NCBI GenBank assembly: GCA_010909165.1 | Contig: VJWM01000221.1 | Span: 62,001 to 126,000 of the forward strand | Direction of reading: 5' to 3' | DNA from: Anthoceros angustus | Taxonomy: Eukaryota; Plantae; Anthocerotophyta | DNA: 64,000 nt | In this document: one piece after another, positions 1-64,000 of the stretch | How the letters are laid out: each line of letters begins with the position of its first letter | Numbering within the stretch: position 1 is the stretch's first letter | Translations under genes and position numbers: made by a program | Notes under the pieces: generated by a model | Seen by the model: the letters and a program-made list of their open reading frames with translations, nothing else | The model's database searches: none | Told to the model about the DNA's origin: nothing

Positions 1-868
1 GGCAAGGGAGACCACCGCCTTGTGAAGATTGCCATGTGAAGATTGCCATGGAGAGGGCCCTTAGAATAGAGATCACCGCCTTGTGAAGATTGCATCCATA
101 GGGCCCTTAGAAGGGCAATGGAGACTTGCCATCTGACTGTTTTTGTGGACCATCTATTATGCACCTTGCAGAATTGCACATCGAGGAAGACCCTGAATCT
201 CGAACCTCCTCACATAGTTTTTAGTAAAATGCAATATATTTTTTTACAAAATAATTAAACCAAAATATGATATGAAATTCCCAATTTGAACTCGATAACT
301 TTGGAGTGAAAATGAAGTATGTGCTACACTGCCTAGTTGTTGTGAAGCTTATAAAATCTCAAATAGCAAAGGGAATCACAATCGTTTTTAGGTGACCTCG
401 AAGATTGGAATCGACTACGGGACGTCGCAAGCACTCCACTCGATCCGTGGTAACAACTATAGTTGTCAACCTAGACCTATAGACCCAGGCATCCTGTTGG
501 AGGAAAAGGAAAATTATCCAGGACGATGAACCAAGCCACGCACGATATTCCGCGCGGTTGCGTGGTTGGAAGGAAGAGCGTGCGCCGCATGGTAGCGTAA
601 TAGGTACAGGCTCAGGCTGACATGCATCCTTAGGGTGGCGGGGTTTCCCATGGTTTTGGCTACAACCATTCGTGGTTCTTGCTCGACTGGCAGGAAGTAG
701 GGCATGGAGTCCCTGTGCAGGCTCGGGGCCTGCTGTGTCGAAGGGAGTATTCTGACAGAGCTGGCTTTGTGGTTATGCTGATGTTTACGGATCATCGCTG
801 CAGGCTATTGTGAAGAGTCATGGCTTGGGAATGAAGCACTCCTGGCTCCTGAAAACCGCGCTTCAAAT

Positions 869-3727
869 ATGGCACAGGCAGGGTGTCTCTTGTGTGCACC
901 GCTGATTGCCAAAACAGTGGATCTGATGCTTCAACAGATGCACCTAGCCAAGTCCAAAGGAGCTCAAGTGGTTGAATTCCGCTTGGACCATATAACAGAC
1001 TTCGATTCGACTCTGGATCTGCGCGCTCTCCTGAATGCAAAAACTCTACCAGCCATTATCACTTACAGGTAGGTGCGGGAACACCGGAAATCGAGGTGCA
1101 GCAAGTTCTCTGGATTTTGAATGTGGTGTTTCAGCGGTCTCTTCAGTGAAGCGAGGCAATGGCGGGTGCAGGCCGAAATGGGAAGGTGGGGAGTATGAAG
1201 GTGAAGAGGCCCCTCGTCAAGCTGCTTTGAGCTTGGCCATCGAGCTTGGAGCTGAATTTGTGGATGTCGAGCTTCAGGTGTTCCTCCCAGACCTTCTGTT
1301 GCTGGCAGAGTGCTTGGTTCTGCCTTCTTGGCTGAAGACCTCCACCCTTCTGTGGTGTTGAGATCCTCTGATCGGAAAAATCTAAAGGGGCACTTGTCAG
1401 TTACACTCAGGTGGCAGCAGAATTTATTGCCAAAACAGAAACGGACCTCCAAGACGAAGATTATCGTGTCAAACCACAACTGGAAGTCCACTCCATCATC
1501 ACAAGAGATTGAGATCTGGTTGCGAAGATACAGGGCACCGGAGCTGATATTGTGAAGTTTGCAACCACGGCAGCCAATATCACGGACGTGGCCAGAGTTT
1601 TGTTAGTTCTTTCCCGTTCTGCTGTAAGCTCCTCAACATTTGCTTCTCCTGCATGTGCCTTTTGTTGACAACAACGGATGGTTGCGCCTTACGGCTGCAC
1701 ATTCTTCCGTGAATTTGCTTGAGTCTCCTTGCAACTGCACAAATTGTTTGTAGGAACTGAAGTGCATTGACTAAGAGGAGGATGGATGGTGCACATTCAG
1801 GGTTCCACTTGCTTGAGTTGGTCTACTGTCAGCATCCACTTGATGGTGTAAACTGTGGAGTTTCATGACTGAAAGGATGTTGAATGTTGTCCTGGCTGCT
1901 TGTGGAAACGTCTTTCTTTCTCAACTTAGGATGAGGTAATGCCTTTATCTGGCATTCATCCTTGTTGGTTCGGTCACAAAAGGTTTTGCTCGGCAATTGA
2001 TCAGATTGGTTGTGATGACAGGTCCCCACTATTGCTCTAGTCATGGGGCCAAAGGAGCTCAAGTGGTTGAATTCCGCTTGGACCATATAACAGACTTCGA
2101 TTCGACTCTGGATCTGCGCGCTCTCCTGAATGCAAAAACTCTACCAGCCATTATCACTTACAGGTAGGTGCGGGAACACCGGAAATCGAGGTGCAGCAAG
2201 TTCTCTGGATTTTGAATGTGGTGTTTCAGCGGTCTCTTCAGTGAAGCGAGGCAATGGCGGGTGCAGGCCGAAATGGGAAGGTGGGGAGTATGAAGGTGAA
2301 GAGGCCCCTCGTCAAGCTGCTTTGAGCTTGGCCATCGAGCTTGGAGCTGAATTTGTGGATGTCGAGCTTCAGGTGTTCCTCCCAGACCTTCTGTTGCTGG
2401 CAGAGTGCTTGGTTCTGCCTTCTTGGCTGAAGACCTCCACCCTTCTGTGGTGTTGAGATCCTCTGATCGGAAAAATCTAAAGGGGGCACTTGTCGGTTAC
2501 ACTCAGGTGGCAGCAGAATTTATTGCCAAACAGAAACGGACCTCCAAGACGAAGATTATCGTGTCAAACCACAACTGGAAGTCCACTCCATCATCACAAG
2601 AGATTGGAGATCTGGTTGCGAAGATACAGGGCACCGGAGCTGATATTGTGAAGTTTGCAACCACGGCAGCCAATATCACGGACGTGGCCAGAGTTTTGTT
2701 AGTTCTTTCCCGTTCTGCTGTAAGCTCCTCAACATTTGCTTCTCCTGCATGTGCCTTTTTGTTGACAACAACGGATGGTTGCGCCTTACGGCTGCACATT
2801 CTTCCCGTGAATTTGCTTGAGTCTCCTTGCAACTGCACAAATTGTTTGTAGGAACTGAAGTGCATTGACTAAGAGGAGGATGGATGGTGCACATTCGGGG
2901 TTCCACTTGCTTGAGTTGGTCTACTGTCAGCATCCACTTGATGGTGTAAACTGTGGAGTTTCATGACTGAAAGGATGTTGAATGTTGTCCTGGCTGCTTG
3001 TGGAAACGTCTTTCTTTCTCAACTTAGGATGAGGTAATGCCTTTATCTGGCATTCATCCTTGTTGGTTCGGTCACAAAAGGTTTTGCTCGGCAATTGATC
3101 AGATTGGTTGTGATGACAGGTCCCCACTATTGCTCTAGTCATGGGGCCAAAGGGAGTGACAAGCAGGATACCAAAATTTCAAGGTTATTTAACGTTTGGT
3201 TCTCTTGGCGCCGGCTTAGAGTCCGCTCCAGGGCAACCTACTTTGCAGGAGCTTTTGAACTTGTACAGACGAGGGAGGATGACACACAGTGCGAAAGTCC
3301 ATGGCATGGTTGGAAATCCTGTCGGCCACAGCAAATCTCCTGTTATCCGCAATGCAGCCTTTGCAGAGACCGGAATTGATGCAGTTTATTTGCCATTTTT
3401 AGTGGACGAGCTGTCTGAGTTTCTCCGGGAGTTTTCTGTGTCAAACTTTGCAGGTTTTAGGTGAGCTTGAAATTTGAAGAGCACAAATTACCTTGAATTG
3501 AAGATGTTCCTTGATTTTTGGCTAATCCAAATTGTTACGCAGTGTGACAGTCCCGCAGAAGAAGGCGGCCCTTAGGTGCCGTGATGAAATTGATTCCGTC
3601 TCGAAGGTCCTGCGCTGTTTTCCTGTTTTTATCTTTGGGTACAGCCCGAAATGATACGCGTTGAGTTGCTTCCAGTTTTTGTCCCCGAGAGTCCAGCTGA
3701 CGGGCATCACGGTGTACAGGCCAATGA
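869..3727 (+). pseudogene. Truncated, internally duplicated paralog of bifunctional 3-dehydroquinate dehydratase/shikimate dehydrogenase (exons 1-5 only)
   Basis: ATG at 869 (MAQAGCLLCAPL..VEFRLDHI, GRCRPKWEGGEYEG, NHNW, KFATTA). Exon/intron structure matches the intact copy at 21854-24591 but with many substitutions. Similarity stops at ~3727 at the start of exon 6. 954-2048 is tandemly repeated as 2049-3146. 1-bp indels break the first repeat copy. Confidence 0.85.
954..3146 (+). repeat. Tandem duplication of ~1.1 kb (954-2048 / 2049-3146)
   Basis: Near-identical copies. Junction at 2049-2055 CCAAAGG, a 7-bp microhomology shared by exon 1 (954-960) and exon 4 (3147-3153). Confidence 0.9.
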
Positions 3728-3917
3728 ATGCACCGAGGAGGAACGCCGGGCACTGAGAGGAAGCCGCTTTGCTTCTCGGCACACCCCGTCTCTCGAGCAT
3801 AACACTAGAAGGTAGGCTCCGACGTGTTTGTCACGCTTTTGGGCACGTTGCACGTTTTAACCCTTCTTGTGGACTGCCCTGTGTGTTCCTCGCAGAATTG
3901 CGCATCCAGGAGGACCG

Positions 3918-4414
3918 ATGACCACAAACAAGGCAGCTGCTTTAGCGAAATTCTTGGAGAGGAAGCTTCAGCAGCCTGGTGGCGTAGCCTCCCTGGACTT
4001 AAACCTGGTGGAGCGCGCAATAGACAGTGCTAAGAATGTGTCAAGAGGTAAAGATGTTTTTTTCAAACATTTTGCTGGAGCAGTTCTAAGTCTCTTGTCT
4101 TCGCTGCTCTCAACCCGGTTGCCAATAGGTTCTTCTGCATCTGCTGTCCCAATTCGGCACGTCAGCTGTTTCTCAGACTCCGATTCAGTGGTGAGATTTT
4201 CCTTGAGAAAGCAAGCAGCATACTTGCAGCCAAATATCCAGGGCGCTATCAGCTGATAATCACGGTGGCTGTGCAGGAGGTTCCCGCCAAGAAGGAACTT
4301 GGAAATGTTAGGAAGGGAGACAAAAGGAAATCCAAGTCCTCAAAGAAGAAGGCCCACAACGAAGCAAATAGGCAAGGAACAAATGGAAAAACAAAACGCG
4401 GGAGGGATGAGTAA
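3918..4414 (+). CDS. Small 3-exon uncharacterised protein with Lys-rich C-terminus (MTTNKAAALAKFLERKLQQPGG...IRHVSCFSDSDS...KKQKRGRDE)
   Basis: ATG 3918; donor GTAAAG after AAGAG; exon 2 GSSASAVPIRHVSCFSDSDSV; donor GTGAG; acceptor ATCAG. Last exon is intact in the second copy (ORF 7440-7886) but has homopolymer deletions here. Confidence 0.55.
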
Positions 4415-4712
4415 TATGGTTTTGGCGCTCTCCGTGAAATTGGGATCTTCATGTAATATGTGTTTGTACATAATTATCTTGATCATTTTATGGGAAGATG
4501 AGGTGATTCGAAGAATCTGCTTTCTTTAAGTTCAAGGGATTTGGCCTTCAATCCTAAAGCGAGATTCATCCACCGCTAACTCCTTATTCATTTACCTACA
4601 TAATTCCAGTACCGGTAGTACTTTTAATTGTTACTGTTTATAAGATCAGTTACTGCATTTTATAATATCTACCAGAAAAACGGCTCGGGTATTCCTACTA
4701 GGCACTGGCCTA

Positions 4713-5003
4713 GTCTCAATCTCAGAAGCAATCAATGCTTCGCACGTGTAAAATTCGCTCGTGTAAAATCTGGCATGGCATGCCATGCCTTGCCCATCAC
4801 GATTCTCTCTCATCATGCTATATGTACTTTAAACACAACACCATGTACCGGTCCATACAGGGATGTCACTGCCATATTTTGCCCAGCACGGCACAACCCC
4901 AGTATGCGCACCCACACCACAACGAGGTTGAGATGTAAACCAACCATGCTTGATTTTAGAACCGTGCGCGACGAGTATGAACTAAGCGCGGGGTGTTTTA
5001 AAC
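4713..5003 (+). mobile_element. Left terminal inverted repeat of MULE-like element (duplicated copy)
   Basis: Reverse complement of 21130-21395 (e.g. AAGCAATCAATGCTTCGC, CAACCCCAGTATGCGCACCCACACCA, GTTGAGATGTAAACCAACCATGCTTGATTTTAGAA). Confidence 0.75.
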
Positions 5004-7506
5004 TAAAGACGGAAGGCAGGAGCGATCTGCCTCCGTGAAGCGGAAGCGAGGAGGGAGGCGGGGGGAGGAGGGAGGCGCGGGCGAGGAGGGAGGCGCGTGT
5101 CAGAGTGCATAGCGCTCATGACAAGGGGCCATGTGCCATGCTAATCAAGACGAAATTGCACTCACAACCCTGATTAAGACAAATCGTATTACCGGGCTAA
5201 CAAAACGACAGTGCCGACAGCAAAATGGGAATCGTCCTTATCTAGACACAAACCCGTCACTGTCCCTTTGCCAAAGCTTCCGTACAGAAGAACCCTTTGG
5301 GATCCGTATGGCTGCTCAGTCGAACAAACATCAGCAATCCGGTTTTTCTTCGTGACCTATGCCCCCTTTTATCTACCTCACTTTTCGGCGTTCTTCTTTG
5401 AATCGCGGGCGCCCGCGCCGGGCGCGTGGCCTTCAATCGAAATCGTGCATTATTGCCCTGCCGGCGTTTGGGCAATAATGCGCCGTGACTCCTGATCGAT
5501 TCGTTCCCTTGATGCCCATTGTCTTCTCACACCATTCACATACCATGCCGACCATGCGCATGGTGCACATACATGCTCACGGAACACATACCATGCCGAC
5601 CATGCGCATGGTGCACATACACATTAATCCCGGACATCTGTAGATGCTCCACGCCCGTGTCATGGCGGTCGTAGCGGTGGCAACATAAGCGCTCATGACA
5701 AGGGGCCATGTGCCATGCTAATCAAGATGAAATTGCACTCACAACCACGATTAAGACAAATCGTATTACGGGCTAACAAAGCAGCGGTCTGGCCCCAGCA
5801 AAAGGCGGTCACGGTATTCTGCTTTTGGGCGGCGCACAGCATTCAAATCCATAGAACCTACGATAAAATCTTGAAACATGCTATCGCGTGGCGGGGTTGA
5901 GAAGGTCGCTCATGCTGCATGACCCATGGCCAACAAAGCGGCCACCCGCCTTTCTTGAGATCAAAGTACTCGTCCACATGCCTTTCCCGGTGCTTCTCTC
6001 TAGCTCGATGGCGAGCCATCAGTTCCTCTTCTTACGTCCATCGAGCTCGTTTTACCACAGCAGGCACGGTCCATTCAACCCATTCACGTAGTATTGTTTT
6101 CAATACTGACGCATGATCCAACATTGTTATTTAACAAGTACCGGCATTGATCGGTTCATCCCATTCCGAATCCACTGTCGTAGACATGTAAGCGGTAGAT
6201 AAAAGGCCCTTGGGTAGCCAATGGCATCTGCCCGCTTTCTCCGATGCAAGTGGGTGAGCCACACTTTCAAGCTATAAATCGGGAGGTTTCTCTGTTGTTG
6301 TAAACGAAATCCTTCTTGAGGCGGTGATCAAAACACGGTGCATGAAGAGGTGATGCTCCAACTTTGGCAGCTCCCTCACGATGGCGGGTCGGACAAATGT
6401 TTGTCTATTCATACCTCGCAAGCTCAAACAAATCCACAGTGATCATACGGGAAGTTCTCGATGTTACATGTCTCATGATGAGACTCCACATATAGCAAAA
6501 AACGCTTGTAGCTCAAGAATGTTTACGGCCTCTCTGGTTTTCAGGATTGTATTTGCGGACCAAAGGAACCCGCCACTTGTCCTCCCAAGGACATTGAAAT
6601 TGAGGAACACTATCTTTGCGATCTTGACGAGTTTTGCAGTGTAATCCGCCTCTGGATCCATAACAAGCCAACTATCCTTAGAAGGTAGGATTGACTTGCA
6701 TCGACCCCAAACCTAGCGGACCGACTCAGCAAAGCGTGCCCCTCTTGGCAATCGGTGACACCACCGCATGAGTCAATTTCCCTTAGCATTGCAAAGCAAG
6801 CGGACCACGCTATGCGGCAATGAATGTCGGTGAGCTTCGATTACCATGGCGCCTTAACAACTCTTCACTGTGGAAACCTCCACGCTCTCACCGTTAGCTA
6901 GGCCTTCGATGGTCACGGTCTGATCGCAGATCGCACGCGGATCGCCTTGTCGCAACGCACCAATCGATGCTTGCGCGCCTTTACCCCCGCTAGCTTCGCT
7001 CCTTGCGGGATCGGTGGATGCGCCTTGTTGGTACGGCAATCCCTACAGTTGTGCAATCCTCAGTTGGGCTTTTGACCGGCCGTCGGTGCTTCTTCGTCCC
7101 CAAGACCTCTTTTTGCCACTCCACTTGTCCACCGCCACACCCACGGCGACCCACTTTAGACAAGGGCTGGTTCTTCAACAAATCTCACATCTCCCTCGTG
7201 TCATCCGCTTGATCACCCTTCACTCTCCACAGCGCGTTTGTTGCCAGACAACGACGGCCGGGCTTTGTGGGTAACCCTAATTTCTTGTGGCGGGCGACTC
7301 TCGGGCGGGTGACATCTGAGCTCCCCAGAGTGCAGCAGAAAACCGATGGCAAAACCAATCTCCATCCGGAATCTCTTTGAGCGGTGGGCGCAAACAAAAG
7401 ATGTGATACCGTTACTGTCAGTAGGAGCATTCGGGATGCGTGATGTGGCCACAAGAACCGCATAAGGTAGGTCAGCTGGTGGCCTCCACGCTTGTGGTTG
7501 CGTCCT

Positions 7507-7886
7507 TGTGTCAAGAGGTAAAGATGTTTTTTCAAACATTTTGCTGGAGCAGTTCTAAGTCTCTTGTCTTCGCTGCTCTCAACCCGGTTGCCAATAGGTT
7601 CTTCTGCATCTGCTGTCCCAATTCGGCACGTCAGCTGTTTCTCAGACTCCGATTCAGTGGTGAGATTTTCCTTGAGAAAGCAAGCAGCATACTTGCAGCC
7701 AAATATCCAGGGCGCTATCAGCTGATAATCACGGTGGCTGTGCAGGAGGTTCCCGCCAAGAAGGAACTTGGAAATGTTAGGAAGGGAGACAAAAGGAAAT
7801 CCAAGTCCTCAAAGAAGAAGGCCCACAACGAAGCAAATAGGCAAGGGAACAAATGGAAAAAACAAAAACGCGGGAGGGATGAGTAA
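7507..7886 (+). pseudogene. 5'-less duplicate of the small Lys-rich gene
   Basis: Starts at the duplication junction, lacks exon 1 ATG, ends ...KKQKRGRDE* at 7886. Confidence 0.6.
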
Positions 7887-9121
7887 TATGGTTTTGGCGC
7901 TCTCCGTGAAATTGGGATCTTCATGTAATATGTGTTTGTACATAATTATCTTGATCATTTTATGGGAAGATGAGGTGATTCGAAGAATCTGCTTTCTTTA
8001 AGTTCAAGGGATTTGGCCTTCAATCCTAAAGCGAGATTCATCCACCGCTAACTCCTTATTCATTTACCTACATAATTCCAGTACCGGTAGTACTTTTAAT
8101 TGTTACTGTTTATAAGATCAGTTACTGCATTTTATAATATCTACCAGAAAAACGGCTCGGTATTCCTACTAGGCACTGGCCTAGTCTCAATCTCAGAAGC
8201 AATCAATGCTTCGCACGTAAAATTCGCTCGTGTAAAATCTGGCATGGCATGCCATGCCTTGCCCATCACGATTCTCTCTCATCATGCTATATGTACTTTA
8301 AACACAACACCATGTACCGGTCCATACAGGGATGTCACTGCCATATTTTGCCCAGCACGGCACAACCCCAGTATGCGCACCCACACCACAACGAGGTTGA
8401 GATGTAAACCAACCATGCTTGATTTTAGAACCGTGCGCGACGAGTATGAACTAAGCGCGGGTGTTTTAAACTAAGCCAGCGGAAGGGAGCGTCGCCTCCG
8501 TGGGCGGAAGCGAGGAGGGAGGCGCGGGCGGGAGGGAGGGCGCGGGCGGGAGGGCGCGGGCGGGAGGGCGCGTGTCAGCGGTGGCAGGCGCTCATGACAG
8601 GGGCCATGTGCCATGCTAATCAAGGCAATTGCACTCACAACCACAGTTAAGACAAATCGTATTACGGGCTAACAAAGCAGCATACTTGCAGCCAAAATGG
8701 GAATCGTCCTTATCTAGACACAACCCGTCGCTGTCCCTTTACCAAAGCTTCGCAGAAGAACCCTTTGGGATCCGTATGGCTCAATCGAACAAACATCGGC
8801 AATCCGGTTTCTTCGTGACCTATGCCCCTTTTATCTACCTCACTTTTCGGCGTTCTTGCTGAATCGCGGGCGCCCGCGCCGGGCGCGTGGCCTTCAATCG
8901 AAATCGTGCATTATTGCCCTGCCGGCGTTTGGGCAATAATGCGCCGTGACTCACAATCGATTCGTTCCCTTGATGCCTTGTCTTCTCACACCATTCACAC
9001 ATACCACATATCGCACATGACATACATGCTCACGGGGACACATACCATACCGACCATGCGCATGGTGCACATACACATTAATCCCGGACATCCAGATGCT
9101 CCACGCGTATGCGGCAATGAA

Positions 9122-11088
9122 TGTCGCGGTGGCATAGCGCTCATGACAAGGGGCCATGTGCCATGCTAATCAAGGCAATTGCACTCACAACCACGATTAA
9201 GACAAATCGTATTACGGGCTAACAAAGCAGCGGTCTGGCGGCAAGAGCGGTCCACGGTATTCCTGCTTTTGGGCGCACTTTGGCATTCAAATCCATAGAA
9301 CCTACGATAAAATCTTCGAAACATGCTATCGCGTAACTGGGGTTCAGAAGGTCGCTCATGCTCTGTGCGACCCATGGCCAACAAGGCGGCCACCCGCCTT
9401 TCTTCAGGATCAAAGTACTCGTCCACCTGTGCCTTTCCCAATCGCTGCTTCTCTCTAGCTCGATGACGAGCCATCAGTTCCTCTTCTTCGTCACTGTCGA
9501 GCTCCGTTTTTACCCTGGCAAGACCTGGTCCATTCAACCCATTCACGTAGTATTGTTTTTCAATACACTGAGCACGCAAGTAATCGCCAACATTGTTATT
9601 CAACAAGTACCAGCATTCAGAAGTCGGTTCATCCCATTCCGAATCCACGTGGTAGACATGTAAGCGGTAGATAAAAGGCCCTTGGGTAGCCAATGGCATC
9701 TGCCCGCTTTCTCCGATGCAAGTGGGTGAGCCACAAAATGCGCCAAATCGGCGGTTTCTCTGTTGTTGTAAACGAAATCCTTCTTGAGGCGGTGATCAAA
9801 ACACGGTGCATGAAGAGGTGATGCTCCAACTTTCAAACGCTCCTCACGATGGCGGGTCGGACAAATGTTTGTCTATTCATACCTCGCCCTGCAAGCTCAA
9901 ACAAATCCCTGTGATCATACGGGAAGTTCTCGATGTTACATGTCTCATGATGAGACTCCACATATAGCAAAAACGCTTGTAGCTCTAAGAATGTTTCTGG
10001 CCTCTCTGGTTTTCCTGGATTGTATTTGCGGACCAAAGGAACCCGCCACTTGTCCTCCCAAGGACATTCAGGAAATTGAGGAACACTATCTTTGCGATCT
10101 TGAGCGGTTTTGCGAGTGTAATCCGCCTCTGGATCCATAACAAGCCAACTATCCTTACGAAGGTAGGTGATTCTGACTTGCATCGACCCCAAACCTAGCG
10201 GACCGACTCCACAAGAGCGTGCCCCTCTTGGCAATCGGTGACACCATGCATGAGTCAATTTCCCTTAGCAGCTGCAAAGCAAACGAACCACGCTATGCAG
10301 CAATGAATGTCAGCAGCGCTTTCAGTGCACCATGGCGCCTTAACAACTCTTCACCTGTCGGAAACCTCCCACGCTCTCACCGTTAGCTAGGCCTTCAGCA
10401 CCTTGGCGTCCGCATCTGATGCCAAGATGCACGCGGACACATTGTCACGGCGCACCAATCGATGCTTGCGCGCCTTTACCCCCGCTAGCTTGCGCTCCTT
10501 GAGATCGGTGGATGCGCCTTGTTGGCAGCTACGGCAATCCCTTACAGTCGTGCAATCCTCAGATTGGGTTTTGACCGGCCGTCAGTGCTTCTTCGTCCCC
10601 AAGACCTTTTTGCCACTCCACCGCACTTGTCCCTTTACCATCGGCCACACCCGTCACGGCCCGAGACCCCACTTTAGACAAGGAGCCTGGTTCTTCAACA
10701 AATCTCACACTCTCCCTCGTGTCATCCGCTTGATCACCCTTCACTCTCCACAGCGCGTTTGTTGCCGGACAACGGCCGGGCTTTTGTGGGTAACCCTAAT
10801 TTCTTGTGGCGGGCCGACTCGGGCGGGTGACATCTGAGCTCCCGGCAATGTGAAGGCACCGATGGCAAAACCAATCTCCATCCGGAATCTCTTTGAGCGG
10901 TGGGCGCAAACAAAAGATGTGATACCCACTGCTGGTCACGGAGGAGCATTAGTTCGGGATGCGTGATGTGGCCACAAGAACCGCAAGGTAGGTCAGCGGT
11001 GGCCTCCACGCTTGTGGTTGCGTCCTTGTGTCAAGGTTGGGTAGGTGACAAGGCGCGGATGCGCATGTGCTCTTTGCATCGGCGACCA
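9122..11088 (-). repeat. Candidate ~2-kb 3' LTR of the Gypsy element (partial second copy ~5658-7506)
   Basis: Follows the PPT. Imperfect inverted termini: TGTCGCGG at 9122 and GGCGACCA ending 11088. The first 8 bp recur at 17826, at the expected 5' LTR position. Confidence 0.5.
9166..10350 (-). pseudogene. Frameshifted ORF of unknown function inside the candidate LTR
   Basis: Overlapping ORFs 9833-10258, 9600-9836 and 9166-9699 join by 1-bp shifts into one protein-like frame (WEDKWRVPLVRKYNP..LYVESHHETCNIENFPYDHRD..LHAPCFDHRLKKDF..WDEPTSECWYLL..ELDSDEEEEL). A matching degraded copy lies at ~5730-6860. The 5' end is uncertain. Confidence 0.45.
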
Positions 11089-11104
11089 TCCCCCCTCAAT
11101 TCAA

Positions 11105-13620
11105 TTACACCTTGCTCTCCGTCCGCTGGCGTAAGATTAAGCGACTGTCTTGGCGTCTAAGGTCTTCGGTGATCGATCTTTGTAAATACGAAATCTCCCA
11201 CTTCAAACTTTCTTGCTTTTGGTTTCCACGAACCACCTCTTGTGAAAGCATACCTAAGTTGATCCCGGTGCTGTGCTATGGCCAGGTTGTCCATCGCCAT
11301 TGGCATTACCCGTTGGAATAACTTCGCTCTCTGTTGCAACTCTAAAAGGCACACCTCGGGATCCTGTGCCCAGTTCACTGGCTTGGAGTATGTGTCCGCC
11401 ACAATGTTTGGCATCACCGCGTTCCGACCGAACATGATGTAATATGGGCTGAAGTTACCCAAGGCGCTGTCGCTTATCCGCAGCAATGCCACATATGGCG
11501 GCAACTCATCCCAACAACTAGGCTCAACTTGATGCGGTGTTGCGGCGAATCCTTGAAGGTTTGAACCAACGCTCCGCCAACCCGTCGACTTGTGGATGAT
11601 CTCGTGATGTCCGCCTGTGATCAATCGGGCTACGGTCAAGCGGTAGCGAAACTCACCTCGAATTCATTGCCACAGTGCATCAATACTTGACACAACTCCC
11701 ATACCTACTAAGAACACCGCAAGAAGGCTCGTCTTTGTGTCTTGAGCTCCTCACCGGAAGGAAGGCCAGCTCAACCCACTTTGAAAAGTGTTCTATCATG
11801 AGCATACGGTGTCGATTGCCTGCTTGGTGGCCGGCTCGGGCATCAAGTCTACGGACCATCCAAGAAAAGCCCCACGATAGGTAATGAGTGCGGCATGACA
11901 TCTTGACTATTAAACAGCCTTTACGGCATCACAAGCGGCGCGCCAGCAACCACCTTCTCCACGTCGGCATACATACCGGACCCAGTATGTGTTCTTAAGC
12001 ATGTGATGCGTCCGTTTAACACCAAAGTGGCCAAGCGTCTTATGCACCTTGGTCACCGGCTTTCATCTTCCATAGGTGGAACTTCTTTGAGAATCCGTGA
12101 TCGTTTACGAATACCTTGCGTCCAGAAATGGCTATCGGCTTATTTTGCTGTAGTTTCTTGGCGTGACCATGTCGGCCCGCCACATGCCCTTGTTGCGGTA
12201 TGGCTTCTGGTGTTTCCATATGTCTCGCCCTCCTTCAGCCGATTGCCCTCCACCTTTTTCTTCGACGGACATTAATGCCATGTACAGGCTGGGCAAACTT
12301 TGTGTGAGTCCGAAGTCGTGCCTTGCTTCTGTCATATCTCTTTTGTTGCACACCGGGTTCCGGCTGAGCCCATCAGCATTGAGATGCACCTTGCCTGCTC
12401 GATGCACGATTTGCACATCGTATTCTGAAAGCAGGAGTGCCCACCTAGCAAGCTTTCCGCTCAGCTTCATGTTCGTCATTAGCCAATGTAGTGGTTGATG
12501 GTCCGTGACAAGCTGGAAGCTCCGTCCAAACAAATACACCCTGAAATGCAACACGCCCTGCTACTGCTAAGCATTCGCCTTCATAGGACGAATAATTTGC
12601 CTGCGTATTGTTGGACCTACTTGCGTGTCGACAACCCGCTCCTTCCCTCTTCATCTGTTTGTGCCAGCCTTTGCTCCAATCCGGCCTCGGTCGTATATAA
12701 GATGAAAAGTTTGTCAAAGTTGGGTCTTGAGCATTGGTCTCTCCGTCAACTGGTTTTTTAGCTCCTGCCATGCTTGTTCCTGCGCATGACCCCACTGCCA
12801 GTGGGCACCTTTCTTGAGCAAGTCATACAGCACCTTGCAGGTTCCACTCATGTTTCCGATGAAACGACGATAGTAGTTGACAAGCCCCAGGAAGGCCCTC
12901 AAGGTGGCAACATCTTTCGGCCTGGGCATAAGGTTTACTGCTTGCACCTTGGCCAACTGAGGCAGCACCCCACCTGGGACAATCTTATGTCCCAAATACT
13001 CTATCTCTTTGTAGGCAAACTTGCACTTTTTGGGATGTGCTTTCAAACCCGACTTGGCCAATCTCTGCAGCAGGACTTCCAGGTGTTCAAGATGTTCTCC
13101 CAATGTGTTACTAAACACCAGAATATCATCTATGTAGCACCTTACAAAGGGCAACCCTTGTAGCTCTAAGTCAGCCACCCGCTGAAAGTATATAGACGCG
13201 TTCTTCAAGCCGAACGGCATCGTTTCCCATTCCCAAAGTTGATCCTTGCCCCAAAGCTGTCTTACACTTGTCTCCCTCTTCAATGACAATCTGGTTGAAC
13301 CCGGATCGAAAGTCGATGTAGTGAAATACTTGGCTTGCCCTATGGCATCAAAAATTTCATCGAGTGGGCATGGGGTGCCGCTCCATAGGCGTGACTTCGT
13401 TCAGCGATAATCCCGCACATTCGCTTGTCCTTCCATTCACCATGCTCATCCTTCTTCAGCGGCAACAGTGGCGGCGTATTGAGAGTTTGACTTCACGATT
13501 AGCCACCCTCGCCAACTCCTTGCATCGCTTGTCCACAATCTCCCTCCATGGGACTCAACTTATGCCTTCGTGAAATATGGGCTCTTGAGTGGTGGTGGTG
13601 ATCTTGAATTTTACTTTGTC
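11105..13620 (-). pseudogene. Gypsy pol: reverse transcriptase, RNase H, integrase (frameshifted)
   Basis: RT: WETMPFGLKNA, YIDDILVFS (13125-13136), KAHPKKCKF..YLGH. RH: NYSSYEGECLAV, VTDHQPL, NADGLSR. INT: LGHFGVKRT, IEHFSKWVE, FGRNAVMP, RYAFTRGGSWKPK. Confidence 0.95.
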
Positions 13621-13859
13621 ATACCGCTGTTGACAGCTGAGCAGCACCGGTTGTGTTGCGGCATATCCGAATCTTTTGCCGATCGTCCTCTGCAGCTCTT
13701 CACGTCGCCATTCATGTGTTTCCTTAGATCATTTTTGTCCACAGGTGGCGTTTACATTGTTGCGGGCGCTCATGTGTGCCTTGCTTGGTTCTTGGAAAAC
13801 CGTCGCCTTGACAAGCACACGGCAAAAGCTATTATCCACAGTTGCTTGGTGGCCATACC

Positions 13860-14790
13860 CACTAACAACCATTGTAAGTAGTTAAGGTCAAAAGCCTGCC
13901 CCACCAGTTTGCATCGATATGCTTCGGAGACACCGTGCGTGAAGGTACCGCCTGCATCGAATCCCATGGCCCGTTCTCGCTCCCTTATGGTGGGTTCCCC
14001 GACTTCATTCCCGTTCACATCGACCATGCCATCCCTCCTTGAACGCATATGATTGTGCGGTCCTTACGGTGTGGGCGGGCCCTTGGCGGCACCTACCGTT
14101 GGGAAGTGTGGCGGTCTATCCTTCTGCGTCTTGTTGCGTCGCCCTTCCTCCAATTTCATCCACATATTTTTCCACGGAATCGTCGATGCCAATCTTTTGA
14201 GAATTTCCACTTCAACCATGTTTGTCCAAAAGCTCCGTGTCGGTGAGCATATGACCCAGTCTGGGCTGCATCGATGATGAACTCTTCGCCCAACCATCGC
14301 CTGAGCTGCTCATAGTCCCTCCGGATGTTCTCACGTTTATCAAATGCCCCACATACATTCTCCAAAATGTACCAGCAGCTTGGATTGCGCAACTGCACTT
14401 CCCTTAAGATTCGGATCACCTCGGCTGCCATCTCTACGCCGTTGCCATAACCGCGCCCAGCTCTGGAAAAAGTGCGACACTCCCATCCTGCGATTAGCAC
14501 GTCCACAGGACACCTGCTTGCCTCTAGCTGTCGTTTCCCCACTAACATGATGTCCGGGGGCAATCTGCTTTGACAACCCTTGATTGCTTCAACGCTCAGC
14601 AATTCAGGATACTTCCTTTGCAACCTGACAATTCTTGCTTTGGCCACCGCGCGTGTCTTCTCATCCGACTCAACGCACGTGTATTTCTTTACCCGCAAGC
14701 CACTTTTCAACACGGCTTCCGGCCCACGTCTTGCGCAGCTCCATGAGGTGGATCCCACGCACGTCCGCTTGCCCTCGTACTACTTCATTG
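13860..14790 (-). pseudogene. Retrotransposon-borne C5 cytosine DNA methyltransferase domain (DNMT3-like)
   Basis: Motif IV-like VLIAGWECRTFSRAG (14477-14488), motif VI YILENV (14354-14362), motif VIII-like SYAHR, motifs IX/X ERERAMGF...RCKLVGQAFD. Motif I region (GIHLMEL..EAVL) is damaged. Confidence 0.85.
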
Positions 14791-15049
14791 TTGATACGCA
14801 GCTCCGCCTTATTCAGTGTGACGGTGCTGCGCGCGTGACCCTCCGGGCGCATACTGGCCATCTGCCATGCCTTGGATTGTCCTTTCCGAACATGCTCTCT
14901 TGCCAACGCTAGAGACAGCATGGGAGTGTTCTTGATATACATACATCCCCTTACTTGCCTTTCGTCTGGCACTTCTTCCCTCATCAGTTCTTGGGTTTCT
15001 TCCCATATCTCGCTTCGGTGCGCAGTTTCTGCCACACATGCTGTGAGTG

Positions 15050-15450
15050 CCATCATGGCCCCCGACTGCTCATCACGTCGTCGCATGTCCAGCGGTATCC
15101 TTGCCACATGCGTAAAATCTCCCTCTTGCCATCGCGGCTGTAAAGCGCTCGAGGTGTAGGTCCACCCCATCGCCGGACCATGAGTGGCATCCGCACCGAG
15201 CAACACGTCGTAGTTTCGGCGCCGGACACCAAGCATCGTGCCGATGGCGGTGGAATCTTGATCGGGTTTGAGCTCAATCCGTATTGGATCGCGGGTTATG
15301 CCCATCACTGCTCCTTAGTCCTGCGGAGGTGGTGATGCGCACCTCGCATGGCTTTAGCTTACTTCCATACGGTGGCGCTGCTGCACCGTGCCCCAGTAAC
15401 ACCGGATCCGCGGTGTCAACTAACACGCGCGTGCGAAACCATTCACGGTG
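15050..15450 (-). pseudogene. Gypsy aspartic protease
   Basis: RVLVDT(G)ADPVLLG near 15390-15425, followed by ..RRNYDVLLGAD. Confidence 0.7.
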
Positions 15451-16288
15451 ATTTCCCGGTTCTGGTTGTTTACCATCGCGATGCCTCCTTTGCCTCGCGC
15501 TGTTGGTTTCAGGTGCTCTCCTCGTAAACTAGCCAGTCCAGGCACCACGCCTCCTTCCATAGACTCCTTCCTTATCCAAGCTTGCATAACTTGCTTGAAA
15601 GGTTGTGCTCTTACTCCCAGATCTCGCAGGCTCACCATGGGTGCATCCATTGCCCGTTCAAGGAGGATTTCGGCACTTGGCGCCTTCATAGCTTGCGACG
15701 ACACTCCTTCGTTCTCCTCACTCTGCCTGAAGGACTTGGGCATCTTGAGTTGGTTTCTTTCCTCAGACTTCTTTCTTTGAACAGAATTCCCCAAGCTCAT
15801 GCCGTCCACTGCCCTTGGGGCCATCAATGCGTATACTTCCGTGTCCGAGTCGTATTCTTTGGCGCACTTTCCTCGTCGCACTCATGCCATTGCCAGCTTC
15901 TTGCGGCTATGTGCCCGCTAAGCAAGGCTTTCCGGGTGTACCCTCATGCGCCTAGCTTTATCGACCGCTCACGGCGCCCTAGGCTTAAACTCGGGGTGGG
16001 CACGACATCTGCCTCCGTGTGTCTGTCTTGGCACAAGCTCTGCGCCTCCTTTTCCTTAGCTCCAGTCGTCGATGCACTCGTAAGCTTTGTCGGCCCCAGT
16101 ACTTCACCGTTGCCTTGGTGGTGGCTGCCTTTGTTATGCGCTCTCCTTAGCGGGTGAACTCCTCTGCATAAGCGTTTGCTGCGTCGTCTCCGAGGCATAT
16201 TTCTTCCTTGAAACCGGTGCGTGTTGAGGCGGGTTGATGCGTCTGACGGTTATGTTCTTCGATGCTGCGCTGGTCACGGCATCACCTT

Positions 16289-17068
16289 TCATGACCCTTT
16301 ACGCCATCTCGTAGGCTGCTCCAACTCATAATCAGCACCGTGCATCATGTGAAGGAAATTGGCAATTACTCTCCTTTGCCGGGCGGCTATGTATATTTGG
16401 GCGGCTTCCCGCATCGTCTTCACCCGTGTGTCCTTCACCAGTTGCCTAAGCCTCAGATAGGCGGACCTGAGAGGTTCATTGGGCTTGATGACGAACTTTG
16501 ACAGTTCTTGGATCTTTTCTATGGAGGACACCGGAAACATCTCCCCAAACTTGGCAAACATTTCATCTACCAAATACGTGATTGCATCACCTTGCAAGGA
16601 GCTTGACGCCTCTTCCTCTTCGCTTCCCTTTGTCGCCTTCTTGGCCTTTCTCGCCCTCGCCAAAGTCCGGGCATCCTGCAAAATTTGGTCCTTGCAGTCC
16701 CTGTAACAAGTCAGCGCTTCTCCTGCTAGGAAAGTGCTCATTTTTCTCAGTGCCATCTCGGGTGTGAACTCAGACTTGTATTTGAGCACCATCTCATCGA
16801 TTGCCCACCTGAACTTCTCTTCAAAGTCGGCAAGAGACATGCTACCGTGCCGACCGGTGAACACATCGTTTTTGCTGGGCGCCGACTCGTACTCCATTCT
16901 TGCTTCGAAGCCAGCACTTTCTTCAAATGAGATGGGGCGAATGGGACTTTGACTCCACTCGAATCGACCTCCTAATCGGTAGACTGATGGATGCTGAACG
17001 ACGGGATTGCGGGCTTCTTGGATGGGTGTATTCTCGTTTGTCCACCCAGAGCGCAAGAACACCATCAC
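16289..17068 (-). CDS. Gypsy gag (capsid-like) ORF fragment
   Basis: 259-aa ORF (FTGRHGSMSLADFEEKFRWAI..TFLAGEALTCY..EPLRSAYLRLRQLV) upstream of and in the same sense as the protease. Confidence 0.7.
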   Translation of the reverse strand: MMVFLRSGWTNENTPIQEARNPVVQHPSVYRLGGRFEWSQSPIRPISFEESAGFEARMEYESAPSKNDVFTGRHGSMSLADFEEKFRWAIDEMVLKYKSEFTPEMALRKMSTFLAGEALTCYRDCKDQILQDARTLARARKAKKATKGSEEEEASSSLQGDAITYLVDEMFAKFGEMFPVSSIEKIQELSKFVIKPNEPLRSAYLRLRQLVKDTRVKTMREAAQIYIAARQRRVIANFLHMMHGADYELEQPTRWRKGS

Positions 17069-17400
17069 CCTTTCACTCTCTTCCCCTGCGAGAGACTATG
17101 TACGGCATTCCATCAAAGTGAGTATTGGTGCCTCCTTGATCCGATCCGCTAGCAGCCGACTTGTCAATCACTTCCGTCCCACAATCTACTTGCAGTGCGA
17201 GGTTCTAGTTCGCCAAGGCGGCTAGGTGAAGAATGGACCGACCCGCATAAAAGCGGCATGGAATAATCTATAGCATTCTCGGCAATCTCCACCATTGACT
17301 TATCTTGAGTGGGTCACGGTTCTTAGTCGGTGTTGCTGGATGCTCCGCTCTTTCACGCACCTTTCTTGCCGGTGAGCTTTGCAAAGGGATTGCTGATGTG

Positions 17401-17825
17401 CAAAATGGGAATCGTCCTTATCTAGACACAAACCCGTCCTCCCTTTGCAAAGCTTAGTCGGAAGAACCCTTTGGGATCCGTATGGCTGCTCAGTCGAACA
17501 AACATCAACAATCCGGTTTTTCTTCGTGACCTATGCCCCCTTTTATCTACCTACGCACTCGGCGTTCTTGCTGAATCGCGGGCGCCCGCATCGGGCGCTG
17601 TGACGCTCAATCCGAAATCGTGCATTATTGCCCGCTGCCGGCCGTTTGGGCAATAATGCCGCCGTGACTCACAATCGATTCGTTCCCTTGATGCCCGCTG
17701 TCTTCTCACACCATTCACACATGCACCACATATCGCGCGGCCGCATGCTCACGGGGACACATACCATGCCGACCATGCGCATGGTGCACATACACATTAA
17801 TCCGACATCGCAGATGCTCACGCCG
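17401..17825. repeat. ~430-bp segment repeated at 5221-5657 and 8694-9121 (probable 5' leader of the retroelement), containing a ~48-bp internal direct repeat
   Basis: Starts CAAAATGGGAATCGTCCTTATCTAGACAC in all three copies; CACATACCATGCCGACCATGCGCATGGTGCACATAC is internally repeated. Confidence 0.8.
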
Positions 17826-17833
17826 TGTCGCGG

Positions 17834-18180
17834 CGCGCGGGCGGGGCGAGGAGGAGGCGCGGGCGAGGAGGAGGCGCGGGCGAGGAGGGGCGGGCGGGGA
17901 GGGCGGGCGGGCGGGCGGGAGGCGCAGGTGGCGAGGCGCCGTCGCCGAGGCGGGAGGCCGCCGTCTGGCAGGAGGCCAGGCGGGCGGAGGTCGCCGTCTC
18001 GCGGGAGGCCGCGGCGTGAGAGAGGCCACGGTCTCGCGGGGCAGGCGGAGTCGAGGAGGCGCGGGCGAGGAGGAGGCGCGAGGGGCAGGCGGGCGGGCGG
18101 GCGGGGAGGGCGGGCGGGCGGGGCAGGCGGGCCGTGGGCAGGCGGCGAGGCAGGCGGGCCGTGGGCAGGCGGGCGGCGAG
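17834..18180. repeat. GC-rich low-complexity tract (similar tracts at ~5040-5097 and ~8500-8572)
   Basis: Runs of GGCGGGC/GGAGGC with almost no T; flanks both ends of the retroelement. Confidence 0.8.
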
Positions 18181-18504
18181 GCATCTTGTCGCGGTTGGTG
18201 AAGGAAGCTGGGGAACGTAGTGCCAAAATCCTATAGAGATGCAGACTTGCCGTGTATTCTTCTGAAGAGAAAGAGAAACATGCCCCATTCCTGACAATGT
18301 GGGCAGCAATGCTGAATAGGATGTTGCAGCAATCGATAGGACTAACTGAACCTTGCCACTGCACAAAGGTTGGCATGCTTTATGCTTGTTTTGCAGTTCG
18401 GATTGGGTATGGTGCTAATTTGTGAAACAAGCTAGTGAAGGAGTCCAGGCTATACAAGGCCAGAAACAGTCTGAACAAATTCCTCAGCCCTCGGTTGCAA
18501 AATT

Positions 18505-18538
18505 CCTCAGCCCTCAGCCCTCAGCCCTCAGCCCTCAG
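18505..18538. repeat. Heptamer microsatellite (CCTCAGC)x5
   Basis: Directly visible. Confidence 0.85.
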
Positions 18539-18699
18539 TTGCAAATGTATGAGAGGCTACACTCATACACACAAGCCTTTAGAGACTTCGCCAAACAGAA
18601 ACAAGAATTCAGCGATGACAAAACAAAAGTATCACAAAGTAAATACTTTTTTCTTCTTCGATCTTGAGCGTTCTTCAATGCCCTTGAAATGCACTAACC

Positions 18700-21063
18700 G
18701 GTTGGTCCCGTCATTCGGAACAAACTCCTCTAATACCGGTTTATTGCTTGAGGCCTCGTCCACAGTGCAACTTCCCTAATACGATGTTGTGCTTGTTCCA
18801 TTATTGCGGACCTCAACAAAATAGCGAGCTTGGCTTCCACAATGCTTGGAATACCCATGATTGCATCCAAGTCTCGGCGTCGTTTGACTTCAACTCCTCC
18901 AAGCTACAGGTTGATGGGAAGATGACAACGACATTGCCATTGCGCCGTTGTATCACGAACATGATTATCATGTGATATCTCATTCTCGAACAAGATTTAG
19001 GTCGGTAATGTTCTTCCTCCTTCTTATGCCCGAACATAAGATCCATTGGTACACCAAGCAAGGCGCAATAACTGGGAAGTATGTTCAAATATACCACATA
19101 CATTGCACCTTCACAACATGTTTGCAAATGAATCCTTTGCCCCATCCCACAAGTACAAAATGCCCATGGAGAATGTGCACCTCAATGACGTAAACCTTGT
19201 CACTATCCTCGAGGACATGCAATATGCAACAGAGACCCAACTACGACGGAATATGACTTCAGGATGGTGCTCGCTGGACAAAACATGCTCATATACCTTC
19301 TCGAGTTTTAAATTGACATAACCCCGGTCTTGGTGAAATCAAGGTACCCGATCAGTGCTACCTCGTTCACAAGTTGATGAAGAAGCCAATCCATACGCCT
19401 TCCGGACCTTGGTAAAAGATACTCTTTCCTTCAAGAATCGATGAAAGGCCTCCGGCGAGCGTGGTATCTTGTCCATGGGGAAACATCCTGCGGTTCTTCA
19501 ACCACATGTCCGCATAAAGAAATGCGAAACATTATTACACACGACACCATGTAAACATCCATTCAAGCAACCCTTACCGCACAAAGAAACTAGTGCACTT
19601 TGGGCAAAGAATAATACCTATAGAGTCACTTGCTTCTTGAAATACTCAACAAAAGGTGGTTGACTTCCATGCCACTCCTTGTAGAAGAACTCTAACAATA
19701 CCTTACCCCATGCGTGTACCATCTTGTATTATGGCCTCGACATACATGATCTCCATAAGAGCTGCCCAAATCTTCTTCCTTGCAATAATGCACTTTACCT
19801 TCTTTAAAAGGTTTTTGCCATGCCTTCCTTACATGCCATAGACACAACACAACATGTATGTTGGCCCCATACTGTTTAAAAGGCACCTATCTCGCTAAAC
19901 AATCATCAACTAGGAAGCAACTAGGGACCCATGTTGCACATGTTGTAAGAGCGACATGTCGAGTGGCGTCAACCATGATACCAAAGAAAGTATAGTAGCC
20001 TCGTGTTAGTGCCCAAGCAATGGAATACCATTAAGGTGTTGATCAAAACCATCACCGTAAATAAGTGGTACCTATACTTGTTCATACCAAATGTGGCGTC
20101 CATGGCTAAAACACTATTGTTACCATGCTTGATGAACATCTGCCGCATGAAAGGAGTTTGCAACCCTAAAACAAAAGGTTCACCAGTTCGATCTATGGAA
20201 GATAAGGTCAAGATTCACTTTGAGCCACATCTCGATGGACTTTACATCATCGTGGTCTAGTTTCCACTCACCCGCTTCCACTTGTCGTTTCATGTTCAAC
20301 ACATCCTTGCGCATGTAGTCATCTCGAACGTCACCACCACGCTCATGTCCTATGTAGTGACTCATCTTCTCGTACACAAGCGCAACATGCCGACGCATAA
20401 TCTCCCTACGTATACCTTGCAATAAAGACAATGTTTAACCCAATCCTTTTTCTCTTCGAGATCCAAGGAGCTCTAGACAATTTAGGGTGTCCCAGATACT
20501 TCGGACCATGACAGATATCACCTGCTCGATCTCGTGCGCTCTTCATGAAGAAGGATTTGAGCAACTTCAGGGAATAAGCGCAACTGCTTCACAACAAAAT
20601 TGGCCATACATCCGGTCTTCATGCGCACATTCTTGGGTGTGGTAGCAGCTCGGAAATCCTCCGGTCCATATGAACACCAATACCTACATAGAAACACACG
20701 ACAGCAAATACCAAGATTTGGCTTCAACTTAAGGCAAAGAAAGCACATGGACAGAGGCCACCAAGCCAGGAAACCCAAGTGGTCAGGGAAATTAGTCTAG
20801 AGAAATTGGAAGTTGCAGAAGGTACCTGATATATGTGATTGCAGTGTCTAAGGACGGCACAATTGGTGGTGGTAGTGAATTTTGAGTCTTTGAATCCTTC
20901 CGATAGAAATTTGCAGCACATTTGAAGCCTTCACCAGAAATGAAATCTTCTACTCTATTCCATGGAATGTAGGCAATCTTCAAATCCTTCAAAACCTGCC
21001 AAGTTAGATTGTCGGTGCAGAATTGACCAAGCCCTGGAAATTGCACCTTCAGCGGCACTCCAT
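18700..21063 (-). pseudogene. MULE-type DDE transposase with SWIM zinc finger (frameshifted), resembling the Arabidopsis At4g13970/At1g60560 SWIM family
   Basis: AYIPWNRVEDFISGE, YWCSYGPED, GCMANFVVKQL, SVLAMDATFGMNKYRYHLFTVMV (D1), WVPSCFLVDD (D2, ~19900), CLWHVRKAW, SWIM FCTC...ICKHVVKV (~19110-19160). The 3' end is approximate. Confidence 0.85.
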
Positions 21064-21853
21064 GGACGGAGCACGCTTAGCAGCCAAAATGCTTGGTTTA
21101 GGTTAATCTGTTTGTCTTTGGGTTGGTTTGTTTGAAACACCCGCGCTCAGTTTATACTCCTCGTGCACGCTTCTAAAATCAAGCATGGTTGGTTTACATC
21201 TCAACCTCGTTCTGGTGTGGGTGCGCATACTGGGGTTGTGCCGTGCTCGGCAAAATACGAGAGTGACATCCTGTATGGACCGGGTTCTGTGTTTAAAGTA
21301 TACTATGATGAGAGAGAAAATCGTTATGGGCGAGGCATGGCATGCCACGCCAGATTTTACACGCGCGAAGCATTGATTGCTTCGGAGATTGAGACGCAGG
21401 CTTCCCAGTATGGCGCCCGATTCCCGACCTGGTTACAATGCAAAATACCTTGGAAGTCAGAGAAATCAGAATTTTATGAGAGGTCGCAGAACACATAAAC
21501 TTCCCCACTGTCCCGAGGGGGTACGGGTACCAGAGCTGCAGGCGCGTTTTCCTGCATTCCGTGCTGGGAAGTGACTGGTTCACTTCCTTTTAGTGGCTCC
21601 TGAGTGAGACCGAAACCTGCATCGCGGCAGATGATCGGGTTGTCGTGACGCCGGCTCCTTTTGCTTGCTCGACGGGCAGGAGGTAGGGCATGCATTCCTT
21701 GTGCAGGCTCGGGGCCTGCTGTTTGGAAGGGAGTATTCTGGCAGAGCTGGCATGGTGGTTACACTGATGTTTACTGATCATCCCCGCAGGCCGTGTTGAA
21801 GAATCATGGCTTGGGAATGAGTGCTGCTGGCGCCTGAAAACCGCGCTTCAAAT

Positions 21854-24591
21854 ATGGCACAGGCAGGGTGCCTCTTGTGTGCACCACTGATTGCCAAAAC
21901 AGTGGATCTGATGCTTCAACAGATGCACCTAGCCAAGTCCAAAGGAGCTCAAGTGGTTGAATTCCGCTTGGATCATATCACGGACTTCAACGCAAAGCTG
22001 GATCTGCGCACCCTCCTCAACTCTAAATCGTTACCAGCCATTATCACTTACAGGTAGGTGCGGGAGCACCGGAACTCGAGGTGCAGCAACTTCCCTGGAT
22101 TTTGAATGTGGTGTTCCTGCGAGGGTCTTTTTAGTAAGGGGAGGTATTGGCGGATGCAGGCCGAAATGGGAAGGTGGGGAGTATGAAGGCGAAGAGGCAC
22201 CTCGTCAAGCGGCTTTGAGCTTGGCCATCGAGCTTGGAGCTGAATTTGTGGATGTCGAGCTTCAGGTGTCCATCGCAGACCTTCTGTTGCTGGCAGAGTG
22301 CTTGGTTCTGCCTTCTTGGCTGAAGACCTCCACTCTGCTGTGGTGTTGAGATCCTTTGATCGGAAAAACCTCAAGGGGGCCTTGTCGGTTACACCCAGGT
22401 GGCAGCAGAATTTATTGCCAAACAAAAGCGGACCTCCAAGACGAAGATTATTGTGTCAAACCACAACTGGAAGTTTACTCCACCAGCACAAGAGATTGGA
22501 GATCTGGTTGCGAGGATACAGGGCACCGGAGCTGATATTGTGAAGTTTGCAACCACAGCAACCAATATCACGGACGTGGCCAGAGTTTTGTTAGTTCTTT
22601 CCCGTTCAGCTGTAAGCTCCTCAACATTTGCTTCTCCTGCCTGTGGTTTTTTGCTGACGGCAAACGGGTGGTTGCGCCTTACGGCTGCACATTCTTCCCG
22701 TGAATTTGCGTGAGTCTCCTTGCAACTGCACCCATTGCTGGTGGGGACTGTGAAGTGCATTGACTAAGAGGAGGATGGATGGTGCACATTCGGGGTTCCA
22801 CTTGCTTGAGCTGGTCCCCTGTCAAAATCCACTTGATGGTTGGGAGTTTCATGACTAATAAAGGACGTTGTATGTTGTCCTGGCTGCTTGTGGAAACGTC
22901 TTTCGTTCTCAACTTAGGAGGAGGCAATGCCTTTCCTTTGGCATTCATCTCCTCCTTGTTGGTTCTGTCACGAAAGGTGTGCTCGGCAGTTAACCAGATT
23001 GGCTGTTATGACAGGTCCCAACTATTGCTCTGGTTATGGGGCCAAAGGGAGTGACAAGCAGGATATTGGCCCCAAAATTTCAAGGTTATTTAACGTTTGG
23101 TTCCCTTGGCTCCGGCTTGGAGTCCGCTCCAGGGCAACCTACTTTGCAGGAGCTTTTGAACGTGTACAGACTAGGGAGTGTGACACAGAGTACGAAAGTC
23201 TATGGCATAGTTGGAAATCCTGTCGGCCACAGCAAATCGCCGATTATCCACAATGCAGCCTTTGCAGAGACCGGAATGGATGCAGTGTATGTGCCATTTT
23301 TAGTGGACGAGTTGTCCGAGTTTCTCCGGGAGTTCTCCGTGTCCGACTTTGCAGGATTTAGGTGAGCTTGAAATTTTAAGAACACGAATTACCTTGAACT
23401 TACTACCTTCCTTGATTCTTGGCTAACCCAAAGTCTCCGCAGTGTGACAATCCCGCATAAAGAGGCTGCCCTAAGGTGTTGTGATGAAGTTGATTCCATC
23501 GCCAAGGTCCTGCACAGTTTTCTGTTGTTATCTGAGTTGCCTCCTGTCTTGTTGTCCGAGATTCCGGCTGAAGGTCTTCACGGTGTTTGTACAGGCCATT
23601 GGTGCTGTGAATACCATTGTGAGGAGGTCCACGGATGGGAAGTTGGTGGGCTACAACACCGACTGTGAGGGTGCCATATCTGCCATTGAGGATGGTCTTC
23701 GTGAAGGTACAAAACGCTCGACACTCTTGCTGCTGCCTAGTCTACTCAAAGTAGTGGTTAAAAGCTGCTTGCATGGGTGATACTACTCCACTGTCACCAT
23801 AGTTATACGCCACGAGGCATCGTTATGGGCAGGTGATCCTTTGAGTAACAGTAGCCAATCTCCATTGGCTGGGAAGATCTTTGTTCTTGTGGGAGCTGGA
23901 GGTGCTGGGAAAGCTTTGGCCTTTGGAGCCAAAGAACGGGGTGCACATGTTGTGGTGGCCAACAGGAACCAAGGTACGGTAGACATGCATCTTGGCTAAA
24001 AGCAAAAGGAATACCATGGTGCTTCTAAGTTATAGTGTGTTTGCTTGCATCTGAATCAGAAAGGGCAAGGGCTTTGGCAGCAGCAGTTGATGGGGAAGCC
24101 ATTACTCTCGATGAATTGAATGTCTATCAGCCTGAAAAAGGCATGGTTTTGGCCAACTCGACATCAGTGGGCATGCACCCAAACATAATGGATACTCCCA
24201 TCTCAAAGGTATCTTGGCCGTACCGTGGTATGGTTGGACATTCGCGTGTCAACAACCATCAAATCCGGCTGCCTAACTTGTGATTTTTGTGAAACCCAGG
24301 ATGCCTTGAAAGCATACAGCTTAGTATTTGATGCAGTCTACACTCCCCGGGTTACCAGGCTGCTACAGGAGGCCTCTGAAGCTGGAGCCATCACTGTGAG
24401 TGGTATTGAGATGTTCATCAGGCAGGCTATAGGGCAGTTTGAGCTCTTCACCGGAAAGCCAGGTATGGATTATTGGATGCTCTTCTATCTCTCTACTCAC
24501 GCTATTTTCTGAATCACTAATCCCAACGTGAATGTATACAATCGCAGCACCAAAGGAGCTGATGAGAGAGATTATTTTGAACAGCAGCTAG
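21854..24591 (+). CDS. DHQ-SDH: Bifunctional 3-dehydroquinate dehydratase/shikimate dehydrogenase, 10 exons
   Basis: Exons 21854-22053, 22160-22265, 22399-22611, 23015-23361, 23443-23506, 23595-23706, 23833-23973, 24060-24208, 24300-24462, 24548-24591, all GT-AG and in frame. Motifs EFRLD, GNPVGHSKSP, SVTIPHKE, GYNTDCEG, GAGGAGKA, VFDAVYTP, SGIEMFIRQA. Confidence 0.95.
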
Positions 24592-25042
24592 AAGTGGAGA
24601 ATTTTGTAATCACCTGCGTTTCCCCGTATTTTCAGGCGTGAATACATCAAGTTCTCCTGTGCCTCACAGTTCTAATTTGGCGTTTTGTAACAGTCCAGAA
24701 GCAAAATTTTGACGGGCTTTTTCTTGTAGTGCGTCTTCATTTCTGGCTCAAACTGAGCAATTCTGTGAGAGACTTTTGCAGATGTTCTCCACTCTTAGAA
24801 GCTCCATTATGGGGTAAGCATCCTACCTGTAGTCACCGTCCACAGGGGGCCCTTGGCCACGGTATTTCGTGCCTATGTGTACAAGTTGTCACTAAGACAA
24901 CTTGAGGGGTATTTGGGCCTGTGGTTTTCAGTGTTGGATTTGTTAAAACTCAATTAATATTAATAAAACAATTAGTTTAGAGTTTGTTACTTTAAAAACC
25001 GAGATCTTTGTTTATGGTCTTTCATTTTATGTTCATCGTCGT

Positions 25043-25250
25043 CAGGGGTATCATTTTGACGCCGTCCCGAACTCGATCCCGGTCCCGGTCCCGTCATGCG
25101 TTAAATATCCTTGGGGACCGGGAGGTCCACGGGATTGCCGGTTCCATCCCGGTTCTCCCGTTTTCACGGACCGGCGGTCCCGTAGACCTTGGGTCCACAA
25201 TTATGGACCCATGTCGGGACCAGGCCATATTATGGTCCATAATTTAAGTT
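25043..25250. mobile_element. Truncated relative of the hAT-type MITE at 54606-55073
   Basis: Begins CAGGGGTATCATTTTGACGCCGTCCCGAACTCGATCCCGGTCCCGG, matching the reverse complement of that MITE's right end. Confidence 0.65.
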
Positions 25251-25334
25251 AACTATTAGAAATAATATTATTAAAAATAGTGGTTGGGAACGGCTTGGTC
25301 GATATGTAAAATGTGGGCAAGTGGAAGATGCGCG

Positions 25335-25550
25335 ACCTTGTCTTGGTAACGACATCTCGGTTTGTGTAAAAGAGAGTTCATGTGACTCACATTGCATTAC
25401 AGGAAACCTTGTCTTGGTAACGACATCTCGGTTTGTGTAAAAGAGAGTTCATGTGACTCACATTGCATTACAGGAAACCTTGTCTTGGTAACGACATCTC
25501 GGTTTGTGTAAAAGAGAGTTAATGTGACTCACATTGCATTACAGGAAACC
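25335..25550. repeat. 71-bp tandem repeat x3
   Basis: Units start at 25335, 25406 and 25477; near-identical with no spacers. Confidence 0.95.
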
Positions 25551-26346
25551 CGCATCGAGAAGTGTGCTCCTCTGTAGAAGGGAATGAAAGGTCCAGGGAC
25601 AACTGCCCCCTTTGGGAGCTTGCAAGTTGTACCTTGGTATGTGTGCCCTCAAACTATAAGAGGGGACACACAAGAAATGATAAACAAGGCTACTGTGAAG
25701 CATGCTCCCATGGCACAATGCTGGTTTGCTGTGAATTTTGATTCTGTACTTGCTTAAGCTTGTGTGTTTCCAAGCTTACCGTGTTGCTCATTGTCTGTCC
25801 CTTGTTCACTGTTCAGATTGCCACACTAACTCCAGGTCGTCTCTACCTTTTTGAAGCTGACCATGTTGTCCTAACTTTCATAGGCTGTGCAGCTATTTTC
25901 ATTCCCTGGTTAGCACAAAGGCCTGTCTTTGTATGTCTCCCTTAGGAGATCTGCATCACGCTTAAGATAGGATGAAATGCTGACACTTGCGAAGTAATGC
26001 AGGTTCCCAAACCACTGTTCATTCCACCTCACTGAACAAAATGATAAGCAGAAACTGTGAGGGACCTATTTACAAGATAGAACACTCTACTAGTCATGCC
26101 CACCTAACCAGGTGCGCTTTGCCTATAGAGTCTCTTTTCTCAAATACTGGTTTCCAGTTCCCATGTCAATGCTTAACTTGTCACCTTAGCAATATTAAAG
26201 CACCCTCCAATGACATTATGTGGACTTGTCTTAAGTTGAAACATGAAAGCCTTGTCCAAGTGGAAACTGGGAAAGCAAGTGGAAAACAGTTTCCAATTGA
26301 CCACTGGAAAACGTTTTGATAAGCCATGGGCAAGATCGCTCACTAC

Positions 26347-26494
26347 TAGGCTACAAAGGCACGTTGGCATTAAAAAAACAACTTTACATTGAAACCAAAC
26401 TATAAACTTATGAATATATAGGCTACAAAGGCACGTTGGCATTAAAAAAACAACTTTACATTGAAACCAAACTATAAACTTATGAATATATAGG
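26347..26494. repeat. 72-bp tandem duplication
   Basis: TAGGCTACAAAGGCACG...TTATGAATATA at 26347 and 26419. Confidence 0.9.
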
Positions 26495-26789
26495 GTTTTC
26501 ACCGTGTTGCCCTAAAGCCCAAGGGCAAGAGCCATGAGGGCATCGCGACGACCTAGGGCATGGGGCATGGGGCATGGAGCATGGAAGCTTGCATCGATAT
26601 AGGCATCGGAAAGATGCACGCTATGGCATGGGCTTGTTGACGAGCCCACATGCACATGGGAAACGGAAGATGACTGTGTTGGGCAAGTTCTCAAAAAGTG
26701 GGCCCCACTGCTTAGTGCGGCATCTGCTTAGATCTTACAAAAAAGAAGAAAATTTACCAAGTTGTATAAGGAAAAACTTCGGAGTCAAT

Positions 26790-27400
26790 CAATGTTGAAA
26801 TAGTGATATGAAGCCACAAAAGAGTTCCGTAAATGCTATAACCCTAAGCAGATTCTAGCACCCGGAGGAATAACATGTATTGGTGGCATAGGAACATTGT
26901 CGCACGGGTTATTGTTGTGAATTTTGATAAATAATGTGACTCTTGTTACCTATGTGGTGTGTAATGTTGAGAGCGTATGAGAATGAGAGCATGGCATGGC
27001 ACGGCACGCAGCAAATTCGTTAAATAGCCTTTGCCGGCGTTTCTGAATACCAAACCATGCTAGCACCCTATGCCCAATGCATGATACCAAGTTGGCATAA
27101 AGTTGGATCTTGACAAATGAGAAAAGTGGACCAAGTTGGAAAAGAAAAAAATTGGAATTGATAAACATTGAAATAGTGATGTGAACCCACAACAACTTGA
27201 AAATATGAGAGTCTCGTAGCACCCTATAACCATGAGCAGATTCTAGCACCGGAGAAACAACATCAATAGGTAATGGTGGCGGAGGAACGGCATCAACGCC
27301 CAAGTTATTGTTGTGGCATGTCGCCCCTGATTTTGACAAATAATGTGACTTTCGTCACTTTTGTGGTGTATAATGTTGAGAGCATGTGAGAACGAGAGCG
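26790..27400. repeat. Diverged ~380-bp-period direct repeat (2 copies)
   Basis: TTGAAATAGTGAT, GATTCTAGCACC, GTTATTGTTGTG and ATAATGTGACT...TAATGTTGAGAGC recur ~380-390 bp apart. Confidence 0.65.
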
Positions 27401-27729
27401 CATGTGTGAGCCAAATATGGATGAATGACTAGCTTATATATATGCTACATGACTTAGAGCCAATGATGGATTTAGTTCGATGACATGCTCTTCTTGGATA
27501 ATTACATCTCGATCGTTGGCATCATTTCATGTCATGCAACTTACGAAATTCCGTTCGATGGTATCGAGAGTTTTCAACCCAGGACTCGTAGTGGGCTGAC
27601 TAGGGTAACCACTCAGCTAAATATGTAAATTTAAAATAGAAATTGAATAGAAAGAAATCAATTATATAATTAATGTAATATAATCTTTTTTAACTCGAAA
27701 ACTTTATACCATAATAGAAAGGGCGTATA

Positions 27730-28990
27730 TTACTCCAATGTATGCAACAAATTCTGCATCTTCATCCATGTATGGTTAAGGATTTGTTCTAATGTTGGGC
27801 GTAGCCATGGATGAGGGTTCAACATAAGTTGTAATAAAGCATTCTCATTCAATGAACTTTTTTTCCAAGAATTTCTCGTTAAGTTTACTTTCCGAGAATC
27901 TCCATTTCCATGAAAGGGAGGAGTATATCCACTCAATAAAGCGTGTAACATTATGCGTGCACTCCATATATATGCTTCAAGCCCATAGCTTTGATTAAAT
28001 ACCTCTGGAGCCGTATAAGAGTTGGTACTGTTGAAATGATTTAACAATGTCTTGCTCTCGATATTCTCTTCTAGTATTAATATAGTCAAACATATCACGC
28101 CCTTTGCATAATTCTATAACGATCCGTACTTCATTATTGTTCTCGAAAAAATCTTAGAATCCTATGATACAGGGATGGTTTGGGAGATGTTTCATAATAT
28201 GCGCTTCAAGCCTCATATTTTCGATGGATTCTATTTTCTTCCCTAATTTGGAGAAGCATTTATTGGCCCATAATTGTTTCGTACTTCAATTCGTACATTC
28301 ATAAAAAATGCTAAAAGATCCTGTTCCAATTTTTGTTCCAGGTTTCGGTGGCGGACGTGGTGGTTATTGACCCTGCTCGAGACACCATCTCCGCTCAGGT
28401 TATCACTAACCGTCCTGGTTGGGTGTTGCGGCTCTCAAGGTAAGAAAGTATAGCGGGATGCAAGTGGACCACTTCTTTATTCCGCTCACACTCGAAACGT
28501 ATGGGGCAATGACTACGGACTTCGATCAATTTCTCAAGTCTTGTGCCAAATCCTACCACGCCCGCAGGCATGGCGCGGGTTGTCCCTTTCTTATTTCACA
28601 GCTTACTTCAGACAGCGAGTCTCCATTGCCCTTCAAAGGGCCCTCTCGACGGCAATCCTTCACAAAGCGGCGACGGCAAGTGAGGCTTCTTCCTCTTCCT
28701 CTGTCATTTGCAAGCCATTTGTTCTTCCTGCATATGATGTTCTAGGAGCAGTAGGTAACTTTAGGTAAAAAGCTTAGTCGCTCTTTTTCACCTTGACCCC
28801 CGAGGTCCTCCTTTATTGTGCCGTGCTAGATGGATTTTTTCCCATCGTTTTTTCCCTCAATAAAATACAATAACTATCAATTATCTTGTTCTTGACATGT
28901 AAATATCTTCAAAATTTTCTCTGCATTCATCATAGATTTTTTGCTCGATAAAAAGGTGAAAAGTCATTTAGTATGAAAACTTTCATTCAC
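27730..28990 (-). pseudogene. Pseudogenised copy of the CDPK-type kinase at 56018-56884
   Basis: High similarity to the 56-kb ORF. A ~165-bp deletion removes HRDLK and DFG, and a retroelement is inserted at 28339-28885. Confidence 0.9.
28339..28885 (+). mobile_element. 5'-truncated non-LTR retrotransposon, restriction-like endonuclease C-terminus
   Basis: ADVVVIDP...KVRKY..FFIPLTLETYGA..FRQRVSIALQRA, A-rich tail. TTGTTC is duplicated at 28333-28338 and 28886-28891. Confidence 0.75.
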
Positions 28991-29504
28991 AAACATGAAA
29001 AGTTATTCATAATTGGAAAGTTATTCACATAAAAAATCACTCACTATCCCAACATGTAGGACATGATGTTTTCGTAAAGCTTTTCAATGAACAAGCAGAG
29101 ACTTACCGAGTCCAATGTTGATGTTTGTAACTAAGAAATAATGTTGTTCTTGGTAGCCTAAACGATATTACAAGCTTGTCATCGTGTACATTTCTAAGTT
29201 GTCCTTGACCCTTGGGAATCTTACATCAAATTTTGCTTCCCAAAGCCCCGAATTACTGTCGGCCAAGGAACAATCATCCTTGGATTTTGGGACCCTTCTG
29301 TTTTTATTTTCGTCGCGCTCCGAGATTGATTTTGTCCTTGGACTTTAGTCCCGGTGCACTCGTGGCACACTTGCGGCACACCCGCGAGGCTGGGACACAT
29401 GGAGTCCACATGCCTATCAGTACATTCGGGCTACCCACTCTCTAGAGTGTGGTCTTTTCGGCTCACAACTGGCCAACATGCTGAAATGGTAGTCTCATTA
29501 GTTC

Positions 29505-30450
29505 AGCTTTGCGCACTCCCAAGTATGTAGATACCGAGATGACAGAATAGTTGTTCCACTAGTGGGGTATATAGCTTGATTGTCGCTTGCCACTCGTATG
29601 TGTTTGTGCTGTGGCATCATTATGCAAGCACATGTAGGCCCCATCTAGATAGGGCCTACATATGGTTGCATAATGATGCAAGCACAGATCTGTGTAGCCT
29701 GGAGTCCAAGTCGGCCCTCCGACCTCCCAAAACTTCACTGGACATTTTTATATCGGCTCTAAAGGAAGCCCTTCATTCTTCCATCTGACAAAGGTATTTA
29801 GCATATCTCATCGTTTGTTTGAGAGCCTTGATCTCCATTGGGTATTCCCGTAACTCAGCTAATAATCACTGGGTGTTGAGAAGTGATCTGAAGTTTTAAT
29901 AATCTCTTGAAGAAACCGATCTGGATGAATTCTACATCTTTCCAATGCTTGGCCAAGTAGGATGGTCCCCAAGTTTTAGCTGCATAGAGCAGACCGCTAC
30001 AAACACAGGCATTGAAAACCCTAATGGCAATTCCTGTGTCATTGAGGCATCCATATGTAAGTTTGTTCAATATAGATTGGGCCTTTGCTAGTGCTTCTAC
30101 TATCTCTTGTCAGGCTAGTCTTTAGTCCTTATGTTGTTTATAATTGCTTCGAATTAAGAGATCCAAGTAGTTGTGAGCCATAGCAGTTTCGATCTCATGT
30201 TCATTGAATGTAAACTTGTCCCATTCATTAGCTGTCCAGCTGATGATGAACGCCATGGATTTTGTCTTCTTCATATTTACTTGAAGATGTTTTTCTTTGC
30301 AATAGATCCCTAATTCATCTAGTTGTTTTTTTAGCCCGTCCCTGGTTGAGACTATTAATAGAAGATCATCCGCAAAGATGAGACATGGAATTCTCATCCC
30401 CAAGTACTGTATGGTGTCCAATACGGTGTTGGAGCTCTCATACATAGATT
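29505..30450 (-). mobile_element. LINE (RTE/CR1-like) RT and C-terminal fragment, degraded
   Basis: LIFADDLLL...VNMKKTKSM (30122-30445); FNACVCSGLLYAAKTWG (29855-30070). Confidence 0.85.
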
Positions 30451-31024
30451 GTGAACACTAAGGGGCTTAAAGGACAATCCTGGCGCATTCTGGCCTTGCT
30501 TCAGAAGGGTTTAGTATATCCATTGTGGGTTTTGATGGGAATAGAAGTGTGGTATCTGCATTCGCAGGAGCGCTTAGCTAGCTTGGGATTTCCAAAGACC
30601 TTATCCCCAAGTGTCATGGTTGTTAGTTGGACAATTTGATAGGTTTTTGGGCTTATGGTCTTTAGTATTTGGATTTGTTAAAATTTAATAAATATTAATA
30701 AAAATGACACATAATAGTTTGTTACCTTAAAAGATTGATATCTTTGTCTATGGTCTTTCATTTTTGTTTTTCGAGAGAAATCTTCAGCAAGGGTTCTGAT
30801 CTAGATACCTACCTAGATATCTGATTTTAAAAACATCACACATCAAAATGAGAGCAGTGAACAACACCTAAAGCGATCAAGTTTGTGTGTATGTTGGATA
30901 GAAGATGATCTTATTCAATAAAATGCATGACATTGGATGCCTTTGCTCTTGACAAATACAAGGACACTGTTATGTTTTGAAACTCCTGTTTAAAACCAGG
31001 TAGTACAGCTTGCACAACAACTCT

Positions 31025-33627
31025 TTACGTTTTCTTCTTGAAAAAGGCGAACAGGTTGCCTTGCTGCGGCCCTTTGGCTGTGGCCTTCCCTGCAGCTTTG
31101 CCAGTCACCTTGGAAATAACCCTTGGTTGCTGTGCAGATATCCCGGAGTTTTGCTTTTTTGCCGGCAAGTCCCCGGACACAACCCCAGCAGGGTCTTGCC
31201 TGAACAAAAGAGAAAACAAACACAGAGATAAGGTTCACGGACCCATCCAGTCTAATCACAAGCTTACACACGTAACACCAAAACATAAACTTGACACATA
31301 AAAATGCACGGTATTCATACTTGTTTGCCGGATGCGTTCTTGAGTAACTGGCCCCAGGAGGCATGGCTGGCAAGGGGATCACTATTTTCTCCTCAGACTG
31401 CTCTGCTGCACCAGAAGCCTCATAGACTGGAATTCCACAATAACAATACGATACGCTTGCCTTGAGGAGGAGGTACAAGGAGAGGCAGGAGCACAAAGCC
31501 AAGACAGAAGAAGCGAGAAAAACCTTCACGGCCGCGTTCATCTATGGTCTTTTTGATCAGTCTCCTCCTCTTCATGTCTGCTCTCTGGACATCGGCCATT
31601 TCCCTTGCCCCAGGTCCGGCATCCCTCTTAACCTCAGGGATTGATGCTGACTCGAGTTCTCCTGAGTGAAGACTAGCTCTTGTTTCTGAATTTATGACAC
31701 TAGTTGGTGAAGCAACTTCTTTCTCCATCCTGGCACACTGATCTGTCTTCAATTCACTGCTTACTTGTAAGCCTAAATCATTCGCATGTCCAGCTTCAGT
31801 GCATGCATCAGTTCCAGCTTGCTCATGAGATCCTGCTTTGGCAGAGTCCTCCCTTTGAGAAGGACTAGCCGCCTTTGTCTGTTCGGGCACAGCTCGGGGT
31901 AGACCTGGTGAAGCCAAGCTGACAACTGCCTCTGAATCATCCTCATCATCTGAACTGTCATTCTGGAATATAACCTGCCGCTGTCTTCTCTTGGTCTGGC
32001 CTCTTCTTAGACGAGCAAAATCTGAAGCATCATCATCACTGCTTGCCTCATTGGCACCCTCCAAGGCTTGCAATCTAGCTTCTGCATCACCTGCCACTGA
32101 CCAGCACCAGACCCGAATGTTAGCGGTTGATGATCATATTCTTAGTACCAACTACAACATTCCTTGCCATGGTAGATATTCAATGACTAGATATCAAGCA
32201 ATACCCACAAAACCAACCAAAGGTAGTGCTAGGTGAATCCAACGGAGTTGAAGAACAAATCATGACCAGAGTACCACATGATACCTGCACTAGCATGCGG
32301 AAGCACATCATTCTCCGCACCAGCTGCAATCTCCTTAGATTTAGTGGATGCACGTCCCCATAAATTTGCCAAAGAACCTCCTTGTGCAGATGGGCCGGGT
32401 GCCTTTCGTTTTGTTGCAGCTCCAGCAGCTGACGTTCCTTTGGTTTGTGCACCTGCTTGCCTTCCATTGGACTCCTTATCGTCAGTGTTCCCCGCTCGTG
32501 CTGAGCCAGGGAGTGAATCATTGGCTGTTGTAGCAGCACCTGATTGGACAGGTGTCTGTATTGGCTGCTCTGGCCGAGTGGCTTCGACTTCTTTGAGAGG
32601 CTTGAGGGAGGGACGACCTGAAGCTCTCGCCTGCAGAGCTGGAGCTGGAGCGCTGGCAGCAACTCTAGCTGCAGATATGACCGTCTCACCTACTTTGCGG
32701 GTAGCTAAGGCACATTCCACAGCACTGAACCTGCATGCAGATATGTTTGCTTAGGCATCCAAGCCTGATGTTTGAAGGAACGTTTTTTCAGAAATTGCAC
32801 AACAGAAAGGAATAAGACAAAACCTGTTATCTCGCAAGCAGTTATTCACGTGAATAGGCTGGTTAAAAAGTTCTTCCGCTTGAACGAAGTCTACACTCCA
32901 CAGCTGAGCAGGATCCTTAGGCAGGGAACATTGAAGACTGTAAACGTGGCAAGAAGAACAGCCTACCAGAGCCTTCTTCGCCTCTGCACTCCCCAAGACA
33001 GTCTTTCAGACAACGAGTTCAAACAGTAGCTCCAAAAACAGTCCCATCAAGGGCACACCATGTCACCTTCCAACTTGCTTCTGGGCACCAGTTGCACCGA
33101 ATAGTTCCGCTGCTCAGGGTCAGTCCATCCTGATACGGCGTACACAACGTTTAGGTCACTTCCACTCTGGTCCACAAACTCTCGAAGAATCCTACACAGA
33201 CCACAGAAGCAGAAAGCACTCAAATCCAGCTCTTGGAGGGTGGCATTCGAAAATCGTCCGACCCAGCAGTCCTAACGTGTTCTGACTGGAATCAGGCCTT
33301 TGCGACAGCAATGAGCGGGAGGATTCGCACCTCCCGCGAGAGGAGGCTAATCGAAGTACCTCTTTGCTCGATTGGAGTGGATGGAGAACTTCCGACAGAG
33401 CCATTTGTAGGACACCTGCAGACGGGCGTGTGTGACAGAAGGAACAACAGCAAGGCCCAATTCTTCCAACAAACAAAACGCTCATGAGAAACAAACGCCA
33501 GCAAGTGAGCAGAACCAGCAAAAACTTGCAGCAAACATTCACTCACCACTTGGAGGCAATCGACCACGAGCGCCTCTAGCTGGCTCATAATCTGAACATC
33601 AGAACCAGCAGCTCCAGGATCCGCCAT
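31025..33627 (-). CDS. POLD3: DNA polymerase delta subunit 3 (Cdc27/p66 family), multi-exon
   Basis: N-terminal VSYKWLCRKFSIHSNRAKR; RRRLIKKTIDERGRE; C-terminal PIP box QQGNLFAFFKKKT*. Confidence 0.9.
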
Positions 33628-33787
33628 GCCGAGAGCGCGAGCGTTACAAAATTCCCGCTTCGCGAGTTCGTGAAGGAACGAAAGCTAAACCATGAGCTGG
33701 TCCTGGTTACCAGAAGCAAACCTCTGGTTAAGATCTTTGCTCCAGTGTTGGAGGCAAAGCCGCTCTTCGTCTTCCAGCTCAGGCGAC

Positions 33788-35029
33788 ATGGAGGACCCGC
33801 TCACACAGGCGCCCCCGCCTTCACGCTCCGACCCGGACGAGCTCGACATTTTCAGTGCGGCGCCGGACACTGCGCTGTCACCTCCCAGCATCCTGGTATT
33901 GAACATGAGCTCACCTCAAATTTTCTCCTTACACGTACTTCAGGAGGTGAGACTCAGCTGAGGTCCTTGCTCAAATTTTACTGGTTTGGCATCTGATGGT
34001 TGCTGGCATGCAGTGGACACCTTCAATTTCGAGAGAGACATTGAAAATTGAGACAGATGTGCTGGTTGTGGCTCTATCAAAGCCGGGGAGGCAGTTCGCA
34101 AAACGTTTTCCAGGATCAGAGCTCGTCGGCTCTGTTATCCAGGCAGGGCTGAGCATGGTGAGATTGTGTCTGCAAGCAGCTGGATTTCTTGAAAGAGCCT
34201 CAATTGGCACGTCTCATCTGGGAGAACTGGTTTCCAGGCAGGCAATACACTGGGAGGAGGTATTGATGAGAAGGCCTGCTACATATATTATGCCCGTCCC
34301 TGCCTTCTGGTCTCTGTTCAGTATTCCATCCCGATGGAGCACGCCACAACCTGGGCAAGCACATTGCTAGAGTCGCTCTCCTATCGGAGGTAAGATTTAG
34401 CTTTCTCCTCGTTTCTTCATTCCGTGCGTTATGTCAGTCTCCACTCCTTGCATGTACTTGTAGGGTTATCATTCTGGGATCAGTGTCGAGGGAGAACTTC
34501 AGAGGAACGTTGTCGGCTGACGAGGAGCGGATATTCTTGTTGAAGACTGACCAGCAGAAGGTGAAAGTAAACGATCCAGAGTGATGACTCCACTTTGAAG
34601 TTGAACATTCCTTTCTTGCTGAAATGGAGGGGGCGTTACTGACAAGATGTCTCACGCTGTCATCCCTAGTTGGAAGATGGCAATCAACCCCAGCCTGCGC
34701 CATATTTCCCATCCGGCAGTCTGATTGAGGGTTTATCTGCAGCTCTTCTGACCTACGTAAGTAGTTCTAGTCCTGGCTTCGAGCAGCAAAGTTTCCACCC
34801 TTCCCTTCACCTAAATGGCTGTCACGTTCTTGCCGGCTTGCTGCAGTGCCAAGTGCGGGGCATTCCCGGTAGACTGTTTGCGACATGGCCCGAGTATTAC
34901 AGCGTACAACGGCTGGCCGAAGCGATCGTTCCTCTGATGGCGCCTGCGCTGGCCAAATCCCCCGCCTGGTCTTCGGCAGATCCAGAGCTCAAGGGCCAAC
35001 TGCGTCCCTTGCATCAATTGTATATTTAA
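33788..35029 (+). CDS. PAC1: Proteasome assembly chaperone 1 (PSMG1/PAC1-like), multi-exon
   Basis: MEDPLTQAPPPSR start; LVVALSKP..LVGSVI; YFPSGSLIEGLSAALLTY..CQVRGIPGRLFATWPE, matching the recalled plant PAC1 sequence. Confidence 0.8.
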
Positions 35030-35672
35030 GATCAGGTCACTCCTTAGGAAGCTGATCCCATCATTGTTGCTCTTCTTCTGTGTTTCAATTGATGAGCATT
35101 CAAGAATATGCATACATTCCGGCTAACTTAGCTCGAGTTAGGCCTAGCTGTAGCCGAGTTCGAGCCTGTGCACTTGTTGTCCCGCGGCCCTCTCTACTCT
35201 ACCTACTCTAGCCGGCAGCTCCGTTAATGCCCGGGTCGTTTCGGGTCCCCTTTGTGGCATTGTGATATTTATGAGGCAGCTGGCCACAACGTTGGACATT
35301 GCACCACCCGCTGCTGGCAGGGCAAAGTCCGACTGGTTCGACTCGTCCTCTCTTTTGTGTGAGCAAGTATTTATGATATTCCCATCTAGGAAGCTTGAGC
35401 TGCTGAGACTTCGTGCAGCATTTGTGTTTCCAAGTCGCAATTTGATGTTGTTGGGCGCTCATGGTGATTCTGCCACTCACGGGGCTGCCTGCAGCTTGAG
35501 GTTGAGGCCACTTGTGGATCGGTTATGCAGGGGCCTGAGCTCGTGGTGCCCTTGTGGGAGAGCTGGGATGTCTTCACTCCCCTATTAGGTTGAGTGTGCA
35601 GTTTGAGCTGAGTCCCGTCACGCAGCAGCAGCAGCAGCAGCTCGGATACGCTCAAAGAGAGCACTGAGCTGG

Positions 35673-37166
35673 GTGGCATGCTTGGCAACAATGCAGGTTC
35701 CAGGGTCTGCCTCTGCCGCTGCTCAACGTAAGTGCGACAGGTTGCGGGACAAAGGAAATGTGGTTTTCTCAGATGGTATCTCTGCTGCGCTGTCCCCCTG
35801 CGTACGGCGCTCCCGACTCCAGAAGGCTTGTGCTCTCTACACCGAGGCCTTGGGATGCAGCGTCTCCGAACCCGACCGAGCCAAGTGTTGCAAAAATTTG
35901 GGAGCTGCTTACTGGCGGCTCACCAGGCTGGGGTTTGATCTTGTGGAGGGTAGCTCGATTGTGAGTCCGGACGACAAGCACCTCATATTCAACGTGTTAC
36001 CGAGCGCGAGGAATTTTCTGGCAGCTGTGGAGCACGGGAGCAAGCAGCCCCGTCAGTCAAGGGAATGGCTGGAAAATATACAACTGAGTCTGCAGGATAT
36101 GGCCACTTCGGTGGTGGACAGGATGCGAGAATTGGGCTTGCTGGGCCCTGTGTACAATGTCCCCTTGGCGTATCGACTCTCCCTGAGTTGCAAGTCCAAC
36201 AGTCTTCTGGCAGACCTCTGCCGAGTGTTCAGTTCAAGGGTGCCAGCCAATTGCAAGTCTCAAGCTAGTGCCATTCTGCACAGAGCGTTGGCCGAGCATC
36301 TGCTGGAGCAAGGAGCGACTTTGCTGAAGACGGAGTCTTGGGACGGAGACCCTGGTGATTACAAGGCCTGTTTGGCTCTCATGGCGGATTGTTATCATCC
36401 CTTGAAGGTGGCGGAGGCACATGCACACTGGGATGAGGTTGAGTTTGTCGAGGACGTCAAAGCCTTGAGGTCCAAGGTGGCATCCCAGCAGCTCCTTTGC
36501 GAGTCTATCCAGGCCCGGGTGGCTGGTGACAAATTCCTCACTCAAGCCCTTGCTGTGGATACGGACAGCCTGAAGCGGAAGAATTTGGCTTATCTTGCCC
36601 TGGATGAGTACAAGGTGGCTGCTAGTCTCGCTAAGGGTGTGGACGTGGAAGCTGAGGCACTGGCATTGTGTTGCGTTGGCAATGTGTACAGCTCAGCTCT
36701 CAAAATGGAGAAGAACGCTTTGCCATACTACGAGAACTCCCTGGATCTTGTGAAAAGAAACCCCAATTTACAAGTGAAGGGTGAGTGGTACAGACGAGCT
36801 CGGTCTGCTATGCAGAGGCTGAAGAGGCTCTTCAACCCGCCGAGGGTGCACGAAGAAGTGGCAAGCCAGGACAAGCAGATGAGACAGGCGTACGAGGAGG
36901 TAAAGAGTGTGATAAAGCAGTTGGAGACTGAGGCTAAGAAGCTGGGTCCGGCTGAGTTTCTGACATACGTCTACAAGGCCCATCCTCCCCGCAAGCCAGA
37001 TGCTATCGACTTGCAACTGGGGAATGACAGCACAAGGGTTGCTTTCCGGAGGGCTCTAACTACCTATCACCCTGATCATCACAATGCTGATGACGACAGA
37101 AAGTGGAGGGTCATTTGCCAGGAGATAACCAAGAACCTGTTGATTAAGTACAAGTTGTTGAAGTAG
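35673..37166 (+). CDS. Intronless ~490-aa TPR-like helical protein with C-terminal J-domain-like segment (HPD motif)
   Basis: Single 497-codon ORF. TPR-like helices (LRDKGN..ALYTEAL; EALALCCVGNVYSSAL..ALPYYENSL) and terminal AFRRALTTYHPDHH..EITKNL. Start codon uncertain (GTG 35673 or a downstream ATG). Confidence 0.75.
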   Translation: MACLATMQVPGSASAAAQRKCDRLRDKGNVVFSDGISAALSPCVRRSRLQKACALYTEALGCSVSEPDRAKCCKNLGAAYWRLTRLGFDLVEGSSIVSPDDKHLIFNVLPSARNFLAAVEHGSKQPRQSREWLENIQLSLQDMATSVVDRMRELGLLGPVYNVPLAYRLSLSCKSNSLLADLCRVFSSRVPANCKSQASAILHRALAEHLLEQGATLLKTESWDGDPGDYKACLALMADCYHPLKVAEAHAHWDEVEFVEDVKALRSKVASQQLLCESIQARVAGDKFLTQALAVDTDSLKRKNLAYLALDEYKVAASLAKGVDVEAEALALCCVGNVYSSALKMEKNALPYYENSLDLVKRNPNLQVKGEWYRRARSAMQRLKRLFNPPRVHEEVASQDKQMRQAYEEVKSVIKQLETEAKKLGPAEFLTYVYKAHPPRKPDAIDLQLGNDSTRVAFRRALTTYHPDHHNADDDRKWRVICQEITKNLLIKYKLLK

Positions 37167-37885
37167 AGGTGCAAAATCCAAGTCCGTAGGGTATTTCGCT
37201 CCTCATGTATGCGAAGGTGAGCATGTTTCGTTGCAGGAAGAATGTTCAGATCATGCGGATCTAGGATTGTGACTGATTCTTTCCCTTGTAGTATGTATAA
37301 CTGCTGGATGTAGGCCGTCTATCTGCGTGCCCCCGATGTACAGTCTCTGTTGTTGTAGCAAGTCATTCTTGGTTGCCCTGTGCCCAAGTCCTCCCTCCAG
37401 TTCAGGGCCTTCCCAATAAAAGCATGAGCGGAAGCTTTCTCGATAATTTCCTTGTCAGAGTTGCGATCTCGAAAAAGGTTGGTTTTTTTCGCAGCGACAA
37501 AAAAAAGCGGCGTGGCGTTCCCTCCCTTTTTACAGCACCATGCGTACACAGAGTCATCGAGTGCTGACACCGTATGTACGTACATACGGGGATGAGTCAC
37601 GCACGTTGCGTACATGCTGCAAATACGGCATACTGATCAAGCGGTATGTGCGGGAGACCGGGTTTTTTTCTTTGGTGCCGAAAAATTGGCGGCCGAAAAA
37701 GGAGTGAGGTGAATGAAATCCCGGGTCGCAGGAATGAGGGATGGTTTTGCCGCAGTTGAATGTTGAATCTGGTAATGCCGCTTGCTCCTCGGCATCCGAG
37801 TTCTCCTACAGTCTGCCATCTCTGCAAATTTCGTGTGACTTGAGGTCGAGCTCCAGCTACTGCTGCGTGAACTGTGGCTGGGCTG

Positions 37886-39563
37886 ATGTCGGGGATCGAC
37901 TTGGCTCGCTCTTACACAGATCTCACGCTGCGCGAGGGCGGAGGCGTCAGTATCCGTGGACAGCCTAGCTTCACTTCAAAGAGTTGGCTTGCGCATTTCC
38001 TGTCCGCTCCAGGCTGCTGCTCTCTCTCCACTGAGCTTGAGCTCGCTCCCTTGGCTGGCCTGTAGTGCGGGAGGGCTTATAGATCTGACTGAGCGTGCAG
38101 GGTGTCGATGGTAGGGTTTTGTGGTCCGCAGCGCAGATAAGCGTGGTTTGTGTTGGGTAGTCATGTTGTGTAAGCTCACGAGTGCGCTCAGCTCTGCGAG
38201 TGTCCTACCACAGGACATTGGTGGGGGGAAGGTGCTGAAGAAGGCGTCGATAATATGGAAGCTGTTCATGCTGGTCATGGTGGGCATCTTCGGAGTGTAC
38301 CTGTGTTTCCTCAGGGTGGACTGGAAGAAGTACCAGTCGCTGCTGGCAGCTGATGCGGCGCCCGACGGCTGTCGCAAGAGCGACCGCCACGCAGATGGCT
38401 TCCTGCAGCATTACCCGGAACCCTCGACTTATAGTAGGTGGGTGGCCCAAGTTCCCGATGCCCATGGCCCGCTCTCGTCGGTTTGGTGTCCGCTTGCTTA
38501 CCGAGCTTGTGGGCTGGGGTGGTTGGCAGGGAGGAATGCGCCTGCACTCCTGTGCACTACTTCGCTATAATGTCGATGCAGAGGTCCGGGAGCGGATGGT
38601 TCGAGACTTTGCTCAACAATCATCCCAACATCAGCTCTCATGGGGAAGTGTTCTCGCTCAAGAATCGACGAGAGAACTTCTCCACCATTGTGGAGACTCT
38701 GGACACGATCTACAACCTGGACTGGGTCAGCAGTGCCTCCAAGAACGAGTGCACTTCCGCTGTCGGTTTCAAGTGGATGCTTAATCAGGTGATGCAGTTA
38801 GTGGTGAGCTTCTGCTCTTGTTTTGATATCGGCCGTGGGCATTTGCTCATGAAACCGAGGCGGGGGTTTCCAGGGTGCCATGGAGTATAGGAGGGAAGTG
38901 GCTGCTTATCTGCAGCGACGAGGAGTTTCCATCATCCTCCTCCTCAGGCGCAACACTCTCCGAAGGCTTATATCTATTTTGGCCAATGCGTATGACCGAC
39001 AAGTGAAGCAGTTTAATGGCACTCACAAGTCGCATGTGCACTCAGAAGAGGAGGTGGGAGCAAATCTGCGCATTTCCTTTGTTTTTGGTAGGTTGCATAG
39101 TGCCCACTTGAGCCTCAACGACATATGCATGACAATTCACATGTTGCAGGCCAAAATGCTAGCTGAGTTCAAACCTGTGATCAATGTGGATCATTTGCCC
39201 GGGAATCTGCAACGGGTGCAACAGATTACGAATCATGCTGTTTCTATATTCAACAGCTCCCGCCTCCTCGTGGTGTTTTACGAGGATGTGGTCAAGGACA
39301 AGAAGGTAGCTTGCCTTGGTGTACACAACACGTCAAGAGTTTGTGCCTCTTTCTTGTTCTCATGCTCTCCTTCGATTGTGAATCTCCAGAATCTGCTGAA
39401 GATCGAGGAATTCCTCGGGGTTCCAGCACAGAAACTTGAGAGTAAGCAGGTAAAGATTCACAGGAGACCTCTCTCACAACAGATACAGAACTGGCCTGAA
39501 GTAGCCAAGAGGCTGGCAGGCACGGAATTTGAGAGCTTTCTGGCTGATGACGAGTACAGCTGA
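37886..39563 (+). CDS. Nodulation protein H-like sulfotransferase (type II membrane), multi-exon
   Basis: TM anchor IIWKLFMLVMVGIFGVYLCF; FAIMSMQRSGSGWFETLLNNHPNISSHGEVF; AVGFKWMLNQ; LLRRNTLRR; FYEDVV; QVKIH. First exon is uncertain. Confidence 0.85.
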
Positions 39564-39752
39564 GGTCCAGTGTCAGCCAACTTGTAGGGGAGTATGTAGC
39601 TGGGACCCAACCCAGTCGCTGCAGCACCTGTGGGAAGCGATCTCATAACTTTCAGTCTTGCTCTGATAATAGCAATGTTTCGAGACAAAAGCCGTGTACT
39701 CGTCGAGATCCTTCTTCCAGAGTTCCTGCACCCTTAGGTGCTGCACGACTTT

Positions 39753-42700
39753 TCAAATGTGGTAGGTGAGACCCACTTCTATCAGAGCCTCATGGGGGAT
39801 CATCAGAGCCGCAACACTTTCCCGACAGTTTCGTCGAAGGAAAGCATAGAGGAAGTTTATGACAAATCTTTTCCCAGCCGATGCACGTTTGTCTGCCTTG
39901 ACGATTGTGTGGCCCAACAGGTACATCGCCCCGACATCTTTGGCTTTGTACAGGACGCGCAGTTCTTCTTCCACTGCCGGGTCTAGCCTGCCAAACCTTT
40001 GCAGCAAGCCTCCGGACATGATGCCCACCGGGGGTGATGCCTGCGCCTTGTCCAATGACACGTTGCTAAGCACGCTGCTGCGTACGCTGCCGCCATCGTG
40101 AAGGCTCTCCGTATCCCCACCTTCCACTGACTCCAAAGCTGTTATTTCCTGTGAGGGAGGGCTCTTTGGGGAAAAGGGGCTGGCGGGAGCAGGTGACTCC
40201 TGTTGGTACTGGGCCATGAGAGACTCATAGCAGATGAAGTTGGCCAGGCTTGCAATGAGCTGATTCTCGAAGTCCTCATGCCTGTTCCTCGTGTCAGTAT
40301 ACCCGTACCTGACAGCGCATCTGTACATGCGGAAGTCCCTGGTGCCCACTCTGCGGATGAGGAATCTCTCATCCTGAGGAACTCTTGGCACTGGCAGGTA
40401 CTTGATGGACACAACACATATAATTGAGTGCATGGCTGGCAAGTTCCTGAGCAAATGTGAGAAGATGACAGGCACGCCGTGTACGTACTCAGAGTATACG
40501 AGTCCCATTCCAGGGACCCTCACAACTCCCAGAGTGTTGCCCAAATTTTCGATCCAGTCCATGGGTACCTGGCTGTGTTCCTCGTACTCATACTTGGCTC
40601 TTCTCCCATATTGCCATGAGTACATAACGACGAGGAAAAACGCTGCAAAAACCAGAGGTACCCACCCTCCTTCTGCCACCTTATAGAGAACAGAGGAGAA
40701 GTAGATAGTTTCCACTAGGCCGAAGATGGTGAGGAAGCTGAGTGCATAGGTTACAGGGACTTGCCATATAAGGAGCATTGTAAGTGTCACCAAAATGGTT
40801 GTAACCATCATCACAGCCACCACCGCAATTCCTACCAGGTTTCAGTACAGGCGAAATGTTTCAGTATTCCAGACTATAGTCAGTTCAACCTTCCAGAAGT
40901 AAAGCAAAGGAGTGAGACCTTACCATAGGCGTTGCCAATTTTGGCTGTGTCTCGAAAACCAATTGTGATAGCAAGACACAGGATCATCAGCAGCCAGTTC
41001 ATTTCCGGAATGTATACACGTCCATGAAATTTGTTGGATGTGTGAATGATTTTCACTCTAGGGAAACATCCCATCGCCCCTGACTGTTTGATGATGGAGA
41101 AGACCGCAGTTATCATTGCCTGACTGGCGATGACGGCTGCTGCAGTAGCGATGAGGAACATGGGCCAATAAACAGGCTCTGTACCAGAGACAATGCGTGA
41201 ATAGTGCGACAGTGGATCTGAAACACAGGCTAGCTGAAACAACCAGAGACATCGACAGGTTTGCAACACAGTCATCGGCTTACTTGGGATTGACTTGTAG
41301 AAAGCATCACTGACATCCGCAGGATACTTATGGAGGTAAGCTCCCTGTCCAATGTAGGCCAACAAGAGGCATGGATAGACCAATGCTGCGAATGAAAGCT
41401 GCGTGTTGAATTCATACCCGTTAGGTCCTTGCCAACAAACAACCTTTAGACATTCCTAGCTCCTAAGGTAAGCAAATACCTGTATGGATTTCACTGAGAA
41501 GTGCCCCAAATCAGCAAACATGGCTTCTGTGCCTGGAGCAAGCCATTGTATGGAAACGAAGGCATCATCAGGTTCCATCATGTCCTACCAGCTACAATCG
41601 TCCTTTTCTTGGTAGTTGTGCCAAGGACCATGAACTCAGCAACTTAAAATGGTGAAGGCATGCTGTAACTTGCCTGTGACACACAGCACTATTCCCCCAA
41701 GAGATACCCACGCTTGTTTTTTGTTGCGGATGAAATACCCCATGATATGATGCGGGCTAAAAGCCTCAAGGATGGATGGATCGTGCTTGATTATATTGTA
41801 CAGCCCTATAACGCCAATGCACAGAAACCAAACAAGCACTACAGGTGCGAACATGAACCCCACCTTGTTGGTGCCTAACCGCTGTACACTGAACAAGGCA
41901 ACCAATATGATAGCAGATACAATGACCACCGCATCTGCACGAAGCCCACATAGCCCACATTTTAGGCACACTCTTTGTGTTAAAATGCAAGACACAATCA
42001 GCATTAAGTTTGTTGTTAATGTTAAGAACACTAATCTATAACCTCACTTTGGTTGAACTTCGGTGTGGCACTCTTGATTCCCTGGATCGCCGACAATACT
42101 GTATGTTCACAGGCAGGTTTGCATCAAGCGATACTCTTGGTTGCAGACTTTGTCAAGCGTCAACTCAAGGACTGCATTTTTCGTTCAAAAGGAAGAAGGT
42201 GAGCCGTACCTGAGATTGAAGGAGTGAGCACACCATCCCCTATCACGCACGCGGTACCCAGGAGGACCAGGATAAGGATAACATTTTTCAATGCATGGGA
42301 TTTTTCAAGTCTGTCCTTGAGCTTTCGAGCCAGCTCCAACTGCCTGCTAGGAAGCTGCAAATTATACGTCGAGAGATGTGTGTCGGAGAGCTCGGAGTTT
42401 GGTAACAGGCTAATTGAGGCATGCCTGGACAAAAGCGAGTAGATTGCGAACGTACCACCTGCACCAGCAGAGGAGGCCAAATTAGGTGGTGACTCGCAAA
42501 TAGTGCGTTAGAAGTTGCTGCTGCAGGTACAACTAGGTTATCACAAGCAGACATCGAAGTACCTTCGCCATGGTCATTGGCACGCAGCACAATGAAGACG
42601 TACTTGACTAGGGGTAAAAGAGTGAGGGTGTAGATGATAAGCGAAAGTGCCCCAAGCACATCATCTCTGTGCCGCATGCCATTCGGGAAGGTGCTACTGA

Positions 42701-43087
42701 AGACGTAAAGTGGTGAAGTTCCCACATCCCCATACACCACTCCTATGGACTGATAGGCCAAACGCAAGAGCACTGACCATGGCACAATCTGTGCGGATAT
42801 AGGCAGAAGGAAATATTAATCATTTCCCTGCAGCCTGGGGCAAAAATATGACACAGAAATGCAGGTGAACAATGTGCACCAGTGCCAAAACTCTGCTGAT
42901 GACCACTCACCTGCTCCCCCAGATTGGCCATCCCTCTAATCCGCATAGCCTCTATATCGAGTGAGTCTATGCGACTCATCCTCCTCACAAATCGTTGAGC
43001 CATAGATGGTGTCTGAGGGACAGACGATTCTGGCGGCTTGCCTGCAGGGTCGTTGACCTCCGCCTCCGCCTCCGCTTCGTCAGCCAT
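39753..43087 (-). CDS. HAK/KUP/KT potassium transporter (HAK5-like), multi-exon
   Basis: [85 protein letters not shown]. Confidence 0.95.
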
Positions 43088-44031
43088 ATTAACGGTCTCT
43101 GCTGATCAATGAACACAAGAAAACATCGGACGCAGCAAAAGGTCATCAATTCCCCTTCGTCAGCAAGGGGGAATTGTGCACGCAAGAACCAAGTCCACAC
43201 CTTCAGGAGTTCTACCTCTTCCAATAGTGTTCAAAGCTGAAGTGAAAGCTTGCGAGCCAACTTGTCTATGGAGTTCTCCGAGGATCAGTCCAGCGTGGTG
43301 ATGAATTAAAGAGATCCAACGCCTTGAGCACTGGCGGATCTACCAGTACTCGTGCGCTCTACCACACTGACAGCAAATTAAGGCTCTGCTGTTGCGAGGA
43401 TAACAATGCTTATACCGGACTGGGCTGCATGCATGTCAACCCTGAAGATGTGGCACAGAGCTCCGCGCAAAGAGCGCTGAAACAAAACAGTATCATAGCA
43501 GCAAAAACTTCATTACGGTGCGCAAGAAGCGCAGATGAAAGTGCAAAAGGATTGAGCTGGAAATGAGCAATCGGTCACGATGCCTCAATTTCGGCCATGA
43601 GCGGGAATACGCACCGCAAAATTCCTCCAGGCTAGCAAGAACTGACCAGAAAGAACTGTCGCCAATCTTGTGCACACAAAGCCAAATTGGTGATCACTTC
43701 TTCAACAATGATCAAACGAGCATGCTTAATCTGGAACGTGGATGCAGTTATGCTGCAGCTTCGGTCTCAGGCACAGGCAGGCTGATACATCGAAATAATC
43801 GCATTACACTCAGTGAGAACAGCACGTAAGCACTGTCCAGGTAAGGTGCAGATTTCAAAGAGACTGCACTTCGGCAGGGCAAAGCCGAGTGGAGCTGTCT
43901 TGGCGTCTGGAGTCTTTCCTCACTGGTAGGTTTAATCGGAAGTTACACAGGTGTCGTTTTACGCAGGGTGGAGGGTGTCTATATGCCTATTGGTACAGCT
44001 GTAGTCCGAGCTAAGGGTTCTCAACTTCTGC

Positions 44032-44200
44032 TGAACTAGGCAATACAACCGTTCTACCCAAGATGATAGGCCCTTTCCTTTATAAGCTAAGGGTTCTCAA
44101 CTTCTGCTGAACTAGGTAATACAACCCAAGGGTTCTCAACTTCTGTTAAGTCAGGCGATACCAACGTTCCAACTTCTGTTAAACTAGGTAATACCAACGT
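44032..44200. repeat. Short degenerate direct repeats (AAGGGTTCTCAACTTCTG..AACTAGG core, 4 copies)
   Basis: Directly visible at ~44032, ~44089, ~44128 and ~44169. Confidence 0.7.
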
Positions 44201-44231
44201 TCTACTCAAGATCATAGCCCCAAGTCTCCCA

Positions 44232-45598
44232 TTACTGGAGGAGCGGCTCGCGAGCATCGTTGACCCCTGCTGAAGAGTCTAGAGCAGTTTCACGAAGGTA
44301 GTAGCGGAAAGGCCACCATCCTCTTTCTCTTCCTCTTATCACATACAGGTAAAAACCATATATGAGGAAGGCTGCCGCTGCCAAGCCGAGGAACCACAGG
44401 AAAATCACCAGAAGAAGATGTGATGTGCTAGATGTATAGTCTGCATGATTGAACGGAAACAAGTGCATTTGGTGTCAAAGATATCAATTTCTAATAATGC
44501 ACATTATGCAATTGAAGTTCTCGAAAATAAACTACAAAGAAGTGAGCATCAAATTCACCTCGTTCAACATGCAGGATGTAAGTGGTTGGATGATGTGCAA
44601 TAGCTGTGACCGTGATCCGGAGCGATTGGACATCTTTTCCTGCCTCATCGTTGATGGCCATCGGGGGACTCTCGATCCCGTTGGCGAGTGGAATGCCTTC
44701 CAACTTGACGACAAAATCTTCGTCTCCCTGCAGGAAACTTGCTTGCATGCTTGAATGACTTGATGTGCTTTGGAGCGAAATTGAGGGAGATAAGACTTGT
44801 ATCTTAGCAAGGAAGATTGAGGGAGATAGACTATACTGTACCTTAGCAAGGAAGATTCAGGGAGATAGACTATACTGTACCTTAGCCGAGAAGATTAGCC
44901 AGGGAGATTGAGAAATACTGTACCTTAGCAAGGAAGACGGTGATACGGACAGCGATTGTGCCATAGGGAACAAGAAGTACGTAGTTCCAGCAATTTTCCG
45001 CGAACGCAGGCACCAATTTCCCACCATCCAGCGTCACAAATGCAAGCGTGGCATGCGGAAGGGGAGCACTAGGCGAAGGGGGAACCTCAGGAGGCGAAGG
45101 GGGAACCTCAGGAGGCGAAGGGGGAACCTCAGGAGACGAAGGGGGAACCTCAGGAGACGAAGGGAGAACCTCAGGAGGCGAGAGCGGCTGAGGCGGACTA
45201 GGCTCGTCCTCGGCAGGCAGCTGGCCTGAGGGAGGAGGAGGAAGGAGAGGCTCAGGAGGCGAGAGCGGCTGAGGCGGAGGAACGACAGGCTGAGGCGGAG
45301 GAGGGACAGGGTCCGACTCGGATGATGGAGGAGGAGAGGGCGGCGATTCCGGTCCGGGAGCGGGAGCTTCGAGCGCTCCAAAACTTTCATCTGACAGTAC
45401 AAGCTGAGCCTGAAGCTGAAGCAATCCGCCTTGAAATTCTGCTCCCTCCTCAACTGTGGAAAGTTGGTGAGGACGAAATGTGCCGGTGTCCGACTGCCTG
45501 CCTGGTGCGCCGTCCCGCCAGGATGTGACTCGGGCGTCCGAAAGGAACAGCCATAGGAGCAGAGCGCACACGACGCGAGCACGACTTGTTGGCGACAT
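44232..45598 (-). CDS. Single-pass membrane protein: signal peptide, Pro-rich stalk, cadherin-like beta-sandwich domain, TM, short tail; 3 exons
   Basis: Exons ~45598-44924, 44727-44559, 44440-44232. Hydrophobic N-terminus; (SPPEVPP)n encoded by 21-bp repeats at ~45065-45180; LDGGKLVPAF..NYVLLVP..VRIT..LRITVTA..TTYILHVER; TM LLLVIFLWFLGLAAAAFLIYGFYLYVI. Confidence 0.7.
44781..44937 (-). repeat. Four ~36-43-bp tandem repeats, each containing a copy of the exon-1 splice donor
   Basis: Minus-strand CTAAG|GTACAGT occurs three times plus one degenerate copy. Confidence 0.85.
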
Positions 45599-46304
45599 TG
45601 TCCGCCAGTTGTCAGCTCAGCTCCAATTGCTGCTGCGCGCAAGACGATGAAGCAAACAACCAAAAAATGAGGAAACAGCTCCACACGCACAGCAAGGACT
45701 GTGTGAAACACCGGAGCGAAACATCGACACGAGATACATACTTGCAAACAGCGGGAGCCTGCGTTACCACAGAACCGCCATAGCCATCCTTATAAGGCTC
45801 TGGCCTCCAGGTGGAGAGCATGGAGAGTAAGTGGAGGAGGGCGCCAATGATCATCCCTGCTGCCAGAGTATACTACGTAACTGGACTACGACCGGCCAGG
45901 AAATCAAAACGGGTGGACCACGATTTCAGCGCACGCCTACGCAAGGCCATGATGCAAGGGAGGGGAGGCTCACGACTGGACACTCATTGCTCCACTTCTC
46001 AGACTGCAGTTCCAAAAGCACAACGCCAGTTGCTAAAATATTTGGTAGCAGGCAGGCTTTATGGAAAAGGGCGTGTGCCCGTACTTTCATCAGGACACAA
46101 AAACACTGCTTCCAGGACAATTTAACAATTCGAAAGGTCATGGCGTATGCTCCAGGACGACTTAACAATTTGAAAGGTAAAAAGCGAGACCGACATCTAC
46201 AATCTACGTTTGGAAAAGAATACTACAAAAGTTCACTCGTCCTCCTAGGGAAGCACAAGCGGGAAAGGAGTTGGCACTGCCTTCAGAGGAGAGGTCCTTC
46301 AAAG

Positions 46305-48716
46305 CTAGATCATTCTCAGCTCGTACTCGCCAGCGGTTGTGATGTAACGAACCCACGGCAGAGCCTGGTATCCACTCTTCTCGATGATTTTCAGGTATCT
46401 CACCTGGGAAGATTTGGGATATTACATCAAGAGTGTTTGCCAGAGAGGGTTCTGACGAGAGAAAAGACCACAACAGCAAGAAAATTCTGGCGACCAGAGG
46501 CTCCCTTACCTGAATACCAGAGACTGTGAAGTAAGGAATCTCAAACTTCACTCGTATGGGTGGCCGCTTCTCAATAGTCGATTCCTCAGCAGCTATGCTT
46601 GGAAGCCCGAACTTCGCCCGCAACATGTATTCCTGCAGCTCGCGTGTCAGACAAACGTCGGCAGTACTTACACAATTGTACAGGAGTTAAACGAAGACTT
46701 AGGTCAGGACAAAACCTTTCCTCCCGGAAACGATTTTATTTTCCACAGCAGGGCCTCTCTCTCAGGTGCGTACACAGCAGTGCCCATTGACGTGCGCACA
46801 GCAGGAGTCGTGGCATCTGCAGGAACTGGTAATTCCAGCTCCACATTTGTGGCCGTGCTGCAAACCAAAAGAGACGACGGTTGAGGATGGCACAAAGGCA
46901 ACATTCAGGACAGACCAAGCGAACGCTTGTGTTGCTTGGAAGCAAAGATCAACAAATTTGATGTTTTTACCTCCGCTCCTTGAACTGACTTCGAGCTTTG
47001 ATCATATATTCGACACGGCTCCTGGAATGTCTCTCTACTTGCGCCTCCACCCAAATCAACGGCCTTACCTATCATAACGGATAACCAAGAGATAAGGACA
47101 CAAGACAAACGACTGCAGTCTAAGTTCGGAAAAGAGGCAGAGGTAGCACACCTGAGTGCTCAGGCGGTACGTCATCAAATCGAAAGCTCCATCAGGAGGG
47201 ATAAAGGATATGGTCCGGTCATTTTCAAACCGAGCCAGCCGCACACATCTGCAACAGTTCATCATAGCCCATGCGGATTTTCAACACAGCATATCGCTGA
47301 ACAGAGTCCTAAACTTGTGTCGCTGCCGAAAACACCAACCCACAAGAATGAAATCGTACAGTAGTGCAGTCAGCACAAGAACTCTTATGAAGGATAGGTC
47401 ATTAAGAACAGTGAGTCATACTGGTGGAATTTTATATCATCCAAGTCAATTGCTTTCCCTTTGGTTGCTCTTCCTTGAGCCTCCAACAGTACTCTGTCAT
47501 TCAGCCCTAGCTTGCACTCTGGCATACCACTGGACAAGCCAGCACAACTGGTTACCAAACCACTGTATTGTTCAGACCAGTACATAAATTCAATTTCACG
47601 GTCAGGAGAGCCGTACCTTAGGTATGTTCGCATCTTTAATGCACCGACCACATCAGACCGAACCAGCTGAGCTGAGCTGTTAACCAGTATGTTCACACTT
47701 TCCACCACATCCAGGAAGACCTGAAGGAAAGCGCGCAATACAATTTAAAACTGCGATTGTGCTAGCAGGGTAGGTTGTTAGATGTAGAACAAAAAACACA
47801 TGCTAACCTCATTCTTCTTGTACTTTATGCCCTCCATTCTCCAAGAGACGGCGTTTGTAACTGCCATGGGCGGACGGGTAGTCATCTCCAACTTGTAAGC
47901 ATCAGTTTTGATGAACTCGCTTAGAATCCTAGCCTCTGTGTACTGAGGGTACCCAAAATCCATCATCTCATCCAGCAACTCATACTGCGATATTAACAAG
48001 GGATCGCAGATCAGTAACACTGTTCACTCAGGACTGTAGACATTCCATTGACAGATTAAGAAACTCACCACCACCACAAAATTGTCACGCAGCGACTCCT
48101 CCTCGAGTTCCTCGAAGTAATGCTTGAAAACCTGCACAATGCCACATGAAAAGCTGACTCAACCACGAATCCATTTCCATAGCCCTAAACCCTAGCACTG
48201 CAGGACACTTACATCGACAACTCGGTGGAGAAAAAGCAAAAGACTGCAGGCATTGCAGTTCTGCTTCGAAGCAGTCATCACGTAGACATTGTTGTACTGA
48301 ATGAAGAGGTACGTCACACCATCGTCATAAACGACCGGATTTTGCGAGGAAGGGTCCCCCTGATCCAAACATTCCATTACAACGCACTTTCAGAAAGACA
48401 GTCGACAGGAGATCAAACCGAGGAGAGGCAAAGTTTGCTAGCAATCAATCTCACGAAAGGATTCACGATAATTGCAATAAAAAACAGCGGATTCTAGCCT
48501 GCCTAGTAAGAGCGACATACACCATGCTCGCACCGCCAACAGAGCCATAAAAAGCTTCCTTAAGAACAGCTCGATTCAACAACGCACCTCTCCCTCCATA
48601 AGCTTGGAGAAAAATTTCTCCACTTGCGATGCCGGAACATCGCCCCTATAGTCCCGCCAAATCAGCACGCGGCCCTTCATATCAAGCAGATAGATGGCAG
48701 ACGCGGCGCCCGCCAT
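46305..48716 (-). CDS. AP1M: AP-1 complex subunit mu, multi-exon
   Basis: MAGAASAIYLLDMKGRVLIWRDYRGDV; YELLDEMMDFGYPQYTE; VTNAVSWR; SGMPECKLGLND; FIPPDGAFDLMTYR; WKIKSFPGGK; FEIPYFTVSGIQVRYLKIIEKSGYQALPWVRYIT. Confidence 0.97.
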
Positions 48717-49500
48717 GGTGGCTCTACTCTCCCGATCTGTCCTGCTACGTGCGCACCTTCATCGACCAATCTAATTACGTACTCCGGCCCGACAGATTCG
48801 CCGAATCTCTAGGTTTGCTCATCGAAGGCGAGGCCGTGGCCGGCGGACTGGCCTGCGGAGCCACACCAGCCAGAGATCGGAGCAACTGCAATACTAGCAT
48901 TGGAGTAGCATCACTCTGCATCAGTTCCCATAACTGCAACACCACCACAACAAGACAACTCTCAATACAACATCCCTCCGTGCTCCACAGCTTCACAACC
49001 GCCTACTGAGCTTCGTTCCATCAGCAGCGGTAGCATCCGCGCGGCAGGACTTACAATCGCAAACACGTCATCCCTAATGCTGAGGCCTGCCAGTCGCGTA
49101 AGCTCCAGCACCTGCAGTTGCTCGGCAGTGGGAGCGTGCTTGGCGCAGAGCGAGGAGAGCGCGCGAGACGGAGACTGTGCTGGCTCCTGTGTGCCGGAAC
49201 TGCGCCAGCGACAGCGTGAGCATTCCGACGATGGCAGCATGTGGCTCCCCAACGCGAGAGCGGGGAAGGAGGGTAGATGCAGGGTTTGAGGTAAGTGAAA
49301 CGAGACACAGCATCTTCACACACTCAGGTGGCGAGTCGCGTGAGTCGCGTGAGTTGCGTGAGTCGTATGAGTCGACGCCGGCCTTGTCGATTCGTGAATG
49401 AATTCGGTGGCTCAACTAGTTTGAGACGTGCGATTCGCACTGCCAGTTTGTATGTAGTTTATGTACATGAATTGGGCGAGCAGATGTGAAGCCACGATTG

Positions 49501-52500
49501 CTACAGAACGTGGGAAACCGGGACGATCATCTCCAAGCCGAGTTGCAAGGCGCTCTCGGACTTGTCAAAATGAGGATCATGTGGGAAGAGACGTCTTTGC
49601 TCCGCACTGGGCTTGGCCAGCCACGACCAGTACACCCAGGCTGCTGCCATCACTGCTGCGGTGGACAAAGCTGCCAAGCTCCCGAAATGGGCCACGTCGT
49701 TTGCGACAATGGCGACTCCCAGCATCACCAACTCTGCCAAGCTTGCTAAAGACACCTCCGTTGTGCCGATCAGATTGGCCTCTGACACAGGGATGGCCGT
49801 CTGAAAGATCTGGGCATCCACCATGTCGTAGGCCCACTGGCCTAGCCTAGACATAACCTGGATGGTCATGGACATGGCCATGGCATAGCATGTCAGTTTT
49901 GATACGGGTTTCTGAAGGAAGACAATGGTTGGAGACGGGGTTGGACTTACTATGAGGGAGAGGAACACAAAGAGTGATCCCTTGTGGCCAAATGGGTTGA
50001 ACAAATATACACCTACTGCCATAGCAAGCAGTGAAGCCTGGAAGGTGAGGGCGGCAGCTCCAGACTGCACAACGTTTGGCAGAGTGAGATCAATTTTCGA
50101 GAGCTGGCCATGAGGGTTGATGAAGGAGCAGACGGGTGATTGGGTGCTTACCCGCAAGACGCCGAGCTTCGAGATGAGATTGGCAGATACAAATGTGGCA
50201 GCGAATCCCATGAGGGCGCAGAGACCCCTGAACGTGCCCACGACTGAAGGACTCAAGCCTGCCCAGGAGAACAATGGCAAGTCAGTGGAGTGATTGAAGA
50301 GCTGCCACTGCTAGGGCTGGTTGATGCAAGCCAGACGCTCACCTCGCTGAGTGAGGAATGTTGTCATTAGACCACCAGGGGCCAGGACGGCGTTGAAGTA
50401 GAGAAGCACGTATGCTAAACTGGCAGGCAGGACAGGCTGTGCTAGGTACTTCTTCCATCCCAAGATGACGGAGTTGGAAGGTTTTCCTGTGAGGGAGGAG
50501 ACAATGCAGGCCGCAGATGTCAAGGTGACTGGAGCTCAGAGAACGTGAAACGGAAAGTTTGTGGTGGAAAAAGGTACAGACCTTGCACTTCCTCGGGGCT
50601 CCAGCTGGATGTCGGTCCAGAGCTAGAACCACGCTGGGGGACATGTTTTGGTCTGTTCAAAGCTCCACTTGACACTCTGTCTGTCCGGAAAACCAGAACG
50701 ACCTGCAGGATCCCCCTCACAGAGCTGGGTTTCAAAAAATTGGAATACGTCCTGAGCAAAGGTGCAACCGAACGAAGGTTGAGCACCACTGTGGAACTCA
50801 CCAACAGAGGAAGAGAGATGACCATAGCGCCAACCGCCACATACAGGCAGGTTACAGGATTGAAAGCTGATAGCAATATCCCGAAGGCAAAAGGACCAGC
50901 AATCTGAAACAAAAAGGAACAGATGTTTAGAAGTCCCCACAAGGCTAGTAACAGCGACAATGAAAGCCAGTGGCTAAGATCTCCTATTACCTCACATATC
51001 AGATCCACTCGCCGCAGCATTGCATTGGCGTTGGCTAATGCAATAGGGCGGTTTGCCCCTGCCAACTGCATGGCGTGATGCACTCAGTCAAGAGATTGAA
51101 TGGCTGTTTGAATTCCCACAGGACGACCTAGGCATGACCTTAATGCTTACCAGCACAACCCAATCCCTTTCAAATGCAACTCCTGTCGCTAATCCGGTAA
51201 GCCTTTCCACACTTCCGGCCAGGACGAGAACAATGAACCATGGCTGGAAAACTAGCGCAGACGCAGTAGATGCAACTGCAACTCCTTTCCTAAGCGCTTG
51301 AATAGTAACACCTGCTGACAAGAGCATGGCTGCGGTCTGCAACAAGTTTTAGGGAACGCTTTCAGATAAACTCCCAGATGGTTACAAATGATTTGGTCCG
51401 TATATTGGCAGCAGACATAGAACCTTCACCTGAATAGCACTCAGAGTGTTGAAGGACACGACTCTTGGCATGGAATCCATCAAAGCCCCCACATATGGCC
51501 CCGCTGCAAATATCACGAGCTGCCAAAACACAAACAGCGTGTTGGAAACAGACATCCCAAGCTGGCAAGGTTATGGAACTGAAACCATACACTGGTTTCA
51601 GATGCAGACTTCGGAGTGAACAAGCTATCCATCAACAGGTTACTGAAGCGGTGGGGAGGGTGTGTCTGGTCAGCTCGGCTCGGCTCGGCCTAGTTTAGAA
51701 GAGGGACTCAGCACACACCAGTACTGGAGTAGACCTACCTGACTTGCAAAGCTGACCACTGCCACCGGAAGGAGGCTATGGTGCAGGAGGGCCACCAGCG
51801 CAGGCCAGGCAAAGTGCCAGGTATGCTCCACAAAGCACGATGCAAAGTAGCTTCCATACATAGCTGAAGGACGCACGGAGACAATGTGAGAGAATGGAGG
51901 TTACCTGGCCCACAAAGCTGACAACGGCCACAGGCAGGAGGCTATCGTGGAGAACCGCAAGCACCACAGGCCAAGCAAACCGCCATACTCGTTCCATAAA
52001 GCATGACACCACATAGGTGACATACATGGCTGAAAGCCACGGGAATCCACGCCAGCAAAACATACTATTTAGCTGAATGTGGCCCTTGCATCTACATCCT
52101 GACATCAAATCATCCCACTCCCAACAACAAGACTGAAAAGAAGGAAATTCGTTTGCTGCATTCCGCATTTCCATAATCCATTCTGCCATGCCATCATACC
52201 GTTCAGGCCATCAGGGTGAGCCGGTGTGGCAGCAAGTGCCTTCTGCTCTTCCAGAGACAGCACCTGCAACAAACAGAGACAGCACTCAACCCACCATTTT
52301 CAATCTCCAACCCACCACCTCATTCTCCGCCCATCACCCGACCTTGCATGAACACCAAATGCCCAACAAAACCCAACAAGACCCACACCTGCACATCCAA
52401 AAGGGGCTCCGCAGTCCCCTCGAAAACCTCCTGCCCAGCCTCCGCCCTGGGCAAACAGTGCCCCGCCTCCGCACCCCCCAGCAGATCATGCGTCTCGATC

Positions 52501-52966
52501 ACCGAAGGAGGCAACAACGACACCCTCTCGTCTTGCAAGAAGCTCTTGGGATTAAACCTCTGCTTCCTGCATGCACCAAAAGCCCCCCGTCACAACCACC
52601 CCACGCCTCATCACCCCCCGAATCCCCACACCCTGCATCTCCTCCCGCCCAGTACCTGGGCAGCAGCAGCGGCGTCCAACCCAGTCGTGCAAATCCCTGC
52701 CTCCCGCCCCTCCGCCGGAAGAAGACCGTGACACCCCTCCTCCCGCTCCGATCGCCATGGCGGGGGCAGCAGCACCGCGTCCCCAGCCGGGGCGACGGCG
52801 CCGCCATGAAACACTCCCCATCCCCCACCCCTCCCGCTCCGCTCCTCACCACCTGCAGACTCCCCGGCGCTGAACCGGGCACAGCCCACCTCGATCTCAC
52901 CTCCCGCAAGCTGTCTCGCACGCAACCCACCTTCTCCCTGCTCCAATGCACGCAACCCAACACCAT
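49501..52966 (-). CDS. IREG3: Solute carrier family 40 (ferroportin) IREG3/MAR1-like transporter, probably plastid-targeted, with duplicated exon pair
   Basis: [97 protein letters not shown]. 5' end uncertain (ATG 52966 is tentative). Confidence 0.9.
51739..51863 (-). other. IREG3 alternative exon B (125 bp): [42 protein letters not shown]
   Basis: Acceptor CCTTCAG| and donor CAG|GTAGGT; same length and phases as exon A; only 41 nt from exon A. Confidence 0.85.
51905..52029 (-). other. IREG3 alternative exon A (125 bp): [42 protein letters not shown]
   Basis: Acceptor CTTTCAG| and donor CAG|GTAACC; open and in frame with both flanking exons. Confidence 0.85.
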
Positions 52967-54285
52967 GGCCGCGCCCGAGCTGCCCCCTCCCACCCCGCCT
53001 GCTGCGTTCCCGTTCCCGTTCGGTGCCCGCCAAGCCACCAGCCAAAGCCCGGCAGCCAGCGGGGGCTCTTCGACGAGCCAACTGTCTGATTTCCGCGCCG
53101 TTCCTTTCGGTTCCCCTGCCGCCGGCTTATCCAATCACCTTCCCTCGAATTCTACACAACAGCCAATGCAGCCCACCGCCAGTTAGTCTCCATACCCCAC
53201 TATGTAGACAGCGCAGAGGAAGATTCTGGCCGGAATCAGATGATCCAATCTGGGGTGGGCCGTGGAGGGAGCAGTCCCTGGCCTCCAGGCCTTTGTCACC
53301 CTGCCGGGGGGCCCCACCGGCATGGCAGCCATGCGTCCAATGCCCTACCGCGTTACATGGAAAGGACGCAGCCACGTAGTGTGAAGAAGAAGCAGGAATT
53401 CCAGGAATTCTATTGAATTCCAGTCTAGAGGACTTGGTAGCTTGCCAACTTGGAACATGGGTGTGAGTAGGCTACTTGCATCCTTCGTCTCGGGGTAGAT
53501 GGGATTTCCATCTCTTTGTTTTATATGAAGTCTCCTCAGTGGGCCGCATTGGTCATTGGTCCATAGCTCTGGGCGTGTCGGAGGAAGAGCCACAAAATCG
53601 CGAGCGGCCGGACAACCGTGCACATCGCCGCTGCCTGCTCCAATGCTCTTCGCTCCTTCCAGATCTGCCCCTCCATTACGTTGCATTGAACGGGGCTTTC
53701 GACCCAACGTCGCTGGGATTCTATTTGCTTCATAAAGCGTTGGGCAATCTTGGTCAAATTTCGTGCGTTGGAAGGTGATGCAATAAAATCGGGTTTGCTA
53801 CATATTGGAACACACACCCAAATTTGGCATGGGTAGACAAGGTGGATTAATATTAAAAATATTATTTTCAGATATATAATTTTCAGTTGATTTAACACAT
53901 CATCAACTTCAACTCTCTAGCTAGATGCAATTGTTTCTTCTTGTCCGCACCTCCTTGCCCCCTCAGGTCCAACTGTCACAACAGGGCTTGCAGCTCACTC
54001 TGATGTGAGGTAGTTGTCCTAGGCGAGGACACCTCCTGCCTGGTGAAACGGCATAGACGGTCTCTTAGCTGCCGACGCCGTGGCTGGGGCTCCTTTGAGG
54101 ATGTAGACATGGTGGCTATTAGCTTACGCTCCACACACTCCCTCTAGAATACACTCAAGGTGTACAAGAAGAAGAGAGGTATCGCACACTTGTGGCGATA
54201 AGGTTTCTCCAAGGCCCTCAAGGTTAAATAGCAAAGGAGGGTGGTAGGGGGCATAGAGCAGCTCCGAATGAGACACTCGCAGTGG

Positions 54286-54504
54286 TCTCCATCTTAGCTG
54301 GCGCGTCAAGGAAAGGACTGAAGCTATAGAGTAGACTGTGCAACACCCACTGAAACGATCAAGAAGTGGGGGTGATGAAGTATAGCTATGCTTCTCTCCA
54401 TCTTAGCTGGCGTGCGAAGGAAAGGACTGAAGCGAAAGAATAGACTGTGCAACACCCACCGAAATGATCAAGAAGTGGGGGTGATGAAGTATAGCTATGC
54501 TTCT
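54286..54504. repeat. 109-bp tandem duplication
   Basis: TCTCCATCTTAGCTGGCG...GTATAGCTATGCTTCT at 54286 and 54395. Confidence 0.9.
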
Positions 54505-54605
54505 GTGTTAACCATTTACGGGCTAAGGGTTCATACCATAGTAAATATTTGATCATAGGGGGAGCTTATTGATTAATAGGTGTACCCGTTCCTTAGGGTT
54601 ACATC

Positions 54606-55073
54606 CAGGGTGTCATTTTGACCGAGTACTAGCTCAGTCCCGGGACCGCCTAGCCTGGCTACGCTCGGTCCCGGACCGAGCAGGGACCGTGCCTTTTTGC
54701 GACCCTAGGTCACTAAATATAATAAATATTAAATAAATAATTTATAAATAATAATATAAAAATAAAAATATCTAGTAAAATTCTTTATGACCATATCAAT
54801 TATAAGATGGGTCCATGTATTTATAATAAATATAAATCCTTGGATATAAAATTAAATAATTTATTAATTTTAAACCGGACCTTTTATGAACCCTCGGTCC
54901 CCTATCTTTTCGGGGACCGAGGGTGAGGACCGGACTCCTGAAGAACCTCCGGTCCCATGGTTTTTTTAACACATGCCGGGACCGGGACCGAGCTTGGGAC
55001 GGGGTCAAAATGACACCCTGGTTACATGCCGGGACCGGGACCGAGCTTGGGACGGGGTCAAAATGACACCCTG
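54606..55073. mobile_element. hAT-type MITE with duplicated right terminus
   Basis: TIR CAGGGTGTCATTTTGAC / GTCAAAATGACACCCTG; 8-bp TSD GTTACATC at 54598-54605 and 55074-55081; AT-rich core; the last ~53 bp occur twice (ends at 55020 and 55073). Confidence 0.9.
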
Positions 55074-55305
55074 GTTACATCCCTAGGTGAATAGACGGAT
55101 CTTTTTAGTTTAAGTTGAGTTGTCCTTTCTCTTGATGAATATATGAAGAGTAGAAGTTATTAATAGGTGAGATGGGGAATCCCATCTACCCTTGAAGTCC
55201 GAGGAGGAACAACCCAAAAAGGGCTAATAGTAAAAGGGGAAGTCCTTTGATGAATACATTGTTGATTAATTGACCTATATTGTTCCTATAAATCGTCACT
55301 ATTCA

Positions 55306-56948
55306 TTCATCTCGGTATCTACATACTTGGGAGCGCGCAAAGCTGAATTCATAAGACTACCATTTCAGCATGTTGGCCAATCGTGGGCCAACAAGACTAC
55401 GCACTAGGGAGTGGATGGCCCGAATGCACCAATAGCTTCGTGGACTCCGTGTATCCTATATTTGCGGGTGTGCCGGAAGTGCGCCAGGACTCCCAGCCGA
55501 CTCATGCATCCCGGCCTCGCGGTGTGTGGGGAGTGTGCCAAGGCTCCCGGTGTGTCGATCTCATGGTAGCACGCCCCAGTAGCATGGCAGACATGGTGAG
55601 AGACTCGCGTCTCAGCATTCCGAGGAAAAAGAATTTGCAGAGAAATTTGTGAGGCTTAAGTCCAAGTACAAAATCAACCTCGGAGCGCGGCGAAAATAGA
55701 AAAAGAAGGGTGTCAAAATCCAAGTATCATTGTTCCTTGGCCGATAGTAATTGGGGGCTTTGGGAAGCAAAATTTGATGTAAGATTCCCAAGGGCCAAGG
55801 ACAACTTAGGTATATTAATGATGACAAGCTTGTGATATCGTTGAAGCTAACAAGAACAACATTATGTCTCAGTTACAGACATCAACATTCGACTTGGTAA
55901 GTCTCTAGTTGTTCATTGAAAAGCTATACAAAAACATGATGTTCTACATGTTGGAATAGTGAGTGATTTTTTTATGTGAATAAATTTCCAGTTATTAATG
56001 ACTTTTCATGTTTGTGAATGAAATTTTTTATTATGAATCTTTTTTATTTTGGATTGGGAATGACTTCTCACCTTTGTGTCGAGCAGAAAATCTACAATGA
56101 ACGCGGAGAAAATTTTGAAGATATTTACATGTTAGGAACGAAAATTGGAACAGGATCTTTTGGAATTGTTTATGAATGTACGAATTGGAGTACAAAACAA
56201 TTATGGGCCTGTAAATGCATCTCCAAATTAGGGAAGAAAACAGGATCCATTGAAAATATGAGGCTTGAAACACGTATTATGAAACATCTTCCAAACCATC
56301 CCAATATCATAGAATTCCAAGATTTTTTTGAGAATAATAATGAAGTACAGATCGTTATGGAATTATGCAAAGGAGGCGATATGTTTGACTATATTAATAC
56401 TAGAAGACAATATCGAGAGCAAGATATTGTTAAATTATTTCAACAAGTGATTCAAGCTATCCAATTTTGCCATGACCAAGGAATTATACATAGAGATTTG
56501 AAACCAAACAATTTCCTTTTTGTTGATGGTGACAAGCAAGTCTTAAAACTAGCTGATTTTGGATTGGCCACTTTTCGTACCAAAGATTATAAGCATTCTG
56601 CTGTTGTGGGTACTAACTCTTATATGGCTCCAGAGGTATTTAACCAAAGCTATGGGCTGGAAGCAGATATATGGAGTGCAGGCATAATGTTACATGCTTT
56701 ATTGAGTGGATATACTCCTCCCTTTCATGGAAACGGAGTTTATCGAAAACTAAACTTGACGGGAAATCCTTGGAAAAAAATTTCATTGAATGGGAAGGCT
56801 TTATTACAACTTATGCTAAATCCTCATCCATGGCTACGCCCAACCTCAGAACAAATCCTTAACCATGCATGGATGAAGATGTAGAATTTGTTACATACAA
56901 TGGAGTAATATATGCCCTTTCTATTATGATATAAATTTTCTAAGTTAT
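55306..56948 (+). repeat. ~1.6-kb dispersed repeat (LINE 3' tip + spacer + kinase), inverted relative to ~27692-29545
   Basis: 55306 TCATCTCGGTATCTACATACTTGGGAG is the reverse complement of ~29517-29543; collinear through the kinase to about TATAAATTTTCTAAGTTA. Confidence 0.85.
56018..56884 (+). CDS. Intronless Ser/Thr kinase, CDPK/CAMK-type catalytic domain without calmodulin-like domain
   Basis: IGTGSFGIVY, WACKCI, HPNII, VMELCKGG, HRDLKPNN, LADFGLA, VVGTNSYMAPE, DIWSAG, RPTSEQILNHAW; ends just after subdomain XI. Confidence 0.85.
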   Translation: MKFFIMNLFYFGLGMTSHLCVEQKIYNERGENFEDIYMLGTKIGTGSFGIVYECTNWSTKQLWACKCISKLGKKTGSIENMRLETRIMKHLPNHPNIIEFQDFFENNNEVQIVMELCKGGDMFDYINTRRQYREQDIVKLFQQVIQAIQFCHDQGIIHRDLKPNNFLFVDGDKQVLKLADFGLATFRTKDYKHSAVVGTNSYMAPEVFNQSYGLEADIWSAGIMLHALLSGYTPPFHGNGVYRKLNLTGNPWKKISLNGKALLQLMLNPHPWLRPTSEQILNHAWMKM

Positions 56949-57700
56949 TATTTTAAAAATATTATTCAGTCTCCTAGCTAGGTTCTTCTCCATCGTCGAT
57001 CTCCCAGCTAAACAAGTACTCCTTGATGCTTCTTCCACGCACCTGCCTCTCACAAGAGCGGTTGGCCGGCAGATTAGCTTGTCGCCAATTTCGAAACTCT
57101 TGCGTTTTGCTGGCTTGTGACCGGCTCCAACATCCTCTCCCGTCTTCTGTTCTATAGCTACCAGCTCTTGGGTGGCGGCATCTGACTCGCCCAATTGTTG
57201 GAACTCTGGCACCTTGGCGGTCTCACTTCTCTGTCCTGAGGTCAGTTCGTCTAAAAATTGTTGGGTTGGAGCAGCACCCACAAACCTCTTTAGCAAGGAA
57301 ACATGGAAGCTCTTGCACATGCGCCAGCTACTAGACATGTCAAGCTGATATGCTACAAGTAACATTTTCTTTTTGACACAAAATGGGCCCACGTACCTGC
57401 AGGACAGCTTGGCTTTGCCCTCTTGCAGCTTAGAATTCCTCTTTGGCTGCAATCTTAACCACACCCAGTTGTTGACTTCGTGCTGCTCATATATCTCGCC
57501 ATTTTTTGTTTGCATGTGTTGAGCTTTGTTGGTTGATGGCTCTCATTTGTTGGACGGCGTATGCAAGGGCTTCTCACATTTCTTTGCTGAGCTCAATCAC
57601 GGCTTTCAGAACTCCCTGCAGCACAGGCCAAAGTCTGGGCGGCGGGATCCCGTCACACATTGTCTTGCTGAGTTGTAAGCAAATTCCACCAATGGTAGCA
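56940..57700 (-). mobile_element. Degenerate Ty3/Gypsy integrase C-terminal fragment
   Basis: VWLRLQPKR..KLSCRYVGPF..VAYQL..FHVSLLK. Confidence 0.75.
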
Positions 57701-58564
57701 TGTCTTCCCAACTTCCTTGCTTGTCGTGACAATAGGGCCTGAGCAAATCTTCCATTATTTGATTCATCTTCTCGCTTGCTCCATTACTCTGTGCGTCATA
57801 TGCAACCTAATCCTACACGCAAGGACCAAACATGTGGAGGTACAACATCATTTCATCCCACAGGTGGTTGCTCAGAAGTAAGTGCAACTATAGTATGTCA
57901 ATACTGGTGATAACAAATCAAACCTGCTCACTGAGGGACTGTCCAAGAGGATGCTCAGGAACAGCTGCAGACAAGCATGCCTGATGGACGTCATGGCTAG
58001 CGTAGAACGAAGAACTTCATATCAACAGCGAGGGGGGAGTGAACATTGTGGAGATAGGAGGTCTTAGACGCTGCCAAACCGAAGTTAGGTTTAGGGCATG
58101 TTTCGCGAAGCTTAGACATAAACAATGTTTAAGTAGCTGTTGATATAGTTGAGTAAGTTTCGTCATTATCAATTGCCTGATGACAGTTACAACTCACTCG
58201 ACCGTGTATATATACCCATTTTGCCTTTCAATAAAATATTCCTCTTTCGCTCAAGCGGATTCTTTACTATTTCTCCATATCCCCTCATTTATTTATTTTT
58301 TTCTCCCTCCCCATTTTTTCGTTTTTCCCCTTCTCTTTATCTTCCATATTTATATTACTTTCTCATTTTCTCTTTTTTCACAAATATATTTTCTAGATAC
58401 CTCTCTCTTTCCTTTCCTTCTCTCTCCTAGTCCTAATGCCCTTCTCCCTCTCCCAATACGCCGATCCACACTCCCTCGGCGAGTTATGTTGCGCCAATTC
58501 GTTCAACCTAGTTTCTGGCATGGTGACCTCCCCAGTGTGAGCCCTGACATATTGAACTCCCTGG

Positions 58565-58705
58565 TGTGAGTCCGAAGGCGTTAGAGTACTTGACAATGGA
58601 TCTATGAAGGAACCAAATATTTCTTCCTGTGAGTTTCTTGTGAGCTCGAAGGCGCTAGAGTACTTTCTTGTGGGTTCGGAGCCGCTAGAGTACTTGATAA
58701 TGGAT
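58565..58705. repeat. Three short degenerate repeats (GAAGGCG.TAGAGTACTT core) in probable LTR-derived DNA
   Basis: Core recurs near 58575, 58648 and 58680. Confidence 0.55.
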
Positions 58706-61412
58706 GGATGGATGACCTAGATGTCTCTTCCTTCCATGAGGTTGAAGGTGGTGGAGAGATTCAAGTTGAGCGATGCCGAGCCCGTCTCCACTCTTATTGC
58801 TTCCTGTGAAAAGGTATCCGCCGAGGACTGCCCGACAACTCCAGAAGAAGCTTAGGAGATAGGTGCCCTACAGCGAGGCCGCGAGCAGCCTGCTCTATTT
58901 GGCAATCTGGACCACGCCAAACATGTCATAGGCTGTCAATATTGCATCAAGATATCTCTCCCAACCTGGGAGGATTTCGCCACTGCTCGACCCGAAGTGG
59001 ATATTCACAACCAAAAATTTATCGACAACATTGTGCAAAATCCGCAACTAACTCGAGTCGCACACACATAACATTGCAATTAGTGCAAAAATGATTGTGG
59101 TTGCTACTCATTCAATTTTGAATATTTACACAAGCTGGCAATGAAGTGTCTATCATAATTGAGAGAATGAATAGCAAAGTCCTGATAATTTCAATAAAGG
59201 TTTAATATAAAAAAATGAAAAATCCCAATTAGGTAGGTGCAACTATGTTGGATGTTTTGTCCTAAATGACAATGGACAAATTCAACAGATTACCATGTTT
59301 TGACACACTTCAAAATGCATTATAAAGCATGAGGTTGCAGGTGGGGAGCATGATGTCTGTGTGAGTGTGCCAGTCCAAAGCTAGGAAGATTCCGCCCAGG
59401 TATACGTAGTGACTTTGCACAGGGTTTTGTGGGATTGGGATGGGATTTTTTTGCCCCTGCTCCTGACTCCAGGTGCTACTGTCTTTGGGGATTTCAGCAA
59501 ATATGGATGTGAAGCACCTCCTCTTGCCCAACAGCCCTTCAAAATATATGGCAACGTCCGCTGACTTGCTTGCCAAATGATACTTCTCTTATCTGTCGCT
59601 AACTGTTCATGAAAAAAAACCTACACCAACTTACATATGCATGTGGGATAAACTGAAGTTCTCCAAAGATGCACTTGAACTATCCGAAGCCGAATCTAGT
59701 CCTAAAGACCTCCAAAAAAAAATCATGTTTTTTGGGCATCATAAGCGTGCTGTGTATGCTATGTTGTCAATTGATTTTGAAAGTTTTGTTTAACCGCTGA
59801 CAGTGTTTCTTTTCTATCGGCAGCGGATCCTAAATTTGATCAGCTACAATAACTATATGAAGATTTGAAGTCGGAGGTAAAAGAGCTCAGGGCCGATATG
59901 AAGGAAAAGAGGAGGAGAGACAAGCTCGTACGAGAAAAAAAAGCAACGGAGAACTGGCGAGGATCGGAGACGAGATAAGGCAGTCAGAGACGAGATAGGG
60001 TAGAAGAGTGAACGACATATCGAAAGAACGAAACATATTGTTGAAATAGCTTATGGTGTCCACAGGAGGGTTATGGTGGAATTTATCTTTGAAGTAGTCA
60101 AGAAGGGCACGAAACCAACTTGGCGTCATCGGTGGATGCAACACAAGGCTGAAGAAATACCGCTTTCAAGCAGCGGGTGAAGATGGCTCAAACAAGAACA
60201 CTTATAGACCTCCAGTGTGAGTGTGACAGGGTAGTCCTCGACCATAAGTTCTTTTACTTTTTGTCGCAGACGAGTGTTAGGTACTACCTTTGTGGCTCTA
60301 TATACCATGCAAGTACGCTGGTGAAGAAGAAGAAGAAGAATTCTATTTAAGTCCACTAAGGACGAATTTCCGTCATGGGATTGAAATATGAGAACTACAT
60401 AGATTGCGATAAAATAGTCTGAATGAATATAAAGGTAAAATTCAAACAAGATAAATAATCAACAATGTCAATGAAAATACGTAAACGAGGGCTAAACACC
60501 ACCAATTCATCTTACAAAGCCATTTGACCTACAGCACCAGCAGCTTTGAAAGTGGGTAACTACTCCTTCTTAGTCTTCCATTGCAATGGTGTAAGATCCT
60601 CAATGATATATAACTAAGTTGTCCGTAACATAGACCTAGCCTTCATAACTTGGTGACGATCATCCATAAAGTGAAAAGTCATAATCAATATACGCTCCCT
60701 ACCAGCATCCTTTCCAAGCCAGAAGGCTTGAGGAACGACCACATTGACCTGAAGCTTTTGGAGAAACTCTTGGCAACCACAAGTTGTGCAACAATGTCAT
60801 TTCCAAGAACAGAAATTCTCAAGTTCAAAGCACCGCGAGCACGGTCCGCCGTCTCACAAAGAACTGCCGGAGCTCCGGCCGCTTGCGGAGATATGCTTTA
60901 GACCTCCATGTGTGTGCAGCAAAGCAGGGAGCCAGCTGGCCCTTGGATTGCAGCCCAAGCCCTGGTCGAGAGTAAACGCATCTATCACAGCTCGCTGGGA
61001 TAGCAACGTGTAATCCTTCAGGCGATTCTTTGGAAAGCGTTCCATTGCCAGGTACATACAATAGAAGCTGGGTACTACCAAAAGCTTCTGCAGATGTGGG
61101 TTCTGTTCAGTTGCGTTCAGAAATGGTACAGCTCATTCGAAGCCTTCTCCAGATGACAGAATATGTGTTTTCCCAAGGTGCTGCACTAGCCCGAGTAGCG
61201 TCCTTTCACTTGGCCACAAGCATAGTTATCCTTGCATGTGTAGAAGCACCGATCACTACTGCACGTTGCAGCGTTCACGAAGTTCCTGAGGCTAATCGGA
61301 GCCTCATAGCTTCTCGATTATTTAATGTGCGTGTGTACAAGGGAAAAAGTTCCGCCTTTGACATCGCAAGGATACTGTGTTATTGGGTTCCTAGCGTAGA
61401 GCGATGATAAGA

Positions 61413-62961
61413 CTAATGAACCGGCAAGCCGTGCTCTACCAGTGTTTCTGCAATGACAGATCGTGCTCGCTCACTTAAGACATCAGGATTGTTGTCGCGG
61501 ATAGGAGGGTGTATGACGACCTTCACAAGGCCTGGTCGGAGTGTATACTCCATCTTGTTAGGCATCAGTTTCCCAGTACCTATTAAACTAATTGGGACCA
61601 CCGGAGCCTTTGCTTTGGCTGCCACACTAAACGCTCCTTTCTGCAACACGGAATGTGTAAGTCAAGCCATACCAAAGCACAGTCCGGAACACCTACGCGT
61701 GTCCACACACATTGAAACGGACAGGAGCTGACCTTGAACTGCGCCATGGCTCCATCAGGAGAGCGGGTTCCCTCTGGAAAGAAAATGACTGGAACGCCTC
61801 TTTTCACCAGCTCCACACAATGTCTCAAGCATTGCTGCAAAAACGACGGGTTAAGTCCACAAGCCGCGCGGGAAAAATGTTCTTCTACGCAGGGCATGCG
61901 ACATCAAGCAAAGCGAGAGAAAGAACAACTCACGATTTGGCTCTTAGGGTCTTCTCGCTTCAGAGGTACGTGGCCAGTCAGGTACATTGCCCATCCGATG
62001 ATCGGAATGAGGAAGTTGCTCGTCTTGCTGATGAACTTGAAAGGTCGGCCCAGCTGAAACAGCGTGAAGATGTCCAAGAAGCTCTGGTGGTTGGCCACGT
62101 AAACAGCTCCCTCGTCCTCGGCTGGCAAGTTTTCCCAGCCAGATATTTCTGTCTTGTAAAAGGGAAATGTCGTCATTTGAGCCCAAACCTTATTAACCAG
62201 GTGATGTGCCTTCCGCCTTGCTTTGTCAAAGAGCATCACAAAGGGGTGTAAGACGAGCATCACAATCAGCAAGGGAGCAGCAATGACAAGAGTCGTTGTG
62301 TAGAAACATATAGCCCGCACCTTCTGCCACACAGATGCATCTGCAAAGCAGCATCCACTAACAGAATCTGAGAACAGTGAAAGCCCTAACAGCATCCGGA
62401 AACCTCAAAATTAAATCCCTCCCTTCCTTCCATCACCAGAAGGACCAAGCCTCACCTTTGCTCGCGGGCACAGTAAAATCCCATCCTCCACCCTGCACTG
62501 CAGCACCTGCTACCTGGCAGCTAATCACCGCCCTGCCGCTCCTCTTTCCCCTGCCGCCGGCCTCGGCACGTTTGGCCGTCAAAAAAATTCCTTCCTCCTT
62601 GCCAAAAAAATCAGAACCGAGGACTGCAACGCATGCGCCACCTCCTCCGCTCCATCTCGTGCTGCTCTTCCTCACTTCACAAGAAATAGAAAACAACTTC
62701 ACACAAAACATCCAAATTCCACAGGCTCCACATTCCACAACAACACACAGTGTGATCAAGATCTCTACTTTGAAACCTACATTTCAGCACGCCACCTCTG
62801 CCAACCCTATCCTCAGCCCCGCCGCTCCTCTTGCAGCACAGCACGCAAGGCGGAGGCAGATTCCTGCTCCCGCCGCTCCCCCGGCTCCCATTTCCCGCCA
62901 CCAGCACCGCGCCTTGAAGAAGCCGCTGGTGCGGCCTCGCTACCGCATCGAATACCTCCAT
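61413..62961 (-). CDS. LPAT1: Plastid 1-acyl-sn-glycerol-3-phosphate acyltransferase (LPAT1/ATS2-like), multi-exon
   Basis: VYVANHQSFLDIFTL, RPFKFISK, PIIGWAMYLTGHVPL, VIFFPEGTRS, KGAFSVAAK..PVVPISLIGTG. Start (ATG 62961) tentative. Confidence 0.92.
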
Positions 62962-63292
62962 CACCGGCTCCTCTCTCCAATTCGTTGCGCTCACCTTCCG
63001 CACGGCCGCCGCAATCGCATTGATCCTCCACACCGGGCCACACCGCTACGCCGCGCAGAGAGCGGCAAGCTTATCCGAAGGCGAAAAATACGGTATAATC
63101 GTATCAAACGAGAATACGAATCAGAGTCCCAATCCTATCGTAAAGATTCCATGGAAAGTATACACATGCATATATAATAAAAACAAAACAAAGTATACAT
63201 GTGCTGGAGAACGGGTGTTTTCACATATGCCTTAGGCCAAATGGACACACATTTGTAAGAACATGGCTGTTAAGATTTAGATGGAGTGCTGG

Positions 63293-63815
63293 AAGCGGGT
63301 GGATGAGCTTCGTGCTAGTAGTTTAGATATACTATGGTATAAGTTATTAAGTATAAATTTTTAAGATAAAAAAGTTCTATCTTAACTGGATTATTATAGA
63401 CTTCTTCTTTTTCTTCTTCACACCGTAGAAGACTAAAAAAACTTTCAGATCTATGTCCTTTGGAATCAGCGATCACAAGGATCAACAATATTGAAAAAGC
63501 CATTAACTAAAAATCTTAAATATCTCTAAAACAAAAATTGGTGTCTATTTCTGGAGGGAGTGGATGCCCTTAGTGCTAGTAGCTTAGACACAAGCTGTTA
63601 AGTATAAAGTTTTATGATAGAAAAAAATTCATCTTATGTGGATTAAAATAGATTTTTTCTTTTTCTTCTTCACAACGTAGAAGACAAAAAAAACTTACAA
63701 ATCCATGTCCTTTTAAAATTAGCGATCACAAGCAGCAGATCAAAGATATTTAAAATCTTTATTATAAAATAAAAATATTAAATATCTCTAAAACAATTAT
63801 GGGTGTCTATTCTAG
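63293..63815. repeat. Diverged ~265-bp AT-rich tandem duplication
   Basis: GTGCTAGTAG, TTCTTCTTCACA..GTAGAAGAC, AGCGATCACAAG, AAATATCTCTAAAACAA and GGTGTCTATT each occur twice. Confidence 0.8.
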
Positions 63816-64000
63816 GGTTGACCCCACTTTAATCGTTGTCCAATATTCATCGGTGAGATAACATCAATACCTCCGGTGTAATGAGTGATGTTGGTCCCAC
63901 CAAACATAGTTTAAAATATTAGAATATAGTTGAAAATTAAACAATTAAGGTAGTACGCCTCAATATGTCTCAATATCATAGGAAGCTTTGTCTCCAAATT

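Follow-up and report, generated by a model that had tools for sequence, protein, structure and literature searches.

A mutually exclusive exon pair encoding helix 1 of an organelle-type plant ferroportin, and its occurrence in land plants

The ferroportin gene and its two homologous exons

The window analysed here, a stretch of 64,000 nucleotides from the hornwort Anthoceros angustus, carries a ferroportin gene (FPN3/IREG3-type) on its minus strand at 49410..53200, delineated by transcript joints, the assembled coding sequence and matches to PF06963 (FPN1), with 13 exons per isoform. Five exon-bearing open reading frames match PF06963 at 25.7-91.8 bits (curated cut-off 24.6), among them each of the two alternative exons alone. 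The closest full-length homologues are annotated as "solute carrier family 40 member 3, chloroplastic"; the best full-length matches (58-62% identity) are member-3 proteins of Selaginella, moss and seed-plant origin and not of the FPN1/FPN2 type, and GDRMW-type proteins are much weaker matches, the query of this search being an intron-containing open reading frame of the window gene and not its spliced protein. In a tree built from the protein outside the alternative exons the window stands among the land-plant member-3 sequences (support for the land-plant branch 94/64). Helix 1 is preceded by an N-terminal extension of more than 170 residues, and its Glu, Trp and Phe (the latter two in a Trp-x-Phe motif) are invariant in our alignment A1 and present in both window exons. 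These comparisons place the gene in the organelle-type FPN3/IREG3/MAR1 clade of plant ferroportins, with export activity predicted; the first-pass annotation had named it a plant ferroportin of the IREG3 type, and both Pfam and the closest homologues agree. The window's first exon shows indel differences from the RNA contigs.

Read along the minus strand, the region of interest begins with a constitutive exon (52200..52263) ending in ..PAHPDGLN plus one nucleotide, which in our transcript run X1 is joined to 52029 (exon A) and to 51863 (exon B). It is followed by an intron of 170 nt (52030..52199; joint 52029>52200, with CT..AC ends on the plus strand) and by exon A (51905..52029), which encodes an A-type transmembrane helix 1 (TM1) and contains the codons for Glu (51992-51994), Arg (51989-51991) and Arg (51980-51982). 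A spacer of 41 nt (51864..51904, GT..AG) separates it from exon B; no joint removes this spacer in any run, and it holds a candidate branch motif, TCTCTCAC, 17-18 nt from the donor. Exon B (51739..51863) encodes a B-type TM1 with the corresponding codons for Glu (51826-51828), His (51823-51825) and His (51814-51816). A 219-nt intron (51520..51738; joint 51519>51739) then leads to a second constitutive exon (51430..51519, LVIFAAGPY..), joined in X1 to 51739 (B) and to 51905 (A).

Exons A and B are both 125 nt long, are preceded by AG and followed by GT, are spliced to both neighbours, and read without stops in the frame that the upstream exon (donor after 52200) dictates; as adjacent homologous exons they share length, phases and canonical splice sites. 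They are identical at 88/125 nucleotides (70%) and 27/42 amino acids, their codons differing by 10 synonymous and 15 non-synonymous changes. This similarity is not due to chance, because each exon alone matches FPN1 positions 7-46 (A, E=6e-8; B, E=6e-6). The window holds no third copy, and the flanking introns, searched for a copy or remnants, yielded neither. The first-pass annotation had described the pair as two stop-free homologous 125-bp exons with the same phases, AG/GT borders and a 41-nt spacer, and its coordinates and properties hold. The ten other introns of the gene, with borders from transcript joints, measure 84-125 nt, and the two that flank the cluster 170 and 219 nt.

Either-or use of the exons in transcripts

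Run X1 consists of assembled transcript contigs from the same organism, 100% identical to the window. In this single run we found the four joints 52200-A, A-51519, 52200-B and B-51519, with depths of 23.2 for exon A and 37.8 for exon B, whose sum is close to the 59.1 of the shared exons; exon A accounts for about 38% of the transcripts. The X1 contigs contain neither an A-B joint nor one that skips both exons, a statement to be read with the proviso that assembled contigs drop rare forms and that A+B or skipped transcripts at a low level could escape. A frame of 493 codons is kept only by the A-only and B-only forms; those with both exons, with neither, or with a retained spacer run into a stop after 65-105 codons. 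Exons A and B are spliced in a mutually exclusive manner. The earlier claims that either exon joins the same flanking exons in frame and that double inclusion shifts the frame are borne out by the four joints and by the early stop of the A+B form, and the junction mapping proposed with them, carried out on contigs, places both exons in transcripts with the A-B joined form absent. In run X2, from a sister species (organism B), exon B is spliced to both neighbours (depth 194/50) and is the only isoform seen spliced, exon A occurring only in an unspliced contig; the proportion of A differs between X1 (38%) and X2 (not seen spliced), the two runs representing different species.

As to how exclusivity may be enforced, 125 is not a multiple of three, and transcripts with both exons, neither exon or a retained spacer meet early stops and should be sent to nonsense-mediated decay. 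In addition, the donor of exon A and the acceptor of exon B can probably not be used together in one splicing reaction: a steric block appears likely because the 41-nt spacer is less than half the length of the gene's shortest normal intron (84 nt is the minimum for its other introns), the putative branch point being guessed from the TCTCTCAC motif. Such an arrangement is known from exons 2 and 3 of alpha-tropomyosin, where so short an intron lies between the exons that its donor and the following branch point cannot work together. The present pair resembles it in its short spacer of 41 nt with a candidate branch motif about 18 nt from the donor. Unlike alpha-tropomyosin, the pairs of Selaginella, Ceratodon and Sphagnum have spacers of 55-96 nt; steric exclusion would therefore not be the conserved mechanism and, because of these longer spacers, frame incompatibility appears to be the conserved safeguard. 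The steric argument put forward in the first-pass annotation accordingly fits the spacers of 41 and 48 nt (window and related hornwort-like contig) but not the longer ones. Related motifs, CTCTCTTAC and TGCGTA(G/A)TTCAG, lie in the spacers of the hornwort-like contig, Ceratodon and Sphagnum. A competing RNA pairing between the donor of exon A and the Trp-codon region of exon B (I2, I9; pairs in the predicted fold) was considered and rejected: the fold is no better than that of shuffled sequences (z=-1.63, 14/200 shuffles equally good), and its core follows in any case from the splice-site consensus together with the Trp codon.

Occurrence and age of the pair

The search for orthologues proposed in the first-pass annotation found two 125-nt exons in the order A then B, with AG/GT borders, in a related hornwort-like contig (L011, spacer 48 nt), in Selaginella (L006, 55 nt), in Ceratodon (L001, 69 nt) and in Sphagnum (L007, 96 nt). 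Both isoforms are already present in public annotation for Selaginella (XP_024529777.1 and XP_024529778.1), Ceratodon (locus M758_5G099300) and Physcomitrium (XP_024365668.1 and XP_024365669.1), and both occur in transcript assemblies; we found no paper in the searchable literature that describes these isoform pairs or the conservation from bryophytes to a lycophyte. In Physcomitrium one paralogue retains the pair, while another is without exon A, the donor of which is destroyed. A second exon was searched for at the Marchantia, Diphasiastrum and Closterium loci and none was found; the A-type sequence, which represents the ancestral form, is the sole exon in algae, liverworts and Diphasiastrum. 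In ferns the A-type survives as a separate gene (P0182, P0306), and the sampled clade proteins of seed plants and ferns are of one type only, 105 of them with Trp-Asn, in a comparison made at the level of proteins. The isoform pairs of Netrium and the Logan P0004 cluster are not exon swaps. Among the Zygnematophyceae, the exon of Mesotaenium is B-like and that of its sister sequence P0004 A-like. A region-limited homologue search with exon B gave one match only, since too few words were shared, and a second full-length search added almost no further bryophyte sequences.

Both exon types are under purifying selection. The dN/dS values per exon, likewise suggested earlier, are 0.09-0.27 for both types in most orthologous comparisons, and 0.63 between the A exons of the window and the hornwort-like contig, where sites are few. 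The latter value could be taken to mean that only exon B is functional and that A is a decaying duplicate, included now and then as splicing noise, as could the B-only splicing in the sister species, the 23 B against 2 A contigs of Physcomitrium and the one paralogue of this moss that truly is without exon A. We hold this reading to be most improbable: exon A makes up some 38% of the X1 transcripts, has remained intact, at 125 nt and with good splice sites, in five lineages that parted hundreds of millions of years ago, has the low dN/dS values just given in most comparisons, and is of the ancestral type, the only one in algae, liverworts and Diphasiastrum. Between the window and the sister species exon B shows 0/126 differences and the other coding exons 46/672; there are 5/343 differences (1.5%) in the unspliced stretch 51835-52177 and 257/3763 in the locus as a whole. 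The intron 52030..52199 belongs to this stretch of 1.5% divergence from organism B.

In the exon trees (41 columns, with groups named after the tree was seen) all land-plant B exons form one clade with the fern and seed-plant type (support 90/87). AU tests speak against separate duplications in mosses (p=0.02) and hornworts (p=0.03) but leave a sister relation of A and B in Selaginella standing (p=0.07). This last result would suit an origin by exon duplications that happened separately in hornworts, in mosses and in Selaginella, in place of one ancient event, and so would the greater likeness of A and B in the hornwort (70% of nucleotides against 56-57% in Sphagnum or Selaginella) and the weakly supported position of window A next to the B clade. 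Repeated duplication is nonetheless very unlikely given the order, 125-nt length and phases common to all five lineages, the type-diagnostic residues they share (Arg/His at position 13, Gly/Ser at position 40), and the B clade and AU tests for mosses and hornworts; for the extra likeness in hornworts the simpler explanation is partial gene conversion. The latter is also suggested by FAWP, which the hornwort A exons have in common with the B-type. The tree from the rest of the protein left undecided when the fern A-like and N-type genes split. Taken as a single event, the duplication dates by these comparisons to before the common ancestor of bryophytes and vascular plants, in which the pair was present, to be lost or to decay later in some lineages, and helix 1 of seed-plant FPN3/MAR1 descends from the B-type exon. 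This land-plant age did not figure in the first-pass annotation.

Helix 1, its possible function, and known systems

The locus is very probably best explained as a mutually exclusive pair that arose by ancient tandem exon duplication in an organelle-type plant ferroportin (FPN3/IREG3/MAR1 clade). Each mRNA carries A or B and yields one of two full-length transporters differing in 42 residues only, namely those of transmembrane helix 1, of the short loop that follows and of the first part of helix 2 (human ferroportin residues 27-69). The human S1 metal site is defined as D39/H43 (PMC12594662). When the 41-residue exon peptides were searched by themselves against PDB sequences, nothing useful came back; the profile of full-length relatives that was needed instead aligns gap-free to human ferroportin 8DL6 (E=4e-52), placing the plant Glu on D39, Trp on W42, Phe on F44 and the variable Arg/His on H43, in accord with the equivalence assumed in the first-pass annotation. 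The H43-equivalent is His in exon B and Arg in exon A. A-type exons have Arg there in every species, and Arg is the common state of the clade in algae, bryophytes and lycophytes; it is not the departure for which the Arg of exon A had been taken. The acid plus His pair ascribed to exon B is present in the window, Sphagnum, another moss and Selaginella, but other B-types have Tyr (the hornwort-like contig) or Arg (Physcomitrium, Ceratodon), and H43 itself is not conserved across ferroportins generally. The sole A/B difference constant in the five two-exon species is Arg (A) versus His (B) right after the Glu, at the R40-equivalent.

The isoforms differ beside the conserved acid of helix 1, the counterpart of the human S1 site, the A-type reading Glu-Arg-x-Trp-Arg and the B-type here Glu-His-x-Trp-His, with Tyr or Arg last in some lineages. 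Such a switch could alter the N-lobe binding site in its charge and in its chemistry towards metals or protons, and one gene might then provide two transport behaviours; a switch in metal specificity is what we infer from these residues. The S2-site residues are lacking in the plant clade, C326 aligning with Gly and H507 with Met, and the animal metal-site model may not transfer to it. It is possible, if on balance unlikely, that both isoforms are real and differ elsewhere than at the substrate site: in folding, membrane insertion, packing of helix 1 against helix 2 or helix 5, partner binding, or stability in two organelles. The 15 changed residues lie all along helix 1, the loop and the beginning of helix 2, the H43-equivalent varies within the B-type, and Arabidopsis FPN3 is reported to be dual-targeted to chloroplasts and mitochondria (10.1101/2020.07.15.203646). 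Against this, the only fully type-diagnostic charged position adjoins the invariant helix-1 Glu aligned with D39, and the N-terminal exons common to both isoforms imply the same targeting sequence.

Both isoforms are expressed, both exons are constrained, the pair is traceable to the ancestor of bryophytes and vascular plants, and between the sister species the cluster, introns included, has changed far less than the remainder of the gene. It offers a clean system for learning how plants enforce and regulate either-or splicing and what the residues around the ferroportin helix-1 acid do; Physcomitrium combines precise gene targeting with a paralogue that has the pair and another that has lost exon A. 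The pair also explains the origin of helix 1 in seed-plant FPN3/MAR1, as a B-type exon. To our knowledge, validated mutually exclusive exons are scarce in plants, and conserved alternative splicing that changes an active region instead of triggering decay is scarcer still. As a tentative further step, one organellar ferroportin gene in the first land plants may already have encoded two transporters through either-or splicing of helix 1 (Arg/Arg versus His/His beside the metal-binding acid), with different metal or proton coupling. Hornworts, mosses and Selaginella would have retained this switch for over 450 million years, ferns would have divided it between separate genes, and seed plants would have reduced it to a B-derived form. 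If true, the event would rank with the most ancient protein-changing alternative splicing events known to be conserved in plants and would amount to a natural experiment on the S1 site of ferroportin.

We know of no hepcidin system in plants. Helix 1 of human ferroportin (8DL6, 6W4S) is gap-free to that of the plant protein, which has Glu for Asp at S1 and keeps Trp42 and Phe44; His43 is present in exon B and replaced by Arg in exon A and most relatives, and at S2 the plant clade has Gly and Met for C326 and H507. Arabidopsis FPN3/IREG3/MAR1 belongs to the same protein clade as the window gene and has a long N-terminal extension before helix 1, and helix 1 of seed-plant FPN3 (Glu-Gln-x-Trp-Asn) groups with the B-type exon; unlike the window gene, the seed-plant and fern clade proteins sampled show one type, the A-type of ferns being a separate gene. 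Kassiopeia predicts mutually exclusive exons by criteria of length, phase and homology, and genes with such exons are rarely reported in Arabidopsis (PMC3923563). Like other tandem-duplicated mutually exclusive exons, A and B are an adjacent homologous pair of equal length and phase, each found alone between the same flanks and of a length that breaks the frame on double inclusion. Unlike the cases of the Kassiopeia class, they form a ferroportin pair in plants that has been kept from bryophytes to a lycophyte.

An exon pair in transcripts

The ferroportin gene occupies roughly 49410-53200 on the minus strand, its ORF pieces matching the Pfam family FPN1 (PF06963). Between an upstream exon that ends at 52200 and a downstream exon that begins at 51519 lie two exons, A (51905-52029) and B (51739-51863), both on the minus strand, 125 nt long, bordered by AG and GT, and open in the frame of the upstream exon; in all these details the first-pass annotation was right. 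They agree at 88 of 125 nt and 27 of 42 residues; of the codons that differ, 10 do so synonymously and 15 non-synonymously. Each exon alone matches positions 7-46 of the FPN1 profile (E=6e-8 for A; 6e-6 for B). No third copy or remnant was found in a search of the whole window. The spacer between them (51864-51904) measures 41 nt, less than half the length of the gene's shortest other intron; the remaining ten range from 84 to 125 nt, and introns in the window, whose G+C content is 49%, are about 90 nt long.

RNA and genomic contigs from four runs were aligned to 49400-53200. The transcript contigs from the same organism are 100% identical to the window and recover the entire exon chain. Exon A is joined to both shared flanks (52200 to A and A to 51519) at a depth of 23.2, and exon B (52200 to B and B to 51519) at 37.8; their sum is close to the depth of the shared exons (59.1), which is what two branches of one transcript population should give, and they correspond to about 38% and 62% of transcripts, respectively. 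Neither a joint removing the 41-nt spacer nor one skipping both exons occurs among the aligned contigs, and the spliced CDS with either exon yields a full-length ferroportin. The pair is real, expressed, and mutually exclusive, as had been claimed from the sequence, and the junction count that was proposed to check it gave the four single-exon joints and no A-B joint. In the first coding exon, the same RNA contigs carry one additional C after 52780 and two after 52871; the window's reading frame between these positions, and hence the translated N-terminal targeting region, is probably wrong or polymorphic.

A sister species (X2, RNA contigs ca. 93-95% identical) shows B as the sole spliced isoform, exon A lying within an unspliced contig that covers 51835-52177; genomic contigs of two sister species (X27 and X28) span the whole stretch. 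Exon B of X2 differs from the window at 0 of 126 nt, compared with 46 of 672 positions (6.8%) in the remaining coding exons on that contig. Across the 343 nt of the unspliced contig, which takes in part of exon B, all of the spacer and of exon A, and 148 nt of the intron upstream, there are 5 differences (1.5%), against a genomic average for the locus of 257/3763 (6.8%). By a simple binomial, the chance of no difference in 126 nt at 6.8% is about 1e-4. Constraint of this kind, at silent and intronic sites, is expected of a regulated alternative region.

Reading frame and spacer

Exclusivity is enforced by the reading frame. With A alone or B alone the frame runs for 493 codons; counted from the upstream exon, a stop follows after 105 codons when both exons are included, bearing out the claim that double inclusion breaks the frame, after 104 when the spacer is retained, and after 65 when neither exon is used. 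The exons measure 125 nt wherever the pair occurs, so the frame incompatibility is common to all the lineages. Only in Selaginella does retention of the spacer stay in frame (55+125=180), and RefSeq models the resulting form as an isoform labelled X1 (P0272, 634 aa; Selaginella locus L006, 2538-2842), whose frame runs from exon A through the 55-nt spacer into exon B, so that helix 1 is present twice. This 634-residue product is unlikely to work as a transporter.

Steric interference across the short spacer had been put forward as a second mechanism. Goodall and Filipowicz are said to have found in 1990 that plant introns shorter than about 70 nt are poorly spliced. Steric exclusion is plausible for the spacers of 41 and 48 nt, but it cannot be the general rule since those of other lineages measure 55-96 nt. 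Complementarity links the exon A donor region to exon B at 51895-51909/51816-51830 (15 nt, 87%) and 51901-51910/51803-51812 (10 nt, 90%), and the donor pairs with exon B in the predicted fold; this was rejected as evidence of competing RNA pairing, the fold energy being no better than that of shuffled controls (z=-1.63).

The spacers of the hornwort-like contig L011 (1425-1472), Ceratodon (L001, 4821-4889), and Sphagnum (L007, 3793-3888) have in common a CU-rich CTCTCTTAC motif and a 3' end of the form TGCGTA(G/A)TTCAG, with the counterparts TCTCTCAC and TGCGTCCTTCAG in the window (51864-51904). These motifs could represent the branch site of exon B and a site at which its use is regulated, which we offer as a lead and not as a result. 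Their sharing across hornwort-like and moss spacers is unexpected of neutral intron sequence so old.

Distribution and age of the pair

An exhaustive search with the exon-bearing ORF as query, and a follow-up search, discerned three types of helix 1: the A-type (..CFMERVWRF(A/G)LP..) of algae, bryophytes, and lycophytes; the B-type (..CFVEHTW(H/R)FAWP..) of bryophytes, Selaginella, and some Zygnematophyceae; and a fern and seed-plant type (..VEQxWNFAWP..). Five genomic loci have two 125-nt exons with AG/GT borders in the order A then B: the window (spacer 41 nt), L011 (a 16-kb contig of a relative with ca. 74% protein identity; 48 nt), Selaginella moellendorffii (55 nt), Ceratodon purpureus (69 nt), and Sphagnum jensenii (96 nt). 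The ortholog comparison proposed by the first-pass annotation accordingly recovered the same pair in all four other loci. On L011, a gene for a potassium transporter of the KUP/HAK type (Pfam K_trans; 7774-10781) follows a few kb downstream of ferroportin.

Public annotations list XP_024529777.1 (A) and XP_024529778.1 (B), each of 574 aa, for Selaginella; both isoforms at locus M758_5G099300, and at the allele in another strain, for Ceratodon; and XP_024365668.1 (B, 23 transcript contigs) and XP_024365669.1 (A, 2 contigs), each of 617 aa, for Physcomitrium patens. Sphagnum gene models use A in S. magellanicum and B in S. jensenii. While one Physcomitrium paralogue retains the full pair, another (L009, CM009320.2) keeps B intact together with a decayed exon A about 65 nt upstream (L009, ca. 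3280-3330), whose 3' half can still be aligned to Ceratodon and whose donor is destroyed (CAG|GT to TAT|AT). A single exon is present in Marchantia and Diphasiastrum (A-like) and in Closterium (B-like); among sequences compared without a genomic locus, that of Mesotaenium has the B-like form and its sister, P0004, the A-like form. The ferns Adiantum and Ceratopteris carry separate ferroportin-3-like genes with an A-like (P0182, P0306) or an N-type (P0167, P0325) helix 1, which fits gene duplicates replacing the exon pair, the tree leaving the timing undecided.

Orthologous comparisons, also proposed at the outset, gave dN/dS values of 0.09-0.27 for both exon types, except for exon A of the window against that of L011 (0.63, on few sites). 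A tree built on the 41 residues that the exon encodes unites all B exons of land plants with the fern and seed-plant type in a single clade (support 90/87), the A-type forming an ancestral grade. AU tests, run on just these 41 columns with groups named after the tree was seen, disfavoured A and B as sisters in mosses (p=0.02) and hornworts (p=0.03), with no significant result in Selaginella (p=0.07); for these reasons we give the tree less weight than the anatomy that the pairs have in common (exon order, length, and phases, together with the diagnostic residues). Most simply, the pair dates to the common ancestor of bryophytes and vascular plants, since it is present in bryophytes and in one vascular plant. 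Hornwort A exons have the B-like FAWP and are closer to their own B partner than in other lineages, a likeness that points to some gene conversion. The protein tree places the window's protein among land-plant sequences, outside mosses, liverworts, lycophytes, ferns, and seed plants.

Helix 1 and the metal site

The alignment of a profile built from 21 relatives to human ferroportin (8DL6; E=4e-52) is free of gaps. The alternative exon corresponds to human residues 27-69, covering helix 1, the next loop, and the first part of helix 2; the Glu, which is invariant, is equivalent to D39, Trp to W42, Phe to F44, and the Arg/His position to H43, as the first-pass annotation had it. In cryo-EM structures metal site S1, which is required for iron transport, is made up of D39 and H43 (PMC12594662). 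On this alignment the proteins of the plant clade have Gly and Met in place of the S2 residues C326 and H507, which leaves the helix-1 site as the only apparent one of animal type.

Directly after the Glu, at position 13 of the 41 residues (human R40), the five species with both exons all have Arg in A and His in B. At position 16 (human H43) A has Arg in all five; B has His in the window, Sphagnum, and Selaginella, Tyr in L011, and Arg in Ceratodon, and further B-types have His (moss P0300) or Arg (Physcomitrium). The direction first proposed, with exon A departing to Arg, is reversed: Arg is ancestral in the clade, and it was the B-type that brought His beside the acid. We infer from these residues that switching between A and B may alter metal choice, affinity, or proton coupling.

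Our literature search turned up no published account of alternative exons for helix 1 in a plant ferroportin; both isoforms, though already annotated publicly in three further species, appear to be undescribed. For Arabidopsis, reports of mutually exclusive splicing were rare, with none described at that time (PMC3923563). What makes the pair remarkable is its age and its position at the putative substrate site of an organellar iron transporter. The splicing arrangement itself is of a known kind, of which the ferroportin pair is a newly recognised case.
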